Positions 1-64,000 of a stretch of DNA of 64,000 bases are shown piece by piece. Position numbers and translations under genes: made by a program. Each line of letters begins with the position of its first letter. The first letter of the stretch is position 1. The stretch is from contig JADJJY010000005.1 in the NCBI GenBank assembly GCA_016706275.1, forward strand, positions 14,641 to 78,640, in the 5' to 3' direction. This DNA is from Chloracidobacterium sp. GTDB lineage: Bacteria; Acidobacteriota; Blastocatellia; Pyrinomonadales; Pyrinomonadaceae. The notes beneath the pieces are model-generated. The model saw nothing but the letters and a program-made list of their open reading frames with translations. It ran no database searches and was not told where the DNA came from.

Positions 1-1666
1 GAGCATACTGCGAAATATCCTCACGCGGCTCTGAGATCGCCTTGTCCATGATCTCAAGGATATGCATACGGCCTTTCTTGGCCTGCTCGAGAGCTTCCTG
101 GAGGATCATGGCGTTAATGCCGCCGATCTTGATATCCATCTGGAGAGCGGTGATGCCATCCTCGGTACCCGTGACCTTAAAGTCCATGTCGCCATAGTGG
201 TCCTCGGCTCCGGCAATGTCAGATAGGATCGCGTAGCGATTGCCTTCCATCACCAGTCCCATCGCGACTCCGGCCACTGCCTTTTTGATCGGCACACCTG
301 CGTCCATGAGGCTCAGGATGCCGCCGCAGACAGATGCCATCGACGACGAACCGTTTGATTCGGTGATGTCTGAAACTATACGTATCGTGTACGGAAACTC
401 CTCTTCGTCCGGCAGAACCGATTGGATCGCACGGCGAGCGAGATTGCCATGGCCAGTCTCGCGACGTGATGTGCTGCCAAATCTGCCGGTTTCACCGACC
501 GAATACGGCGGGAAATTATAGTGCAGCATAAAGCGGCGGTCGATGGTACCTTTTTCAAGGTCGTCCATGAACTGTCCGTCCATTTTTGTGCCAAGCGTGG
601 TGGTGACGATCGCCTGTGTCTCTCCGCGGGTAAAGAGCGACGAACCATGGACGCGCGGCAACCAGCCGACCTCCGCCGTGATCGGGCGGATCTCTGAGAA
701 TTTACGTCCGTCCGGACGACGCTTATTAGTTAGCATATCCTCGCGGAAGATCTTTTCCTTGAGTTGGCCAAAAGCCTTGCCTGCCGTCGCACGGGCACCC
801 GGATCATCCTCCGGATAGCTTTCGACGACCTCTTTCTTAAGAGCGTCGAGTCCTGCATAGACCTCGATCTTTTCGCGTCCGGTCGAATCTAGAGCCTTGC
901 GGAGTTTGTCCGTCCAGGTCTTTTCAACGTCGGCAACGATATGAGCATCGAGCTCAGGCACGGTGAATTCACGCTTGGTGATATTAAGAGCCTTTCCGAG
1001 TTCTTTCTGCCACAGGCACAGACGCTTGATCTCGCGGTGTGCGAGCATCAGCGCCTCGACCATGACCGTTTCTTCGACCTCTTCGGCTTCGCATTCGACC
1101 ATACAGATCGCTTCTTCGGTACCAGCGACGATGAGGTTGAGCTGCGATTCGCGGCGTTCGTCAAAAGTCGGGTTTATAATGTACTTGCCTTCGATCAAGC
1201 CGATACGGATACCGGCGATCGGGTCGTTGAACGGGATGTCCGACAGATATAGGGCACAAGACGCACCCGTGATAGCGATCACATCGGGGTCGTTCTCGGC
1301 GTCCGATGAAATGACCGAAGCAACGATCTGCGTTTCAAATCTGTATCCATCAGCGAACAGCGGACGGATCGGACGATCGATCAGTCGGCACGTAAGAATT
1401 TCCTTTTCGCCCGGTCGGCCTTCGCGGCGGAAGTAGTTTCCGGGAATGCGGCCGGCGGCAAAAGAGTTTTCACGATATTCGACCGTGAGCGGGAAAAAAT
1501 CTAAGCCTTCCCTGGCTGTGCGGGCACTGACGGCTGCAACCAGCAACATCGTGTCTCCGTAACGTATAACGACCGAACCGTCGGCCTGTTTGGCAACCTT
1601 GCCTGTTTCTACGATCAGTTCTCTTGTTCCCAACTTGATCGATTCACTCAAATATTTTTTTGTCAT
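1..1666 (-). CDS. pnp: polynucleotide phosphorylase, N-terminal ~555 aa (3' end beyond window edge)
   Basis: Not in the ORF track because it runs off the edge. Reverse translation from ATG 1664-1666 gives MTKKYLSESIKLGTRELIVETGKVAKQADGSVVIRYGDTMLLVAAV...FFPLTVEYRENSFAAGRIPGNYFRREGRPGEKEILTCRLIDRPIRPLF, a typical PNPase N-terminus. It lies downstream of rpsO, the usual arrangement. Confidence 0.9.
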   Translation of the reverse strand, partial: MTKKYLSESIKLGTRELIVETGKVAKQADGSVVIRYGDTMLLVAAVSARTAREGLDFFPLTVEYRENSFAAGRIPGNYFRREGRPGEKEILTCRLIDRPIRPLFADGYRFETQIVASVISSDAENDPDVIAITGASCALYLSDIPFNDPIAGIRIGLIEGKYIINPTFDERRESQLNLIVAGTEEAICMVECEAEEVEETVMVEALMLAHREIKRLCLWQKELGKALNITKREFTVPELDAHIVADVEKTWTDKLRKALDSTGREKIEVYAGLDALKKEVVESYPEDDPGARATAGKAFGQLKEKIFREDMLTNKRRPDGRKFSEIRPITAEVGWLPRVHGSSLFTRGETQAIVTTTLGTKMDGQFMDDLEKGTIDRRFMLHYNFPPYSVGETGRFGSTSRRETGHGNLARRAIQSVLPDEEEFPYTIRIVSDITESNGSSSMASVCGGILSLMDAGVPIKKAVAGVAMGLVMEGNRYAILSDIAGAEDHYGDMDFKVTGTEDGITALQMDIKIGGINAMILQEALEQAKKGRMHILEIMDKAISEPREDISQYA

Positions 1667-1685
1667 TTGTATTCCTTAAAAACAA

Positions 1686-1720
1686 AGACGAAAGAGCAAC
1701 TCCGTGAAGCCCTTTCGTCT
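1686..1720 (-). terminator. rpsO-pnp intercistronic stem-loop (terminator/attenuator or processing hairpin)
   Basis: Perfect 9-bp stem AGACGAAAG (1686-1694) / CTTTCGTCT (1712-1720). On the minus strand it is followed by TTGTTTTTAAGGAATACAAATG, a U-tract, then an AAGGAA SD, then the pnp ATG. Confidence 0.4.
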
Positions 1721-1860
1721 CTGAAAAACTATTGATTTTGACGAAGATCCCAATTCATCCTTTGGCATTTCCAGCTGTCACGTTCAGCCGCCGCAGGTAA
1801 TTTCTTCGAATGGATCTATCTTTTATTAAAGGCTCGAAGAAGCCTAATCTTAGTTTGCAG

Positions 1861-1936
1861 AGTCTTTTGAGTTCTTTGAGTTTATTGAGAGAAAAACATT
1901 CTCAACGAACTCGTTAACCCAACGAACTCAACGAAC
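1861..1936. repeat. tandem-word hairpin, GAGTTC/TTGAGT family (complement AACGAACTC)
   Basis: Left arm agtcttttgagttctttgagtttattgag; right arm ctcaacgaactcgttaacccaacgaactcaacgaactt. It directly abuts the rpsO stop codon. Confidence 0.7.
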
Positions 1937-2206
1937 TTAACGGCGTAAGCCAAGTTTCTTGATGATCTCATGATACTCGCCAATATTGCGGCGTTTGAGA
2001 TAATCGAGCAGTTTTCTACGACGCGAGACCATTATGAGCAAGCCTCTACGCGAATTGTTATCTTTCTTATGAATCTTAAAATGCTCTGTTAATTCGTTGA
2101 TCCGTTGCGTGAGCAGAGCGATCTGCACCTGCGACGAACCCGTATCCGATCCGTGTGTTTTGTAGTCACCTACGATCTGTTCTTTTAATTCTTTAACTGT
2201 TGACAT
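1937..2206 (-). CDS. rpsO: 30S ribosomal protein S15
   Basis: 89-aa ORF ending ...[44 protein letters not shown], an S15 signature. It sits upstream of pnp. Confidence 0.97.
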
Positions 2207-2351
2207 ATTGTCTTGCTAAAATAGCCTCTCCTGTTGCTCGCAGTAACTCCGTTCAAACGAACGGTAACCACGAAGATTTAACTTCTAAAACTTAAAACAA
2301 CTAATAATAATTGTTGGTTTAACTCTAACATAATCAAGCACTAAGGACAAT

Positions 2352-3701
2352 TTAGACCTCGTACTTGAATTCTTCCATAAACTTGGTCGAAAAATTTCCT
2401 TTCTGAAAATTTTCATCCGCCATGATCGCTTTGTGTAGCGGGATCGTGGTCTTAATTCCCTCAATGACCATCATATCAAGGGCTCGCTGCATACGTGCGA
2501 TCGCCAGTTCGCGTGTGCGGGCGTGGACGATGAGTTTAGCGATCATCGAATCGTAATATGGCGGCACGACATAGCCAGGATAAACAGCAGTATCGACGCG
2601 AACGCCAGGTCCGCCGGGGATGTTAAATGCCGTGATCTTCCCGGGACTCGGCGTAAATTTGACCGGATCCTCAGCGTTGATGCGGCACTCGATCGAATGG
2701 CCGACGATCTGGACCTCGCTTTGCAAATAGCCGATATTCTCGCCGGTGGCGATGCGGATCTGATTTCGGACAATGTCGGCGAGCGTGACCATCTCGGTCA
2801 CCGGATGCTCGACCTGGATGCGGGTGTTCATTTCCATGAAATAAAAACTGCCATCCTCATCAAGCAAAAATTCAAAAGTTCCGGCGCTTGAGTATCCGAT
2901 CTCCTGGCACGCCTTGACTGCGACAGCACCCATCGCTTCACGTTGTTCTACCGTGATTGCAGGCGACGGAGCCTCTTCAAGCAGCTTTTGATGCCGACGC
3001 TGGATGGTGCATTCGCGTTCACCAAGGTGAATGACGTTGCCGTGCTCGTCGGCGAGAACCTGTATTTCGATATGTCTCGGCCGCTCGATGTAACGCTCGA
3101 TATAGACCGCACCGTTCTTAAATGCGTTTAGTGCCTCGGTCTGAGCAAGCTCGAGGCTGGTCTCAACCTCGCTTTCATCGCGAACGATACGCATCCCGCG
3201 TCCGCCGCCGCCGGCAGCGGCTTTGATAATGACGGGCAAACCTATTCGCCCGATCAATTCAAGAGCTTCTTCTTTTGATTCGATCGCCTCGGGGCTGCCG
3301 GGTAAAATCGGGACGCCCGCCGCGGTCATCGTACGGCGGGCCTCGACCTTGTCACCCATCATCGCAATGACGTTGGGTGACGGTCCGATAAATTTGATAT
3401 TGCAATCTTCGCAGATCTTGGCGAACGTCGCGGATTCGGCCAAAAAGCCATAACCCGGATGTATCGCATCGACATTGGTGATCTCGGCGGCGCTGATTAT
3501 CGACGGGATATTGAGATAGCTCTCAGCCGACGATGCCGGCCCGACACAGATCGCCTCATCGGCAAATCGCACATGCAAAGCCTCACGGTCCGCCTCGGAG
3601 TGAACGGCGACGGTCTTAATGCCCATCTCCTTACACGTCCAAATAATGCGGTTAGCGATCTCACCGCGATTTGCTACCAGTATTTTGCGAATTTCCCGCA
3701 T
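2352..3701 (-). CDS. accC: acetyl-CoA carboxylase biotin carboxylase subunit
   Basis: 449 aa. [19 protein letters not shown]..., ATP-grasp motifs ([18 protein letters not shown]). It follows accB. Confidence 0.96.
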
Positions 3702-3781
3702 AAAGATTTTTAGCCACGAGCCACACTAATGTCACGAATAATTCTTTTAATTCGTGCTATTCGTGTAATTCGTGGCTAATT

Positions 3782-4327
3782 CTATTTCTTAACTCCGAAG
3801 AGTGCCTGTCCGTACTCGACTGGCTGGCCGTTTTCGACGTAGATCTTCACGATCTGGCCTGAAACCTCGGCCTGGATCTCGTTCATCAACTTCATCGCTT
3901 CGACGATACAAACCGTCGATTCAGGCGAGACGTTGCTGCCCTCGCTGACATAAGAGTCTTTATCAGGGCCGGGCGAACGATAAAATGTTCCGACGATCGG
4001 CGAAGTGATCTTGTGCAACCCCGCGTCCGGATCAACTGTTGGATCCGCAGGTGCAGCTTCAACCGGAGCCGTCGCCGCCTGTGCGACGGGAGCGGAAACT
4101 GGAGCCGCCTGTGCGACAGGTGCCGCCGTCATCTTGCTGAGACGCACTCGGATATTCTCGTTTTCAAACTCAAAATCCGTAAACCCGTGTTCATTGACCA
4201 GTGAGGCAAGTGCCTGCAGCTCGTCCATGTTAAACGACGGATCGGTCACGTCTTGTTTTTTGTCGCTTTTTTTCTCGGCCACTATATCTCCGCCCTGTGC
4301 TTTTGCTGATGCTGTGTTTTCACTCAT
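3782..4327 (-). CDS. accB: biotin carboxyl carrier protein
   Basis: 181 aa. Ala/Pro-rich linker and a C-terminal biotinyl domain with the EAMKLMNEI motif. Confidence 0.95.
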
Positions 4328-4348
4328 CTCAACAAGCCTCCGTTAGCT

Positions 4349-4852
4349 TTAACCTTTAGCGGCAAGTTCCCGTTTGCTATCAACTAGCTCGATCACCGAC
4401 ATCTCAGCGTTGTCGCCCTGACGTCGTCCGAGTTTGATGATACGCGTATAACCGCCATCACGGTCTTTATAGCGCGCTCCGAGCTCATTGAAAAGTCTCT
4501 GAAGCGCTTTTACGCCTGCGGTACGCTCGATCGGCTCTTTAGTCTCGCCCTTTTTACCACGAAAACGGCTCTGTTCTTTCTTAAACGTGCCGTTACCCGC
4601 GTGAAAAAACGCAGCCGCCTGACGGCGAAGGTGTACGCCGCGAAGTACGGTATCTTCGCCTTCGAGGTTCGCAGCTTTCTTGGCCAAGGTGATCGCTTTC
4701 TCAATGAACGGCCTCAGCTCTTTAGCCTTCGGCGTTGTCGTAACGATGTGTTCCTTGTCAGCGTTGATCAGCGAAGTCGCGAGATTCCTGAGCATCGACA
4801 TGCGATGCTCGGTCGTGCGTCCTAATTTACGATGTGCTTTTAAATGTCTCAT
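4349..4852 (-). CDS. rplQ: 50S ribosomal protein L17 (with C-terminal extension)
   Basis: 167 aa. MRHLKAHRKLGRTTEHRMSMLRNLATSLI... It follows rpoA. Confidence 0.96.
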   Translation of the reverse strand: MRHLKAHRKLGRTTEHRMSMLRNLATSLINADKEHIVTTTPKAKELRPFIEKAITLAKKAANLEGEDTVLRGVHLRRQAAAFFHAGNGTFKKEQSRFRGKKGETKEPIERTAGVKALQRLFNELGARYKDRDGGYTRIIKLGRRQGDNAEMSVIELVDSKRELAAKG

Positions 4853-4919
4853 TTCTCTAGTTGTCGGTTGTCAGTTGCTTTTTTACTGCCTAGTGCCGCT
4901 GCCAACTGCCTACCGGACT

Positions 4920-5933
4920 TTAGTCCAAATCGCGTCCACCCGATCCCGGGATCGGATTGCCTTGTTCGTCAAAATCCATTCCGAAATCGAGTCCCATGCC
5001 GTGCAGCATGTCTTTGATCTCAGTCAATGATTTCTTACCAAAATTCTTGGTGTGCAGCATGTCCTTTTCGCTGCGTTTGATAAGGTCGCGGATCGAGCGG
5101 ATATCGGCGTTTTTCAAACAGTTGTACGAACGTACCGAAAGCTCCAACTCATCTACCGACTTATCAAGCAGGTCATTTCGCATAAGCGGCGGACGTGCGA
5201 TATCTTCAAATTTGTATTCTTCTTCTTCCTCTTCGAAATTGATAAAGATCGACATGTGATCTTTGACCAATTTAGCGGCGAGGCCGATCGAATCTTCGGG
5301 TTTGACCGAACCGTCAGTCCAAACCTCAACGGTGAGACGGTCATATTCGGTGTTCGAACCCTGACGCGTCTTATCGACGTTGTAATTTACTTTCTTGATC
5401 GGCGTGTGGACCGAATCGATAGGAATATATCCGACAGACAGGTCTTCGTCGTTGTTAAGCTCAGCCGAGACGTATCCGCGTCCTTGTTTGAGACGCATCT
5501 CGATGTTGAGGTTGCCGCCCGAGCTGATCGTCGCGATGTGGACGTCGTCTTTGAGCACCTCGACGTCACCGTCGGTCTCAATATCGGCACTGGTCACTTC
5601 GCCGGCACCTTTTTTGCTGATCGAGAGGGTTTTTACACCGCCGCCGTGCAGCTTAAAAGGAACCTGTTTCAGGTTGAGAATAACGTCAGTTGCGTCTTCG
5701 ACAACGCCCTTGATCGACGAAAACTCGTGCTCAACGCCTTCGATCTTGACCGCCGTAACAGCGGCCCCTTCGATCGACGAGAGCAGTGCACGACGGATCG
5801 AGTTACCGATGGTCGTACCAAACCCACGTTCAAAAGGCGATGCATAAAATTTTCCGTACCGCTCGGTCAATGTCTCAGTATCGACATTTAGGCGGCTCGG
5901 CATCTGAAAATCTGTCCAATTATTGCTTGTCAT
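4920..5933 (-). CDS. rpoA: DNA-directed RNA polymerase subunit alpha
   Basis: 337 aa. N-terminal assembly domain plus a C-terminal domain ([21 protein letters not shown]). Alpha-operon context. Confidence 0.97.
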
Positions 5934-5934
5934 A

Positions 5935-6028
5935 TTGTTCTTGTTATAAAAAGTCTATGAGTTGGCTTTGTCCCCGGGGCCTCCCTAGCAAGAACAAACT
6001 CTTCGGCCACGGCTACTTTAGCCAACTC
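5935..6028 (-). promoter_or_regulatory. interleaved inverted repeats (pseudoknot or alternative-hairpin candidate) in the rpsD-rpoA spacer
   Basis: A=ttgttcttg 5935-5943 pairs with A'=caagaacaa 5989-5997. B=gagttggct 5959-5967 pairs with B'=agccaactc 6020-6028. The order is A-B-A'-B'. Element A lies 2 nt from the rpoA ATG, and no SD is visible. Confidence 0.4.
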
Positions 6029-6035
6029 GTGTGTA

Positions 6036-6668
6036 TTACTTACTGTAAAGTTCGACAATAAGCTGTTCGTTAATGTTTGCGTCAATATCTTCGCGTCTCG
6101 GTGTTGCCGAAACATTGACCGTAAACTCCTGTCCGCCGGCACTAAGCCATGCCGGACGTCCGCGGCCCGCTGCCGTCGACCATGCACCTTCGACGTGCGT
6201 GTTGTTCTGGCTGCGGCCCTTAACGGCGATCGAATCACCAGCCTTCACCTGAAATGAAGGGATATCGACCTTGCGGCCGTTTACTTCGATATGTCCGTGA
6301 TTTACTAGCTGACGTGCCTGACGGCGTGAGGTCGAAAAACCTGAGCGGTAAACGACGTTGTCGAGGCGGCGTTCGAGCATGAACAATAAGTTCTCACCCG
6401 TAACACCCTTTTGACGACGTGCCTTTTCAAAGTAGTTGCGAAACTGCTTTTCGAGGATAAAGTAAATACGCTTTACTTTCTGCTTTTCGCGAAGCTGCTC
6501 ACCATAACCCTGGAGCATCTTGCGGCGAGCCGCACCATGCTGACCCGGAGGGTTAGTTCCGCGTTTCTCGATAGCACACGACGGTTTGAAACACCGGTCG
6601 CCTTTCAAAAATAATTTTCCACCTTCGCGACGGCAAAGCCTGCACACCGCATCTCTATATCTAGCCAT
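6036..6668 (-). CDS. rpsD: 30S ribosomal protein S4
   Basis: 210 aa. [26 protein letters not shown]... with an S4 domain. Confidence 0.97.
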
Positions 6669-6801
6669 ATTATGTTTTCTGCCTCCGTACCTTTACGGAA
6701 AAGTTTACGAGCCGGAGCCCTTCTTCCTTTCGATAATCACCAAGTCTAATTTGAAATCTCGAATCTCAAATCTGAAATGGATCTAAAAAAATCCAAATAG
6801 A

Positions 6802-7200
6802 TCAAACTCTACGCCGTTTCGGCGGCCTGCAACCGTTGTGCGGGATCGGTGTCGTATCGCGGATCGATGTCACGCGAATACCTGCCAGTGCGATCGCACG
6901 AATTGCAGATTCACGTCCTCCGCCCGGGCCTTTGACCCGAACCTCGACCTCACGCATACCGACATCGAGTGCCTTACGGGCAACTTCTGATGCCGCTTGC
7001 TGTGCCGCGAACGGTGTTCCCTTTCGCGAACCGCGGAAACCGCGTGCTCCCGACGAAGATTGACCAACAAGATTTCCCTGCGTATCGGTGATCGAAATCA
7101 GCGTGTTATTAAACGACGCCGCGATATGAACGATACCGACAGGTATATTCTTTTTCTCTTTCTTCTTATAAACCTTCTTTTTTGTTGCTGCTTTTGCCAT
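6802..7200 (-). CDS. rpsK: 30S ribosomal protein S11
   Basis: 132 aa. ...[18 protein letters not shown]...[15 protein letters not shown]... Confidence 0.97.
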
Positions 7201-7208
7201 TTTTAATT

Positions 7209-7272
7209 AGTGGTCAGTGGCCGGTGGCCAGTGGGCGGTGATCTTTCTGACCACTGTCCACTGACCACTGAC
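7209..7272. repeat. tandem-heptamer hairpin, GACCACT family
   Basis: Left arm agtggtc agtggcc ggtggcc agtgggc ggtg; loop atctttct; right arm gaccact gtccact gaccact gac. It fills the rpsM-rpsK spacer. Confidence 0.75.
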
Positions 7273-7274
7273 GA

Positions 7275-7658
7275 CTATTTCTTCCCTGGTGCCTTCTTCT
7301 TCGCAACGGCTGCTTTACGCGGCCCTTTTCTTGTTCGTGCGTTAGTGCTGGTGCGCTGTCCGCGAACGGGCAGTCCGCGTCTGTGACGCAAGCCGCGATA
7401 GCATCCGATATCCATCAGCCGCTTGATGTTCATCTGGGTGAGCTTTCTCAGGTCGCCCTCGATGTCATCCATTCCGTCGAGAATCGCACGGATCTTATTT
7501 AATTCGTCCTCGCTGAGATCCTTGATCTTGGAATCAATGCCGATACCGGCCTGTTCCAAGATCGCGGTCGCACGCGATTTGCCCACACCATAGATGTAGG
7601 TCATTCCAATTTGTGCCCTCTTATTGGGCGGTAGATCAACTCCTGCTATACGAGCCAT
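7275..7658 (-). CDS. rpsM: 30S ribosomal protein S13
   Basis: 127 aa. [26 protein letters not shown]... Confidence 0.97.
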
Positions 7659-7673
7659 AATTTCTCCGATTTA

Positions 7674-7787
7674 TTAACCCTGTCTTTGCTTGTGCTTTGG
7701 ATTCTCACAAATAACACGCACGATGCCCTTGCGATGGATCACCTTGCACTTGTCGCACATTTTCTTTACTGATGGCCTAACTTTCAT
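7674..7787 (-). CDS. rpmJ: 50S ribosomal protein L36
   Basis: Below the ORF-track size cut-off. The reverse strand reads [37 protein letters not shown] (37 aa), in the canonical position between infA and rpsM. Confidence 0.93.
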
Positions 7788-7802
7788 CTTGTTTCACCTG
7801 TC

Positions 7803-8024
7803 CTACTTATAGCGATATGTAATTCGCCCACGTCCCAGATCATAAGGCGAAAGCTCGACTAAAACCTTATCGCCCGGCAATATGCGAATAAAATTCTTAC
7901 GCATTTTGCCCGAAATATGAGCCAAAACCTCGTGGTTATTATCGTCCACGGCAACCTTGAACATTGCATTAGGCAATGTTTCCAGCACTGTCGCTGTGAC
8001 CTCTATCGCTTCTTCTTTAGACAT
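7803..8024 (-). CDS. infA: translation initiation factor IF-1
   Basis: The ORF track gives 86 aa. I place the start at the internal [24 protein letters not shown]... (ATG 8022-8024, 73 aa), which matches normal IF-1 length. Confidence 0.93.
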
Positions 8025-8090
8025 ACATACAACGCCAACTTGCTGAATAGTTGAGCAAACCAATAATATTAGCCTCTAACGGCCAATTTT

Positions 8091-8894
8091 TCAAGTCGCC
8101 AAAGCCGCATTATCTGCGCCATTCTCTTGCCTGAGCCGTTTCTGCTCTTTTGTAAGCGTCAAAATTTCCGGCCCGTCCGGCGTCACCGCCAACGTATGCT
8201 CTGCGTGAGCCGAAGGTTTGCCGTCTAATGTAACTACAGTCCACTTGTCACCAAGCGTCTTTGTAGCGGCAGTTCCGAGATTGAGCATCGGCTCGATCGC
8301 AAAACAATAGCCCGCACGAATACGCTCTTTTGTGCCCGGACGCCCGTAATTTGGTATCTGTGGCGACTCATGCATCTGGCGGCCAATACCATGTCCCGTA
8401 TAATCGCGAACAATTCCGTAACCAAATTTCTCTGCGTGTTCTTGAACAGCCCAACCAATATCACCGATCCGGTTATTGACCCGAGCGGCTTGGATACCGT
8501 ACTCAAGACATTCCTCTGTCACACGAATAAGCTGTTTCAGTTCCTCGCTGATCTTGCCTACGGGAACTGTCATCGCTGTATCTCCGACAAAACCGTCATA
8601 AGTCGCGGCCATATCAAGCGAGGCAATATCACCTTCTACTAAAGGTGTAGTCTTTGAAAAACCGTGCACGATCTCATCATTGACCGACGCACATATCGCA
8701 TACGGAAACCCGTGATAACCAATAAATGTCGGTAGAGCACCCGCATCGCGGATCATCTTTTCGGCTGCATTATTCAGATCCATCGTCGAAATGCCGGGTT
8801 CGACCATCACCCGCAAAGCCTCACGCACCTCAGCGATAAGCTCGCCGACGGCACGCATTTTATCAAGGTCTTTGGCTGATTTCGCGATGATCAT
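8091..8894 (-). CDS. map: type I methionine aminopeptidase
   Basis: 267 aa with the metal-ligand context of MetAP (VHGF..., DMAATYDGFVGD, HGIG, EPM). Confidence 0.94.
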   Translation of the reverse strand: MIIAKSAKDLDKMRAVGELIAEVREALRVMVEPGISTMDLNNAAEKMIRDAGALPTFIGYHGFPYAICASVNDEIVHGFSKTTPLVEGDIASLDMAATYDGFVGDTAMTVPVGKISEELKQLIRVTEECLEYGIQAARVNNRIGDIGWAVQEHAEKFGYGIVRDYTGHGIGRQMHESPQIPNYGRPGTKERIRAGYCFAIEPMLNLGTAATKTLGDKWTVVTLDGKPSAHAEHTLAVTPDGPEILTLTKEQKRLRQENGADNAALAT

Positions 8895-8906
8895 CTCTTT
8901 TTGATC

Positions 8907-9554
8907 TTAAGCTATGAGCTTTTCCAGCTCTGAATAAATGTCTTCGACCTCTCCGGTTCCGTCGATTTTCTTGAGCCTTCCTGAACGCTCGTAATACGCC
9001 AGCAGCGGCTCCGTATTGGTTTTATACGTATCAAGCCTCGTTCTAACGCTTTCCTCGTTATCGTCTGCACGATGGTCGAGTTTTGCATCAGGATGATCGT
9101 CACAAAACCCGTCGTTCTTTGGCGGACGCGAATAAATATTGTAGATCTCACCGCACACCGGGCAGCTTCGGCGGCCGGTCAGACGCTTGAACAATTCATC
9201 CCGCGGCACATCGACCTCGATCGCCTGAATCTCTTTTCCCTGCTCGACCGCGAGTTGCTCAAGTTGCTCAGCCTGAACCGCAGTTCGCGGATATCCGTCA
9301 AGCACGTAGGTTCCCGCAGTATCGGGTTTCGCCGTCCGTTCCCGTACGATCTTATAAGTGAGATCATCCGAAATAAGCTTGCCCGACGCCATTGTTTCCT
9401 GAACCTCACGAGCCAGCGGCGTATCCGCCTTTTTCATCTCGCGAAACATATCGCCTGTAGATATCTGCGGTATGCCTTTTCGTTCATCGAGCAGCCGAGC
9501 CTGAGTTCCCTTTCCGGCTCCCGGTGCCCCTATGAGTATGATGATCTTATCCAT
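8907..9554 (-). CDS. adk: adenylate kinase
   Basis: I place the start at MDKIIILIGAPGAGKGTQ (ATG 9552-9554). The upstream part of the track ORF (MCPLCLCGESFL) is a translation of the repeat hairpin. P-loop and lid region are present. Confidence 0.94.
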   Translation of the reverse strand: MDKIIILIGAPGAGKGTQARLLDERKGIPQISTGDMFREMKKADTPLAREVQETMASGKLISDDLTYKIVRERTAKPDTAGTYVLDGYPRTAVQAEQLEQLAVEQGKEIQAIEVDVPRDELFKRLTGRRSCPVCGEIYNIYSRPPKNDGFCDDHPDAKLDHRADDNEESVRTRLDTYKTNTEPLLAYYERSGRLKKIDGTGEVEDIYSELEKLIA

Positions 9555-9565
9555 TAAAAAACTTT

Positions 9566-9634
9566 CACCACAAAGGCACAAAGGACACAAAGAACGACTT
9601 ATTCAGCCTTTGTGTTCTTGGTGCCTTTGTGGTG
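9566..9634. repeat. tandem-word hairpin, CACAAAGG family
   Basis: Left arm caccacaaaggcacaaaggacacaaagaac; loop gacttattcag; right arm cctttgtgttcttggtgcctttgtggtg. It lies between the secY stop and the adk start. Confidence 0.75.
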
Positions 9635-9641
9635 TCAAAAA

Positions 9642-11060
<1,419 letters not shown>

Positions 11061-11149
11061 AAATTTGGTGGTCGTTCGTGGTTGGCTGTTAGTTGTTAGG
11101 CGAACCGTATGGCGGATGCAGCAACTAACTACGAACTACGAACAACGGA

Positions 11150-11629
11150 CTAAGCAGCCGCTTCGGCTTCCTTGTACTTTTCGATGACCGTAGCAGTTCC
11201 ACCGGCCTTTTCGACCTTGTCTTTAGCCGTCTTGGTAAAGCGGTGTGCTGAAATATTTAACGATTTTGTCACCTCGCCAGTTCCGAGGATCACAAGATCG
11301 TGCTTGGCCTTTTTGATTAGGCCGCGTTCGTGCAAAATTTCCGGCGTGACATCGTCACCAGCCTTGAAACTTTCTTCGATCTTAGCGAGGCTGATCTCGA
11401 TCCATTGTTTCTTAAAGATATTGGTAAAGCCGCGCTTCGGCAGACGACGCTGCAAAGGCATCTGTCCACCCTCGAAACCGATCTTTTGGCTATAACCCGA
11501 ACGCGATTTCTGACCTTTGTGGCCTTTACCGGCAGTCTTACCGGTTCCCGAACCGGGACCACGCCCGATACGTTTTTTCTTATGCGTCGAACCTTTTGCC
11601 GGACGTAAATTATTTAGTGCTAGTACCAT
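11150..11629 (-). CDS. rplO: 50S ribosomal protein L15
   Basis: 159 aa. ...[24 protein letters not shown]... Confidence 0.96.
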
Positions 11630-11702
11630 AACGTTAATGTCGAATTACGAATTTCGAACGATGAATTCTTATGTTCATCATTCCATATTCAGCATTCATT
11701 AT

Positions 11703-11906
11703 TTATTCCACGATCCTCAAAAGATGCGGGATCTTTGCAACAATGCCGCGTGACGCCGCCGTGTCCTCACGGACAACCGTCTGGTTCAACTTTGTGATGC
11801 CCAGGCTTTTGACGATGTCTTTCTGTTTCTTAGCGTAGCCGATCATGCTCCGGTAATACTGGATCTTGATCTGCGAGCTATCCGAATTTTCTGTTTTCTT
11901 TGCCAT
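11703..11906 (-). CDS. rpmD: 50S ribosomal protein L30
   Basis: 67 aa. ...IKIQYYRSMIGYAKKQKDIVKSLGI...; position between rpsE and rplO. Confidence 0.92.
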   Translation of the reverse strand: MAKKTENSDSSQIKIQYYRSMIGYAKKQKDIVKSLGITKLNQTVVREDTAASRGIVAKIPHLLRIVE

Positions 11907-11986
11907 GATATTTCAAATTTCGAATATCAAATATCGAAGTTCGAATCAGCTTTAAGATTCATCATTCGTTATTCGAAATTCGATAT

Positions 11987-12496
11987 TTACCCCAACTCTT
12001 CCACCTGCTTTCCACGCAATCTTGCAACTTCGAGCGGGTCCTTCATTCTCGTCAGGCCGTTAAAAGTTGCGCGAATGACGTTGTGCGGGTTGTTCGAACC
12101 AAGGATCTTGGTGCGAACGTTGTGAACGCCAAGCGATTGCAACACTGCACGCACGGCTCCACCGGCGATAACGCCAGTTCCCTCTGATGCCGGCTTGAGC
12201 AAGACGCGTCCTGCACCGTATTTGCCGATCAGTTCGTGTGGCAGCGTGCCATCGATAAGCGGCACACGGATCAGACTGTTTTTGGCTGCTTCGACCGCTT
12301 TCTTGATCGCGTTCGGCACTTCCTTTGCCTTTCCTGTTCCAAAGCCAACGTGTCCGGCCTCATCGCCAACGACGACCAATGCCGCAAACGACATATTCTT
12401 ACCGCCCTTAACGACCTTAGTGACTCGATTGATCGAGATCAACTGATCCTTGAGGAGCAAACCGCCCGGATTGATCTTCTTATTATTATTCATCAT
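11987..12496 (-). CDS. rpsE: 30S ribosomal protein S5
   Basis: 169 aa. ...[24 protein letters not shown]... Confidence 0.96.
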
Positions 12497-12893
12497 TACC
12501 TTCTTGCTTTTCAGCCTTTGCAGCGGCTGCCTCGTGCTTGTTAAGTCCGGCCTCGCGGGTGGCGTCGATCAACGCTTTGACACGTCCGTGGAAAAGATAT
12601 CCGCCACGATCGAACACAACGGTCGAAATGCCTGCCTTTTGGGCACGCTCGGCGATCGCTTTACCCACCGACTTTGCCGCCTCGACATTACCACCGGCCT
12701 TGATGCCAAGCGCCTTTTCGGTTGTCGATGCCGTCGCCAACGTCGTTCCGCTCTGGTCATCAATGACCTGTGCGTAGATGTGGTTGAGGCTGCGGAAAAC
12801 CGCTAGTCTCGGCCTGTCAGCCGAACCGCGAACTTTTTTACGAATGCGGCTGTGAACACCTGCTCTGATGTCTGCTCTGCTTTTCTGTCCCAT
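12486..12893 (-). CDS. rplR: 50S ribosomal protein L18
   Basis: 135 aa. ...[20 protein letters not shown]...[15 protein letters not shown]... Short A/E/K-rich C-terminal tail. Overlaps the rpsE start. Confidence 0.95.
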
Positions 12894-12901
12894 AACTCTC
12901 C

Positions 12902-12982
12902 GAGTTTATTGAGTCTTGAGTTCATTGAGTTGTGAGAACCATTTTTCTCAACGAACTCAGCAAACTCAATGCACTCTACGAA
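12902..12982. repeat. tandem-word hairpin, GAGTTC/TTGAGT family
   Basis: Left arm gagtttattgagtcttgagttcattgagttgtgagaa; right arm ttctcaacgaactcagcaaactcaatgcactctacgaac. rplR-rplF spacer. Confidence 0.7.
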
Positions 12983-13543
12983 CTATTTACCGGTTTTGCC
13001 CGGTTTCAATCTGTAATACTTATCCGCGTATCTCACGCCCTTGCCCTTGTATGCATCCGGCTTTCGCAGACGGTTCAATTCGGCCGCGACCTGTCCAAGC
13101 AATTGCTTATCGATGCCACTAAGCGTGATCGTCGTCTGATACTGGTTGATCGACGTCTTTGCATTTACACGTTCTGCCTTGGCTTCAACGCCGTCCGGCA
13201 GAGGGTAATCGATCGGGTGCGAATATCCGAGTGCAAACAGGATCTTTTTACCCTGCACGTCAGCCTTGTAACCGACGCCGACGATATCGAGATCCTTCGT
13301 AAACCCCTCCGTCACGCCGACGATCGCGTTATTTGCCAATGCTCTCGCCAGTCCGTGAAAGGCCGCAACATCGTCGCTCGCCCGCTCCGCCGTAAGTGTG
13401 CCGTCCTCTTGCTTAAAGCTGACGCCCTTAGGGATCGGACTACGCAATGTGCCTTTCGGCCCTTTGACTTCCATCTCCGATTCACTGATCGTCACGGTCA
13501 CGCCGGACGGGATCGAGATCGGTTTTTTTCCTACTCTTGACAT
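12983..13543 (-). CDS. rplF: 50S ribosomal protein L6
   Basis: I place the start at [15 protein letters not shown] (ATG 13541-13543). The track ORF begins 5 codons upstream. Confidence 0.95.
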
Positions 13544-13550
13544 ATATTCT

Positions 13551-13617
13551 AGTGACAAGTGACGAGTGACAAGTGACGAGTGAAAAACTATTCACTATTC
13601 ACTGTTCACTGCTCACT
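13551..13617. repeat. tandem-heptamer hairpin, GTGACRA / TTCACTR family
   Basis: Left arm agtgacaagtgacgagtgacaagtgacgagtga; loop aaaacta; right arm ttcactattcactgttcactgctcact. rpsH-rplF spacer. It ends 7 nt from the rplF ATG. Confidence 0.75.
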
Positions 13618-13618
13618 A

Positions 13619-14011
13619 TTAGTAAACTTCCGCTAGGATCTCGCCGCCGATGTGTGCCTGACGGGCCTGTTTGCCGCTCATAAGTCCCTGCGACGTCGAA
13701 ACGATATTTACGCCGTAGCCGCCGAGGACCTTAGGTATAGCGTCCGAGCCGACATAAACGCGGCGGCCGGGGCTCGATACACGCGATAAATGCGTGATCG
13801 ACGAAACGCCTTTGGCGTCGTAGCGAAGAAATACACGGATCATGTATTTCACGCCTTCGCCCTTGGTCGTGTAACTGTTGATGTAGCCCTCGTCTTTGAG
13901 GATGCGGGCCAATTCCATCTTTAACTTTGAGCCCGGGATATCAACGCGTGTGTGATTCGCTGCAATTGCATTGCGAATTCGCGTCAGCATATCGGCTATT
14001 GGATCTGTCAT
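13619..14011 (-). CDS. rpsH: 30S ribosomal protein S8
   Basis: 130 aa. MTDPIADMLTRIRNA... Confidence 0.97.
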   Translation of the reverse strand: MTDPIADMLTRIRNAIAANHTRVDIPGSKLKMELARILKDEGYINSYTTKGEGVKYMIRVFLRYDAKGVSSITHLSRVSSPGRRVYVGSDAIPKVLGGYGVNIVSTSQGLMSGKQARQAHIGGEILAEVY

Positions 14012-14076
14012 GTCTTAATAACTCCGTAAATATTATGGCGGTTCGGGCATTGTCGCCCGCCTGCCTTAATCAAAAC

Positions 14077-14382
14077 CTACCAGCTCGACTTAACAACGCC
14101 CGGGATCTGGCCTTCGAGGGCCAATTCACGCAAAGCGATGCGGGAAATACCAAATTTCCTCAAATAACCTCTCGACCGTCCCGTCTGCGAACAGCGGTTG
14201 CGGACCCTGATCGGGCTGCCGTCACGCGGCATCTTTTGCAGCTTGATAACGGCTGCATCGACTTCTTCGACCGTCGATTTAGGGTTATTGATGATTTTTT
14301 TTGCCTCCGCACGGCGGGCCGACCAGAGCTTGACCTTTTCCTTGCGGCGTTCGTTTGTAACTATTTTGCTTATCTTTGCCAT
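14077..14382 (-). CDS. rpsN: 30S ribosomal protein S14 (long, non-zinc form)
   Basis: 101 aa ending ...[31 protein letters not shown]. No CxxC pairs. Confidence 0.95.
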
Positions 14383-14386
14383 TTTC

Positions 14387-14926
14387 TTATTGTCTGAACG
14401 GCATACCGATCGCTTTCAGCAGCGAGCGGGCCTCATCGTCATTTCGAGCCGTCGTGACGATCGAAATATTCATACCGCGGGTCTTATCGACCTTGTTAAA
14501 ATCGATCTCCGGAAAGATCAACTGCTCGCGAATACCAAGTGTGTAATTTCCGCGTCCGTCAAACGCCTTGCCTGAGATGCCGCGAAAATCGCGAACACGC
14601 GGCAGAGCGACTGAGATCAGACGGTCGAGAAATTCGTACATTCTCTCACCACGCAGCGTGACCATCGTGCCGATAGCCATTCCCTGACGCAGCTTGAAAG
14701 CCGCGATCGATTTTTTTGCTTTGGTAACAACGGGCTTTTGACCTGTCACAACTTTAAGCTCTTCGGTTGCGACATCCAGGATCTTAGCGTTTGCCGAAGC
14801 TTCGCCGAGTCCCATATTCACCACAACCTTTTCGATCTTGGGGATCGCCATCGGGTTTTTGATATCAAACTCTTTGGCCAAAGCCGGAGCGATCTCTTTT
14901 TTGTATTTTTCTCTTAATCTAGCCAT
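14387..14926 (-). CDS. rplE: 50S ribosomal protein L5
   Basis: 179 aa. [16 protein letters not shown]... Confidence 0.97.
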
Positions 14927-14982
14927 TTTCTTATCTTCCGTTTATTTGGGTCCCGGAAATATTCCGTTTCCAAACGATAAAA

Positions 14983-15423
14983 CTATTTCGTCTCTTCCGC
15001 CGGTGCTTCCTCATCCTCGACCGCTTTTTTACCTTCTTTCTTGGCCCAGGCGGTTTCCGGGATAAGCTTGCCGCTCTTAGCAACACGCACTTTCTTCCCA
15101 TCACGGATCTCGTATTTGACCTTGGTCGGCTTACCCGTTTCCGGATCGATCAAAGCAACGTTTGACGAGCTAACCCAAGCCTCTTGCTCAAATATGCCGC
15201 CTTCGCGGTTGAGCTGCGGTACCGGTTTGCGGTGACGTTTGACGATCATCGCACCCTCGACCTTGACCTTGCCCGCACGGGCATCGACCGCGATCACCTT
15301 GCCGCGATACGGCTGGCGAGTACCGGCGCTGTCATAACGGTTATATTCCTTGCCCGCTATAAACACGACTTGGTCGCCGCGCTTGATCCTGCTATTTACT
15401 GTTCCTGTCTTTTCCGTTTTCAT
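14983..15423 (-). CDS. rplX: 50S ribosomal protein L24 (C-terminal K/E/A-rich extension)
   Basis: 146 aa with a KOW motif (IKRGDQVVFIAGKE). Tail ...AKKEGKKAVEDEEAPAEETK. Confidence 0.94.
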   Translation of the reverse strand: MKTEKTGTVNSRIKRGDQVVFIAGKEYNRYDSAGTRQPYRGKVIAVDARAGKVKVEGAMIVKRHRKPVPQLNREGGIFEQEAWVSSSNVALIDPETGKPTKVKYEIRDGKKVRVAKSGKLIPETAWAKKEGKKAVEDEEAPAEETK

Positions 15424-15471
15424 TTCTTTATTCTTTTGACTGCCAACTGCTTACCGCTGACTGCCAACTGG

Positions 15472-15840
15472 TTAAATAACCTCTGGTGCCAATGACACGA
15501 TCTTCATGAAATTCCTTTCACGCAGTTCGCGGGCCACGGGGCCAAAAACACGCGTTCCGACCGGTGTGCCATCTTCTTTGATAAGCACGGCTGCGTTTTC
15601 GTCAAAGCGAATGTAGGTTCCGTCCTTGCGGCGAACTTCTTTTCGGGTTCTGACGATAACTGCGTTATAAACCTTTCCCTTTTTGGCAGTGCCATCGGGC
15701 GAAGCTTCTTTGACCGTCACCTTGATCGTGTCGCCGAGCCGTGCGATCTTTGCCGTCGAACCGCCGACCGGCATGATCATAACGACACGCTTTGCACCTG
15801 AATTGTCTGCGACCGTTAACGAGGTCTGCATCTGAATCAT
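15472..15840 (-). CDS. rplN: 50S ribosomal protein L14
   Basis: I place the start at [17 protein letters not shown] (ATG 15838-15840, 122 aa). The 25 upstream codons of the track ORF ([20 protein letters not shown]) are repeat-hairpin translation. Confidence 0.95.
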
Positions 15841-15863
15841 AACTTTCTCACTCCGTTCGAAAA

Positions 15864-15930
15864 GTTCGTTGAGTTCACTGAGTTCATCGAGTTTCTTGAG
15901 TCTCAACGAACTCAATGAACTCTATAAACT
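15864..15930. repeat. tandem-word hairpin, GAGTTC/TTGAGT family
   Basis: Left arm gttcgttgagttcactgagttcatcgagtttcttgag; right arm tctcaacgaactcaatgaactctataaactc. rpsQ-rplN spacer. Confidence 0.7.
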
Positions 15931-16398
15931 CTATAACTCTGCTTTATGAAGGATCTCAACGACACGCCAACGCTTTCTTGCCGAAAGGGGCCGCGTTTCT
16001 ACGATCTTTACCTTATCGCCGATCTTTGCTCCGAGGTCGTCATGCGCCATAAATTTCTTGCGCTTTTTGACGTACTTGCGATAGATCGGGTGCTTGACGA
16101 GGCGGTCAACGCGGACGGTGACCGTTTTATCCATCTTGTCCGAAGCAACGATGCCGACCTTTTCAGCCCGCTTATTAACCTTTACCGTCGCGTCCGTTCC
16201 AGCGTCAGCCTTTTTCTCAGCCTTTGCTTTCGGTGCCTTGGCAGCTTTCTTCGGCTTTTCTTCGGCAGCAGTTGCTTCCACAACCGGTGCCGCTTCTTCG
16301 GCCTGAGCTTCGACTGCGATCTCTTCGACCACGGTCTCCTCAACGGCTGTTTCGACGCCTTCGGCTGCTATTTCTTCGTCTTTTTTCTTTCTTGGCAT
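15931..16398 (-). CDS. rpsQ: 30S ribosomal protein S17 with ~70-aa acidic/Ala-rich N-terminal extension
   Basis: 155 aa. The C-terminal ~85 aa ([41 protein letters not shown]...) are canonical S17. The N-terminus is [31 protein letters not shown]...[16 protein letters not shown]. Confidence 0.9.
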
Positions 16399-16416
16399 TA
16401 TATTTTCCCGTGCGGA

Positions 16417-16638
16417 CTAGGCTTTAGGGGCCTCTTCCTTCACATCTTTCTTATTAAGCAAGGTATAAACTCTCGCCAATGTCTTCTTTTCGCGGCGAAT
16501 GTCATTGACCGTTTCGCCAACACCCAAGGTCTTGCGGAATTTCAAGCGGAAAAGCGACTCTTTGAGTGCATCTGCCTGATCCTTAAGTTCCTCAGTGCTC
16601 ATACCTGTGAGCTGTTCGAGCTGTTCTTTGCGTTTCAT
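16417..16638 (-). CDS. rpmC: 50S ribosomal protein L29
   Basis: 73 aa; position between rplP and rpsQ. ...ELKDQADALKESLFRLKFRK... Confidence 0.93.
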   Translation of the reverse strand: MKRKEQLEQLTGMSTEELKDQADALKESLFRLKFRKTLGVGETVNDIRREKKTLARVYTLLNKKDVKEEAPKA

Positions 16639-16642
16639 CGTT

Positions 16643-17071
16643 CTAAACTACGCCTCCCTCGAGGTCTGCACGATTGACAAACCTTGTCTTGATCGGCAGC
16701 TTTTGAGCAGCGAGCCGAAAAGCTTCTCGTGCTAATGTTTCTTCAACTCCCTGGATCTCATACAAGGTGCGGCCCGGTTTGACCACGGCAACCCAGTGAT
16801 CTGGTGCACCTTTACCGGAACCCATTCGAGTTTCGGCCGGTTTCTTGGTGATGGGTTTATCCGGGAACATTCTGATCCAGATCTTGCCGCCACGTTTGAC
16901 GTGACGCGTCATTGCGATACGGGCCGCTTCGATCTGGCGGTCAGTGATCCACGCCGCTTCTAATGTCATAAGACCAAAATCACCAAAGCTGAGCTTTTCG
17001 CCGCGTGTCGCTTTTCCGCGCATACGGCCTTTCATTACTCTGCGGCGTTTGACCTTTTTAGGCTGTAACAT
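16643..17071 (-). CDS. rplP: 50S ribosomal protein L16
   Basis: 142 aa. [24 protein letters not shown]... Confidence 0.97.
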
Positions 17072-17122
17072 AACTTCTCCGGTTCCGGCTGCCTACTGCG
17101 GCTGCCTAATACTTACAAATAT

Positions 17123-17854
17123 TTATCGGCGATCGTCCCGTCTCGGACGTCTTTCTCTCATCGCATTTCGGTCGACCTTGACCTCGTTCATCGGGTCGGT
17201 AGTCGTTCCGCGTGCCATCGAAGCATTTGGGTCGAGGATCTCACCGCGATAGATCCACACCTTGACACCGATGATGCCAAATGTGGTCAAGGCCTCAGCG
17301 AATCCAAAATCGATATCGGCACGCAAGGTGTGCAGCGGCAAGCGGCCCTGTAGCGACCATTCGGTTCTGGCGATCTCAGCACCGTTCAAACGGCCGGCGA
17401 TCATAACCTTGATGCCCTGTGCTCCAAAACGAAGAGTTTCCTCGATCGTCTTTTTCATTGCACGGCGAAACATAATGCGTTTCTCGAGCTGCTGTGCGAT
17501 CTTTTCGGCCTGAAGCTGAGCGTTAAGCTCTGGATGCTTGATCTCAAGGATCGAAACCATCACTTCGCGGCCGGTCTTTCTCTCAAGCTCCTCGCGAAGA
17601 GCATCGATCTCAGCACCTTTGCGGCCAATGATGATACCCGGACGCGAAGTGTAAATGACGATCTTCAAACGGGTGGCTGCACGCTCAATATCGATGTGCG
17701 AGACACCGCCGCCGGCGAATTTCTTCTTCAGATCACGCTTGATCTGTAGATCCTCAGCGAGAAATGCGGCGTATTCCTGTTTCGCAAACCAGTGCGAGTG
17801 CCAATCTTTGTTGTATCCGACCCTAAAGCCGTATGGATGTACCTTCTGTCCCAT
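17123..17854 (-). CDS. rpsC: 30S ribosomal protein S3
   Basis: 243 aa. [24 protein letters not shown]... Confidence 0.97.
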
Positions 17855-17864
17855 AATTAACCTA

Positions 17865-18611
17865 TTACTGTCGTTCGAGGTCCTCGTTGATCTTTTCTTG
17901 AGCTTCGTCAGCCGGCTTTGTTTCGTTCAATGTAGCGGTGGTCTGCGTTTCAACATTCTTAGCGTCCGCAACCTCAGCATCACCCTCTGCGGCCTGATCG
18001 GCAGCAGCTGCCTCGACCGTCGTTTCCTCGACTGTTTCTGCTACTGTTTCGACCGGAGCGGTTTCAACCGCGACTGTCTCGACTACCTCTTCGACCGGTG
18101 CCGCCACGACCTCTTCGGCCAGAGGCTTTTTGGTCTCGGCCTTTTCGGTCTTAGCTTTCTTTGTGTCTTTACCGGCAGCCTTAGCGGCAAGCTTCTTGCC
18201 GACCGGCCTGTTAGCCATCGACGCGGCGATTGCCAATTCCTTTTCAGTCTTAGGCTTTTCTTCGCTCGTCACGTGGATCGTGATGTGGCAATAATGCCTC
18301 TGCTCACGATATGCACGTCCCTGCGGAGCCGGACGCATGCGGCTGCGGTGTTTGTGCGGCCCCATATCGACAAAGCAAAGCTTGATCCATAGATCGTCCG
18401 GATCGATAGCGATGTTTTCATTCTCCGCCTTGAACGTCGCGTTGGCAATTGCCGAATTCAGGCACTGAGCGATCGGGTCTGCCGCACGCTTGTCCGTAAA
18501 CTTAAGGATCGACAAGGCTCTCGATACTCTCACGCCGCGGATCAGATCGATCACGAGCCGCGCTTTGCGAGGGCTGCCTTTCAGATATTTTGTTTTTGCT
18601 ACAGCTTCCAT
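17865..18611 (-). CDS. rplV: 50S ribosomal protein L22 with ~130-aa K/A/E/V/T-rich C-terminal extension
   Basis: 248 aa. The first ~115 aa are L22 ([26 protein letters not shown]...). The tail has [28 protein letters not shown]-type repeats. Confidence 0.92.
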
Positions 18612-18615
18612 AACA

Positions 18616-18698
18616 GTTGTCTGTTGTCGGTTGTCGGTTGTCAGTTGTCAATGATTGTCTTTTCCGACAACTGACTACTGGCTACTGACTTCTGACTA
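18616..18698. repeat. tandem-heptamer hairpin, GTTGTCR / CTGACTA family
   Basis: Left arm gttgtctgttgtcggttgtcggttgtcagttgtca; right arm gacaactgactactggctactgacttctgacta. It fills the rpsS-rplV spacer and ends 4 nt from the rplV ATG. Confidence 0.75.
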
Positions 18699-18989
18699 CT
18701 ATTTCCTCTTAGCCATCTTCTCCGCTTTAGTACCCGGGTGGCCCTTAAACATACGCGTCGGCGAAAACTCACCAAGCTTGTGGCCGACCATATTCTCGGT
18801 AACAAATACCGGGATATGGCGTTTGCCGTTGTGAACGCCAAAGGTCAATCCGACCATTTCCGGCGTGATCGTCGAGCGTCGCGACCAAGTTTTGATCGCC
18901 TGCGGTTTCGGACCTCCGTCCGAGATACGTCGCAGCATCTTTTGAACGCTGAGATCGATAAATGGTCCTTTCTTTAATGAACGTGGCAT
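18699..18989 (-). CDS. rpsS: 30S ribosomal protein S19
   Basis: 96 aa. [15 protein letters not shown]... Confidence 0.97.
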
Positions 18990-19024
18990 ATCTTTTTCTT
19001 AAGTATCAAACCTGAGATTTGAAA

Positions 19025-19855
19025 TTACTTTCTCCTCCGGTCTTTAACAATCATATTATCCGTCCGCTTATTGCGGCGTGTCTTATAACCGCGAGTCGGT
19101 TTACCCCAAGGGGTTACCGGATTACGTCCGCCTGATGTTTTACCTTCGCCACCGCCGTGGGGGTGGTCGACCGGGTTCATAGCGACGCCGCGAACCTTAG
19201 GACGTTTTCCCATCCAGCGTGAACGTCCGGCTTTACCAAGTGAAACATTTTCATGCTCGGTGTTGCCGACCTGTCCGACTGTCGCCATACAGACGACCGG
19301 AACTTTGCGAACCTCTCCCGAAGGCATTCTGAGCTGTGCGTGATCGCCCTCTTTAGCAACGATCTGTGCAAAACCACCAGCCGAGCGAACCATCTGGCCG
19401 CCTTTCCCCGGACGCAATTCAATATTATGAACCTGTGTACCGAGCGGGATATTTTTGATCGGCAAAGCGTTACCCGGCAAAATATCGGCATCTTCGCCGC
19501 TCACGATCATCGTTCCGACCGTTAACCCAACAGGTGCGAGAATGTATCTCTTCTCACCGTCGAGATAATTGATCAACGCGATGTGCGAGCTGCGGTTCGG
19601 ATCGTACTCAAGCTGAGCGACCTTGCCCGGAATACCCGATTTATCGCGTTTGAAATCGATAATACGGTAATGACGCTTATGTCCTCCGCCGCGACGTCGA
19701 ACCGTGATACGGCCGTCGTTGTTGTGGCCGGAAATTTTCTTTTTCGGCTCGAGCAGTGATTTTTCGGGTACTGCCCCTTTAGTCAACTCATCGCGGGTCA
19801 GGTACGTTTGATAACGCCTGGCCGGTGATGTCGGTTTTAATCTCTTGATTCCCAT
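19025..19855 (-). CDS. rplB: 50S ribosomal protein L2
   Basis: 276 aa. ...[15 protein letters not shown]... Confidence 0.97.
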
Positions 19856-19901
19856 AATTCCTGCTCTGTAATTTCAAATTTCAAATTTGAGATCACAAAT
19901 T

Positions 19902-20231
19902 CTATATCGCTTCTGCGTAATCAACCATCGGCTCGCCTTTTCTCAAGGTCACATAAGCCTTTTTCCAAGCCGGACGGCGTCCTTCGATCCGTCCACGCTT
20001 TTTAACTTTTCCGTCGTACTGAACCGTGCGGACCGCTGCGACCTTTACATTAAAGATCTCTTCGATAGCGGCCTTGATCGCCGGCTTTGTAGCCTTTTTG
20101 TCGACCTTAAAGGTCAATACCTGCCCGGCCTTGCGTCCACTATCTTCGTCCGTCGAATCTTCTTTCAGAATGACGCTCTTTTCAGTGACGACTGGCGATT
20201 TCAAAATGTCCCAAACACCTAAATTACTCAT
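19902..20231 (-). CDS. rplW: 50S ribosomal protein L23
   Basis: 109 aa. ...[13 protein letters not shown]...; between rplD and rplB. Confidence 0.94.
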
Positions 20232-21066
20232 TGTCAGTCGCCTCCTCGGTGGCTTCTACGGCCGGAGCTTCTTTCTCAGCCTTAGGGGCTTTTTCCGCTT
20301 TTGGCTTTGCTTCCTTCTTAGCTTTTGGCTTCTCTTCGACCGCTGCCTCTGCTGCCGCAGGTGCCGCTTTCTTTGCCTTCGGCTTTGCTTCCACAGCCTC
20401 AACTTCGGAAGCAGTGCCTTCACGTTTTGGATCGAGCAATGCCGTCAATTCTTCAAGAGCGGCTTTCGAGATAAGCAGTTTCTCGTGATAGATGATGTCG
20501 TAGATGTTCAACCCGAAACTATTCGTGACCTTGGTCTTTTCGACATTTCGCGACGACAAGATCAGATTTTGATTATCAAGCGAATCGACGATCAGCGTCT
20601 TGACCGGCTTTTTGCTGGTCGCAAGAGCGAGTCCGCTGACAGCACCGACAAACTCACTGGTCTTTGGCGACTTGAATGTAAATTCGTCAATGATGAGCAG
20701 GTTGCCCTCACGCAATCTTTCCGACAGAGCCGAACGCAATGCACCGCGGCGCATTTTCTTAGGCATCTGATAGGACCAGTCGCGTGGCTGCGGGCCATGG
20801 ACGTTACCGCCGCCTTTCCACAAAGGCGATCGAAGCGATGCAATACGCGCACGGCCTGTTCCCTTTTGCTTCCAGAGCTTGCGGCCCGAACCGGAAACAT
20901 TACCGCGAGTTTTAGTCGCCGAAGTTCCCTGTCGGCCGTTGGCCTGATAGTTCATCACAGCCGAGTGGATGAGTGCTTCGTTCAATTCGACACCAAACAC
21001 GGCGTCCAGAAGCTCTACGTCCCCGACCTCTTTATTTTTTAAGTTGCGAACCTTTACGGTAGGCAT
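20224..21066 (-). CDS. rplD: 50S ribosomal protein L4 with ~70-aa A/E/K/P-rich C-terminal extension
   Basis: 280 aa. L4 core, then the tail ...[60 protein letters not shown]. Confidence 0.93.
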
Positions 21067-21084
21067 AATTTCTCACTCCGTTTC

Positions 21085-21126
21085 TTTGCGATCTCAGATC
21101 TCAAATTTGAGATCACATCGCAAAGC
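21085..21126. repeat. hairpin of the TCAAATTTGAGATC word family
   Basis: ctttgcgat ctcagatctcaaatttgagatcac atcgcaaag, with a perfect 9-bp outer stem. rplC-rplD spacer. Related words occur at 6740-6790, 11907-11986, 18990-19024, 19871-19901 and 23396-23427. Confidence 0.7.
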
Positions 21127-21131
21127 ATTAA

Positions 21132-21770
21132 CTAGGCCTTCTTGACCATTACAAGTCCGCCATTCGGCCCCGGTACAGCACCGCGAACCATAATAAGGTT
21201 GTTCTCGACATCGACACGTGCAATGGTCAAACCCTGCACGGTGACGCGGGCATCGCCCATGTGTCCCGACGAACGCGTACCTTTAATAACACGCGAAGGA
21301 TAAGCCGATTGGCCGATCGAACCCGGTGCACGAACGTTCATCGAACCGTGCGACTCAGGGCCGCGTTTGAAGTTGTGCCGTTTGATCGTACCGGCAAAAC
21401 CGCGTCCTTTTGATTTGCCGATGACATCGATCTTGTCGCCGTCCGCAAAGACGTCAACTTTGACCTGATCGCCAACCGCCGCGTCCGGCTCAGCCGTAAG
21501 GCGAAACTCTCTCAAAACACGGGTCGGAGGCGTGCCGCCGCCCGTTTTCTCAAAGTGCCCTTGCAGCGGCTTTGAAACATTTTTCAGACGGATCGGCTTG
21601 TCCTCAACGAGTCCAAGCTGGACGGCGTTATAACCGTCGCGGCCCGCCGCACTTTTAGTCTGGATGACGACACAAGGCCCCGCTTTGATGACCGTAACCG
21701 GAGTTACTGTTCCATCTTCAGCAAAAAGCTGCGTCATTCCGACTTTTCTACCAATGATTCCACTAATCAT
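21132..21770 (-). CDS. rplC: 50S ribosomal protein L3
   Basis: I place the start at [16 protein letters not shown] (ATG 21768-21770), with AAGGAA 6 nt upstream. The track ORF's extra 19 codons are repeat translation. Confidence 0.95.
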
Positions 21771-21772
21771 AC

Positions 21773-21857
21773 GAGTTCCTTGAGTTTTGAGTCTTTTGAG
21801 TTCTTTGAGATTTTTTGAGCAGTTCACTCAATAAACTCTACGAACTCAACAAACTCC
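21773..21857. repeat. tandem-word hairpin, GAGTTC/TTGAGT family
   Basis: Left arm gagttccttgagttttgagtcttttgagttctttgagattttttgag; right arm cagttcactcaataaactctacgaactcaacaaactcc. rpsJ-rplC spacer. Confidence 0.7.
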
Positions 21858-21862
21858 TTAAA

Positions 21863-22183
21863 CTAATTCTTTCCGAACGCCTTGATCTCTACATCAACAC
21901 CGGCCGGCAGGTCCAATTTCATCAACGCATCGACCGTTTCGGCTGTCGGGTCGAGAATGTCCATCAAACGCTTGTGCGTTCTGATCTCAAACTGCTCACG
22001 CGATTTTTTATCAACGTGCGGCGATCTGAGGACCGTCCATTTATTCTTGATGGTCGGTAGGGGTATGGGACCTGCGATCCTCGCCCCTGTTCTCTTTGCC
22101 GTTTCTACGATCTCAGCGGTGGACTGATCCAAAACGCGGTGATCGTATGCTTTTAACTTGATGCGGATCTTTTCGTTTAACAT
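21863..22183 (-). CDS. rpsJ: 30S ribosomal protein S10
   Basis: I place the start at [21 protein letters not shown] (ATG 22181-22183, 106 aa). The longer track ORF overlaps the tuf 3' end. Confidence 0.96.
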
Positions 22184-22187
22184 ATTT

Positions 22188-23375
22188 CTATTCCACAATA
22201 TCTGACACGGTACCGGCACCGACTGTACGGCCGCCTTCGCGGATGGCGAAGCGGAGGCCTTTTTCCATGGCGATCGGTGCGATAAGCGTGATCTCCATCT
22301 GGATGTTGTCTCCCGGCATGACCATTTCGACTCCTGCCGGCAGGTCTGCGACACCGGTCACGTCCGTTGTTCTAAAGTAGAACTGCGGGCGGTAGCCTGT
22401 GAAGAACGGCGTGTGCCGGCCGCCTTCTTCCTTCGTCAAAACATAGGCCTCGGCCTTGAACTTCGTGTGCGGCGTGATCGAGCCCGGTTTGGCAATGACC
22501 TGTCCGCGTTCAATTTCCTTTCTTTCAACTCCACGGAGCAGCAGTCCGACGTTGTCGCCTGCCATACCCGAATCGAGCAGCTTCTTGAACATCTCGACGC
22601 CGGTCACAACTGAGTTGCGTGTCTCTTTGATACCGACGATCTCGACCGGTTCGTTGACGTTGATAACGCCACGTTCGATACGTCCCGTAGCAACTGTTCC
22701 GCGGCCCTGGATGGTGAAGATGTCTTCGACAGGCATCAGGAACGGTTTGTCTGTTTCGCGGGCAGGTGTCGGGATGAAATCATCTACAGCCTGCATCAAC
22801 TCATCGATCTTTGGCTCCCAGGCAGCGTCGCCTTCGAGGGCTTTCAAAGCTGAACCCTGGATGATCGGCGTATCGTCGCCGGGGAATTCGTACGAGCTGA
22901 GCAGCTCACGGATCTCCATGTCGACGAGCTCAAGCAATTCTGCGTCATCGACCATGTCGGCTTTGTTCATAAAGACGACCATCGAAGGCACACCCACCTG
23001 ACGTGCGAGCAGGATGTGCTCACGTGTCTGCGGCATCGGGCCGTCCGTCGCAGCAACCACTAGGATCGCTCCGTCCATCTGTGCCGCACCCGTGATCATG
23101 TTCTTGACATAATCGGCGTGGCCCGGACAGTCGACGTGTGCGTAGTGACGATTAGCCGTCTCATACTCAACGTGCGACGTCGCAATTGTGATACCACGAG
23201 CTTTTTCTTCAGGTGCGTTGTCGATCGAATCAAACGACCGAAACGTCATCTTTGCATTGTGCTTTGACATCACCTTTGTGATAGCCGCTGTCAATGTCGT
23301 CTTGCCGTGATCCACGTGACCGATCGTTCCAATATTCACGTGCGGCTTGCTGCGATCGAATTTCTCTTTGCTCAT
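22188..23375 (-). CDS. tuf: elongation factor Tu
   Basis: 395 aa. [31 protein letters not shown]... Confidence 0.98.
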
Positions 23376-23429
23376 GACTTTCTCCTAAACTTAGCTATTT
23401 CAAATTTCAAATATGAAATTTCAGATTTC

Positions 23430-25532
23430 TTAAGTACTTGCTCCCGTTCCCTTGATCTTCGCAATAACTTCTTCAGCGACATTACGCGGAGCTTCGTTAT
23501 AACGCTCAAAATGCATACTCGACGTTGCGCGTCCCTGTGTTGACGAGCGAAGGTCGGTCGTGTAACCAAACATCTCCGACAGCGGCACAAATGCCGTGAC
23601 GACCGAAACATTACCCGGACGCGGCTCCATCTTGTCGATCTGGCCGCGGCGGCGATTAAGATCGCCGTTGACCGCACCCATATATTCCTCAGGCGTAACA
23701 ACTTCGATACGCATGATGGGTTCGAGCAGGACCGGTTTTGCCTTTTTCACAGCGTCCTGAAACGCATACGAACCGGCAAGTTTGAATGAAATTTCGTCCG
23801 AGTCGACTTCGTGATACGAACCAAATAAGAGCGTAACTTTGATATCGACGAGTTCATAGCCAGCAAGATATCCACGCTGCATAGCATCGCGAACGCCTTC
23901 CATCGTCGGCTTGATGAACTGACGCGGGATCGAACCACCGGTGATCTTGTCTTCGAAAACAAAACCTTCGCCCGGAGCCGGCTCGACAGTGAGCTCGACG
24001 TGGCCAAATTTACCACGGCCGCCCGACTGTTTCTTGTAGATCTCTTTACCCGGTGCGGCGGTCGTGATCGTTTCACGATACGCAACCTGCGGTTTACCAA
24101 CGTTAGCCTCGACGCCAAATTCACGCTTCATACGATCAACAATGATCTCAAGGTGAAGCTCGCCCATACCGGCGATGATCGTCTGGCCCGTTTCATGGTC
24201 GGTGTTGACCTGAAATGAAGGGTCTTCCTGTGCAAGACGGTTGAGGGCGATACCCATTTTGTCTTGGTCCTGACGGGTTTTCGGTTCGACCGCGACACGC
24301 ACGACCGGTTCCGGAAAGTCCATAGACTCAAGGATAATTGGCTTTGACTCGTCCGAGATAGTGTCGCCGGTCGTGGTATTTTTCATACCGCCGATAGCAA
24401 CGATCTCGCCCGCACTCGCCGTTTCAACGTCTTCACGTTTATTCGCGTGCATCAGCATCAAACGGCCGACACGCTCTTTCGAATCCTTGATCGTGTTCGT
24501 CACATATGAACCCGAAGAAACCGTTCCCGAATAGATACGCACAAATGCGAGCTGTCCGAGGTGCTTATCCGCCATCAGTTTGAATACCAAACCGGAGAAC
24601 GGAGCTTTAGCATCAGGCGGACGGCTTTCGGTCGCGTCTGTATTAGGATTTACGCCCTCGATAGCAGGAATATCGAGCGGGCTCGGGAGAAAATCAATAA
24701 CGGCATCAAGCAATGTCTGAACGCCTTTGTTCTTAAACGCAGAACCGGTAACGACCGGGACGATCTTCATCGCCAGCGTTCCCGCACGAAGAGCGACGCG
24801 GATCTCGTCTTCTGAGATCTCCTCGCCTTCGAGATATTTCATCATCAGATCGTCATCGATCGCCGAAACGGCTTCGACAAGCTTTTCGCGTTGAGCTTTC
24901 GACACCTCGAGCAGGTCTGCCGGGATGTCAGTGACATCGTAATTGGCCCCCATCGCCTCATTGGTCCAGACAAAAGCCTTCATCGTGATCAGATCGACGA
25001 CGCCTTTGAAATGCTCTTCGATACCGATCGGCACTTGCAGAGCAACAGCATTTGCACCAAGGCGATCAAGGATCGACTGAAAACTGCGGTCAAACGAAGC
25101 TCCCGCACGATCAAGCTTATTAATAAAGCAGATACGCGGCACGCCGTATTTGTCAGCCTGACGCCAAACGGTCTCGGACTGCGGTTCAACGCCGGCGACA
25201 CCGTCAAAAACACAGACCGCACCATCTAAAACACGAAGAGACCGCTCAACTTCCATAGTGAAGTCAACGTGTCCCGGTGTATCAATGATATTGATACGGT
25301 GCTCAATGTTGTTGCGTGTCCAGAAACAGGTCGTCGCAGCCGAGGTAATCGTAATACCGCGTTCCTGCTCCTGCTCCATCCAGTCCATCGTCGCCGTTCC
25401 TTCGTGAACTTCGCCGATCTTGTGCGAAACACCCGTGTAATACAAAATGCGCTCCGTCGCCGTGGTCTTACCCGCGTCGATATGGGCCATAATGCCGATG
25501 TTTCTATATTTGTCTAAGCTGATCGTTGCCAT
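23430..25532 (-). CDS. fusA: elongation factor G
   Basis: 700 aa. ...[26 protein letters not shown]... Confidence 0.98.
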
Positions 25533-25536
25533 TTAA

Positions 25537-26007
25537 CTAAAACCTATAATGTGCGAATGCTTTGTTCGCTTCTGCCATGCGTAACACGTCTTCCTTCTTC
25601 TTCATTGCTCCGCCGCGTCCGTTCACAGTGTCGAGGAGCTCGCCTACGAGGCGGTCTTCCATCGTTTTTTCGCTGCGTCCGCGTGCGTTTGTCACGATCC
25701 ATCGGATCGCAAGTGTGTTGCGGCGGTCACGCGAAACTTCGAGCGGCACCTGATATGTAGCACCACCGATACGGCGTGATTTGACTTCGAGGGTCGGTGC
25801 AACGCTATCGAGAGCGGCCTTAAATACCTTCAAAGGCTCGTCTTGTGCCTTTTCGCCCAACTTGACCATCGCTCCGTAAAAGATCTGCTCGGCAGTTGTC
25901 TTTTTACCCGCGAGCATCAAACCGTTGATAAATTTGGTAACGGCGATGCTGTTGTAGATCGGATCCGGCAAAACTTCTCTTTTTACTGCAACTCTACGTC
26001 TTGGCAT
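25537..26007 (-). CDS. rpsG: 30S ribosomal protein S7
   Basis: 156 aa. [20 protein letters not shown]... Confidence 0.97.
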
Positions 26008-26013
26008 AACTTC

Positions 26014-26394
26014 TTATTTCGCTCCTTTCGGACGTTTTGCTCCGTATTTAGAACGCGACTGGTTTCGGTTCGCGACGCCTGAGGCATCCAGCGTTCCGCG
26101 GATAACGTGATAACGAACACCCGGCAGATCCTTTACACGGCCGCCGCGGATGAGCACGATCGAGTGTTCCTGCAAGTTATGCCCGATACCCGGGATATAT
26201 GTAGTAACTTCGATCTGGTTGGTCAAACGCACACGTGCGACCTTGCGAAGAGCCGAGTTAGGCTTTTTCGGTGTCGACGTGTAAACGCGCGTACATACGC
26301 CGCGTTTCTGCGGGTTTGCCTGCAAAGCGGGACTCGCGGTTTTATACTTGATCCGCTTGCGTCCCTTACGTACTAATTGGTTGATAGTAGGCAT
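26014..26394 (-). CDS. rpsL: 30S ribosomal protein S12
   Basis: 126 aa. [24 protein letters not shown]... Confidence 0.98.
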
Positions 26395-26725
26395 CGTTTT
26401 CTCTATTTAAAATTCCAGTAGGCAAAACTACCGTCTTACCTGACTCTTGCTCGGATAATATCCGGCAGTTAGCTCAAGCAGCACTAAAGCTGAATGAATT
26501 AAGTTTATGTTCTAACCCTTAAGAATTGTTACTTTGCTGTAGCGTGGCATATTAGATATGTGTAATTCGCCAATGGACGGTGATGCCCACCTATTACGCT
26601 ACAATCCGTGTTTCAATTCTCAAAAATCCTATCTGTAAACTCACGCGGAGCATATAGATACAACGAACGGTAAAGTCCGAAACTTTAGATATTATGAATT
26701 TGGAAGATTCTTGTCAAGCCCGCTT

Positions 26726-26755
26726 TTGCCAAATCACGCATTTCTTTAGTAGAAT
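26726..26755 (+). promoter_or_regulatory. sigma70-like promoter candidate for the 26801 gene
   Basis: TTGCCA (26726-26731), 18-nt spacer, TAGAAT (26750-26755), about 45 nt upstream of the ATG. Confidence 0.3.
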
Positions 26756-26800
26756 CTCACCTTTGGATAAGCGGGTATTTTTCGCCCTAATAAATAAAGC

Positions 26801-27838
26801 ATGACAAATCTCGAATCGTATCTAGCTAACTACAATGAAACCGATTGGCTCGCCGCTCTCGACGAACTGCTTCCCTGCATTCACGAGGTCGATAAGAACG
26901 CCGTTCAGATCTGGTTCCGCTTTTACCCTCTGAGCCTCAAGCGTTTTATCGACGCCGCCGAAGATCGCGAGGCGACGCTGCACGGGTTTGCGATGCAAGG
27001 CGTTTTTGAGCTGAAAGATCAGATCGACACGTCGCACCATTTTCTTTACGGCCACCGTTATTGGAAAACGGTCAAAGCCGCGATCGAGGCCGAGGCGGCT
27101 GTCTTTACCGATCAGAGCCACGACCTAAAAGAAGAGGTCAAACAGATCGGGATACTCGTCGCCGAAAAGCTCAAGGTCGAACGCCAACTCGTCAACGCCA
27201 TCGTCCTAGTCGGGCTAATGACGCTCAACCAAGTCGGCCTCGAAGCCTTTAACGCCGCCACCGGTGAGGTCGAAAAGCCGAGCGGTGTAATGACAAAATC
27301 GCCCGACGCCATCGTAGCGGAGCGTGCAAAAGACGATTCGCAAGGCGTTTTTGGCTTTCTCAAAACCGTCAACAAAAAATTCTCGGTTACATACACTGCT
27401 GCAAATTCGAGCGGCAAATTCCCTTTGCTTAACGAGCAGGAGATCACCGCAGCGTCGGCAAACGACCGCTCCCAAGATTGGCAATCACTCGACAGCCGCT
27501 GCTGGGAAGGCCCCGTCCCGGTCGAATGCACCGCAGCATCATGCGGCACCTGTTGGGTAGGTGTGCTTGGCGGTCAAGAGAAAATGACCGAGGTCGGCCG
27601 CCGCGAACGCCGTGCGATGAAAGTCTTTGGCTACAACCAGACAGATGAGGCAACGCCGTTCATGCGTCTCGCGTGCCAAGCCCGTGCAACCGGCAACGTC
27701 ACTCTCGTAATCCCACCCTGGAACGCCGTCTTTGGCAAAAAGGTCTATGGCAATATCGAAGAGGTGGAACTCGAACCCGTGACAACATCAGCTAAAGCCC
27801 TACGCGAAACCATCGCCTCGGCTACATCCGGCGAATAG
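26801..27838 (+). CDS. hypothetical protein with C-terminal plant-type [2Fe-2S] ferredoxin-like domain
   Basis: 345 aa. The C-terminal ~110 aa carry C-x4-C-x2-C...C (ECTAASCGTCWVGVLGG ... MRLACQARATGNVTLVIP). The N-terminal ~220 aa match no family I recognise. Confidence 0.7.
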   Translation: MTNLESYLANYNETDWLAALDELLPCIHEVDKNAVQIWFRFYPLSLKRFIDAAEDREATLHGFAMQGVFELKDQIDTSHHFLYGHRYWKTVKAAIEAEAAVFTDQSHDLKEEVKQIGILVAEKLKVERQLVNAIVLVGLMTLNQVGLEAFNAATGEVEKPSGVMTKSPDAIVAERAKDDSQGVFGFLKTVNKKFSVTYTAANSSGKFPLLNEQEITAASANDRSQDWQSLDSRCWEGPVPVECTAASCGTCWVGVLGGQEKMTEVGRRERRAMKVFGYNQTDEATPFMRLACQARATGNVTLVIPPWNAVFGKKVYGNIEEVELEPVTTSAKALRETIASATSGE

Positions 27839-27841
27839 GAT

Positions 27842-27922
27842 GTTAAACGCAGAGACCGCAAAGATCGCAGAGATTTCTTCCCTTATCTTCCTTTGCGGCC
27901 TTTGCGGTCTCTGCGTTTAAAC
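27842..27922 (+). terminator. long tandem-word hairpin at gene 3' end (CGCAGAG/CGCAAAG words)
   Basis: Left arm gttaaacgcagagaccgcaaagatcgcagag; right arm ctttgcggcctttgcggtctctgcgtttaaac. It starts 4 nt after the stop codon. There is no clear U-tract. Confidence 0.45.
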
Positions 27923-27947
27923 TGGCTTATTGCGGTAATATATCTCC

Positions 27948-28817
27948 GTGCCCGAAGACAAAAAACCATTTCCCCCCGTCGCCCTTGTTGTCATGGCCGT
28001 GCTTTTGTGGAGCACCGGCGGGATGTTCATTAAGCTCGCGACAAATCTCGACGCTTACCAGGTAACATTCTTTCGTTCTTTGCTCGCGGGGCTCACCGTC
28101 CTCATCATCACACGCAAAAACGGACTGCGGATCAATGGCTTTGGCGTTATCGCATCCATAATCTACGCAACGCTGCTGTTCCTATTCGTCTGGGCGACCA
28201 AACACACGACTGCCGCTAACGCCATTTTCCTTCAATACACCGCGCCGATCTATATACTCGTCCTCGCTCCATTTGTCATCGGCGAAAAATTTCACGTCCG
28301 TGACCTGATCACCGTCGTTTTTTGCATCGCCGGAATGAGCCTGTTCTTCGTCGGCGACCTGACCATCGGCGATTACCAAGGCAACATCGCCGCCCTCGGC
28401 TCGGGCATTTTCCTCGGGCTCTACATCATGCTGCTCAAACATCCGAAAGCAGCAGGGATGAACTCCGTCATCACCGTCATCTACGGCAATTTCCTGCTGG
28501 CGTTGCTAACGCTGCCCAGCGGTATCGCGGCATTTCCGACCGCGACCTGGCGTGACTACGCCGCAGTCGGATTTCTCGGCATATTCCAGATCGGCATCGC
28601 GTATATCCTATTTATCAAAGGCGTCACCGGCGGCACACGCCCGCTCGATGCCAGCATCATCGGCTTTATCGAACCGCTCCTCAACCCCGTCTGGGTATTC
28701 CTCTTCATCGGAGAACGCCCCTCAAACTGGGCGATACTAGGCGGCAGTATCATAATCGCAACGGTCATCATTCACACGCTCGCACAATATCGTGTTCAGC
28801 AGCGTTCCGCAGTTTGA
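27948..28817 (+). CDS. EamA/DMT-family transporter
   Basis: 289 aa with a GTG start, ~10 TM segments and the two-EamA-repeat look (LLWSTGGMFIKL..., ...GFIEPLLNPVWVFLFIGE). Confidence 0.8.
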   Translation: MPEDKKPFPPVALVVMAVLLWSTGGMFIKLATNLDAYQVTFFRSLLAGLTVLIITRKNGLRINGFGVIASIIYATLLFLFVWATKHTTAANAIFLQYTAPIYILVLAPFVIGEKFHVRDLITVVFCIAGMSLFFVGDLTIGDYQGNIAALGSGIFLGLYIMLLKHPKAAGMNSVITVIYGNFLLALLTLPSGIAAFPTATWRDYAAVGFLGIFQIGIAYILFIKGVTGGTRPLDASIIGFIEPLLNPVWVFLFIGERPSNWAILGGSIIIATVIIHTLAQYRVQQRSAV

Positions 28818-28856
28818 ATTTATCGCCTATTTTTCGCTACACTTCCCCAAAATCAT

Positions 28857-30764
28857 ATGCCCAAACACACGCTCCGAGAAAAGTTTCAATACCACTTCGA
28901 GAACACAATGTCCGGCGGCCCGATCGCGGTCATCAGATGGCTTGCGATCGTCTCGGTCGTATCGGTTGTAGTGCTTGGTGGAATAATTGTGTTGCTTGGG
29001 ATCACTGGCTCGACCGAGCCGGGTGCCGAGCCGCTCAGTTTTCTTGAGGGCACATGGAAAAGCCTGATGGCAACGCTCGATCCCGGAACGATGGGCGGTG
29101 ACGAAGGCTGGGATTATCGCGTTGTGAGATTCACGGCAACATTGATCGGAATTTTCCTGATCTCGATACTTATCGGTTCGATCGCGTCGGGCATCGATCA
29201 AAAGATCGAAGAATTGAAACGCGGCCGCTCTCGCGTACTCGACAGCAACCACACGCTCATTCTCGGCTGGTCCGAAAAGATCTTCACGGTCGTCACCGAG
29301 CTCGTCGAGGCGAACGCCAACCAGCGACGCCCGTGCATCGTTATTCTCTCGGAAAAGGACAAGGTCGAGGCTGAAGACGAAATCAAGTCCCGAATCCCCG
29401 ACACCCGCAACACAAAGATCGTCGTCCGTAGCGGCTCTACTCTAGAATCGTCCGCTGCTGAGATGGTGAATATCAACGAAGCTCGCTCGATCATTGTGTT
29501 GTCACCCGAGACCGCAAATCCCGACACATACGTCATCAAGACCGTGCTCGGCATAACGAACGGCCGCCGCCGAAAGGCTGACGCGTATCACGTAGTTGCC
29601 GAGATCCGCGACGAACGTAACCTCGACGCCGCAGAGCTAGTCGGCAACGGCGAAGCCGTTTACGTCCTCAGCGAGGACCTCATCTCCCGAGTGATGGCAC
29701 AGACTTGCCGCCAGTCGGGACTGAGCGTCGTTTATGCCGACTTGCTCGAATTCGCCGGCGACGAGATCTATTTCAGCGAGATCCCCGATTCGCTCATAGG
29801 CAAAACGTACAAAGATTCGCTTTTCGCGTATGAGACATCGTCTGTGATAGGTGTGTTTACGCCGTCGGGCGAGGCACTTATCAATCCTCCGATGGACCGC
29901 ACCTACAGCGACGGTGAATCCGTCATCGCGATCTCCGAAGACGACGACACCGTTATCGCCAACGGCCGGGGCTTAGACGGTATCGACACTTCACTTTTCC
30001 AGCACGGCGAAGAAAGCAGTCCCGTCCAAGAACATACGCTGATCATAGGCTGGAACGAGATCGCACCTCGCATCGTCACCGAAGTCGATAATTACGTAAA
30101 GGCAGATTCGATGGTGTTGGTTATCTCTCACGACCCGGCGGTCGGTGCCGAGGTTACCAAGCTGCAAGCCCAAGTCAAGAATCAGCGGATCGCGTTTTGC
30201 GAGGGCGACCCCGTCGATAAGAAAACTCTCCTTGATGTAAATACCAAGGGTTTCGATCACATCATTGTCCTTTCTGATCGCAACATCGACATCCAGGAAA
30301 GCGACGCTCACACGCTCATCACTCTGCTTCATCTACGCAGCATCAGCGAGGCCGAAGGCGTCGATTACTCGATCGTCACCGAGATGCTCGATATGCGCAA
30401 CCGCGAACTCGGCGTCGTCGCCAAAGCGGACGATTTTGTCGTCAGCGACAACCTCATCAGCCTCATGCTCAGCCAGCTGAGTGAAAACCGCGAGCTCAAA
30501 AAGGTATACGACGTGCTGTTTCAGGCCGAGGGCTCCGAGGTCTATCTCAAACCATCGAACCGCTACGTCCGCACGGGTACCGAAGTCGATTTCTACACCG
30601 TCGTCGCATCCGCCGCCGCACTCGGCGAATCCGCCATCGGCTACCGCATCGCCGCCGAGACCCCCGACCCCGACAAACACTACGGCGTCCGCCTAAACCC
30701 GAATAAGTCGGAAAAAGTGACGTTCAAAGACAAAGACTTCGTGATCGTCTTGAGCGAGGATTAA
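28857..30764 (+). CDS. CASTOR/POLLUX-related putative ion channel with RCK/TrkA-N-type domains
   Basis: 635 aa. Two N-terminal TM helices flank a pore-like LDPGTMGGD segment. Two Rossmann-like modules follow (HTLILGWSEKIFTVV..., HTLIIGWNEIAPRIV...). Confidence 0.6.
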   Translation: MPKHTLREKFQYHFENTMSGGPIAVIRWLAIVSVVSVVVLGGIIVLLGITGSTEPGAEPLSFLEGTWKSLMATLDPGTMGGDEGWDYRVVRFTATLIGIFLISILIGSIASGIDQKIEELKRGRSRVLDSNHTLILGWSEKIFTVVTELVEANANQRRPCIVILSEKDKVEAEDEIKSRIPDTRNTKIVVRSGSTLESSAAEMVNINEARSIIVLSPETANPDTYVIKTVLGITNGRRRKADAYHVVAEIRDERNLDAAELVGNGEAVYVLSEDLISRVMAQTCRQSGLSVVYADLLEFAGDEIYFSEIPDSLIGKTYKDSLFAYETSSVIGVFTPSGEALINPPMDRTYSDGESVIAISEDDDTVIANGRGLDGIDTSLFQHGEESSPVQEHTLIIGWNEIAPRIVTEVDNYVKADSMVLVISHDPAVGAEVTKLQAQVKNQRIAFCEGDPVDKKTLLDVNTKGFDHIIVLSDRNIDIQESDAHTLITLLHLRSISEAEGVDYSIVTEMLDMRNRELGVVAKADDFVVSDNLISLMLSQLSENRELKKVYDVLFQAEGSEVYLKPSNRYVRTGTEVDFYTVVASAAALGESAIGYRIAAETPDPDKHYGVRLNPNKSEKVTFKDKDFVIVLSED

Positions 30765-30886
30765 TCTGCAATATTGCGAACCCATCAATTCTCAATTCCT
30801 TACCGCCTTGCTCTCAGCCAGAAATCGGCATATCATCATCCCGTCCAACAAAAACTTAAAACGTTTAGTCACAACGGAGAGAGATT

Positions 30887-31147
30887 ATGCTTCCTTGGTT
30901 CCTATTATTCGGATTCGGAATTATCGTCGGCCTGGCGATGAACTCGCTAATGAACGGCCGCGGTAACGGCCTCGGTGTCCTACTGAGCGTCATTATCGGC
31001 GGCATCGCAAGCCTCGTCGGCGGCGTCTTTCTAGGTTCTGCCAGCCGATCCGTCGTCGGCGTCGGTCTTGACTTTATCGTCGCCATGATTGGCGGCCCTA
31101 TCATTGCGGTCATCGCGATCTTGTTAGTCCGGGCTATCAAAAAATAG
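30887..31147 (+). CDS. GlsB/YeaQ/YmgE-family small membrane stress protein
   Basis: 86 aa, Gly-rich, 3 TM (GIIVGLAMNSLM..GVLLSVIIGGIASLVGG...). GGAGAGAG SD upstream. Confidence 0.75.
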   Translation: MLPWFLLFGFGIIVGLAMNSLMNGRGNGLGVLLSVIIGGIASLVGGVFLGSASRSVVGVGLDFIVAMIGGPIIAVIAILLVRAIKK

Positions 31148-31157
31148 AGATCCGACC

Positions 31158-31199
31158 GCCCACTGACTACAGACCACTGACCACTGACCACTGACTACT
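31158..31199. repeat. direct array of six GACCACT-type heptamers
   Basis: gcccact gactaca gaccact gaccact gaccact gactact. One orientation only, just after the 30887 gene's stop. Confidence 0.8.
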
Positions 31200-31239
31200 A
31201 TTTTCCTTATCTTGTGATAAGCTAATCAAATAACTGCTG

Positions 31240-31265
31240 AAAACGAGTCTTATTACTCGTTTTTT
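31240..31265 (+). terminator. rho-independent terminator
   Basis: AAAACGAGT cttatt ACTCGTTTT followed by TT. Confidence 0.6.
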
Positions 31266-31314
31266 CCATTTAAGAATTCAATTAATTAGAATTCCCATAG
31301 GAGAATCTTTTAAT

Positions 31315-33207
31315 ATGACCGATCTAACGATACCGTCGAACATCACTAACGAAGAGCTGATACGCTTTGTCACTGAGGCTGTCACGCTGTGCAAACCCGA
31401 TAGCGTCTATTGGTGCGACGGCTCGCAAGAGGAATATGACCGCATGTGCCAGGAGATGGTTGACGCGGGCACCTTTATCAAACTAAACGCTGAAAAGCGG
31501 CCTAATTCGTTTCTTGCTCGCTCGCACCCGTCTGACGTTGCGCGTGTAGAGGACCGCACGTACATTTGTTCGCGCGCAAAGGGCGACGCCGGCCCGACCA
31601 ATAATTGGATGGCCCCGCTCGAGATGAAGGCCATCTTGAAAAAGAAATTTGACGGCTGCATGACCGGCCGCACGATGTATATCGTACCGTTTTGCATGGG
31701 TCCGATCGGTTCGCCGATCTCGCAGTTTGGCGTGCAGATCACCGATTCGGCTTATGCCGCGGTCAACATGCGGATCATGACCCGCATGGGCAAACAGGCC
31801 CTAGACGCCCTGCAAAAGGTTGAGGATGGCGAGTTTACCAAATGTCTCCACTCCGTTGGAATGCCGCTTGCGGCAGGCCAAGCCGACGTAGCATGGCCGT
31901 GTTCGCCGGATCCAAAAGATAAATATATTGTCCATTTCCCTGAAGAAAATTCGATCGTATCCTTTGGCTCCGGCTATGGCGGCAACGCACTTTTAGGCAA
32001 GAAATGTCTCGCATTGCGTATCGCTTCGACCCTTGGACGTGCCCAGGGCTGGCTTGCCGAGCACATGCTCATCGTCGGTGTCGAGTCACCTGACGGCCAA
32101 AAAGATTACGTCTGTGCGGCGTTCCCGTCCGCGTGCGGCAAGACAAATTTCGCGATGCTCATTCCGCCCAAGGCGTTCCAAGAAGAAGGCTGGAAGATCA
32201 CGACAGTTGGTGACGACATCGCTTGGATCAAGCCCGACGAAACCGGCAAACTCCGTGCGATCAACCCCGAGAATGGCTTTTTTGGTGTCGCTCCGGGCAC
32301 AAATTATTTGACCAACCCCAACGCGATGGAGTCGATCAAAGAGAACACCATTTTCACTAACGTCGCTCTGACCGACGACGGCGATGTATGGTGGGAAGGC
32401 ATGGACGGCGACGCTCCGGCCCACGCGATCGACTGGCAGGGTAACGATTGGACCCCGGCAAGCGAAGGCAAAGCCGCACACGCAAATTCCCGATTCACCG
32501 CCCCGATCGACCAATGCCCCGTCGCTGATCCTCTTTTCAATGACCCGAAAGGCGTACCCATTTCGGCATTTATTTTTGGCGGACGCCGCAACTCGGTCGT
32601 GCCTCTTGTTCAACAGTCGTTCAACTGGGCATTCGGCGTCTATATGGCCGCTACAATGGGCTCAGAGATGACTGCCGCCGCATTCGGCAACATCGGCGAG
32701 GTTCGCCGCGATCCATTCGCGATGCTGCCGTTTGCCGGATATCACATGGGCGACTATTTCTCACACTGGCTCAACTTTGGCCGCCAGATCCCTGAACCGC
32801 CGCGTATCTTCTCGGTTAACTGGTTCCTTAAGGACGAGAACGGTAAATTCGCTTGGCCCGGTTATGGCGAAAATATGCGTGTACTGAAATGGATCGTCGA
32901 GCGTTCACGCGGCGTTTCAAAAGGCACGGAAACACCTCTAGGCTGGATGCCGCGATACCAAGACATGGACTGGCGCGGGCTCGATTTTACCGAGGAGCAG
33001 TTTAATAAGGTGATGAATCTCGACCGCGATATGTGGCTCAAAGAGATCGCCATGCACGACGAACTTTTCTTCCAGCTTTACGATCGTCTGCCTAAGGAAA
33101 TGACGTTCATCCGCGAGCTGCTGGTATCAAACTTGTGGCGTTCTCCTGAGCTTGGATTGGCCGCACCGCGTGCCGAACCGGCCGAAGCCGTCAAAGCCGC
33201 GAGCTAA
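31315..33207 (+). CDS. pckG: phosphoenolpyruvate carboxykinase (GTP)
   Basis: 630 aa with GTP-PEPCK hallmarks (FPSACGKTN kinase-1a, ...[10 protein letters not shown]...). Confidence 0.95.
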
Positions 33208-33238
33208 TCATTGTTTCGAATAACGATTAATTAATAAA

Positions 33239-33271
33239 GGGCGGTCCGCATTTGGGCCGCCCATTTTATTT
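33239..33271 (+). terminator. rho-independent terminator of pckG
   Basis: GGGCGG tccgcatttgg GCCGCCC followed by ATTTTATTT. Confidence 0.6.
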
Positions 33272-33328
33272 GGAAACAGCAGCGATGCGCTATACTGTTC
33301 GAAATTAGGAAAATAAGGAGCACAAAAA

Positions 33329-33742
33329 ATGGACAAGTTTCTCGGCAGATACTCAGGTTATATTTACGCCATCTTTCGCATCGTTTTCGGCTTTTTGTTC
33401 ATGCTGCACGGAACGCAAAAATTGTTTGGCTGGCCACCGGCGAAACAAGCTGGCGGTGAGTTAGCGGGCATTATCCTTGCCGCTGCGATCATCGAATTGG
33501 TTTGCGGACTTCTTATAATGGTAGGCTTTTTCTCGGGCTTTGCGGCGTTTCTGGCAAGCGGCACGATGGCAGTTGCGTATTTTATGGCACATCAGCCGCA
33601 GGGTGCTCTGCCGATAATGAACGGCGGCGAAACCGCGGTGCTGTATTGTTTTGCATTTCTTTATTTCGCGGCCAACGGTTCGGGGATGCTGAGCGTTGAC
33701 GGGATGATGAAAGGAAGCCGTGCGGCTTCAAGCGACGGTTAG
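33329..33742 (+). CDS. DoxX-family membrane protein
   Basis: 137 aa, 4 TM. ...RIVFGFLFMLHGTQKLFGWP... is typical of DoxX. Confidence 0.8.
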   Translation: MDKFLGRYSGYIYAIFRIVFGFLFMLHGTQKLFGWPPAKQAGGELAGIILAAAIIELVCGLLIMVGFFSGFAAFLASGTMAVAYFMAHQPQGALPIMNGGETAVLYCFAFLYFAANGSGMLSVDGMMKGSRAASSDG

Positions 33743-33792
33743 TTTCGATGCAAACATCGCAACGATAATCGTATCTAAAAGACGGGAGTATT

Positions 33793-34503
33793 ATGGAAGA
33801 CTTTACAACCACATACGGCGATTCTGCTGCACTGGCTGCACCGGCTGAGAGAGCGGCATTTATCCGCAAAACCTATCTACTGTTAGCGGTCGCAGTGTTT
33901 GCGTTTATCGCTGTCGAAGCATTTTTCTTTTCGACCGGCATTGCCCTAATGATCGCATCGCTCATCTTTTCGGGCGGCAGCATCGGCTGGCTGGTCGTGC
34001 TGGGCTTGTTCATGGGTATCTCGTATCTGTCCAACCGCTGGGCGGTGTCGGAGACATCGCAAGCGGTTCAATATATGGGGCTCGGTCTGTTTATCCTTGC
34101 CGAAGCGGTCGTTTTCGTGCCGTTGCTCGTAATGGCTGCCTATTATTCGGGTGATCCCGGGGTAATTCTCAAGGCCGGCATCGTTTCGCTAGGCCTGTTT
34201 GCCGGACTGACGTTTACCGTATTTGTGACAAGGACCGATTTTTCGTGGCTCGCTCCGATCCTGGGTATCGGCGGATTTGCGGCATTGGGATTTATTGTCG
34301 CTAGCGCGATATTCGGCTTTACGCTGGGTAATGTTTTTGCGTTTATTATGGTCGCGTTTGCGGGCACATCGATCCTGTACCAGACGTCTCAAGTGCTCCA
34401 TCGCTTTAACACAAAACAGCATGTTGCCGCTGCTCTGACGTTATTTGCCAGCGTCGCATTGTTGTTCTGGTATATTTTGAGCATTTTTAGCTCACGCCGA
34501 TAA
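33793..34503 (+). CDS. Bax inhibitor-1/YccA-family membrane protein
   Basis: 236 aa, 7 TM. N-terminal ...ERAAFIRKTYLLLAV... and overall BI-1 architecture. Confidence 0.8.
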   Translation: MEDFTTTYGDSAALAAPAERAAFIRKTYLLLAVAVFAFIAVEAFFFSTGIALMIASLIFSGGSIGWLVVLGLFMGISYLSNRWAVSETSQAVQYMGLGLFILAEAVVFVPLLVMAAYYSGDPGVILKAGIVSLGLFAGLTFTVFVTRTDFSWLAPILGIGGFAALGFIVASAIFGFTLGNVFAFIMVAFAGTSILYQTSQVLHRFNTKQHVAAALTLFASVALLFWYILSIFSSRR

Positions 34504-34507
34504 ATAC

Positions 34508-34753
34508 ATGGCGACTTACGCAGCGTGTCCCCAATGCGGGGACACCAACGCTCAATTATTAAGCTTCACGTGGTGGGGCGGGCTCGTCGGGCCCAAATTG
34601 TTGACGCACGTCAAATGTCCGGCCTGCGGCAAAAAGTTTAACGGTAAATCGGGCAAGGATAATACGGTTGGAATCGCTATCTACATGGGTGCGATCAGTA
34701 TCTTTGTATTCGTGTTGGTCGGAGCGATCGCCTTAATGGTAGCAATGAATTAA
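34508..34753 (+). CDS. small zinc-ribbon protein with C-terminal TM helix
   Basis: 81 aa. CPQC...x26...CPAC, then [25 protein letters not shown]. It starts 4 nt after the BI-1 stop. Confidence 0.6.
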
Positions 34754-34983
34754 TCACGCAGACTATCGGGATCGATCTCTTCCGCAGTGAATCCGCCGTC
34801 GGGATCTTTCATCAAGATCTCGATACGCCGCTCGGCGTTCGTCAGCCGCTCGCGGCAAGAACGCGAAAGGCTGATCCCCGTTTCAAAAAGCTCGAGGCTC
34901 TCTTCCAAAGCGAGATCGCCCCCTTCGAGTTTTACCACTATCTCTTCTAATTCGACCAACGATTTTTCAAACGATTTTTCCAT
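34750..34983 (-). CDS. xseB: exodeoxyribonuclease VII small subunit
   Basis: 77 aa. ...[43 protein letters not shown]... Confidence 0.93.
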
Positions 34984-34985
34984 AA

Positions 34986-35657
34986 CTACCTTACAAGCTC
35001 CTCGGCCTGTCTGAGCAGGTCAGCGAGATTCCCGACACCGAGCGTGTCCGCCGATTCTTTGTTCAACCCGCCGATCGCGATCGTGATGATCTGCTGCCCG
35101 ACCGCCCGTGCAATATCCGTCGCAAGCTTTTCATCTTTGACCCCGGCGATCTGCCAACGCCCGTCAATTCGCCGCATCGTCATTTCAAGCGTATGCTCGG
35201 GCAGTTTGCTTTTGACGAGCGCGGTATCGCCGGTCACGGTGATATTGAGGTATTTCTCGGCTCCAATCACCATTGCAAAAAACGGCACGTTGCCAAAACG
35301 CGCTGTGCGGTCGCGTATCACCCGCGGCAGCTCGGCTCTTGCACGTTGCTTTAATGCCGGAAATAGCGGTGTCGCGAGCTTGGCGACCTTGCCGATAATT
35401 GCCGGCGGTAACCCGCGACCGTACATCTCGACAGCCTTATTCGTTATCTGCGGGACAAAATCATCGACTACCGTATCAATATTAACGAGCCTGTCGATCT
35501 CGGGCTTATCGTCCCGTTTCGCAGCGTCAACAAGCAGAGCGAGCGAATACTGAGGCGTGTCCTTGAGACTCTGATAATACAAAAAACTGCCCAGCCCGAC
35601 GACCGCCAGGATCAACAATAAAACAATTCCGGCGATAGCGAATACACGTTTCGACAT
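34986..35657 (-). CDS. membrane-anchored hypothetical protein (DUF2939-like?) between xseA and xseB
   Basis: 223 aa. N-terminal TM ([22 protein letters not shown]), then a soluble domain. Its start overlaps the xseA stop by 1 nt, and it ends 2 nt before the xseB start. Confidence 0.6.
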
Positions 35658-36976
35658 TACAATTCAGATGACAAAACCTCGGCGTTCAGTTTTCCACGTT
35701 TGAGACGAATATTCAATTTATCACCCTTTTTAACTTGTCCGGCGTCGAGTAAAACCTGCCCGTCCGCCGTCTGCGTGATCGAATACCCGCGCGTCAGCAC
35801 CGCGAGCGGCGACAGGGCGTTAAGCTTTGCCATCTGCACATTAAGAGCCTCGGTCTTGGTTTTGAGCGAATGCTGCGTCGCGGTAATTCGGCGTTGATCG
35901 AGCACTGCGAGCGAGTTTGCCGCAGCGACCGTCTTTGCTTTCAGCGTCGCCGGAGTCAGCCGCGATGCAACGTTCGCAAACCGCATCTGTGCTGATTGCA
36001 CACCCGATGTGAAACTGGTCCGCAACCCCGTCGAGGCGTTCTCAACCCGGATCGCAGCCTCATACATTTGGCGCTCGATAAAACCTGCCAAACGGTCTTC
36101 GCAAAGATGTAGGCCGTGGATGATGTCTTCTTCGCGGCCCGCAACCATCTCGGCAGCCGCCGATGGCGTTGCTGCCCGCAGATCGGCGATCAGATCGGAT
36201 ATCGACCAGTCGATCTCATGCCCGACAGCCGATATCACCGGTATCTCACTTGACCTCAATGCCCGGGCCAAAGCTTCATCGTTAAAAGCCCACAGATCCT
36301 CGGGCGACCCGCCGCCGCGTCCGACGATAAGTACATCGATCTTATTAGCTGAATCGAGCGTAAGGTTGTACGCATTGAGATCGGCGACCGCCTGACGTAT
36401 GCTGTCTGCCGAGCCTTCACCCTGCACAAACGTCGGAGCAAGCGCAATGCTTACGGATCTCGCCCGCCGCGTCAGCACATTAAGTATGTCGTGAAACGCC
36501 GCTCCGGTTGGCGAAGTCACGACACCGACACGTCTCGGCAAAAACGGTATGGCGCGTTTTAGTTCAGGAGCAAATAAACCTTCCGCTTCGAGCGTCGCCT
36601 TGATTTGCTCAAACGCTGCGCGCAAAGCCCCTTCGCCTGAAGGTTCGAGCGACTCGACCACCAGCTGGCACTCGCCCCGCGCCGGATAAAGCGTCACCTT
36701 GCCGCGAACCCGCACCGCAATACCATTTTGCGGTTTAAACCGGATGCGATAATTCGTACCTTTCCAACAAACCGCCCTGATCTGCGACGTCCCGTCGTTG
36801 AGCGTAAAATACCAATGCCCCGACCCCGCGGCAACAAATCCCGTAACTTCGCCCTCGACCCAAACGCCCGAAAACCCGAGCTCAAGAACGTCCCTGACCT
36901 CCGTATTGAGCTCGGTAACCGTCAGCGGACGATGCTCGGTGCCGTCTAATAATGGATGTAATACTTCGTCGTTCAA
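35657..36976 (-). CDS. xseA: exodeoxyribonuclease VII large subunit
   Basis: 439 aa. OB-fold N-terminus (LTVTELNTEVRDVLE...VWVEGEVTGF) and the catalytic region. Confidence 0.93.
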   Translation of the reverse strand: MNDEVLHPLLDGTEHRPLTVTELNTEVRDVLELGFSGVWVEGEVTGFVAAGSGHWYFTLNDGTSQIRAVCWKGTNYRIRFKPQNGIAVRVRGKVTLYPARGECQLVVESLEPSGEGALRAAFEQIKATLEAEGLFAPELKRAIPFLPRRVGVVTSPTGAAFHDILNVLTRRARSVSIALAPTFVQGEGSADSIRQAVADLNAYNLTLDSANKIDVLIVGRGGGSPEDLWAFNDEALARALRSSEIPVISAVGHEIDWSISDLIADLRAATPSAAAEMVAGREEDIIHGLHLCEDRLAGFIERQMYEAAIRVENASTGLRTSFTSGVQSAQMRFANVASRLTPATLKAKTVAAANSLAVLDQRRITATQHSLKTKTEALNVQMAKLNALSPLAVLTRGYSITQTADGQVLLDAGQVKKGDKLNIRLKRGKLNAEVLSSEL

Positions 36977-37048
36977 ATCAGGTTTAATTTGAACACAGGT
37001 GAGCCGTTAGATTCAAAAGAGAGATCTCCAGAACAAATCTTTACTGGA

Positions 37049-38401
37049 TCATACGAGCGAGACCTTTTTCGTTACGCCGTTTATCCTGACAAACATTCCC
37101 GCGTCGGTCGTCCACATATCGCCATTCTGCGGCTTTGTTGGCGGCCCCCAAGTCTGCGGTGCGAGATTTATGCTACCCCGGACACCGTCGCCGCTAAAAA
37201 TCCCGACCTGAAAATTAGATTGTCCGCTGAGATAGTTTGGGGTCTGATATTGGCCAGCGACAAAATGCTGCATCGCATTTTTCAGGTTCGCGATTGGGGT
37301 CGCGCTTTGCAAGTCGTTGCCAGTGACCGAAGCCCCAAATGTGTACCCAGCCGTGAAATCAATACAAATTGGGCCTTCGATACGGTTGCCCGCGATCGTA
37401 ACTCCTTGATTTCCCTTTCCCAGTTTGATGGCTGTGTCGCGGGCATCGGTACCGGCAGGCGCGATCCTATTTCCAATTATCGTTAATCCTAATGCCGGTG
37501 CGGCGGTAATATCGATCCAGCATCCGCCCGGCTTATTAACATCGCCCATCCAACATCCAATGATATTCAATCCGTACGCCGTAGTATCCTTACCTTGCAA
37601 ATAAGCCCCTGAACGTCCGCTCACAAGAGGTTCGAATGTGCACCCGGAGATAAGCCAGGATTCTCCAGCGCTCCGGATCGCGACTTCGTTTAGATCGCGA
37701 AAAGCCGAGTCGGTGATCTGAATTACGTTTGAATAGATCCCCCTGTTTGGCGCACCGACTACACCCGTGTTTGCAGCCTGAAACTCACAATTTCTGACGG
37801 TAGAACAAATCGCCAATGATAAATTCAGCAAATATTCGGCGGCATTCGCTCGACCGCTACCCATGAAACGACAACGATCAAACATCAGGTACCCGGAATC
37901 CGCCTTTGCATTGACGCTGTGCCCCGTCTCGACCAGAGACCCTCTGAATGAAGCATTGCTATAACTGATGCTGATAGTTTCTAACGAGACTGAAAAACAT
38001 GACTTCATCGAAATAAACGGTGAAGCTGTGCCCGTATAGTTTAGTTGAGCGGGAGCTGCTCCCTGACCGCCCTGAACATTTGGCCCGGCGTTGCCGATAA
38101 TTCGAACCCCGCGTTTTTCATCAAGCGAGATCTGTCCAGCACATTTGAAATCTCTGCCGGCACTCCCCTCTAGATAGACCGTTCCCCCACCAAGTTTATA
38201 AGCCGCATCGATCGCACGTTGTATCGCACCCGTATCATCCGCCAAGCCATTTCCGACAGCACCAAAATCGGCTGCCCTGAAAGAATTACGATCTGATGTA
38301 TCCGCAAGCCCCGCTGCTTGTCCGACATCCGGTACAGCAGCAAGTGAGCCTAACGCTGCAGCCCCCATTCCAAATTTGCCTAAAAAGTTTCTGCGTTCCA
38401 T
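37049..38401 (-). CDS. Tat-exported right-handed beta-helix (pectate-lyase-3/GH28-like) protein
   Basis: I place the start at ATG 38399-38401 (MERRNFLGKFGMGAAALGSLAA, twin-arginine motif, GAGGAA upstream). The track ORF starts at a TTG 6 codons earlier. FGAVGNGLADDTGAIQRAIDAA is a hallmark, followed by repetitive beta-helix turns. Confidence 0.7.
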   Translation of the reverse strand: MERRNFLGKFGMGAAALGSLAAVPDVGQAAGLADTSDRNSFRAADFGAVGNGLADDTGAIQRAIDAAYKLGGGTVYLEGSAGRDFKCAGQISLDEKRGVRIIGNAGPNVQGGQGAAPAQLNYTGTASPFISMKSCFSVSLETISISYSNASFRGSLVETGHSVNAKADSGYLMFDRCRFMGSGRANAAEYLLNLSLAICSTVRNCEFQAANTGVVGAPNRGIYSNVIQITDSAFRDLNEVAIRSAGESWLISGCTFEPLVSGRSGAYLQGKDTTAYGLNIIGCWMGDVNKPGGCWIDITAAPALGLTIIGNRIAPAGTDARDTAIKLGKGNQGVTIAGNRIEGPICIDFTAGYTFGASVTGNDLQSATPIANLKNAMQHFVAGQYQTPNYLSGQSNFQVGIFSGDGVRGSINLAPQTWGPPTKPQNGDMWTTDAGMFVRINGVTKKVSLV

Positions 38402-38429
38402 AAACTCAATATTCCTCAACGAACGTCAT

Positions 38430-40175
38430 CTATTGAGACGCTACCACCGAAGTGACAGTCGCAAAAGTATTCTCACGTTTACTTTTTATCTTCAACCTCG
38501 GTGAATTTCCGCTCGACGTTTCAGATTTAAATGTGATGTTATAGGCCGAGCGGAGTTGGACAACGATATCCTCATAGGCTTTCTGGATCTCGGCGATCTC
38601 TTTGATCGGGTAATAGACTCCGCCGGAGACGCGAGCAAGCCTTTCGCCCTCACCCTCTGCCTTTGCTGAAACAGACATATATTTACGGCGAACTGGATCG
38701 ATGTCGGCGTTAGGATTTGCTGCCGCTGCGGCGATCAACCCCGACGGCACGTAAAGCGGGTAGATCAGGGCACCGCTTTCCTGAATAGATCCCGCTAGCG
38801 CATCAAATGCCAGGAAAGAGCGGTTGTCGTCCCCGTCCGTCAGGATCACAATTGCCGTGCGTTCGCCCTTAAACTGCCGCAAAGTGTCGCTCACAGCATA
38901 AGCCAGTGCATCGTAATAGGCCGTACCGCCGCCAGCGTCAAAGGTGTCTAGGCTCTCAGACAGTTTGCCCTTGTCGGTCGTAAATTTTGACAGCACCTTA
39001 ACATCGTCGTTGAATATCACGATCGACACACGGTCTTTTTCATCGACCGTGTTCACAAACGCCCGCGCCGCCTTGCGGATAAAATTGACGTAATTCTCTA
39101 CGCTGCCCGACACATCCAACAGCAACACGAGGTTGAACGGTGCCGTAGATCGTTCGACCGACACGATCTCGCGGGCAGTCCCGCTCTCTGTGATCTCGAA
39201 ATCACTAGTTGTCAGACCGGCGATCGAGCGATTCTTGAGATCCGTCACGCGGACCAAAGCGGTTTTAAGCGAAGCGTTCGGATTCTCGGTTTGGGCTGAT
39301 TTGGCCGAAAACTTTGGCTCAAACATCATCGGCGGCAGACTGCGGGCGTAATCGCCGTAATATTTCGGTGCCGCCCTGCGGATCGCCTCCATCAGTAAGC
39401 TGTCACCGCTGCGAACGATCGCCTTTGCCGCATTAGTCAAAGGCCGCTCGCGCAGATCGCTCATCACCTCATTCGGCGGGACGTTGATTAATATGATCCC
39501 TCGTGCGGTTGTGAGGTCAAGCCTTACAGGTCTCGGCTGCTCGTCGTTTGCCATTGGTTGTTCGTCAGCCGATCCAGGTTCCGCACTTTTGCCTTTTGCC
39601 TTTTTACTTTTACCTTCGAGGCCGCTTCGGCCGCGGATCTCAAACCGCCCCGCGTTCTTTTCTTTGATCGCGGCGAGGTCAAAATCAGCGACGACGCGCG
39701 GTTTCGACTCCGTCCAGAGCAGGTTGTAAGTCACATCTTCGTTTGGAACATCCACCGCTACAGTACCCGTATCAGTAGTCGCCGCGACGGATGCAAAATT
39801 ACCGTTCACCTCGACGGCTCCGGCAAGCGTTTGGACAATGACGTTGGATCTTTCAGGCAGAGTGAGGACGAGATCTATGCGCTTTCGAGGATCGTTGGAC
39901 ACGACGGTTATTGTCGTCTTACCACCCGCATTGCCGATCTTTATCTCACCATCGGAAACGCCTTTTGGCGATGAAGCAACGAGCTTTCCCGACAGAGTTT
40001 TTTCGTCGGCAACGGTCTCGGCTTTAACACCAACACGGCCAAAACGATTAACGATCTCGATAGTCGAACCCGAAGTTACCTTCAACTCGCGCGTCACATC
40101 CTGTGCGGGCGTAGCTAGCCAAAACGCGAGTGTAACGGCGGTTATTAATAGGGATCTGGTTATCGCAAGCCGCAT
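38430..40175 (-). CDS. secreted VWA-domain protein
   Basis: 581 aa with a signal peptide. The N-terminal half is beta-rich. The C-terminal half is a von Willebrand A domain with a MIDAS motif (LLLDVSGSV ... GGTAYYDAL ... ILTDGDDN). Confidence 0.85.
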   Translation of the reverse strand: MRLAITRSLLITAVTLAFWLATPAQDVTRELKVTSGSTIEIVNRFGRVGVKAETVADEKTLSGKLVASSPKGVSDGEIKIGNAGGKTTITVVSNDPRKRIDLVLTLPERSNVIVQTLAGAVEVNGNFASVAATTDTGTVAVDVPNEDVTYNLLWTESKPRVVADFDLAAIKEKNAGRFEIRGRSGLEGKSKKAKGKSAEPGSADEQPMANDEQPRPVRLDLTTARGIILINVPPNEVMSDLRERPLTNAAKAIVRSGDSLLMEAIRRAAPKYYGDYARSLPPMMFEPKFSAKSAQTENPNASLKTALVRVTDLKNRSIAGLTTSDFEITESGTAREIVSVERSTAPFNLVLLLDVSGSVENYVNFIRKAARAFVNTVDEKDRVSIVIFNDDVKVLSKFTTDKGKLSESLDTFDAGGGTAYYDALAYAVSDTLRQFKGERTAIVILTDGDDNRSFLAFDALAGSIQESGALIYPLYVPSGLIAAAAANPNADIDPVRRKYMSVSAKAEGEGERLARVSGGVYYPIKEIAEIQKAYEDIVVQLRSAYNITFKSETSSGNSPRLKIKSKRENTFATVTSVVASQ

Positions 40176-40179
40176 CTGA

Positions 40180-42546
40180 TCATGGTTTGCTCGGTATCCG
40201 GCCGGACTGGATCAGGCGTGCTCGGACGCGTTCCTGCCACTTTTTACGCGGGCGTTCGTCGTCTTCAAATCGTTCGAGCAGATCGTTCATCGATTCACCG
40301 CCAGCCAGCCGGGTTTTCAAATAGAGCAATGCCACTATGATAGCAGAAAACGAAAACACGAGGATCTGCATTGGCAGCCAGAATATTTGAATGAGCGATT
40401 CGAGAATGGTGTATTTTACACGCGTCCTCATATCCATATCCTTGCCGCCTGAACCGGCCGAGTTGCGGCGATTTAGGGACCAATTCCAACCGTCGTTTTT
40501 CTCCCCCGTCTGTTCGGCAACCGGAGCGTCTGTGACAGGTGGCGACAAAACCGTTGGCTCGGCAGATGCGGCGGGTTGCGTCTTTGTCTCGATCCCCGCT
40601 TTTGGTTTTGGATCGAACGCTTTGGCTGACACATTAACTACAAAGGAGATCGTTCCCGCGATGATTCCCGGGATGAGGATCATAATGCAAATCGCGCCAA
40701 ACGCTGTCCAAAAAGAGCGTTTGACTAGCAAACGCGAACGCCTCAAAGCCTCACGAATACCGACGTTTTCCATCATCACGACCGGCGGCACAAGAATCCA
40801 CGAGATATACGCCCAGAAAAATCCAACAAGCCCGCATAGAGACCCGAGTATAAAACCCATAACGGGGATCGGAGCCACCGATCGGGTCACCGGATAAATA
40901 ATGAGCCCCAACATCGCTCCCACCGCAAAACCTAAGGCTCCGGCTACACCTGCCACGACAAATGGTAATATCGCCGTCAAAAATGCGGTTCCCGCGATAC
41001 GTTTCCACTTCTTTCGGGCCTCAACAAGCGCGGGCCGCAGCCGCACCGGCCGCAACGGAACGGAGAGATACTGTGTGACGATCCAAGAGATGGTTCCAAC
41101 AATCAGGCTGGTACAAAATGCGCTCGCTAATGACAACGCAAACCCATCAATGGCGATCGAGACGCTGCCGACAGTTTCAGAGATCATCTCGCTCACCCGC
41201 AGGAACGACAGAGTCAGCAGGATAAGCGTCAGCACGATCATCGGCAGAGAGAAAAACGCCGTCAGCAAGAGAAATTTCGGAAGATGTTCGCTCCAAATGA
41301 CCAGAGCCCGCCTTAGCAATCCCCAGATCCCCTCAGATCTCGCACGCAACTTACTTGCAAATGCCTCAGCCGTCTGGGGGCGAAACTCGGGGTTCTTGTG
41401 CAGAGCCAAATGAATACCCGCTTTCATCTTACGCCGCACATTTTTGGCCTTAAGCGGTTTCGGGTCGATGGTCTTGTGCGATTCCATCACGTCCTTAAAA
41501 TCACCCTCGAACGGCGTCCGGCCCGACAGCATCTGATATGCGATCACGCCGAGGCTGTAGATGTCCGAACGCGGATCGAGATGTTCGCCTCGGCATTGTT
41601 CCGGCGACATATAAAGCGGCGTGCCCAAAACGGCCCCAACACGCGTCAGTTCGGCCGAGTTTTTCGAATCATAAAGCGATCTGTTGGTCGTCGGATTTTC
41701 ACGCTGCGGCGTGGCATCCTGCAAAGGTCTAGCCCCTGTCCCGACCTTATCTTGAAAGTCATCTGAGATATCGCCGTCATCAAGTATCGCCGTCTCATTC
41801 TCGCTCGCGATCGGCGACAGATTGATGGTTCCCGCCTCAGACGCGATCGATGCTCGCTCTTTACCGCCAGCAATTGTCGCGGCCTCGGCAACCTGTGTCG
41901 AGATAAAGTTGCCATCAACTTGCGTCCCGTCTATCTCGCCCCCGGCCATCGTCGCTTTCCCGCTCGAACTATACGTTGGCACCGCGCTTACATAAGCCTC
42001 ATGCTCACCCGTCGATACCACGTCGTCGTGTTCCTCAAGCTTGGCGATACCAAAATCGAGCACCTTGACGGTATAGCCGCCGCGTTGATTGGGTTCGAGC
42101 CAAATATTGTCGGGTTTTAGATCACGGTGAATAATGCCCTGCGTGTGTGCCTCGTGCACGGCGGAGCAGACCTGTTCGAGAATATCGAGCGTCCATCCGA
42201 CCGGCAGATTTCGCTCCTCTTCCAGTATCTCGCCAAGCGTACAGCCGTCGAGATATTCCATCACAAGATACGCGACCTGGCCCTGATTCGAATCCGCAAA
42301 ACCAAAATCCGTGACGTTGACCACATTTGGGTGACGCAACCGCCCGGCAGCGCGCGCCTCTCGGCGAAAACGCTCGACAAACTCGGCGCGCTTCATATAC
42401 TGCGGCGCAATGATCTTCACCGCCACCGGCCGCTCCGTGCCGAGGTGGGTCGCAAGATACACCGTCCCCATACCGCCTCGTCCCAACTCGCGTTCGATGT
42501 GGTATTTACCATCCAGTGTCTGGCCTAAAAAATCGAGCTGATTCAT
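40180..42546 (-). CDS. Ser/Thr protein kinase with large C-terminal polytopic membrane domain
   Basis: 788 aa. Hanks kinase motifs (GRGGMGTVYLA, VAVK, HRDLKPDNI, DFG, SPE), a low-complexity linker, and about 8 TM helices. Confidence 0.9.
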   Translation of the reverse strand: MNQLDFLGQTLDGKYHIERELGRGGMGTVYLATHLGTERPVAVKIIAPQYMKRAEFVERFRREARAAGRLRHPNVVNVTDFGFADSNQGQVAYLVMEYLDGCTLGEILEEERNLPVGWTLDILEQVCSAVHEAHTQGIIHRDLKPDNIWLEPNQRGGYTVKVLDFGIAKLEEHDDVVSTGEHEAYVSAVPTYSSSGKATMAGGEIDGTQVDGNFISTQVAEAATIAGGKERASIASEAGTINLSPIASENETAILDDGDISDDFQDKVGTGARPLQDATPQRENPTTNRSLYDSKNSAELTRVGAVLGTPLYMSPEQCRGEHLDPRSDIYSLGVIAYQMLSGRTPFEGDFKDVMESHKTIDPKPLKAKNVRRKMKAGIHLALHKNPEFRPQTAEAFASKLRARSEGIWGLLRRALVIWSEHLPKFLLLTAFFSLPMIVLTLILLTLSFLRVSEMISETVGSVSIAIDGFALSLASAFCTSLIVGTISWIVTQYLSVPLRPVRLRPALVEARKKWKRIAGTAFLTAILPFVVAGVAGALGFAVGAMLGLIIYPVTRSVAPIPVMGFILGSLCGLVGFFWAYISWILVPPVVMMENVGIREALRRSRLLVKRSFWTAFGAICIMILIPGIIAGTISFVVNVSAKAFDPKPKAGIETKTQPAASAEPTVLSPPVTDAPVAEQTGEKNDGWNWSLNRRNSAGSGGKDMDMRTRVKYTILESLIQIFWLPMQILVFSFSAIIVALLYLKTRLAGGESMNDLLERFEDDERPRKKWQERVRARLIQSGRIPSKP

Positions 42547-42852
42547 GTTGTCTATAACTGCAAACTCTAACCGTTTTCGCTCTACCTTTGCAAGTATTTA
42601 CGACGGCACACCCACTAATGTTTTCTGATTGTCGTAAGGGTATGTAAATCAGGGGAAACCTAGCAGCACCAAGTACCGACGTCCTATTTGAATCAAATCG
42701 ACCGGCTGGCTAATTTCGGGTTGATATTTGGCAAAAGTTGGTCTAAAATTCCTGACAAAACTAGCTTGATTGACGGTTTTATTGCTTTTTCTCATTCAAA
42801 GGGCATTATTGCGTTGCATCCGTGAAACATTGTGTGCTACAACTACACCTAT

Positions 42853-42868
42853 GTTGCATTTGTGCAAC
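42853..42868. promoter_or_regulatory. perfect 16-bp palindrome upstream of recA (operator candidate)
   Basis: GTTGCA tttg TGCAAC, 64 nt upstream of the recA ATG. A further GTTGCA half-site is at 42813-42818. A possible promoter TTGCAT(42814)-18 nt-TACAAC(42838) lies just upstream. Confidence 0.35.
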
Positions 42869-42931
42869 GGATAAATCAAATGTCTCGGTCGTGAGAATGG
42901 AGCAAACACTATGGACGGGAGAGGAAATGGT

Positions 42932-44002
42932 ATGAGTCTAGATAAAGGAAAAGCGATCGAATCTGCGTTGCAGCAGATCGAGAAAAAATTTGGCAAGGGT
43001 GCGATCATGCGGCTCGGCGAGCGTCCGCACGAGGATATCGGGGCAATCTCGACCACTTGTCTGAGCCTCGATTTCGCCATCGGCGTCGGTGGATTTCCGC
43101 GCGGCCGCATTATCGAGGTCTACGGGCCGGAAAGCTCGGGTAAGACAACTCTTGCTTTGACGGTCGTTGCCTCGGCTCAAAAAACGGGAGGCGTGTGTGC
43201 TTATATCGACGCCGAACACGCGATGGACCCGGAATACGCGACCAAGCTTGGCGTCAATATCGACGACATGCTCATCTCGCAGCCGGATTCCGGCGAACAG
43301 GCTCTTGAGATCGCCGAAACACTGATCCGTTCAAACAGCGTTGATGTTATCGTCATCGATTCGGTCGCCGCACTCGTGCCGCGTGCCGAGCTCGACGGCG
43401 AAATGGGCGATTCCCTGCCGGGGTTGCAGGCCCGTCTGATGTCGCAAGCGTTGCGTAAGATCACGGCGATCGTCGCGAGCTCGAACACGACGTTTATCTT
43501 TATCAATCAGCTTCGCGAAAAGATCGGTGTATTTTTCGGTTCACCCGAAACGACGACCGGTGGCAAGGCTCTCAAGTTTTACGCGAGCCTACGTCTCGAC
43601 ATCCGCCGCATCGGTGCGATCAAAGACGGCGACAAGGTCGTCGGGAACCGCACCCGCGTTAAGGTGGTCAAAAATAAATGTGCACCGCCTTTCCGCGAAT
43701 CCGAATTCGACATCATGTACGGCGAAGGCATCTCGCGCGAGGGCGACCTGCTCGATATCGCTGTTAATCATAACATCGTCGAAAAATCCGGAGCGTGGTT
43801 CTCATACAAAGGCGAACGTCTCGGCCAAGGGCGTGACAACGTCAAGAACATGCTAAAAGGCGATCTGCCGCTGCTCGAACGCATCGAGCTCGACGTCAAG
43901 CAAGCGTTAGGCTTTGTAATGGCCGAACCCAAAGCAAAGGCCGCCGCAGCCGGCAAGGCCGCTAAGGCCGAAACCGAAGAAACGGAAGAGGTAGCGGAAT
44001 AG
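42932..44002 (+). CDS. recA: recombinase RecA
   Basis: I place the start at [23 protein letters not shown] (ATG 42932, GGAGAGGA SD). Walker [14 protein letters not shown]-rich C-terminal tail. Confidence 0.97.
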
Positions 44003-44007
44003 GAAAG

Positions 44008-44079
44008 TTCACCACAGAGACACAGAGGACACTGAGAATTTTTATACAAACTCTGTGTTCTCTGTGCCTCTGTGGTGAA
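44008..44079 (+). terminator. long tandem-word hairpin after recA (CACAGAG words)
   Basis: Left arm ttcaccacagagacacagaggacactgagaa; right arm ctctgtgttctctgtgcctctgtggtgaa. A weak T-rich tract follows. Confidence 0.45.
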
Positions 44080-44163
44080 TCTTGTTCTAACACCGGATTT
44101 GACATAGCTAAACGGCTTATTTACACTTACAAATTCGCGTCCAATACGGTTTGGGTGCGTTTT

Positions 44164-44239
<76 letters not shown>

Positions 44240-44254
44240 TAAATTTCGATCGCT

Positions 44255-44287
44255 AGCGGCTTCTTTTGCGGAGCCGCTTTTTGTTTG
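44255..44287 (+). terminator. rho-independent terminator after tRNA-Phe
   Basis: AGCGGCT tcttttgcgg AGCCGCT followed by TTTTTGTTT. Confidence 0.65.
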
Positions 44288-44432
44288 CGGTATCTTGCCA
44301 AACGTAGTAGTTTATTTCCGTGATTATGTGAACCAACACTCGGATGATATTTAAGAGTTTCGCGATGAGGGGTGGCTCTCATTCTAATTAATTTTTGTAA
44401 CTAATATCGGAAAAACAATGGAGGAAAATATT

Positions 44433-45008
44433 ATGGTTTTTTTTCGCAACTTAGCCGTAATTTTGGCAATGCTGCTATCTGTTCAGGTCGCCGTTAATGC
44501 AAAAACTGTAAAGGCGGTCCCTCTTTACCGGCTTTATGGTAGTTCTCATCACTTCTACACAACTGACAAAGCGGAACGCGACAGTGCCATTAATAATGCT
44601 AATTACGTCGATGAGGGGATTGCAGGATGGGTCTTTGCAGAAAAGATTCCTGGAACTGTTGCTCTTTATCGATTTGTCAAAGAGATACCTGATTACGGCA
44701 CGAGACACTATTACGCTATTAACTCGGTTGCCCGAAACGCGGCCATCAATGACGGATACAAATCAGAAGGCATTTGCTGCTATGTCTCATCCAAACAGGA
44801 TGACAGCAATCTTCCTTTTTTTCATCTGTATCTGGCTCCAAAACCCCTTAATCAAGCTAAATCCAATGCGATAAACGGCGGCGGCGATGATCATTTATAC
44901 ACAACCAGCTCAAAGGAGAAGTTTGATGCGATAAACAAGTATGGCTATATCATTCAGGCACCAATGGGTTTTATTTGGCACGCTTATTTTTTCAAGATCA
45001 TCCCATAG
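44433..45008 (+). CDS. secreted protein with three HFYT-type repeats (DUF5648-like)
   Basis: I place the start at ATG 44433 (GGAGGA 7 nt upstream). Signal peptide MVFFRNLAVILAMLLSVQVAVNA. Three repeats: LYRLYGSSHHFYTTDKAERDSAI...EGIAGWVF / LYRFVKE..RHYYAINSVARNAAI..GYKSEGICCYV / FFHLY...DDHLYTTSSKEKFDAI.KYGY. Confidence 0.6.
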   Translation: MVFFRNLAVILAMLLSVQVAVNAKTVKAVPLYRLYGSSHHFYTTDKAERDSAINNANYVDEGIAGWVFAEKIPGTVALYRFVKEIPDYGTRHYYAINSVARNAAINDGYKSEGICCYVSSKQDDSNLPFFHLYLAPKPLNQAKSNAINGGGDDHLYTTSSKEKFDAINKYGYIIQAPMGFIWHAYFFKIIP

Positions 45009-45045
45009 GGCGAATGCTTTTCGCAATACTAGCTAGCGAATTCTG

Positions 45046-45087
45046 AACGAGGCCCACCCATCATCCTAGGGGCCTCGTTTTTTGTTT
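45046..45087 (+). terminator. rho-independent terminator
   Basis: AACGAGGCCC acccatcatcctag GGGCCTCGTT followed by TTTTGTTT. Confidence 0.65.
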
Positions 45088-45114
45088 AATGTATAATATC
45101 CTCTCATTCAACTT

Positions 45115-46245
45115 ATGGAGCCGCTAGCAAACGAGATCAGGCCAAAAAGCCTCGACGAATTTGTCGGCCAGACGCATCTGGTCGGGCCGGAGAAACCCGT
45201 GCGACTGGCAATCGAGCAAGGCCATATATTTTCGTTCGTCCTGTGGGGCACGCCCGGAACAGGTAAAACGACTCTAGCTCGCATTTATGCCAATGCCATC
45301 AAAGCTGAATTCTATGAGCTTTCAGCCGTCTCCGCTGGTAAAGAAGACATTCGACAGATCGTAAAAACGCCAACGATCGACGGCCGTCCGCGGGTGCTAT
45401 TTCTCGATGAGATCCACAGATTTAATAAAGCCCAGCAGGATTTTCTGCTGCCATTTGTAGAAAACGGTCAGCTCGTGCTGATAGGAGCAACGACCGAGAA
45501 TCCGAGTTTTGAGGTGATTCCGGCGTTGCTTTCGCGGCTTCGTGTGTTTGTTCTCGAAGAGTTTTCAGACGCTGATATGGGTGCGATCATCGACCGGACT
45601 GGTTTTGAGCTAGACGATGTTTCCAAGCAGTGGCTGATCGAAATGGCAAATGGTGACGCCCGCCAGGCGATCACGATGATCGAGAACACATCTCGGCTCT
45701 ATGACTCGATCACACTCGAAACGCTCAAAGAAACGCTACAATCAAAATTTCTCCGCTACGACAAAAAGGGCGAGGAGCATTACAACGTCATTTCGGCGTT
45801 TATCAAATCGATGCGTGCGAGCAAACCTGACGCTGCGATGTATTATCTCGCCCGCATGCTCGAATCCGGCGAAGACCCAAAATTCATCGCCCGCCGCATG
45901 GTGATCTTCGCATCCGAAGACATCGGCGTTGCTCAACCGACAGCATTAGTCGTGGCAAACGCCGTATTCCAGGCCGTAACGACTATTGGAATGCCTGAAT
46001 GCACGCTAAATCTCGCCCACGGCGTCACCTATCTTGCCAACGCCGCAAAGGACCGCTCGGCAACGAACGCCATCGGTGCGGCAATGGAAGACGCGAAAAA
46101 GCTCGGCAACCTACCCGTTCCCATGAAGATCCGTAACGCACCGACAAAATTGATGAAAGATCTCGGCTACGGCAAGGACGAGGGCAACGATCCTGACGGT
46201 GATCTGCTGCCTGAAAAATTGCGTGGCCGTAAGTACTTTGATTAG
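45115..46245 (+). CDS. rarA: replication-associated recombination protein A (AAA+ ATPase)
   Basis: 376 aa. ...LANEIRPKSLDEFVGQTHLVG...LWGTPGTGKTTLARI...FLDEIHRFNKAQQD... plus the MgsA C-terminal domain. Confidence 0.9.
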   Translation: MEPLANEIRPKSLDEFVGQTHLVGPEKPVRLAIEQGHIFSFVLWGTPGTGKTTLARIYANAIKAEFYELSAVSAGKEDIRQIVKTPTIDGRPRVLFLDEIHRFNKAQQDFLLPFVENGQLVLIGATTENPSFEVIPALLSRLRVFVLEEFSDADMGAIIDRTGFELDDVSKQWLIEMANGDARQAITMIENTSRLYDSITLETLKETLQSKFLRYDKKGEEHYNVISAFIKSMRASKPDAAMYYLARMLESGEDPKFIARRMVIFASEDIGVAQPTALVVANAVFQAVTTIGMPECTLNLAHGVTYLANAAKDRSATNAIGAAMEDAKKLGNLPVPMKIRNAPTKLMKDLGYGKDEGNDPDGDLLPEKLRGRKYFD

Positions 46246-46284
46246 GCTGCGTTGACCTTTACAAAGATCGCTTCTTTTAATATT

Positions 46285-46316
46285 ATGACCATACGACGTT
46301 TTTGGTCATTGGTCAT
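46285..46316. promoter_or_regulatory. inverted/tandem ATGACC...GGTCAT sites abutting the TetR gene start (operator candidate)
   Basis: ATGACC (46285-90), atacgacgttttt, GGTCAT (46304-09), t, GGTCAT (46311-16). The ATG is at 46319. Confidence 0.4.
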
Positions 46317-46318
46317 TT

Positions 46319-46918
46319 ATGAAACACGCCGTTCAAACAAAAGATACTCGCGAAGCCATTCTTGACGCAACTGACAAGCTGCTCGCCCGATACGGATATA
46401 AAAAAATGACGATCGACGACCTCGCCCAAGAGGTTGGCATCGGTAAGGGCAGCGTCTATCTACATTTCCCAAGCAAAGAAGAGATCGCTCTTTCTCAGAT
46501 CGACCGCATTATTGAGAGGCTAAAATCTCAACTGCGTGCTATCAGTAACGGCTCAGCGAGCCCGGAAAAGCAGCTGCGCGAGATGCTTGTCGAACGAGTA
46601 ATGTTTCGCTTTGACAGCGTCCACCATTATTCACAGAGCCTTAATGAAATGCTCGCATATCTTCGGCCAAAGCTTTTAGAGCGCCGAAAACGATACTTTG
46701 ACGAAGAAGCTCGCATCTTTTCTGAGGTCATCGCTGAGGGCCAAAAGACAAAAGCCTTTGGCGCCGGCGACCCGTTCGACCTTGCTCAAACCCTTGTAAC
46801 GGCGACCAATTCACTACTCCCTTATAGTCTAAGCGCATTCGAATTAGGCGACCGCAAAGACGTTGCAGAGCGCACGAAGAAAACTGCTGATCTGTTGATT
46901 AACGGATTGAAAAAATAA
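46319..46918 (+). CDS. TetR/AcrR-family transcriptional regulator
   Basis: 199 aa. N-terminal HTH (TREAILDATDKLLARYGYKKMTIDDLAQEVGIGKGSVYLHFPSKEE). Confidence 0.9.
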   Translation: MKHAVQTKDTREAILDATDKLLARYGYKKMTIDDLAQEVGIGKGSVYLHFPSKEEIALSQIDRIIERLKSQLRAISNGSASPEKQLREMLVERVMFRFDSVHHYSQSLNEMLAYLRPKLLERRKRYFDEEARIFSEVIAEGQKTKAFGAGDPFDLAQTLVTATNSLLPYSLSAFELGDRKDVAERTKKTADLLINGLKK

Positions 46919-46935
46919 GCGGAAAGGAACCAGGT

Positions 46936-47013
46936 ATGAAAGTGATAATGATAATTGCCCGCGTGCTGGCCATATTTTTCGTGGCACTACATTTGTTCAG
47001 GCTGATCGGCTAG
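46936..47013 (+). CDS. possible 25-aa hydrophobic peptide
   Basis: MKVIMIIARVLAIFFVALHLFRLIG. GGAAAGGAA lies 6-15 nt upstream, and the ORF starts 18 nt after the TetR stop. Below the track threshold. Confidence 0.2.
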   Translation: MKVIMIIARVLAIFFVALHLFRLIG

Positions 47014-47015
47014 GG

Positions 47016-47474
47016 CTAACGCCGCCAATAATTTTTGATCTTTAGATCGAGATAGGGAAAAGCGCAGTATTCGACATTGCGGCCCGTTTCCCTCAGTTTT
47101 TCAACCATTGGTCCGCCGGCATCGGCATTGCGAGTGTGTACTATCACCTTTGCACCGCGTTGCAATTCAGGCCGCTCGGTCAGCCATTGGGCGATCGCAA
47201 AACCTGTGTTTTCAACATCACCGTGACTATTTGAATCGTAATGATGCGGCAGTAGATCGTGGTCGAGAAAGATCGCGTCGTAGCTCCCGCTAGCCAAAAG
47301 TTCTTTTGCCTCAGCTACATTTTCGGCAATATCGAGAAAATCACCCTTAAATCTTTTCGCAAACCAACGATGCCGACGGGTGTCGTCATCAAGCAGCATA
47401 ACGCTGATCGACGCACGCTCGACACTGAGGTCCGCTAACCCAAATCGTATCAACAAACTACGTAAAAAACTCAT
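47016..47474 (-). CDS. stand-alone divergent receiver (REC)-like domain protein, cREC-like
   Basis: 152 aa. VMLLDDDTRRHRWF...AEAKELL...YDAIFLDHDL...GFAIAQWL...AKVIVHTRNADAGGPMVEKL. Confidence 0.55.
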   Translation of the reverse strand: MSFLRSLLIRFGLADLSVERASISVMLLDDDTRRHRWFAKRFKGDFLDIAENVAEAKELLASGSYDAIFLDHDLLPHHYDSNSHGDVENTGFAIAQWLTERPELQRGAKVIVHTRNADAGGPMVEKLRETGRNVEYCAFPYLDLKIKNYWRR

Positions 47475-47531
47475 AACAATAGCCGCTAAAATAATATATC
47501 ATAGCCCCTTGGCCGTGCCCGAAACTCAAAC

Positions 47532-47559
47532 TTGAATTCGAAATTGGCGGTGCTATAAT
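47532..47559 (+). promoter_or_regulatory. sigma70-like promoter candidate
   Basis: TTGAAT (47532-37), 16 nt, TATAAT (47554-59), 30 nt upstream of the 47589 ATG. Confidence 0.45.
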
Positions 47560-47588
47560 CCAACTGTCCGGTCCATCAAATACAAAAA

Positions 47589-48374
47589 ATGCCGCAGGAA
47601 AAAGCAAAAGATCACAGGCTTAAAGCCGTGCCAAAATTCGTCCAGAATGACAGCGACGCCATGAACGGAATGGATGACGTTTGTCCGATTTGCTTTGGCA
47701 CCGGAATGGAGATCGTTCCCGGCAAAGGAGCGAGAACCTGCTCATGCCGCAAGCTCAATTCGCAAAAAGGGCAGTTTGAAAGTGTCCGTCTGCCTAAGCG
47801 TTATGACGGCTTTCATTTTGGAAATTACAAGGCACAAAATCCTACACAAACCGCCGCACTCAAAAGTGCGATGGCGTTCACAACTGAATACCCTGCTGTC
47901 GATCGCGGCTTGTTGCTAATGGGAAGTGTCGGCGTTGGCAAAACACATCTCGCGGTCTCCATCCTCAAAGGCCTGACCGAACGTGGTTTTTCGTGCCTCT
48001 TCTACGAATTCGGATCGCTATTAAAAGAGATCCAGGATTCGTACAACCCGAGTACTCGTTCGTCCGAACTCAGCGTTCTCGCTCCGGTCTTTACCGCAGA
48101 TGTACTTGTGCTTGATGAATTAGGCGCGTCAAAACCGACCGATTGGGTTCGCGACACAATGACCCACATTATTAACTCGCGCTACAACGAAAAGAAATTT
48201 ACGGTGTTTACGACAAATTATCTCGACGAGCGGCCAAACGAACGCGAAGAAACTTTGGAAGACCGAGTTGGAGTTCGTGTGAGGTCGAGACTTTACGAAA
48301 TGTGTAAGACGGTGATGATCGGCGGCGATGACTATCGAAAAAACTTTGACCGGCGAACCGCTGCGGCGAAATAA
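47589..48374 (+). CDS. DnaC/DnaI/IstB-like AAA+ ATPase with N-terminal zinc ribbon (putative helicase loader)
   Basis: 261 aa. CPICFGTGMEIVPGKGARTCSC; Walker A LMGSVGVGKTHLAVS; Walker B VLVLDELGA; ...FTVFTTN. Confidence 0.75.
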   Translation: MPQEKAKDHRLKAVPKFVQNDSDAMNGMDDVCPICFGTGMEIVPGKGARTCSCRKLNSQKGQFESVRLPKRYDGFHFGNYKAQNPTQTAALKSAMAFTTEYPAVDRGLLLMGSVGVGKTHLAVSILKGLTERGFSCLFYEFGSLLKEIQDSYNPSTRSSELSVLAPVFTADVLVLDELGASKPTDWVRDTMTHIINSRYNEKKFTVFTTNYLDERPNEREETLEDRVGVRVRSRLYEMCKTVMIGGDDYRKNFDRRTAAAK

Positions 48375-48377
48375 CTC

Positions 48378-49235
48378 TTAATAATTCCCTGCAACAATAG
48401 TTGATTTGATCCCGCTTGCTTCCTGAGCGATCTTGACGCCGACGGAGGCTCCGATGCGGGTTGCACCGGCTTCGAACATTGCTCTTGCGTCCTCAATTCC
48501 CTTCACGCCACCCGACGCCTTAACGCCCAGAGAACTGCCGACCGTGTTTCTCATCAACGAGACATCGTCCGCCGTCGCTCCGCCTTTGGCAAAACCCGTA
48601 GAGGTTTTGACGAAATCGGCTCCGGCATTCTTGGCGGCAAGACAAGCCCTGACCTTTTCATCGTCCGTGAGCAGAGCGGTCTCGATAATGACCTTACAGA
48701 GGATGTGATTTTCGTGTGCCGCCTCTACCACGGCGCGAATATCGTCTTCGACCAGGCAATCATCGCCCGATTTGAGAGCTCCGATATTGATGACCATATC
48801 GACCTCCTCGGCACCGTTAAAGATCGCACGGCGGGCTTCGTAAGCCTTAACATCTGGCAGTGTCGCTCCGAGCGGAAACCCGATCACGGTACAAACCGGA
48901 ACGCCCGTTCCCTTTAGAAATTCAGCCGCACTTTTTACCCAGCCGGGATTTACACAAACCGATGCAAAACCAAATTCGGCAGCTTCCGAACAAAGTTTTT
49001 TAATGTCCGATTCGGAAGCCTCAGGTTTGAGCAGAGTGTGATCGATCAGGCTCGCCCAGTCGTGAGCCGTCGCAGTCTCGCCCAAAACGATACCGATACG
49101 CTCCGCCCCGGCGTCAACAATGCGTTCGACATCGGCACGGCAAAACGTAGGGCAATCTTCCTCACCCGTGAGTTTTGCCAGCACCATATTGGTGATCTGG
49201 TCGATAAGCTGGTCGTAATTTCCGTTCTGCTGCAT
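48378..49235 (-). CDS. deoC: deoxyribose-phosphate aldolase with ~55-aa N-terminal extension
   Basis: 285 aa. The DERA core starts at [12 protein letters not shown]...FASVCVNP...KVIIET...VKTSTGF. The extension is [52 protein letters not shown]. Confidence 0.88.
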
Positions 49236-49249
49236 GAATATTTATATTA

Positions 49250-50065
49250 TCACTTTCGATATTGACGCTCTATATTGTCTATCTTACCAACGCGTTTCAT
49301 GTGCCGTTCTTCAGAAATATCCGTCGAGATAAACGCCTCGACGATCTGTTTTATTTCCTCAAAAGAGTTTTGTCCCGCACCGAGCGTTAATACATTTGCA
49401 CCGTTATGCTCGCGGGAATTTTTCGCAAGAGCCGTCGAATAACATGCCGCCGCACGCACATTCGGCACCTTGTTCGCCGTCATTGCACTACCGATACCCG
49501 CACCGTCTATGATAATGCCGACATCGACCTGTTTGCCGGCGACCGATTTGGCAACAGCATGGGCGAAATCAGGGTAATCGACCGCCTCTTCGCTCTCGGT
49601 GCCAAAATCACGCACGTTCAGGCCAAAATCGGTCAGGAACGATTTCAACTGTTCCTTCATCTTAAACCCGCCGTGATCCGAACCGACCGCAACCGAACGA
49701 ACCTTTGCAGTATTCTTTCGGGCCTGTTTATGGATCAGCTCGATCTTTAGGTCGTTGACAATGTCTTGGGCGAGAGCGGTAAACTTTACATTCTCGGCAA
49801 CACGAAGTTTCGATCCCGGTTCAAGCCCTCGCAGGTCGTCCTCTGTTAGAAGTGTTTTGGACGATTCGTCCCGGTCAAACGCTTTGCCAAACTTACCCTG
49901 CAGTGAATTTACGACAACATGCTCGACTGCCGATGCCGCCGCCCCTGGCGACTGAACAGCATCGCCATCGGTCGGCACGGTCGCCAAAACCTGTCTTACC
50001 AATTCCCGAACTCGGTCGCGTGTATCTTTATCAACGTCAGCCATTTTTTTTGCAGAAGCCCGCAC
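49250..50065 (-). CDS. rpiB: ribose-5-phosphate isomerase B (RpiB/LacAB family) with ~120-aa N-terminal extension
   Basis: 271 aa. The core runs from RSVAVGSDHGGFKMKEQL... to ...ERHMKRV. The extension contains DTRDRVRELVRQVLATV and LLTEDDLRGLEPGSKLRVAENVKFTALAQDIVNDLKIELI. No in-frame ATG occurs between M8 and the core. Confidence 0.88.
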   Translation of the reverse strand: MRASAKKMADVDKDTRDRVRELVRQVLATVPTDGDAVQSPGAAASAVEHVVVNSLQGKFGKAFDRDESSKTLLTEDDLRGLEPGSKLRVAENVKFTALAQDIVNDLKIELIHKQARKNTAKVRSVAVGSDHGGFKMKEQLKSFLTDFGLNVRDFGTESEEAVDYPDFAHAVAKSVAGKQVDVGIIIDGAGIGSAMTANKVPNVRAAACYSTALAKNSREHNGANVLTLGAGQNSFEEIKQIVEAFISTDISEERHMKRVGKIDNIERQYRK

Positions 50066-50106
50066 GAAAGTTACGGCACTTTGAAAGCTGTTTCTAACCA
50101 GTCAGC

Positions 50107-50135
50107 TTGAAACTCAACCTATGTTTGAATAGTAT
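50107..50135 (+). promoter_or_regulatory. sigma70-like promoter candidate for hpt
   Basis: TTGAAA (50107-12), 17 nt, TAGTAT (50130-35). Confidence 0.4.
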
Positions 50136-50172
50136 GTCTAAAAACCAATTCTTTCAAATTTGCGAGGAAACC

Positions 50173-50748
50173 ATGGCAACCGGATCAACCAAAATGGCAA
50201 CTACCGAATTCACCAACTCTAACCTCGAAGTGATGTATTCTGAGGCCGACATCAAGGCCCGTATCAAGGAACTAGGCTCCGGGATAACCGCCGAATACGC
50301 CGGGAAAGACCTCGTTTTGGTCGGCGTTTTGAAAGGTTCGTGCGTATTTATGGCCGACCTGATGCGCGAGATCGATCTGCCGCTGACGATCGATTTTATG
50401 TCCGTTTCAAGCTACAAAGACGGCACTAAATCGACCGGCGATGTCGAGATCCTCAAAGATCTGAGCAATTCGATCCGCGACAAACACGTCCTCATTGTCG
50501 AAGACATTATCGACACCGGCCTGACGCTTACACGCCTCGTCGAGATCCTCGATTCACGCGGTGCGGCCTCGATCAAGATCGCGACTTTCCTCGACAAGCC
50601 CGAACCGCGAATTAAAAAAGAACTCGTCGTCGATTACACAGGCTTTGTCATCCCAAACAAATTCGTCGTCGGCTATGGACTCGACGCCGCCGGCCGCTAT
50701 CGCAACCTGCCGTTCATCGCAGTCGTGATCGATCCGTCTGTTGCCTGA
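50173..50748 (+). CDS. hpt: hypoxanthine phosphoribosyltransferase
   Basis: I place the start at ATG 50173 (GAGGAA SD; 191 aa). PRPP motif VLIVEDIIDTGLT. The track ORF starts earlier at a TTG. Confidence 0.92.
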   Translation: MATGSTKMATTEFTNSNLEVMYSEADIKARIKELGSGITAEYAGKDLVLVGVLKGSCVFMADLMREIDLPLTIDFMSVSSYKDGTKSTGDVEILKDLSNSIRDKHVLIVEDIIDTGLTLTRLVEILDSRGAASIKIATFLDKPEPRIKKELVVDYTGFVIPNKFVVGYGLDAAGRYRNLPFIAVVIDPSVA

Positions 50749-50950
50749 TCTGTCACGCAAATGCGGTTGACGCGGCGGCGCGGAGATTTGCCGGTTTACG
50801 GGTGGCGCGGTGACGTGGAGAAACGCGGGCGGGATCGTGAAAAAGATATCCTAATGACCCACGTTTTATACCAAAATGACCGTTTTGGTCATTTTGATAC
50901 GACACGATCCGTTAATATTTGGCAACACTGCTGATTTTTTCACTACACGG

Positions 50951-50979
50951 TTGACCACCCCCGACGTTTTCCGTATAAT
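50951..50979 (+). promoter_or_regulatory. near-consensus sigma70 promoter for rplU-rpmA
   Basis: TTGACC (50951-56), 17 nt, TATAAT (50974-79), 57 nt upstream of the rplU ATG. Confidence 0.55.
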
Positions 50980-51036
50980 CTGTACTTTTCGATTAACTAA
51001 GCAAATGCCGTCAATCGAGAGGAGCTAAGATAAGAA

Positions 51037-51315
51037 ATGAGTTACGCAGTTATAAGAACAGGCGGAAAGCAATTTGCGGTCGAGGGCGGCGAGACGCTTC
51101 GTGTCCCGACCATCAATGAAAAGGCCGGTGCAAAGGTCGAAGTCGAAGCTCTTGTCCTTGGCGACAAGGTAGGCGCAGCAACGGTCAAAGCGACCGTCGT
51201 CGGCCACGGCAAAGCGGATAAGATCATTGTTTTCAAAAAGAAACGCCGCAAACAGTACAAACGCAAACAAGGCCACAGACAAGGCTTTACGGAAATCAAG
51301 ATAGAAAAGATCTAA
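51037..51315 (+). CDS. rplU: 50S ribosomal protein L21
   Basis: 92 aa. [24 protein letters not shown]... Confidence 0.96.
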
Positions 51316-51329
51316 GTCTAGTGGCTTGG

Positions 51330-51364
51330 CAGGACTGACCACTGACCACTGACCACTGACCACT
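51330..51364. repeat. direct array of GACCACT heptamers (one degenerate plus four perfect)
   Basis: caggact gaccact gaccact gaccact gaccact. It fills the rplU-rpmA spacer and ends 6 nt before the rpmA ATG. Confidence 0.85.
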
Positions 51365-51370
51365 AACGAT

Positions 51371-51670
51371 ATGGCACATAAGAAAGGTGTAGGTTCATCC
51401 AGAAACGGCCGTGACTCAAACGCACAGCGGCTTGGACTCAAAAAATTTGGCGGCGAGCATGTTCTCGGCGGCAACATCATAGCCCGTCAGCGCGGCACCA
51501 AGTGGAAGCCGGGCAACAACGTCGGTCGCGGTAAAGACGACACGCTGTTCTCGCTGATTGAAGGCTTTATCAAATTCGAAGACAAAGGCCGCAAAGGCAA
51601 ATTCATCAGTGTCTACGCCGCCGGAGCACCTGAACTAGCACCGAAAGTCGTTGCCGAAGCATCTGCTTAG
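51371..51670 (+). CDS. rpmA: 50S ribosomal protein L27
   Basis: 99 aa. [31 protein letters not shown]... Confidence 0.97.
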
Positions 51671-51730
51671 TTCTTGTCAGAACCAACTGCGATAGCGGGT
51701 TATTGAACACCGATATTACTGAACATTGAG

Positions 51731-51761
51731 AAGCACACGTCGTACGGCGTGTGCTTTTTTT
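51731..51761 (+). terminator. rho-independent terminator of rplU-rpmA
   Basis: AAGCACACG tcgtacgg CGTGTGCTT followed by TTTTT. Confidence 0.75.
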
Positions 51762-52084
51762 CCCTTAACGTAGGTATAATCAGCTAGAACTGACTCCATG
51801 AAGCCTGAAGGGCCTTGAAAACCCCGCCAACGACCGCGAGACGGTAGAGTTGCTCCTGGTTCAGATCGACCGCCCCAGATTGAAGAGACTGGGTTTTGAC
51901 GTGCCTACATTCACTGGTGAACTGCGGGAGAATCAACTATAAAAACTTCTCGCCGCCAAGAATTCCGACTAGGCTCACTCAGGATACAAATCGCTTATAC
52001 GCCATCTGGTGAGTTTCCAACGAGCCTCGGAATGCGGTTCAAGCGAGCTGTAAATGCAATCGGGCTCGAGGTCTTGCTATAGGC

Positions 52085-52982
52085 CTAATTCCCGCCGATC
52101 GTCCAGTTCTGACCGAAACCAAACTTCTTATTTTCGACGCACTTGGGCGACGCCGGTACAAACGTTTTGCTCTCCTTCGAAGCCGAAAACCCTTTGTCGC
52201 TCACGATCGAGGTTTTGTAAACAAAGATTATTTTAGTTATATCGTCACCATTTGCGCCTTCGAGATCGGAACCTTGCGTATTGTTGCCGAAGTTGACAGT
52301 GATCCCGATTGGAGTCGGGATATCCGCAGCACCGTCAAATGTCACACACTGCCCCCTAGGAGGACAACTAATCGAATTCTGGTTCTGCTGAATCGTCTCG
52401 GTCTTCCACTTACCTGTACGACGATTGAAATACTTGACCGCCGTTACCTTCATAAACTTGTTGGTACCATTCCTGAATTCAAAGGTCACCTGTTTACACG
52501 AACCGCTCGGATTCTCGGGAACCGGTGCCGGAGCCTTTATCTCCCAACGTTGCCCAAACCCATAGGTCTTATCGCGGACGCATCGCGGACTCTACGGAAC
52601 AAATTCGCGGCTCTCATAGTCTTTTTCGTATTCTTATCCTCGAACACAAAACGATCTTGGTCAGATCGTCACCTTCAGCGCTACCGAGATTGTCCCAGCC
52701 AAATTTGCAATCGACATTTCTTGCGCAGGTTTTATTGGGTGTGTCCTCCGTTTTCCACTTGCCGTCGGTCCGGTTGTAATACTTTATTTTCTTGATCTCC
52801 ACCGGGCCGGGCCCGACATTCCACACGATGAACGAGACATTTTGGCACGAATCAAACCTCGCATCGAGGGAATCGTTGACAAGCGACTTCGCACCGCTGG
52901 GTTGTCCCCACCCGTTAAGAGCGTATATTATCGCCGCGATTGCCATGACAGTTGTGATCGTAAGTTTTATTCTAGATCTCAT
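52085..52982 (-). pseudogene. disrupted two-domain paralog of the 53270-54298 secreted protein
   Basis: Track ORFs 52614-52982 and 52085-52489 are the two halves. They can be joined by two frame changes, at a T4 run (52648-52651) and an A5 run (52622-52626), plus read-through of TAG 52592-52594. The joined product reads ...DDLTKIVFVFEDKNTKKDYESREFVP*SPRCVRDKTYGFGQRWEIKAPAPVPENPSGSCKQVTFEFRNG..., the same domain pattern as the intact paralog. Confidence 0.65.
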
Positions 52983-53047
52983 TTTCTCAACTCCATTTCA
53001 ACGTTAGGTTGTCATTTTCTCCCACCACTGAATGACCGCATTTAGCG

Positions 53048-53159
53048 AATTTGGCGGCGAGCATGTATACGGCGGCAAAATCATCGCACGTTCATCAGCG
53101 TCTACGCCGCCGGAGCCCCTGAACTTGCCCCGAAGGTCGTCGCCGAAGCCGCTGCCTAG
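53048..53159 (+). pseudogene. degenerate partial copy of rpmA (3' portion with internal ~115-nt deletion)
   Basis: 53048-53091 aligns with rpmA 51444-51487, and 53092-53159 with rpmA 51603-51670, including the stop. Identity is roughly 85-90 % by eye. There is no start codon and the frame is broken. Confidence 0.8.
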
Positions 53160-53219
53160 GTCACTTCAGTACCACCTGCTATACCGGGTTATTGAACCCC
53201 GATAATACTCAACATTGAG

Positions 53220-53249
53220 AAGCACACGTCGTACGGCGCGTGCTTTTTT
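53220..53249 (+). terminator. second copy of the rpmA terminator hairpin
   Basis: AAGCACACG tcgtacgg CGCGTGCTT followed by TTTT. The 60 nt before it also match the sequence downstream of rpmA (gggttattgaac.ccgata.tact.aacattgagaagcacacg). Confidence 0.7.
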
Positions 53250-53269
53250 GCTTTGTATTATGGAACGCC

Positions 53270-54298
53270 TTAAGGCTTATTCCGGTTAGGCCTTTTAACC
53301 CTGGGTTTCTTGACCGTCGTCGTGGTCGTGCCGTTAACGGCTGCTCCTGCTGCGGGATTCTCAACTCGTGCCGGCGTCTTCCTGGTTGGATTCCCTGTTG
53401 CGTTATTAGTGCTTGACGCAGAGCCCTTTGTGATCGACCAGCTTGCTCCTGTTCCATAATCCTTACCCGGACGGCAGCGTGGGTCCGTCGGAACAAACGT
53501 CTTACTTTCAAAAGGCCCGGACCACTCACCCGCCGAAAAACCGGGGTCCGCAGCAGAATGGGTTTTATACACAAAAATTATCTTAGTAATGTCTTCGCCA
53601 TCCGCATCAGCTAATGTGTCTGGGCCGACAGTACATTTCTGACCCGGCTCACATGTCACATTATTTACTTCTTCGGTCTTCCATTTACCGCTATTCCGGT
53701 TAAAGTATTTGACCTTGTCGATCTTTACATCGCTCCTACTCAAAACGTTGGAACTATTTCCCGTTTTATTCCAAACAACAAATGAAACGTCGGCACAAGA
53801 ATCGCCAATCGTATTTGATCCGGTCGTATTACCAACGATCGCCCAAGCAAATGAATCGCCATACTGTTTATTGGCACGGCACGCAGGGCTTTCCGGCCGA
53901 AACTCCTGACTGATAAAACCGCCGGTCCATCCGTTGCCCATACGCTCCTTAAATTCGTATTTTATCTTGGTGATGTTGTCCCCTTCTGCACTAGACAAAT
54001 TATCGCCGCCCGTATAGCAGCTCTGACCGGGCCGGCAAGTGTTGTACGAGAGGCTCTCCGTACGCCATTTCCCGTCAGTACTGTTGAAATACTGAACCTT
54101 AGTGACCTGGATATCTACTCTCCGGCCGTTGCGAAACGCAAATTTCACGTTCTTACAAGAGTCGAACAACGAGACCGACTCAACCACGTCTGTACTTGCC
54201 GCGACAGCTGCGCCGTAACGCAGGTACACGGCGGTCGTAGCAAAGACCGTCAGAGCCAAAACGGCTATCACGCCCCTGTTTGTTTTCATACCTATCAT
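53270..54298 (-). CDS. secreted protein with two copies of an unrecognised ~110-aa four-Cys domain and a basic low-complexity tail
   Basis: I place the start at ATG 54296-54298 (MIGMKTNRGVIAVLALTVFATTAVYL signal/anchor, GGAGG 12 nt upstream). The track ORF is 367 aa. Repeat 1 is DSCKNVKFAFRNG...VQYFNSTDGKWRTE...CRPGQSC...AEGDNITKIKYEFK...EFRPESPAC...W. Repeat 2 is DSCADVSFVVWNK...VKYFNRNSGKWKTE...CEPGQKC...ADGEDITKIIFVYK...TFVPTDPRC...W. Confidence 0.75.
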   Translation of the reverse strand: MIGMKTNRGVIAVLALTVFATTAVYLRYGAAVAASTDVVESVSLFDSCKNVKFAFRNGRRVDIQVTKVQYFNSTDGKWRTESLSYNTCRPGQSCYTGGDNLSSAEGDNITKIKYEFKERMGNGWTGGFISQEFRPESPACRANKQYGDSFAWAIVGNTTGSNTIGDSCADVSFVVWNKTGNSSNVLSRSDVKIDKVKYFNRNSGKWKTEEVNNVTCEPGQKCTVGPDTLADADGEDITKIIFVYKTHSAADPGFSAGEWSGPFESKTFVPTDPRCRPGKDYGTGASWSITKGSASSTNNATGNPTRKTPARVENPAAGAAVNGTTTTTVKKPRVKRPNRNKP

Positions 54299-54628
54299 AG
54301 AAAAACTTAACCTCCGATCTTTTTTTGACGTTATCATACACCAATTAGCCGAAAATCTATTATTTTTTTTCAAAAAAGCAGGTAGCAGTATCGAACAAAT
54401 ACTTTTTGATCTGAAAATATATCGCTCAGAAAAATTATTGTGATCTTTTTCCTACAACTTAGGGAAACTACATAATAATTGGGTGCAGATCGCACTGCGC
54501 CGTAAATCCTTTGAACCAAAACGTTACTGGATTTTCCACAATCTTATCCACATTTTTTGCACAGGCAAATCCACAGCATTTCCACAGAAGGCCTGTAAAA
54601 TAAAGGCAATAGTTAAAGTACTTTCTAC

Positions 54629-54656
54629 TTGACTTCCGTTTTTTTGGGTGTAAACT
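54629..54656 (+). promoter_or_regulatory. sigma70-like promoter candidate for the structured RNA
   Basis: TTGACT (54629-34), 16 nt, TAAACT (54651-56). Confidence 0.35.
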
Positions 54657-54662
54657 GGTTTC

Positions 54663-55167
54663 ACAGTCGAGGTTGCTAAGGGAACTTTGACCGGCACCGA
54701 GAGGTGGAGCGGACGCGGTGACGCGATCGTTTGAGAGCAGAAGGAGCGGAAAGCCGCTGCTTGGTACGCTCGGAGCCGAAGCCGAAAGGCTTGCTAAGGC
54801 CGGACGAAAGAAAGGCCAAGTTGTTCGGATAAAAACGGACAACGCCCGACGGACTTGATCAGCCAAAGGGTGCTATGTCGCTCACGTCGAAAGACGAGGG
54901 CCTCGTTGCCGGGAACGTAACCGGTGGTGGAGGAAAAGCCACCAAAAAAAGACCTAACGGCACCGTGCTTTCGAGCACAACAGTTTGAATTTATTCATTT
55001 TGGGTGCTGACCGGAGAGAGTCCTCCGCAGGAAGAGCTTCGGGATACAAAATCGGCGGTTCGAACGTGTACATGCGAGAGCCGCCAAACCTTTACCCTAC
55101 ACTTCGGTGAAAGGCAAAGAAAATAAAAGCATCGAAACGGGCAACCGGGACGATGCTTTTGTTTTTT
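54663..55167 (+). ncRNA. candidate ~0.5-kb structured non-coding RNA or long obgE leader (class unknown)
   Basis: No plus-strand ORF of 60 aa or more. At least seven local hairpins, several capped by GNRA or UUCG loops: CGCG-GUGA-CGCG 54714-25; AGCGG-AAAG-CCGCU 54745-58; AAGCC-GAAA-GGCUU 54779-92; 8-bp stem 54820-43; CGUC-GAAA-GACG 54885-96; GGUGG..CCACC 54926-43; GUGCU-UUCG-AGCAC 54965-78. It ends in a terminator AAAGCATCG...CGATGCTTT plus a T-run (55126-55167). Confidence 0.4.
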
Positions 55168-55231
55168 GGCGCGAGTTCGTGGAATTTGTTCGACTTCCCC
55201 TATCGCCGGCAAAGGCTTAGAATAGAAAGTT

Positions 55232-56263
55232 ATGTTCATTGACCGCGTAAAGATCAAGGTAAAGGCCGGTGACGGCGGCAACGGTGTCACGGCTTTTCGG
55301 CGCGAAAAATTTATCCCTCGCGGCGGACCCTCTGGAGGCGATGGCGGTGTTGGCGGCTGCGTGTATATGGAATCGCACGAAGGGCTCAACACTCTGCTGC
55401 ACCTGCGTTACAATCCCGAACACAAGGCCGAACGCGGCCGCCACGGCGAAGGTTCTAACCGTTATGGCAAGGACGGCGAAGACGCTGTCGTCAAGGTACC
55501 GGTCGGCACGCAAGTTTTTGATCCTGAGACTAATGAACTGCTTTTTGATTTCACCGAGCCCGGACAGCGTTATATGGCGGCTAAGGGCGGCAAAGGCGGC
55601 TGGGGCAACTCACACTTTGCGACCGCCACGCGGCAGGCTCCGAAATATCATTACAACGGCCGCCCTGGCGGCGAACGCGAGTTGCAGCTTGAGCTAAAAC
55701 TGATCGCCGATGTCGGGCTGGTCGGCTTTCCAAACGCTGGCAAATCGACGCTGATCTCAGTCATCTCCGCGGCAAAGCCAAAGATCGCCGATTACCCTTT
55801 TACGACGCTTGAGCCCAATTTAGGCGTTGTTGATATGGGTGATTTCAGGACATTTGTCGTCGCCGACATCCCCGGACTCATCGAAGGTGCATCGGACGGA
55901 GCGGGGCTTGGACATCGTTTTCTTCGCCACGTCGAGCGGACAAAACTGATGCTGCATCTCGTAGATGTCTCGTCGCTGTCGGGTCGTGATCCGGTTTCGG
56001 ATTACGAGATCATCAACCGAGAGCTTGCCAATTACGACGCCGACCTCGCAAAACGCCCGCAGCTCATCGTCGCAACAAAGATCGACGCCATGGACGACCC
56101 CGACCGCCTCGATGCCTTAAAGAAAAGGGCGAAAAAGGACAAAATGCCTTTCTTTGAGATCTCGTCAGTAACGAACAAAGGCGTAAAAGATCTGGTGAGT
56201 GCAGTTGCGGTCGCGTTAGACGAAATAACCAGAGAAGAAGCTGAGAAAGCGGCTGCGGTTTAG
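55232..56263 (+). CDS. obgE: GTPase Obg/CgtA
   Basis: 343 aa. [27 protein letters not shown]..., with the G-domain motif GFPNAGKST. Confidence 0.96.
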
Positions 56264-56264
56264 C

Positions 56265-56921
56265 ATGAAACGTATCGCATTTTATGGAGGCTCATTTGAC
56301 CCGCCGCATCGCGGGCATCTCGCGATAGCCGATGCGTTGGTCGATCGGTTTGGGCTCGATGCGTTTGTTTTTATCCCGGCCTTTCATGCCCCGCATAAGG
56401 CCCGGCTAAAGCCAACATCCGCCTATGATCGCTACACGATGCTGTGTCTCGCGACACAGAATTCGGCAAACATTACCGTTTCGCAATTTGAGATCGAGAT
56501 GCCCGAACGACCGTATTCGGTCGAGACGCTTTCGCGGATCCTCGAACAGATGCCGGATGACGAGATCTATTTTGTCATCGGTGCAGATTCTTGGCGGGAC
56601 ATCCTGACTTGGCGTGAATGGGAAAAGGTCATGACAATGGTCAATATCATTGTCGTCACGCGGCCGGGCGTCGAGATCGGTTTTGATCATGTTACCGACA
56701 ACATCCGTGAGAGGATAGTCGATCTGCGGAATGGCGAAGAGGAGAAAAGGCGAAGAGGAGAGCGGGCGAATCCGCAATCTATTTTCATCACCGACGCGGT
56801 CAATATGGACATTTCCGCGACCGAAATTCGCCGTAAGATCCGCGAAGAAGACCCGACATGGCACGAAGATGTAACTGCCGAGGTTGCAAATTACGTCGAA
56901 AAATATCAGATTTATAGCTAA
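56265..56921 (+). CDS. nadD: nicotinate-nucleotide adenylyltransferase
   Basis: 218 aa. ...GGSFDPPHRGHL... and the ISATEIR motif. Confidence 0.93.
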   Translation: MKRIAFYGGSFDPPHRGHLAIADALVDRFGLDAFVFIPAFHAPHKARLKPTSAYDRYTMLCLATQNSANITVSQFEIEMPERPYSVETLSRILEQMPDDEIYFVIGADSWRDILTWREWEKVMTMVNIIVVTRPGVEIGFDHVTDNIRERIVDLRNGEEEKRRRGERANPQSIFITDAVNMDISATEIRRKIREEDPTWHEDVTAEVANYVEKYQIYS

Positions 56922-57349
56922 TGGAAGAAACACAGGAAAGATCGCTTCAACGCGAAGCGGTCAAGATAGAAATAGCAGAAAAGCCAACCAAGTTTTCCGA
57001 ACTCGACCCCGAAGTAAAACTCGCGATCCAATGTGCCAGTGACAAAAAGGCATACGACCTAGTCGCGCTCGATCTACGCAGCATTGCCAGCTTTACCGAG
57101 TTTTTTATTATCGCAACCGGAGCCAACCAACGTCAGGTACAGGCCATCGCCGATGAGATCAAGGAGCAGCTAAAAGAACAGCTCAACTCACGTCCCGTGC
57201 GTATCGAGGGATATGCCAGCGGCGAATGGGTGCTTGTCGATTACGGCGATTTCATTGTTCACGTATTTAATAAAGAGGCTCGTGAGTTTTACGACCTCGC
57301 CCGATTGTGGCTGGATGCACGCAAAGTCGAACTGCCGGCAGACATTTAA
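56921..57349 (+). CDS. rsfS: ribosome silencing factor RsfS
   Basis: 142 aa. ...DKKAYDLVALDLRSIASFTEFFIIATG...; TAATG overlap with nadD. Confidence 0.92.
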   Translation: MEETQERSLQREAVKIEIAEKPTKFSELDPEVKLAIQCASDKKAYDLVALDLRSIASFTEFFIIATGANQRQVQAIADEIKEQLKEQLNSRPVRIEGYASGEWVLVDYGDFIVHVFNKEAREFYDLARLWLDARKVELPADI

Positions 57350-57801
57350 TGAAATTCAAGTTTATTTGGGTCGGCAAGACCAAAAATAAAAATTACGCGG
57401 CGCTGCAGGACGAATATCTGCAGCGTCTTTCGCATTTTGTCAAAACAGAGACGGTCGAGGTTCGCGATTCTGCTCCGCACGAGGGCAAAGAAATTGAGGG
57501 CAAACGAATTCTCGAAAAATTGAATCAAAGCTCTTTCGTCTGTTTGCTTGATGTTACGGGCCGCGGCATCTCGTCACCACAGCTGGCGACTGAGATCGAG
57601 AAATGGCAGAACGCCGGCCACAAAGAGATAACGTTTGTGATCGGCGGCCCCGATGGCATTTCGTCCGAGGTTGCTGAAAGTGCCTCGCTCGTGCTATCTT
57701 TATCGTTTCTCACTTTTACCCACGAGATGGCTCGTGTCGTTATGCTAGAGCAATTATACCGGGCCTATACAATTATTAGGGGTTTCCCTTACCAAAAATG
57801 A
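57349..57801 (+). CDS. rlmH: 23S rRNA (pseudouridine1915-N3)-methyltransferase RlmH
   Basis: I place the start at MKFKFIWVGKTKNK (ATG 57349-51, TAATG overlap with rsfS). SPOUT C-terminus ...LSLSFLTFTHEMARVVMLEQLYRAY. Confidence 0.92.
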   Translation: MKFKFIWVGKTKNKNYAALQDEYLQRLSHFVKTETVEVRDSAPHEGKEIEGKRILEKLNQSSFVCLLDVTGRGISSPQLATEIEKWQNAGHKEITFVIGGPDGISSEVAESASLVLSLSFLTFTHEMARVVMLEQLYRAYTIIRGFPYQK

Positions 57802-58151
57802 GTAAATCGAATTTAAAAGAAGTAAAAGAAAAACTTCTCGCTGAGAGAGACCTACTTATCGAGAAGCTAAAAGGCAACGATCTGTCGATCGACGATGCCG
57901 AAACGCCGGATCCGGTCGATCTGGCGGTCCGCAATTATTCTAAAAATGTGATGCTTGCTGTTTCGGAAAACGAAAGCAAACAGCTCACACTCATCGACGA
58001 GGCTCTGTTGCGTATCGAGGACGATGAATACGGTACGTGTCAGAACTGCGAAAAAGACATCAACCCCAAACGTCTCGCAGCGATCCCCTGGGCAAGATAC
58101 TGTCTCGATTGTCAGGAATTGCTTGAGAAAGGCCTGCTCGACGAAGACTAA
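57798..58151 (+). CDS. DksA/TraR-family C4 zinc-finger protein
   Basis: 117 aa. CQNCEKDINPKRLAAIPWARYCLDC. Confidence 0.85.
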   Translation: MSKSNLKEVKEKLLAERDLLIEKLKGNDLSIDDAETPDPVDLAVRNYSKNVMLAVSENESKQLTLIDEALLRIEDDEYGTCQNCEKDINPKRLAAIPWARYCLDCQELLEKGLLDED

Positions 58152-58161
58152 GCTTTGACTT

Positions 58162-58890
58162 ATGCTCAAGGAGCTTAAAAACTCCCTGCTCTCGATAATA
58201 TATCCACAAGAATGCCGTGTCTGTTTTTCTCAGGTCGAGAATGCGGGCGACGGCATTTCTTGCATTAAGTGTTGGAGCGAAACTCGTATCTTCGACGGCA
58301 GCGAGATGCTCTGCGACAAATGTGGCGCGTTCTTTGGCGACAAAGCTGCCCCCGTTGCTGTGTTTTGCCACAAATGCGACGATCATTTCTACGACAAAGC
58401 TGCTGCGGTTGGCGTGTATGAAAAAGCGATGTCCGCGACCGTGCTCAATCTAAAGGAACAACCAGTTTTGCCAAAACGATTACGCGAGCTTATCCCGGCT
58501 GCGATCGAAAGAAATGGGTTTGGCAGAGCTGACCTTATCATCCCGATTCCATTATCAAAACAGCGACGAATCGAACGCGGTTTTAATCAGGCTGAGGTTA
58601 TTGCCAATGAGATATCTCATGCCACAGATATACATATCGACAAAGCGAGTCTCTCGAGAAAACTCCACACACCGATTCACCGCGTGGGTATGGACAAGCG
58701 GGCGAGAGAACTTACTGTTCAGAATGCTTTCGAAGTATTGCGGCCAAAGCTGATCGCGGGAAAGAAAATACTATTGGTTGATGATGTTTTTACTTCCGGA
58801 GCAACCGCGTCATATTGTGCCAAAGCTCTAAAGAAAAACGGAGCGGTCGAGGTGAATATATTTACACTCGCTCGCGCCGTTATGAACTAG
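58162..58890 (+). CDS. ComF-family protein (phosphoribosyltransferase domain)
   Basis: 242 aa. N-terminal Cys clusters (CRVC...CIKC, CDKC...CHKC) and the PRTase motif ILLVDDVFTSGAT. Confidence 0.85.
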   Translation: MLKELKNSLLSIIYPQECRVCFSQVENAGDGISCIKCWSETRIFDGSEMLCDKCGAFFGDKAAPVAVFCHKCDDHFYDKAAAVGVYEKAMSATVLNLKEQPVLPKRLRELIPAAIERNGFGRADLIIPIPLSKQRRIERGFNQAEVIANEISHATDIHIDKASLSRKLHTPIHRVGMDKRARELTVQNAFEVLRPKLIAGKKILLVDDVFTSGATASYCAKALKKNGAVEVNIFTLARAVMN

Positions 58891-58901
58891 ATACAAAAAC
58901 T

Positions 58902-60140
58902 CTAGGGATTCTTGCGTGCTCCACCGCGTATTTCAACGCTCTCCGCTGGCCTGGCAGCACTTCCGACCATCTTTTCGATTGTGCCGCTTTGGCCAATGAG
59001 ATAGAGCTCGCCTGACTGGTCCTCAGCAAAACCGACGATACTCCGTCCTGAGCTGAGTAGGACCGTCTGAGTATTGTTGTTCCACATTAAGACCTCACCG
59101 GAACAATAATCCCCATAAATATAACTCCCGTCTGGAAAAGTGTTCTGCCTTCCGCGATATACGTAACCGCCTGTAATCGAGCATCGGGTATTACCCGCCC
59201 CTGCGCTACTGTATTCGAATAGCGGCGGCAGATAGTTTGTCGGCGTACAAAGTCCCGCGTCATTGCCGGTACAATGTAATCCCTCATATACACGCCAGCC
59301 GTAGTTGCCGCCGAGGGTAATAATATCGACTTCTTCCCAAGAAAATTGACCCACATCAGCCGCCCACAATTGGCGCGTTCCGCGCCGGTCAAATGAAAAT
59401 CTATACGGATTGCGCATTCCAATCGCGTAGATCTCATCGGCACCTGGGATGGCTCCTGCGAAGGGATTATCGGGCGGTATGTTGTATTGCGGCACCTGAC
59501 CCACAGGCACATTATCAACATCCAAACGGATGATCTTTCCTAGCAAAGAATTGATATTCTGCGCATTGTTCGGTACATCGTTCGACCCGCCACCATCTCC
59601 AGGCCCAGCATACAGATATCCATCCGGGCCAAAAGCTACGGTACCTCCGTTGTGGTTTGAATTTGTCGGGTGGAGGATAGTAATGATGTTCTTTTCAGTC
59701 GTGTCAGCCACATTTGGGTTAGTCGCCGATACTTGGAACTCAGAGATCTTGATCGCCCCTACCGGGCTATCGGCCGTGTAATATACGAAAAACCGTCGGT
59801 TGGTCCTGTATTGCGGGTGAAAAGCGAGCCCCAGAAGCCCTCGCTCACCTCCCGAAAGAACCGGCCCCGATATATCAAGAAACGTTGTTGGCGTAGTCGA
59901 ACCCGGCTGGAGCACACGGATCAATCCCCCTTGCTGAACAATAAACAACCGCTGACTGCGGTCCGTTGCTCTTGTCATAAAGACAGGTGAACTGAGGCCG
60001 GAAAGAAACGGCTGGAGTGTGATCGCGGCCGGGCTTTCGTCCTCAGAGATCGAAATACTACGGTCATCCTGTCCAAACGTAATGTTGAAAAACGCCCCAA
60101 CCAAAACAGCTAAAACGCCGAAACTACTAATTCTTTTCAT
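58902..60140 (-). CDS. secreted PQQ-dependent sugar (glucose/sorbosone) dehydrogenase-family beta-propeller
   Basis: 412 aa with a signal peptide. GLLGLAFHP..., HNGGTVAFGPDGYLY..GDGG, NYGWRVYEG. Confidence 0.8.
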   Translation of the reverse strand: MKRISSFGVLAVLVGAFFNITFGQDDRSISISEDESPAAITLQPFLSGLSSPVFMTRATDRSQRLFIVQQGGLIRVLQPGSTTPTTFLDISGPVLSGGERGLLGLAFHPQYRTNRRFFVYYTADSPVGAIKISEFQVSATNPNVADTTEKNIITILHPTNSNHNGGTVAFGPDGYLYAGPGDGGGSNDVPNNAQNINSLLGKIIRLDVDNVPVGQVPQYNIPPDNPFAGAIPGADEIYAIGMRNPYRFSFDRRGTRQLWAADVGQFSWEEVDIITLGGNYGWRVYEGLHCTGNDAGLCTPTNYLPPLFEYSSAGAGNTRCSITGGYVYRGRQNTFPDGSYIYGDYCSGEVLMWNNNTQTVLLSSGRSIVGFAEDQSGELYLIGQSGTIEKMVGSAARPAESVEIRGGARKNP

Positions 60141-60213
60141 ATCAATACTCGTTAAAACTCTTTGAACCTAATAATTCTATAATAGCCGTTCGACCGTTAT
60201 AAACACAAGAAGT

Positions 60214-61290
60214 TTATAGACGGTATTTTACGTGTAATTGCCTTAATTCTGCTTCCTCATTATCAACGTTTTGGAGCCGCATTGTCACGTCAGCGGTCAT
60301 ATCCAATTTTGCGTTGTCCCCCTGCACCAATTGCCGATAACCCGCCGCTGCGATCATCGCCGCATTGTCTGTCGATAGATGTTTTGACGGAAAATATACC
60401 GGCAGTCCCAGCCGTTTTCCCGCGTCCTCGGCGGCAGATATGAGAGCGAGATTACAAGCCACGCCACCGGCTACGATGAGCGTTTTTGGCTGCAGTTCAT
60501 CTGCGAGTTTTTCGAGGGTGCCAACAAGGGCATGTACTACCGCCGCCTGAAAACTCGCAGCGAGATCCTTGATCTCTTGCGACGGCTCGTCGCCGTTAGT
60601 CATCGGAGCAATTCCATTTTCCCGTATATATCTCGCAACCGCCGTCTTTAGGCCGCTAAAACTCAGATCCGGACGCCCATCGGAGATCTTTGCTTTTGGA
60701 AATTTTACGCCGCTTGTGTCGCCCAGCAACGCGAGTTTCTCGATTATTGGGCCACCCGGATAGCCGAGGCCGAGCATCTTCGCAACCTTGTCAAAAGCCT
60801 CGCCCGCCGCGTCATCACGGGTTCGCGACACTACCTTATATTGTCCTTCTTCGGGTATGTGAAAGATGTTCGTGTGGCCACCCGATACGATCAGTCCAAG
60901 AGCCGGGTATTCGACTGGCGGATTTTCGAACGCAACAGAATAAACGTGGCCCTCAATATGATTAACACCGACAATAGGTATTCCGAGCGAATACGCAAGC
61001 GATTTTGCATAGCAAACCCCAACCAGCAACGATCCGATCAATCCAGGTCCCTGCGTCACCGCGATGGCGTCGATATCAGAAAATGAAATTCCTGCCTGAG
61101 CGATGGCCGCGGCGACGATCGGCTCGATCTTTTCGAGATGTTCCCGTGACGCAAGTTCAGGCACAACGCCGCCCCATGGTTTATGCATCTCGATCTGCGA
61201 AGCGATCACCGACGACACGATCTCACGCCCGTCACGCACTACCGCCGCAGCCGTCTCATCGCACGAACTTTCGATGCCTAAAATAAGCAT
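60214..61290 (-). CDS. tsaD: tRNA N6-adenosine threonylcarbamoyltransferase TsaD
   Basis: 358 aa. [18 protein letters not shown]...GVNHIEGH... Confidence 0.95.
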
Positions 61291-61368
61291 GTCTATAGGT
61301 TATCAGATGGTAGACGCGAAAGGAGTTCGAATCACGGAAAAGGAAATCAGGCCACGATAGATACCATC

Positions 61369-61396
61369 TTGACTTGCACACTAGTTTGGGTATAAA
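61369..61396 (+). promoter_or_regulatory. sigma70-like promoter candidate
   Basis: TTGACT (61369-74), 16 nt, TATAAA (61391-96), upstream of the 61442 gene. Confidence 0.35.
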
Positions 61397-61441
61397 TATG
61401 AGCGTTGGTTAACAAAATCGATCTGACCACTGGAGGTATTA

Positions 61442-61843
61442 ATGGGACGTAAAATTCTGGCTGTCGTCGTCGCTCTGATCGTATCGTTTGGCATTATGAT
61501 GATCGTCGAAATGATCAATACGTTAGTTGTCATGCCGCCAAGCGCCGAGATCATGGAAGACTCGGTAAGGCTTCGCGATTTTATGGCAAATGTGCCTCCG
61601 CTCGGCTATGTGATCGTGCTCATTGGCTATTTTCTCGCCTCGTTCGCCGGTGGCTTTATCGTTACAAAGATGAGTCGTCAGGTTTCCCAAGGCATCACGT
61701 TACCGGTGGTCGTCGGGACTTTCCTAACTCTCGGCATGATCGGCAATATCTTTATGTTGCCGGGCCAGCCAATGTGGTTCATCGTTATCGGCTTACTGAT
61801 GTTTATTACTATTACGTTATTTGGCCATCGCCTTGCTCGTTAA
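61442..61843 (+). CDS. hypothetical membrane protein (4 TM)
   Basis: 133 aa, hydrophobic. GGAGG SD upstream. No family recognised. Confidence 0.6.
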   Translation: MGRKILAVVVALIVSFGIMMIVEMINTLVVMPPSAEIMEDSVRLRDFMANVPPLGYVIVLIGYFLASFAGGFIVTKMSRQVSQGITLPVVVGTFLTLGMIGNIFMLPGQPMWFIVIGLLMFITITLFGHRLAR

Positions 61844-62835
61844 GGTTTCTTACCTTCGTTCCATGCGGGTTTGAATTTTGAATTTATCAGCCACTGCACC
61901 GGTTTGACCATCGAGTTGATCGAGCGCGTCATGTGGCTAAAGTCGATCGTCTTTACCTCGTCGCTCGCCTTGTGATAGTCGGTGTGCAGCCCAAAGCTCG
62001 ACACGGTGTGGGCTATAATTCCGGCCTTTGCAAGCTGAATATTATCCGAGCGGAAGAAAAAGTTTTGGTCAGGATGCGGATCTTGCACAAGCTTTGCCCC
62101 GCGTTTCGCAAGCTCCGGCCCGAGGTTTGAGCGTTCATACCCGGTCAACCATAGTTCCTCAGCCTTAACTTTCGCGTCCGGCCGTCCGATCATCTCAAAC
62201 TCAAGATTCGCGACTAGTTTCTCTTTCGGAAACGGCATATTGTTGACGAAATATGTCGCCCCATAACCACCCGCTTCCTCCGAGCCAAAGCAAACAAAAT
62301 AAACCGTCCGCTTAGGACGCTTGCCACTGCCAAGCACCCGAGCAAGTTCCAACACAGCGACAGAACCTGACGCATCGTCATCGGCACCGTTAAATATCTT
62401 GTCATCGCCGGGAGCATTGTCGCGAACACCGAGATGATCGAGGTGCGATGTTAGCAAGATGACCTCCGACGCTAAATACCTATCGCTACCAGTGATCTTA
62501 CCCATCGCGTTCCACGTCTTGCCTTCAACCCCGGTTCGCCGCGACTTAAAAGGCACGGTCTGCACATATGTCTGCTTCCCGTCCGGCCCCATCTCACCCG
62601 CGGGCTCTAGGCCAAACTGCATGAACTGAGATCCGATATATTCGGCTGCGATCCGCTCGAACATCGTCCCGCTGCCGCGTCCCTGCATCGCATCGCCGGC
62701 AAGAAAGTTCATCTCCGCTCGAACATTCGTTTCGCTGATCGTCAATTTGCAGCTCGATTGAGCAAGGCTAAATATGTTCGCCGCCAGCAACAGAGCAGCG
62801 ACGGCAATCGTTCGTTTGAAATAATTGTGTTTCAT
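61840..62835 (-). CDS. secreted M28-family metallopeptidase
   Basis: 331 aa with a signal peptide. SHLDHLG..., GADDDASGSVAVLELAR, FGSEEAGGYG. Confidence 0.85.
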   Translation of the reverse strand: MKHNYFKRTIAVAALLLAANIFSLAQSSCKLTISETNVRAEMNFLAGDAMQGRGSGTMFERIAAEYIGSQFMQFGLEPAGEMGPDGKQTYVQTVPFKSRRTGVEGKTWNAMGKITGSDRYLASEVILLTSHLDHLGVRDNAPGDDKIFNGADDDASGSVAVLELARVLGSGKRPKRTVYFVCFGSEEAGGYGATYFVNNMPFPKEKLVANLEFEMIGRPDAKVKAEELWLTGYERSNLGPELAKRGAKLVQDPHPDQNFFFRSDNIQLAKAGIIAHTVSSFGLHTDYHKASDEVKTIDFSHMTRSINSMVKPVQWLINSKFKPAWNEGKKP

Positions 62836-62983
62836 AGTTAGTTTATTTAACGCAGTTCCCTACAATTTTGTTTTGCAATTCGTGATCTATTTTCTGATCC
62901 TAACCGTATACATCCAGAGCTTCGACAACCTTGTATTCGATAGTGCATCTAAGACTGTAAAAATGTTTCGGGATCCGGTAATT

Positions 62984-64000
62984 ATGTTAAAACAAACGAG
63001 ATCATTTGTGGTTTGTGCGTTCGCACATTTTCTCTTGATGTTTGCAGGCTTAATATCCTGTAGTTCTGCCAACGCTCAGCCGCAGCTTGTCGCGAGCGTC
63101 GCCCATGCGCGATACAAGATCAGCTCTACCGTCTTAAACGAAGAACGAACAATCCTCGTCCGCGTACCGGCGGATTATGAACGCGGCATTAGCCGATATC
63201 CCGTCGTCTACATGCTTGACGCTCATCCACCGCAAAACGCAGTGATGGCGGCGATCATCGAACAGCAAGCCTGGAGCGGGATGATGCCTGAGATGATCCT
63301 CGTCGGCATCCAAAATACCGATCGTTCGCGCGATCTGACGCCGACCGACGACGGCAAAGGCGGAAATGTCGGCGGCGGGCCGAAATTCCTGCAGTTCATC
63401 GAAACCGAAGTCATACCTCTTGTAGAAAAAAATTATCGCACCCAGCCCTACCGGATATTCGCGGGACATTCGCTCGGCGGGTTATTTGCGATGTATGCGT
63501 TTATTTCGCGGCCCGAGCTATTTAACGCCTACATCGCGGCAAGTCCTGCTCTGGCGTATGACGACAGTTACGTCATCAAACGTACCGAAGAGATCCTCAA
63601 GCAAGATAAAAAGTGGAACAAGACATTCTTTTTCGCCGTCGGAGATGAGCCGACATATCTCAAAGCCTTTAACGCTCTACAGGATCTGCTCAAACGATCA
63701 AAGCCCAAAGACCTAGAATACGAATTTCGGCAATTCAAAGATGAAAATCACGGCTCCGTCGTTTTGCCTGGGTATTATGCGGGTATGCGAAAGATCTTCG
63801 CGGGCTGGCAGCCAAAGGGCGGAACCGTCGGGGAACTGCAAAGTCATTACAAAAAGCTATCTGACCGGTTCGGATACAGGATACCGATCCCTGAGACAAC
63901 TCTAAATCAAATGGGATATCAGTTGCTCAAGGCAAATCGAATCGCCGAAGCGATCGAGGCATTCAAAACAAACGTTGAAAGTTATCCGTACGCGGCAAAT
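62984..64000 (+). CDS. secreted alpha/beta hydrolase (esterase-family) with C-terminal TPR-like region; 3' end beyond window
   Basis: Not in the track because it runs off the edge. MLKQTRSFVVCAFAHFLLMFAGLISCSSANAQ..., nucleophile elbow GHSLGG. An alternative in-frame ATG lies at 62963. Confidence 0.75.
   Translation, partial: MLKQTRSFVVCAFAHFLLMFAGLISCSSANAQPQLVASVAHARYKISSTVLNEERTILVRVPADYERGISRYPVVYMLDAHPPQNAVMAAIIEQQAWSGMMPEMILVGIQNTDRSRDLTPTDDGKGGNVGGGPKFLQFIETEVIPLVEKNYRTQPYRIFAGHSLGGLFAMYAFISRPELFNAYIAASPALAYDDSYVIKRTEEILKQDKKWNKTFFFAVGDEPTYLKAFNALQDLLKRSKPKDLEYEFRQFKDENHGSVVLPGYYAGMRKIFAGWQPKGGTVGELQSHYKKLSDRFGYRIPIPETTLNQMGYQLLKANRIAEAIEAFKTNVESYPYAAN

Follow-up and report, generated by a model that had tools for sequence, protein, structure and literature searches.

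A predicted large structured RNA gene beside a variable cargo slot between rpmA and obg in Pyrinomonadaceae

Hotspots of integration and recombination at core genes are a known concept from the comparative genomics of horizontal transfer. Campbell-type integration and homology-facilitated illegitimate recombination have been described for naturally transformable bacteria, and islands that target tRNA genes carry a replacement 3' end for the target gene. Clusters of DnaA boxes are known outside oriC, including datA and DARS in E. coli, the clusters of B. subtilis, and DnaA-regulated promoters. OLE, GOLLD, ROOL, and raiA are large "ornate" bacterial non-coding RNAs whose function is unknown or poorly known (PMC12286853, PMC12054373). 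Large structured bacterial RNAs of this kind are few, and each has opened new biology. Here we compare with these systems the DNA between rpmA and obg in a Chloracidobacterium sp. genome (GCA_016706275.1, JADJJY010000005.1:14641-78640). The whole stretch that was analyzed, 64,000 nt, is referred to as the window.

Composition of the rpmA-obg interval

The genes rplU, rpmA, and obg were each confirmed by a Pfam match and lie on the plus strand, as had been proposed, with a gap of 3561 nt between rpmA and obg (Table 1). The original prediction treated this gap as a single accessory segment of unusual length, and each of the items it listed was found where it had been placed. These features account for the whole interval, and no integrase or transposase ORF was found in the segment, in agreement with the proposed lack of mobile-element genes. 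The spacing of 3.5 kb is not unusual for the family: in 47 relatives the distance between rpmA and obg has a median of 2.2 kb, with extremes of 170 and 8722 nt.

The interval is likely a composite of two unrelated things, a cargo slot and a core RNA gene, and not one accessory unit. The description as accessory holds for most of the interval, for which empty sites exist in relatives, but not for the last ~0.65 kb, as the RNA element is kept in 63 of 80 Pyrinomonadaceae obg loci. No other non-coding feature of the rpmA-obg locus is as strongly conserved as this last ~0.65 kb.

Table 1. Features of the rpmA-obg locus (positions in the window)
Feature	Position	Strand	Basis or detail
rplU	51037-51315	+	Pfam L21p match
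rpmA (ribosomal protein L27), intact	51371-51670	+	Pfam Ribosomal_L27, E = 1.8e-35
Direct-repeat copy 1: rpmA nt 74-300, 60-nt spacer, intrinsic terminator (hairpin 51731-51756 + T run)	51444-51760	+	Repeat search, alignment
Accessory part (variable cargo)	51761 to ~54500		Small-gene pseudogene, P1, displaced rpmA 3' end and terminator, P2
Pseudogene of small (~87-aa) protein, 5'-truncated, two in-frame stops	51808-52038	+	tblastn 61% identity, E = 8e-27
P1, pseudogene of secreted two-domain beta-sandwich protein	52085-52982	-	tblastn in two frames, internal stop
Direct-repeat copy 2: displaced rpmA 3' fragment (nt 74-117 joined to ~nt 227-300), spacer, terminator	53048-53249	+	
P2, intact 342-aa ORF, predicted secreted or anchored protein	53270-54298	-	ORF, 21 homolog clusters, AlphaFold model
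AT-rich region upstream of P2 (35-40% GC), right end of variable cargo	54299-54500	-	Composition profile
Core part, conserved transcription unit	54532-55167	+	DnaA-box-like motifs, promoter, ~505-nt RNA, intrinsic terminator
DnaA-box-like array, four or five motifs in one orientation, ~11.5-12 nt apart	54532-54586	+	TTTTCCACA, TTATCCACA, TTTTGCACA, AAATCCACA, ATTTCCACA
RNA-gene promoter	54609-54656	+	Promoter scan; columns invariant across 50 genomes
Structured non-coding RNA, ~505 nt	54663-55167	+	Ends predicted from promoter and terminator
Intrinsic terminator of RNA gene, 12-pair stem then T run	55120-55167	+	Inverted repeat
obg (GTPase Obg), right-hand core gene of locus	55232-56263	+	Pfam GTP1_OBG, E = 3.3e-60

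The variable cargo and its origin

A check of related genomes for an empty site had been suggested, and such sites were found in three relatives with obg 89-98% identical (L002, L004, and L008), in which the conserved element begins only ~248 nt after the stop codon of rpmA. Other relatives carry alternative cargo: DUF3144 in L003, two unrelated genes in L005, a DUF6036 pair in L017, L029, and L076, and a cupin-like gene in L012. Insertions fall on either side of the RNA gene. Highly conserved sequence bounds the slot, with rplU-rpmA at its left edge and the RNA gene followed by obg at its right edge. Conserved flanks, variable content in close relatives, and empty sites, the features that define a hotspot, were all observed. 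The wide range of rpmA-obg distances in the 47 relatives argues for a recombination hotspot directly downstream of the rpmA terminator throughout the Pyrinomonadaceae.

In the window, the ~320 nt that had been described as ORF-poor hold the small-protein pseudogene. An intact version of this small gene occurs in L017, L029, and L076 after the rpmA terminator and before a DUF6036 nucleotidyltransferase gene (Pfam DUF6036). P1 was confirmed to be a disrupted minus-strand paralog of P2: there is a frameshift near 52620-52650, a TAG stop lies in frame at 52592-52594, and only 65 nt of upstream DNA is retained. The nearest relative of P1 is P0021 (50-56% amino acid identity), of a different subfamily from P2, with which P1 shares 38-39% amino acid identity. 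The P0021 locus is unrelated, adjoining DnaJ and TPR genes and not rpmA.

P2 itself proved uninterrupted, consistent with its description as an intact two-domain secreted protein on the minus strand; a hydrophobic helix at the N terminus is followed by two beta-sandwich domains that contain conserved Cys residues, and the tail is basic and disordered. No Pfam family was found for the P1 fragments or P2, nor any Pfam domain in the 21 P2 homolog clusters, and a Foldseek search with the AlphaFold model (pLDDT 68.5) returned nothing beyond generic two-domain Ig-like matches (TM 0.13-0.18). Upstream of P2, a promoter scan of the minus strand placed a promoter-like site at 54444-54416, and homology to relatives lacking P2 begins at ~54500-54530.

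The degenerate second copy of the rpmA 3' end and terminator is real: positions 51444-51487 match 53048-53091 at 86%, and 51597-51760 match 53086-53249 at 86%, with ~109 nt (51488-51596 of copy 1) missing from copy 2. The same terminator hairpin closes both copies. The best interpretation of this repeat is a scar left by homology-anchored insertion, with the illegitimate junction of copy 2 at 53047/53048. Beyond the terminator, the sequence following copy 2 runs on into that of the relative L202, whereas the sequence following copy 1 does not. The order in L202 is rpmA-terminator-P2-RNA, contiguous with positions 53091-54746 of the window at 88.5%, and the continuity between copy 2 and P2 is the same as at the rpmA-terminator-P2 junction in L202. 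In L012, an independent genome, rpmA is likewise followed by an insert and then by an rpmA 3' fragment.

The comparison with L202 shows rpmA-terminator-P2 as the resident state, and we hypothesize that a later recombining block contained the rpmA 3' part, its terminator, the small-gene remnant, and P1. A single crossover within rpmA, together with an illegitimate join at rpmA nt 73/74, would have rebuilt an intact hybrid rpmA and left the displaced 3' end of the old gene before P2 as a scar of ~200 nt. The incoming genes would have arrived without a full promoter or partner gene, and are now pseudogenes, with P2 intact. From the sequence we infer that the mechanism was single-crossover (Campbell-type) or homology-facilitated illegitimate recombination. 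P2 appears to be older than the P1 block; it is shared with other lineages (L201 and L202), and its L202 ortholog is 92% identical. The origin of the segment, originally called unclear, would then be a recombination event anchored in rpmA, and not a single acquisition of the whole segment, with the P1 block added after P2. Alternatively, L202 may not preserve the ancestral state, and a deletion between the two repeats could have produced its arrangement. No donor allele with the order rpmA-terminator-remnant-P1 was found.

The per-site pattern of the two copies is consistent with this hybrid rpmA. In the 5' block of the repeat copy 1 agrees with orthologs (4:0), and in the 3' block copy 2 does so (7:2), the functional copy being the one that departs; the last ~60 nt of rpmA have substitutions absent from close orthologs in the per-site comparison. 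A crossover inside rpmA would give a block pattern of this kind, which here is defined by just 13 informative sites (Fisher p about 0.02).

The repeats lie head to tail ~1.5-1.6 kb apart, and each precedes a member of one paralogous family, both members having the same orientation. This would also fit a simple tandem duplication of a single unit (rpmA 3' end, terminator, and secreted-protein gene) with later decay of the rpmA piece and one gene copy. Moreover, the two rpmA copies are mutually closest among the sampled sequences (175/203 identical, vs 74-81% to orthologs). We nevertheless regard such a duplication as unlikely. A whole-unit duplication does not fit because the repeats are 86% identical in DNA whereas P1 and P2 share 38% of amino acids, a grossly unequal divergence where a simple tandem duplication calls for similar divergence along the whole repeated unit. 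P2 has changed by only 8% since the split from L202, P1 groups with the other subfamily (P0021), and the observed tree-like distances refute a plain duplication. Moreover, the unrelated small-gene pseudogene is in unit 1 only, and in the 3' block it is the functional rpmA copy that departs from orthologs.

The arrangement also has the topology left by an integrase-type island that targeted the rpmA 3' end with a replacement 3' end and later lost its integrase: the target gene is whole again, the displaced 3' end lies on the far side, and direct repeats of the target-gene 3' end flank the insert (51444-51760 and 53048-53249, 86%). That the interval is the remnant of such an island is quite improbable. 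Only ~1.3 kb lies between the repeats, all of it filled by two non-recombinase pseudogenes (51761-53047), with no recombinase gene or remnant inside and no Pfam recombinase domain in the region. Attachment cores are typically far shorter than the repeat, which measures 200-317 nt. Integrases are also lacking from the cargo that relatives carry in this slot, with no recombinase domain found in those proteins, and PADLOC gave no match for the P2, small-protein, DUF6036, or L005 cargo proteins. An assembly chimera of two strains is very improbable. The slot is strain-variable, and the contig of the closest relative (L001) ends ~90 nt upstream of the RNA gene, as occurs at heterogeneous sites, but the rpmA copies are 14% different and copy 2 has a pseudogene-like internal deletion of 109 nt. 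In addition, the 53047/53048 junction is not at shared sequence that would permit an assembler to switch strains, and the same architecture is present in L012.

The conserved RNA gene

Conservation and covariation show the structure, promoter, and terminator of a stand-alone transcription unit for a predicted transcript of ~505 nt. The plus strand folds far more stably than shuffled sequence (z = -5.95), and the minus strand does not (z = -1.8). RNAalifold gave 108-109 pairs, 66 with compensatory changes, and the RNA forms at least 19 helices, which hold in a second clade too. Paired cells made up 96.4% of the total vs 35-42% in slid controls, and double changes affected 66 pairs and 519 cells vs 17-36 pairs and 34-99 cells in those controls; none of 500 shuffles reached the observed pairing or covariation values. 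The RNA contains invariant blocks, e.g., GCCUCGUUGCCGG..CGUAACCGGNGGUGGAGGAAAAGCCACC, and an invariant core of 60 nt. A protein-coding reading of the region was rejected on the basis of frame-breaking indels (91% are not multiples of three) and ORFs that are not conserved, the longest being 46-167 aa and mostly on the opposite strand. The element shows two features of a structured non-coding RNA gene, a structure supported by covariation and no protein-coding character.

Both signals that had been proposed for this ORF-free stretch were recovered. The terminator has arms at 55120-55134 and 55151-55165 before its T run, with compensatory changes in 12/12 pairs of its stem. The promoter has a -35 element TTGACT (54629-54634), a 16-nt spacer, and a -10 element TAAACT (54651-54656), preceded by an invariant, AT-rich block (AATAGTTAAAGTAyTTTCTAC). 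Further upstream, plus-strand DnaA boxes averaged 2.9 per 133 nt (at most one mismatch; 50 genomes) vs ~0.009 expected, and the minus strand had none. The phased boxes probably put transcription of the RNA under DnaA control, or make a DnaA-binding locus, in this clade. They are absent upstream of the RNA in the second clade and are therefore not intrinsic to its function. A replication origin, suggested by the DnaA boxes and AT-rich DNA, was considered and rejected, since GC skew has no sign switch at the site in the window or in 26 loci; skew is negative on both sides in the window (2-kb scale, apart from the obg operon) and in 18 of the 26 loci.

An Rfam 15 scan of positions 50000-57000, with families including RNase P RNA, tmRNA, 6S, SRP RNA, OLE, GOLLD, ROOL, raiA, HEARO, Acido-1, and Acido-Lenti-1, gave no match at E <= 1. 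A sensitive scan of 54600-55200 alone gave four terminator-type matches, with E > 1 and far below gathering scores. ARAGORN found no tmRNA, only a tRNA-Phe elsewhere in the window, and no published description of the ~505-nt RNA was found in the literature searched. Among the matches listed, all copies were from Pyrinomonadaceae, closely related Blastocatellia/Acidobacteriota MAGs, or unassigned metagenome contigs. There was no match to the RNA in phage or plasmid records. One IMG/VR match is an ssRNA-phage contig, probably a chimera, holding a 190-nt piece of the RNA; the piece, lying in an RNA-phage contig, must stem from RNA-derived data and, with the conserved promoter and terminator, is indirect evidence for a transcript.

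We give very little probability to the conserved 0.5-kb stretch being a cis-acting obg leader, a replication origin, or a divergent known RNA missed by the Rfam models. The stretch lies 65 nt upstream of obg here, as a leader might, but it ends in a strong covarying terminator, the RNA is >1 kb from obg in 21 of 63 loci, and in the second clade its gene is between HIT-family and VOC genes; a riboswitch or leader has a constant position before the regulated gene and no terminator of its own. As for an origin, the DnaA-box cluster and AT-rich DNA do precede the stretch, and the skew data given above oppose this; moreover, 66 compensatory base pairs on a single strand are not what an origin would display. 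Short strings such as GAGGAAAAGCC resemble RNase P motifs, but 5'-3' terminal pairing is absent, and the Rfam and ARAGORN results and the restricted distribution argue against a known RNA. No neighboring gene is common to both clades, nor is a shared protein partner encoded nearby. A free-standing RNA that acts in trans, as a protein-binding scaffold or a catalytic RNA, is the most likely candidate role.

Comparison with known systems

The proposed insertion resembles Campbell-type and homology-facilitated recombination in having one homologous anchor and one illegitimate junction at the locus, and in leaving an intact hybrid target gene with a direct repeat of the anchor around the insert. 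It differs from the described cases in that the event is deduced from sequence and no donor allele was found. Like known core-gene hotspots, the slot lies between core genes, holds unrelated cargo in different strains, is empty in some, and has no mobile-element genes, with exchange plausibly occurring through homologous recombination in the conserved flanks. Unlike them, one flank is a non-coding RNA gene and not a protein-coding gene, and imprecise events have left partial rpmA copies at least twice (the window and L012). The slot is ordinary biology and a clean example of gene swaps that conserved flanks permit without mobile elements, the flanks here being one gene for a ribosomal protein and one for an RNA. 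Imprecise swaps leave gene-fragment scars that can be mistaken for duplications or misassemblies.

The DnaA-box array is similar to datA/DARS-type clusters, as it comprises several close consensus boxes in intergenic DNA, away from any GC-skew switch and directly before a promoter. Unlike those clusters, its boxes are all in one orientation with ~12-nt phasing before a structured non-coding RNA gene, and they are predicted from a conserved sequence motif. A promoter decorated with DnaA boxes in one clade offers a testable link between replication initiation and the RNA.

On balance, we slightly favor the view that the RNA represents a class of large structured bacterial RNA that has not been described before and is specific to soil Acidobacteriota of the Pyrinomonadaceae type. 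In this view, the invariant core of 60 nt points to a conserved macromolecular partner or a catalytic center, and expression of the RNA would be wired to the replication initiator DnaA in one clade, beside the ribosome-assembly genes for L21, L27, and Obg. The RNA is abundant in metagenomes from soil, with at least 120 contigs, and its covariation is unusually clear; the phylum in which it occurs is poorly studied. It differs from OLE, GOLLD, ROOL, and raiA in that Rfam 15 gave no match to these families by sequence or structure, in being confined to Pyrinomonadaceae-type Acidobacteriota among the matches listed, in the lack of a conserved partner protein gene nearby, and in not occurring on phage or plasmid records. 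It resembles them in its size class of ~0.5 kb, its many covariation-supported helices and absolutely conserved blocks, its own promoter and terminator (predicted here), and the lack of an obvious function.

The interval between rpmA and obg in the window and its relatives

The host of the window is a Pyrinomonadaceae-type acidobacterium; the top matches to its Obg were from Pyrinomonadaceae or Chloracidobacterium MAGs (95–99% amino acid identity). Repeat alignment, ORF analysis, promoter and terminator inspection and folding confirmed the presence of all the features that the original prediction had listed between rpmA and obg (see table). The gap of 3561 nt between these genes, which are close neighbors in many bacteria, proved ordinary for the family. 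This is because, among the 80 obg loci sampled from GTDB contigs (one genome per species), the 47 that also held rpmA had rpmA–obg distances as short as 170 nt and as long as 8722 nt (median 2247 nt).

Features of the rpmA–obg region in the window, and cargo at the same slot in relatives (L-numbered loci)
Feature	Position	Strand	Description
rplU	51037-51315		Pfam-confirmed
rpmA	51371-51670		Pfam-confirmed
rpmA repeat, 5' block	51444-51487 (copy 1); 53048-53091 (copy 2)		86% identical
rpmA repeat, 3' block	51597-51760 (copy 1); 53086-53249 (copy 2)		86% identical
Small-protein pseudogene	51808-52038		61% identity, E = 8e-27; two in-frame stops
P1	52085-52982	minus	P2 paralog, split over two frames and interrupted by a TAG
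P2	53270-54298	minus	Intact ORF, 342 aa
obg	55232-56263		Pfam-confirmed
Cargo, L003			DUF3144 gene
Cargo, L005			Two unrelated + strand genes
Cargo, L012			Cupin-like gene
Cargo, L017, L029, L076			Small gene and DUF6036 nucleotidyltransferase gene

Comparison of DNA from the 80 obg loci revealed that only window positions 54500–55170 were common to most of them, at 69–96% identity. The original prediction had proposed looking for an empty site in related genomes, and such sites were found in the closest relatives L002, L004 and L008, where just ~248 nt separate the rpmA stop codon from this shared element; the contig of the closest relative, L001, ends ~90 nt upstream of the element. Insertions were also observed on the other side, with the element and obg >1 kb apart in 21 of 63 loci. 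We rate the accessory segment as ordinary biology.

Two further observations were made near rpmA. Between rplU and rpmA (51334–51361), the heptamer ACTGACC occurs as four tandem copies, and similar arrays are present in L037 (3444–3501 and 3736–3797), L019 and L047. An RpiB/LacAB-type isomerase gene (49250–50065, minus strand) encodes a ~120-residue N-terminal extension with no Pfam match, its Pfam domain spanning only residues 125–262 of 271.

P2 is probably secreted or exposed at the surface. Its homologs formed only 21 clusters among 5.8 billion proteins (P0001 with 92% identity, P0002 with 84%, the others with 35–43%); none of the 21 had a Pfam domain and none of the 80 obg loci encoded a homolog. 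The AlphaFold model of P2 (pLDDT 68.5) comprises a helix at the N terminus, a pair of beta-sandwich domains and a basic, disordered tail, and Foldseek returned generic Ig-like, pilin or cytokine-receptor matches only (TM < 0.2). Members of the P1/P2 family are often tandem, adjacent paralogs elsewhere (e.g., contig L203, 4259–6189; proteins P0009, P0012, P0014 and P0020), and some have an extra C-terminal domain of ~250 residues.

The rpmA repeat and the probable order of events

Copy 2 of the rpmA repeat is without ~109 nt of copy 1, and the terminator hairpin is the same in both. The block between the copies is filled by two decayed genes: the small-protein pseudogene, whose intact counterpart follows rpmA in L017, L029 and L076, and P1, which belongs to a subfamily other than that of P2 and has P0021 as its nearest relative (50–56% identity). 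In L202, one of the contigs encoding P0001 and P0002, the order is rpmA, terminator, P2 ortholog and shared element, with neither P1 nor an rpmA fragment, and the contig is colinear with window positions 53091–54746 (88.5%). The same rpmA–terminator–P2 junction, followed by two L005-type genes, is present in L201. Sequence 3' of the copy 2 terminator runs on into L202, whereas that 3' of copy 1 does not, and on this sequence continuity copy 2 is identified as the original rpmA 3' end, still joined to P2.

A homology-anchored insertion, with its crossover within rpmA and its illegitimate join at 53047/53048, would have rebuilt rpmA and displaced its old 3' end. In a per-site comparison with seven close orthologs, the ortholog state was in copy 1 at 4/4 informative sites of the 5' block and in copy 2 at 7/9 sites of the 3' block, small numbers given that there were 13 informative sites in all. 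The states of copy 1, the functional one, are unique or L005-like in the 3' block. Such an asymmetric pattern would result from a single crossover between resident and incoming rpmA. One tandem duplication event spanning the entire unit is argued against by that asymmetry, by the 38% protein identity of P1 and P2 as against 86% DNA identity of the flanking repeats, and by the difference of just 8% between P2 and its L202 ortholog; plain tandem duplication thus failed on divergence that is unequal along the unit. An integrase island was likewise rejected, as there is no recombinase. We infer the homology-anchored insertion, and go no further, because no donor allele for the P1 block was found (P0021 sits in an unrelated locus) and L202 could itself be a secondary state caused by deletion between the repeats.

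A similar, independent scar was noted in L012 (7848–9060), in which rpmA is followed by an inserted cupin-like secreted-protein gene (8173–8679) and a second rpmA 3' fragment (8915–9060, 83–93% identical) immediately 5' of the shared element. As in the window, the fragment retains the more ortholog-like C-terminus.

A predicted structured RNA gene

The shared element contains an ORF-free stretch that has a sigma-70-like promoter and a terminator and folds with z = -5.95 on the + strand (-1.8 on the minus strand). Alignment of 50 genomes revealed a common order of four or five DnaA-box-like motifs, all pointing the same way, a small covarying hairpin, an invariant AT-rich block, a promoter (-35 TTGACA/T, -10 TAAGAT or TAAACT), an RNA portion of ~505 nt and a terminator. 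Within the RNA portion, invariant blocks are interspersed with hairpins of variable sequence and length that retain pairing and have UUCG or GNRA loops. RNAalifold predicted 109 pairs, 66 of them with compensatory changes. In a test of 108 of these pairs, 96.4% of cells were paired versus 35–42% in controls in which the 3' partner was slid by 1–3 columns, and double changes numbered 519 cells versus 34–99; none of 500 column shuffles reached the observed values. A protein-coding reading was rejected, as 91% of indels were not multiples of three and ORFs were unconserved. These comparative data indicate that the element is a structured RNA gene, with a predicted + strand transcript whose ends would lie near 54663 and 55167.

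DnaA-box-like motifs in the window are TTTTCCACA at 54532 and, at 54544, a perfect box, TTATCCACA, which is the DnaA-box consensus, followed by three two-mismatch boxes at ~11.5-nt spacing. Over the 50 genomes, boxes with ≤1 mismatch averaged 2.9 in the 133 nt preceding the promoter, and all were on the + strand; box density in the transcribed portion predicts ~0.009. A replication origin is unsupported, because GC skew showed no sign change at the RNA locus in the window and was negative to either side of it in 18 of the 26 loci that extend 7 kb each way. The array is likeliest a DnaA-controlled promoter or DnaA-binding locus. Between it and the promoter lies the small hairpin GCCT-GTAAAATAA-AGGC (54591–54607), whose pairing survives sequence changes in relatives (e.g., CCCGTAAAATAAGGG versus CCCGTGTTTATTGGG) and which may act as a palindromic site for protein binding or as a terminator that insulates.

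Distribution of the RNA and likeness to known systems

Searches with nhmmer found the RNA once in the window and in 63 of the 80 obg loci, and scanning metagenomes for the invariant block CGTAACCGGNGGTGGAGG(N)AAAGCCAC yielded at least 120 contigs. Among the matches listed, these contigs form two groups: clade 1, with the RNA between rpmA and obg (320–510 bits), and clade 2 (200–250 bits), with it always between a HIT-family gene and a VOC–EamA pair. Clade 2 has an A-tract, a promoter that differs from that of clade 1 (TTGAyC-17-TATAAA) and no DnaA boxes. Contigs of this second Pyrinomonadaceae clade include L088, L099, L104, L112 and L113; the neighbors encode a HIT-family hydrolase, a glyoxalase-like VOC protein, with a Pyrinomonadaceae MAG as its best named relative, and an EamA transporter, and lexA is nearby. 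A joint alignment of both clades gave the same helices (91 pairs, 59 compensated, including compensatory changes between clades). No protein gene adjoins the RNA in both clades, and the RNA was not found in phage or plasmid records.

Second copies were seen in L041 (4860–5379 and 9365–9819, 4.5 kb apart) and, head-to-tail and ~680 nt apart, in L133 (74–592 and 796–1208, minus strand). In L070 the full RNA gene adjoins rpmA, and 7 kb away a weak 77-nt second match to the RNA model (9352–9428), directly upstream of obg, may be a similar scar of insertion on the obg side.

Contig L204 (IMG/VR IMGVR_UViG_3300048099_000016) represents an ssRNA phage genome of levivirus type, in which Phage_mat-A and RNA_replicase_B were matched and which has a ~190-nt piece of the clade 2 invariant RNA core in its 5' region (206–395); the 205 nt before this piece are GC-rich and unrelated. 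Its ORFs comprise a maturation protein, a coat-size ORF and a replicase with YGDD. The simplest reading is that reads derived from RNA were assembled into a chimera, which would indirectly point to transcription of the RNA; the contig may instead be a true recombinant.

Rfam 15 returned nothing at E ≤ 1 in a scan of 7 kb and only terminator-like noise on the RNA alone, ARAGORN found no tmRNA, and a literature search found no description of the RNA. It belongs to none of the large “ornate” bacterial RNAs, but shares with them its size, its conservation and the lack of a known function, and we rate it as a new class within a known kind of element. The cargo slot is in keeping with what is known of hotspots for recombination between core genes, and the rpmA scar agrees with recombination of the Campbell type or with homology-facilitated illegitimate recombination.

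Follow-up and report, generated by a model that had tools for sequence, protein, structure and literature searches.

A predicted autonomous gene for a large structured non-coding RNA near obg in Pyrinomonadaceae

Results

The DNA analyzed in the present study (the window) is a 64,000-nt stretch of contig JADJJY010000005.1 of Chloracidobacterium sp. (GCA_016706275.1). An ORF-free unit occupies positions 54662-55167 on the plus strand, with a promoter upstream (54629-54656) and an intrinsic terminator at its end (55123-55167). The gene upstream (53270-54298) had no Pfam match. The RNA region is purine-rich with a GC content of approximately 52-58%, against 32-41% in the adjoining spacer. It is present as a single copy within the 64-kb window, without an accompanying integrase, transposase, or repeats. 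Homologues form two subclasses. Class A is linked to obg and lies between rplU-rpmA and obg-nadD-rsfS, while class B is located in unrelated neighborhoods. A profile of the RNA body matched window positions 54662-55165 with 490 bits. Homology with class B begins at the same point as the predicted 5' end (~54662), and BLAST homology with relatives begins exactly at a cluster of DnaA-box-like 9-mers. The RNA would start at approximately 54662-54666 and end within the U-run. The features are summarized in Table 1.

Table 1. Features of the predicted RNA gene and its surroundings, with positions in the 64,000-nt window.
Feature	Position	Strand	Remarks
Four direct DnaA-box-like 9-mers	54532..54586	+	Two close pairs, variable spacer between; class A only
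Box 1 TTTTCCACA	54532-40	+	DnaA-box-like 9-mer
Box 2 TTATCCACA	54544-52	+	Perfect consensus
Box 3 AAATCCACA	54567-75	+	DnaA-box-like 9-mer
Box 4 ATTTCCACA	54578-86	+	DnaA-box-like 9-mer
Imperfect inverted repeat GGCCTGTAAAATAAAGGC (consensus GCCC-N9-GGGC)	54590..54607	+	Between boxes and promoter; alignment columns 77-94, partly conserved
Predicted promoter of RNA gene	54608..54656	+	Scan and conservation in 43 sequences
A/T-rich UP-like stretch AATAGTTAAAGTACTTTCTAC	54608-28	+	Part of RNA promoter
-35 TTGACT	54629-34	+	Followed by 16-nt spacer
-10 TAAACT	54651-56	+	TAAACT or TAAGAT among homologues
Predicted transcript, structured ncRNA	54662..55167	+	~505 nt; body profile, start of class B homology, covariation, MFE z
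5' hairpin P1 (helix 1)	54666..54691	+	5/11 pairs changed on both sides; 95.7% paired
Branched 5' domain (helices 2-6)	54692..54778	+	Compensatory in 7/11, 6/6, 1/3, 3/4, and 2/5 pairs
Closing helix of 5' domain	54692-701/54769-78	+	Encloses two capped arms
5'-domain arm 1	54707-12/54727-32	+	Cap GCG-GUGA-CGC (54715-24)
5'-domain arm 2	54736-40/54757-61	+	Cap GCGG-AAAG-CCGC
Hairpin AAGCC-GAAA-GGCUU, GNRA tetraloop	54779..54792	+	Invariant in 43/43; kept in class B
Variable hairpin	54797..54817	+	~30-40-nt insertion in one subgroup (L057, L066, L068, L072, L078); columns 287-347
Hairpin GUUGUUCG/CGGACAAC, invariant loop GAUAAAAA (helix 10)	54820..54843	+	7/8 pairs compensatory; 98.3% paired
Variable-length hairpin (helix 13)	54880..54901	+	Tip expands in relatives; 4/8 compensatory
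Invariant core	54905..54957	+	Longest invariant block in Obg-retrieved loci; kept in class B
Core hairpin GCCGG-GAACGUAA-CCGGU	54908-25	+	Fixed 8-nt loop
Core hairpin GGUGG-AGGAAAAG-CCACC	54926-43	+	Fixed 8-nt loop
Core A-rich single strand AAAAAAAGACCUAAC	within 54905..54957	+	3' of the two adjacent core hairpins
Long-range helix CGGCACC/GGUGCUG (helix 18)	54958-64/55003-09	+	Encloses variable hairpins; 5/7 compensatory; 97.3% paired
Helix CCGGAGA/UCUUCGG, then conserved GAUACAAAAUC linker (helices 19-20)	55011..55042	+	3/7 and 2/3 compensatory
8-bp helix, invariant 16-nt apical loop (helix 21)	55054..55085	+	6/8 compensatory; loop holds GUGUACAUG
GUGUACAUG, palindrome UGUACA	55066-74	+	Loop invariant in class A and class B
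Small CAC-UUCG-GUG hairpin	55100..55109	+	CUUCGG conserved
Intrinsic terminator (helices 23-24)	55123..55167	+	Stem 55126-34/55151-60 with inner stem, then U-run
-10 TAGAAT of obg's own promoter	55218..55223	+	8 nt before obg ATG at 55232; outside RNA gene, bounds it

No known RNA was recognized at this locus. Covariance models of Rfam 15 (4227 families), run at gathering thresholds over the whole window, identified only a tRNA at 44164-44236, and the intergenic region searched at E ≤ 10 returned noise of 23 bits or less. The thresholds for OLE, GOLLD, ROOL, raiA, HEARO, 6S, RNase P, tmRNA, SRP, and L21_leader were not reached, and ARAGORN found no tmRNA gene in 54300-55300. Ten class B loci had no Rfam matches. 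The class B locus L231 gave only noise at E ≤ 10, with no family recurring between the two classes. Literature searches on structured RNAs of Pyrinomonadaceae, Blastocatellia, or Acidobacteria yielded nothing relevant, and Acidobacteria are not mentioned in a 50-genome survey of ncRNAs (PMC11109978). The family that the RNA represents is found neither in Rfam 15 nor in the literature searched. The initial annotation had proposed a large structured RNA here, and this proposal withstood the Rfam search because no known RNA matched.

The same annotation listed no plus-strand ORF of 60 aa or more between the promoter and terminator, which was correct; the longest is 46 aa. A second short plus-strand ORF (37 aa) has an ATG that is not conserved. 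The two minus-strand ORFs that it mentioned (54468-54866 and 54991-55392) are present, and neither is conserved as a reading frame. Variability by codon phase was 0.74, 0.73, and 0.69, revealing no 3-nt periodicity, and only 39 of 466 indels were in frame (92% out of frame). No sign of decayed coding sequence was detected. Coding or decayed coding sequence was rejected based on the lack of a conserved ORF, of periodicity, and of an in-frame indel excess.

Of 80 Pyrinomonadaceae obg loci, 56 carried the RNA on the same strand. It was also found in at least 120 contigs from soil metagenomes, and 125 unique full-length copies were collected. The 43-sequence alignment was built from loci fetched through Obg and not through an RNA motif. 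The metagenome members were fetched by a 27-mer from the invariant core; therefore, core invariance is inflated in the metagenome set, while the Obg-retrieved set is unaffected. The apical loop containing GUGUACAUG was outside this search pattern. At least 25 different neighbors are found upstream of the RNA. In NCBI MAGs of Pyrinomonadaceae, class B has a HIT-family gene on one side and a VOC gene on the other (HIT→RNA→VOC), and other class B sites adjoin lpxD or RNase E/G. One locus (L132) carries two tandem paralogues that are 84% identical, each with a promoter and terminator. All parts of the unit are kept when the neighbors change, when the locus differs, and when the unit is duplicated. 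The unit is therefore predicted to be an autonomous, intrinsically terminated RNA gene.

Folding and covariation were consistent with selection on a plus-strand RNA. The minimum free energy of the plus strand was -203.1 kcal/mol (z = -5.67; none of 100 shuffles was as good), and that of the minus strand was -160.4 kcal/mol (z = -2.1). RNAalifold predicted 109 pairs, 61 of which had compensatory changes. In a 135-pair consensus, 93.7% of cells were paired (86.5±0.2 in shuffles) and 75 pairs had changed on both sides, compared with 48.3±3.1 in shuffles (0 of 500 reached 75) and 22-43 in slid controls. The covariation score was 0.307, against approximately 0.07 in slid controls. Many conserved G-U pairs are valid on the plus strand only; for example, columns 542/631 are GU in 42 of 43 sequences. 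An all-against-all covariation scan for pseudoknots was discarded as too permissive because the split between classes A and B creates a spurious signal. The initial annotation had suggested checking relatives for conservation and covariation. Both were present and, together with the strand-specific G-U pairs, strongly supported its large structured plus-strand RNA.

The architecture, which is the same across classes A and B, comprises approximately 20 covariation-supported helices with GNRA and UUCG caps. With more than 400 nt, many covarying helices, and invariant nucleotides between them, the unit fits the large ornate ncRNAs, which are a kind and not a homologous family. The capped hairpins of the initial annotation were recovered (GUGA at 54718-21, AAAG at 54748-51, GAAA at 54784-87, ~54805, and 54888-91, and UUCG at 55103-06). 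Its terminator hairpin and T-run were likewise present at 55123-55167, with a conserved T-run and compensatory changes in 12 of 15 pairs of helix 23 and 3 of 3 of helix 24. One of its helices was replaced: GCACC at 54960-64, previously paired with GGUGC at 54869-73, pairs with GGUGCUG at 55003-09, where 5 of 7 pairs are compensatory. GAAA is enriched in the RNA (9 observed vs 3.5±1.7 expected). Invariant elements lie outside the reach of covariation, and the pairing of AAGCC-GAAA-GGCUU is beyond it since this hairpin never varies. Two invariant loops are self-complementary, through UGUACA in GUGUACAUG (55066-74) and ACGU in GAACGUAA (54913-20). The UGUACA loop may alternatively form an internal hairpin, CGU-GUAC-AUG (helix 22).

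The proposed promoter TTGACT-16-TAAACT (54629-54656) was recovered by a scan, and its -35 TTGAC and flanks are invariant in the 43 homologues. As a lone consensus match it is at chance level (3 sites found vs 3.0 expected). In the alignment, A83..C105, including TTGAC, is invariant or nearly so across the 43 sequences, and class B has an analogous promoter, TTGAYN-17-TATAAA. We showed that the RNA gene possesses its own conserved promoter, of a predicted sigma-70 type with an A/T-rich upstream stretch. The box cluster further upstream holds, inside 52 bp, 4 of the 18 TCCACA/TGTGGA hexamers of the window. The 9-mers are nearly invariant across the 43 homologues, while the spacer between the pairs varies. 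From the 9-mer consensus only, DnaA would bind the boxes at 54532-54586. Class B has the RNA without these 9-mers; therefore, any control by DnaA would not extend to the family as a whole. A replication origin was also considered. A DnaA-box cluster is present. However, oriC was rejected because the GC skew remains negative to either side without a switch and because no AT-rich unwinding flank is conserved, the upstream flank differing among relatives.

The initial annotation left two alternatives: the unit is either an ncRNA in its own right or a leader through which a terminator controls obgE. The former stands, with its own promoter and terminator and changing neighbors, and the latter does not. 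It also raised the question of whether the RNA always precedes obg, which is not the case. Opposite-strand CLC-channel or FtsX-permease genes, or small ORFs, separate the two in at least 20 loci, class B is elsewhere, and in some relatives rpmA is followed directly by obg with no RNA between. The -10-like TAGAAT at 55218-23, previously regarded as weak, is real; it belongs to a -10 element that, as TAGAAT, TACAAT, or TAAAAT, is conserved in 45 loci, 7-12 nt before the start codon. In these 45 loci, sequence evidence places a conserved obg -10 and -35 between the terminator and start codon, and where the locus is most compact, this -35 and the RNA terminator overlap. The terminator stem is long, uninterrupted, and covarying, and a non-exhaustive look at the consensus folds revealed no evident antiterminator pairing. 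An obg leader or riboswitch was rejected based on synteny and obg's own promoter. Since the unit keeps its promoter and terminator amid changing neighbors, class B lies far from obg, and obg has its own promoter, we regard the RNA as an independent ncRNA. It probably does not regulate obg in cis.

Sense-oriented fragments of the RNA were joined to two levivirus contigs, L201 and L205; the IMG samples concerned are 3300034664 and 3300048099. L205 is 99.87% identical to the complete phage genome L236 over 3161 nt and then enters the RNA at an ~8-nt microhomology. L236 does not contain the RNA piece. Comparing L201 with its relative L235 shows that the 5' end of the phage lies beyond the RNA fragment. 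Two more motif scans of viral contigs provided no additional cases. These comparisons led us to reject the idea that phages genuinely encode a copy of the RNA core; because a near-identical complete phage lacks the piece, the fused contigs are chimeras. Levivirus contigs derive only from RNA-derived libraries. The fusions hint that the RNA exists as an abundant transcript, and may be library artefacts.

Discussion

Bacterial ncRNAs longer than approximately 400 nt with dense covarying structure are rare, and only a dozen or so classes are recognized. OLE RNA (RF01071) occurs in Firmicutes, alongside the genes of its partners (oapA and others). The present RNA resembles it as a ~500-600-nt bacterial ncRNA with many covarying helices and invariant nucleotides, confined to one lineage, the function of which is not obvious from its sequence. 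However, it does not match OLE in sequence or structure, its hosts are Acidobacteriota, it has its own promoter and terminator, and it lacks a conserved partner gene. ROOL and GOLLD often occur in prophages or near tRNAs, whereas the RNA described here is chromosomal, usually single-copy, without a prophage context, and without a match to their covariance models. It shares with them a large, ornate form with multiple tetraloops. ROOL and GOLLD have been reported as RNA-only homo-oligomers (PMC12286853), and the invariant palindromic loops would allow similar contacts here.

Smaller or better known RNAs are also comparable in part. Similar to the raiA motif RNA, the present RNA is structured, would be an independent transcript, and lies in class A beside ribosome-associated genes, between rplU-rpmA and obg-nadD-rsfS. 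However, it does not match raiA, and class B is away from ribosome-related genes. The raiA RNA is ~200 nt and occurs in Firmicutes and Actinobacteria. Like 6S RNA, RNase P RNA, and tmRNA, it has an autonomous gene with a strong, conserved promoter and terminator, which usually occurs once per locus and changes position from genome to genome. In contrast to them, it reached no Rfam threshold even at E ≤ 10, ARAGORN found nothing, its form is branched and not the 6S rod, and P4-type conserved sequences are absent. The L21 (rplU) leader and other r-protein leaders belong to the same rplU-rpmA-obg cluster. However, the present RNA is downstream of rpmA and not upstream of rplU, is ~5 times their size, and gave no match, and its promoter and terminator are its own. 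The upstream boxes resemble DnaA-box clusters outside oriC (DnaA-regulated promoters, datA/DARS) in having several consensus 9-mers, closely spaced pairs, and a position upstream of a promoter; a preference of E. coli DnaA for pairs of sites has been reported (PMC11317965). They differ in being predicted boxes that precede an ncRNA gene and are absent from class B.

We consider it reasonably probable that 54532-55167 is, as a whole, an autonomous gene for a ~500-nt trans-acting ncRNA of a family outside Rfam 15, with the docking and DnaA roles described below. Our best guess is a compactly folded trans-acting RNA that either offers proteins a scaffold for binding or assembles with itself, in a manner comparable to OLE, ROOL, or GOLLD. 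The RNA would be made at a high level and fold into a compact tertiary structure. Its variable peripheral helices may be a scaffold, and the invariant core and loops a working surface, on which a conserved cellular protein would most likely dock to form an RNP, as with OLE or 6S. The core and loops may also make contacts between RNA copies. In class A, the four predicted DnaA boxes before the promoter would place transcription under the control of DnaA and tie the RNA level to replication or growth status. No protein partner gene was found conserved beside the RNA in both subclasses, and the RNP idea is thus without genomic support. In a bolder form, which we find doubtful, the RNA is a new class of large tertiary-structured housekeeping RNA, the core of which has a new role (catalysis, or an RNA-only or RNP machine), with one subclass wired to DnaA.

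Other trans-acting roles are compatible with parts of the evidence. An RNA-only homo-oligomer that self-assembles through kissing loops, with no protein partner, appears unlikely. The invariant palindromes UGUACA and ACGU and the many GNRA loops, with GAAA enriched, fit this idea, and an intermolecular palindrome would resist change, which is consistent with the lack of variation; OLE, ROOL, and GOLLD are reported to be homo-oligomeric (PMC12286853). However, the argument is drawn purely from sequence, a loop palindrome of 4-6 nt is weak evidence, and the UGUACA loop has helix 22 as an internal alternative. More improbable is a regulator that sequesters protein as 6S or CsrB/RsmZ do, titrating RNA polymerase, CsrA, Hfq, or S1. 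Such a role agrees with a promoter and terminator that are strong and autonomous, with A-rich single strands similar to (ARN)n or S1-type sites, with an invariant loop that contains AGGA, and with growth-linked control, which is plausible through the DnaA boxes. A CsrB/RsmZ-type CsrA sponge was nevertheless rejected because GGA is not enriched (17 vs 13.4±3.0 expected; AGGA, 3 vs 4.0); moreover, similar hairpins do not recur in an array, the fold branches, unlike the 6S rod with its central bubble, and neither 6S nor CsrB matched even at E ≤ 10. RNase P and group I/II introns have an invariant core amid variable helices and docking tetraloops. The large size of the RNA, its invariant core among variable helices, and several tetraloops that could serve tertiary docking follow this pattern. 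However, a large ribozyme is very unlikely because no known ribozyme model is similar, neither a processing site nor an exon logic in the flanks can be seen, and no associated substrate genes are apparent.

The readings that deny an independent RNA are more difficult to reconcile with the data. A long cis leader or attenuator, in which read-through at 55123-55167 controls obg-nadD-rsfS-rlmH, would explain why, in most class A loci, obg directly follows the RNA in the same orientation, at distances down to 15-26 nt, and some read-through of a terminator is always possible. We regard it as highly improbable given the intervening opposite-strand genes, the class B loci away from obg, the relatives with rpmA-obg and no RNA, the conserved obg -10 and -35, and a long covarying terminator with no conserved alternative pairing seen. 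There is scarcely any chance that the locus is a DNA-level element (a replication origin or a datA/DARS-like DnaA site) with incidental RNA structure. Four conserved DnaA-box-like 9-mers in two close pairs beside a 32% GC stretch suggest such an element, but the skew does not switch, the AT-rich flank is not conserved and its neighbors differ, class B has the RNA without boxes, and compensatory changes with one-strand G-U pairs point to selection on RNA. The boxes may titrate DnaA besides any promoter role. Equally implausible is a decayed or small coding sequence, or a derivative of a phage or mobile element. The short ORFs, the levivirus fragments, and the varying genomic position could be read in this manner; however, periodicity is absent, most indels break the frame, homologues do not keep the ATG of the 37-aa ORF, a complete phage relative identical to 99.87% up to the junction lacks the fragment, and the RNA is single-copy in the window with no mobile-element genes or repeats.

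In terms of annotation, the trans-acting RNA gene that we favor explains why a 0.9-kb gap within the conserved rplU-rpmA-obg region had looked 'empty'. Each large ncRNA class studied to date is unusual, being a ribozyme, an RNP, or an RNA-only cage, and 125 distinct sequences and a testable structure are now at hand for this family. Members of Pyrinomonadaceae are abundant in soils. If true, the link between the DnaA boxes and the RNA promoter adds an RNA to the DnaA regulon. It would then be the first DnaA-controlled large ncRNA, joining the replication cycle to an RNA-based function.

Structure and conservation of the RNA gene

The gap that separates the minus-strand gene 53270-54298 from the obg ATG at 55232 has an AT-rich part and a purine-rich part. 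The latter is bounded upstream by a promoter-like site; at its downstream boundary, a T-run follows a long hairpin. The purine-rich part contained no plus-strand ORF longer than 46 aa, and its plus-strand RNA folded at -203.1 kcal/mol (z = -5.67 relative to dinucleotide shuffles, none of 100 as good), while values for the minus strand were -160.4 kcal/mol and z = -2.1. With its promoter-like site, terminator, and fold, this region is accurately described as the ORF-free, hairpin-rich unit of the initial annotation. The coordinates of all features are summarized in the table.

Features of the window (window coordinates, RNA parts 5' to 3')
Feature	Position	Strand	Remarks
tRNA gene	44164-44236		70.1 bits
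rplU	about 51037		
rpmA	51371 onward		3 kb upstream of the RNA (with rplU)
Inserted genes	52085-52489, 52614-52982, 53270-54298	-	Related small/repeat proteins, '...Y(F/Y)N...GKWKTE...' module
L27-like fragment	53038-53103		22 aa, FGGEHVYGGKIIAR
Terminator after fragment	53225-53243	+	
AT-rich part of gap	54300-54650		32-41% GC
DnaA-box-like 9-mers	54532-40, 54544-52, 54567-75, 54578-86		Two close pairs; 54544-52 is a perfect TTATCCACA
Imperfect inverted repeat	54590-54607		GGCCTGTAAAATAAAGGC; family consensus GCCC-N9-GGGC
Promoter-like site	54629-54656		TTGACT-16-TAAACT
Purine-rich part of gap	about 54660-55170		52-58% GC
P1 hairpin	54666-91	+	
Branched domain	54692-54778	+	GUGA-capped arm and AAAG-capped arm
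Invariant hairpin	54779-92	+	AAGCC-GAAA-GGCUU
Variable hairpin	54797-817	+	
Hairpin	54820-43	+	Invariant loop GAUAAAAA
Variable hairpin	54880-901	+	
Invariant core	54905-57	+	GCCGG-GAACGUAA-CCGGU, GGUGG-AGGAAAAG-CCACC, A-rich strand ending CCUAAC
Long-range helix	54958-64/55003-09	+	
Helix	55011-17/55036-42	+	
Helix	55054-61/55078-85	+	Invariant apical GUGUACAUG
UUCG hairpin	55100-09	+	
Terminator	55123-67	+	Long hairpin, then T-run; 12/15 pairs compensatory

An Obg protein scan with one genome per species yielded 80 loci, every one in an Acidobacteriota MAG (Pyrinomonadaceae or Blastocatellia); Obg identities were 79-99%. The block 54529-55169 was present in 56 of them, always upstream of obg and on the obg strand. 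A cluster of TCCACA boxes marks the exact start of homology, and the T-run its end. Using a 27-mer from the invariant core as a query, at least 120 soil metagenome contigs were retrieved, approximately half of which carried the subclass found in other neighborhoods (class B) rather than the obg-linked subclass (class A). All RNA parts in the table are common to both classes. GAAA was enriched in the RNA (9 observed, 3.5±1.7 expected); GGA was not (17 observed, 13.4±3.0 expected).

Compensatory changes, which the initial annotation had proposed to look for, were found. In an alignment of 43 full-length copies from obg loci, invariant blocks lie between helices, both helix strands change together, and the tips gain or lose nucleotides. 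RNAalifold identified 109 pairs, 61 with compensatory changes. A 135-pair model limited to the RNA body was compared with shuffles and with the same model slid by 1-3 columns: 93.7% of cells were paired (shuffles, 86.5±0.2%; slid, 34-46%), 75 pairs changed on both sides (shuffles, 48.3±3.1, with 0/500 reaching 75; slid, 22-43), and the covariation score was 0.307 (shuffles, 0.173; slid, about 0.07). Among helices with any variation, almost all showed compensation, the terminator included. Conserved G-U pairs were numerous (e.g., GU at columns 542/631 in 42 of the 43 sequences) and fit the plus strand only. We concluded that the RNA structure is under selection. The tentative helix of the initial annotation between GGUGC (54869-73) and GCACC (54960-64) was not supported; GCACC pairs with 55003-09, where 5/7 pairs are compensatory.

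Coding sequence, whether intact or decayed (the latter raised in the initial annotation), was ruled out because substitutions exhibited no codon periodicity (0.74, 0.73, and 0.69 by phase) and 427 of the 466 indels were out of frame. No Rfam 15 family matched the RNA at threshold, whether the scan covered the window or class B loci, and matches at E ≤ 10 were weak, unrelated noise that differed between classes A and B. ARAGORN did not identify a tmRNA, and we did not find a description of this RNA in the literature. The tRNA gene was the only Rfam match at the gathering threshold across the 64-kb window.

Genomic context and promoters

In most loci, 15-160 nt separate the RNA from obg. The distance is 300-840 nt in other loci, which have small inserted ORFs in the interval, and 2.0-3.5 kb in yet others, where either one CLC channel gene or two FtsX-type permease genes, all on the minus strand, intervene. 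The upstream neighbor differed in at least 25 ways, being rpmA or rplU in some loci, while the boxes, promoter, RNA, and terminator were kept together. In the window, three minus-strand genes are inserted between rpmA and the RNA; the protein of 53270-54298, the one scanned, had no Pfam match. In some relatives, the RNA is absent and obg comes directly after rpmA. The arrangement in the window suggests that the ancestral order was rpmA-RNA-obg and that an insertion interrupted it. The same pair of small ORFs, one encoding about 170 aa (MRDLA..K(I/F)..F...FG...) and its partner about 90-100 aa, flanks the RNA gene upstream in L018, L061, L062, L076, L089, L093, and L200 and downstream in L064, L067, and L029 (retrieved loci). 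The two ORFs together resemble a toxin-antitoxin pair, and the DNA on either side of the RNA gene may be a hot spot for insertions.

Class B RNAs are roughly 480 nt long. Their homology is limited to the RNA body from the predicted 5' end, and they have a different promoter (AAAAATAAAACAC…TTGAYN-17-TATAAA) and lack the TCCACA boxes. A HIT-family gene flanks them on one side and a VOC/glyoxalase gene on the other (Pfam), in a neighborhood that also has EamA, LexA, UDG, a RecA-like protein, and PolX; other contexts include lpxD and RNase E/G. Two NCBI-assembly loci carry class B: L231 (a MAG with proteins labelled Pyrinomonadaceae bacterium by NCBI; RNA at 3314-3779) and L232. In these and about 15 metagenome loci, the order is PolX-like, an unknown protein with a NPDLISGIYNYCDRWCERC motif, HIT, RNA, VOC/glyoxalase, and EamA, followed by divergent LexA, UDG, RecA-like (ImuA-type), and ImuB-like genes. 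This neighborhood is rich in DNA-repair genes. On the 1208-nt metagenome contig L132, class B is duplicated in tandem; the two copies share 84% identity, and each has a promoter and a terminator of its own.

Upstream of the class A promoter there are four direct 9-mers with 0-2 mismatches to the DnaA box, and boxes 2 and 3 are perfect in the family consensus. The four boxes are conserved in all class A loci and nearly invariant, while the spacer between pairs varies freely. Since GC skew did not change sign across the window and the AT-rich flank is not conserved, we read the cluster as a putative DnaA-bound promoter region or DnaA titration site and not as a replication origin. The inverted repeat between the boxes and the promoter could be a protein-binding site.

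In the window (55190-55240) and 45 related loci, an obg -10 element (TAGAAT, TACAAT, or TAAAAT) was conserved 7-12 nt before the ATG/GTG, and no Shine-Dalgarno sequence preceded the start. This spacing and the lack of a Shine-Dalgarno sequence imply that the obg mRNA would be leaderless or have a very short leader. The -35 element is TTGCTA or TTGCCA and, in the most compact loci, TTCGAC overlapping the RNA terminator.

RNA-phage contigs

Two IMG/VR contigs with levivirus (ssRNA phage) genes carried sense-oriented pieces of class B RNA. In L201 (Phage_mat-A, 1e-12; RNA_replicase_B, 2e-73; Pfam), the central core occupies nt 186-391 and precedes the phage 5' UTR. L205 (Phage_mat-A, 9e-7; Pfam) has the RNA at nt 25-302 on the minus strand, where the RNA sequence begins about 12 nt downstream of the RNA 5' end and takes the place of the distal replicase gene. 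The RNA piece was rejected as a phage feature: the complete phage genome L236, from another sample, is 99.87% identical to L205 over 3161 nt and continues with replicase sequence, and comparison with the relative L235 shows that in L201 the genuine phage 5' end lies after the fragment. L201 and L205 are chimeras, and the switch in L205 occurs at a GTTGAGG microhomology (about 8 nt). Template switching accounts for them, whether the phage replicase was responsible or reverse transcriptase while the libraries were prepared. In both cases the RNA was present as RNA in these RNA-derived samples, and it was probably abundant; the chimeras are the only expression evidence in the present study, and they are indirect.

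Independence from obg and proposed mode of action

The initial annotation offered two readings, an independent ncRNA and a terminator-controlled leader of obg. Five observations agree on the former: the variable distance to obg, the variable upstream neighbor, class B away from obg, tandem duplication, and obg's own promoter. Therefore, we hold with high confidence that the RNA is an independent structured ncRNA gene. The leader reading was not borne out, given class B, the obg promoter, and the intervening genes. We consider cis-regulation of obg barely credible.

The gene is autonomous: its promoter and terminator are conserved, selection acts on the fold of its RNA, and the core and loops are invariant. 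We infer that the RNA is stable and abundant, acts in trans, and adopts a compact tertiary structure. Candidates for docking elements are the GNRA loops together with the conserved strands (CCUAAC and A-rich). The invariant parts of its surface may bind a conserved cellular partner, and we tentatively favor a protein-binding scaffold. They may otherwise bind other RNA copies via the self-complementary UGUACA and ACGU loops; self-assembly of RNA only appears unlikely. A role in sequestering a regulator is quite improbable, and there is only a slim chance that the RNA is a ribozyme.

Like OLE, ROOL, GOLLD, and raiA, the RNA counts among the large ornate bacterial ncRNAs, a loose kind, but it falls outside each of these families. 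The large structured RNA noted upstream of obg is real. It represents a large ncRNA family that is well supported, has apparently not been described before, and occurs in a lineage abundant in soil; one subclass, class A, has an unusual DnaA-box-bearing promoter.
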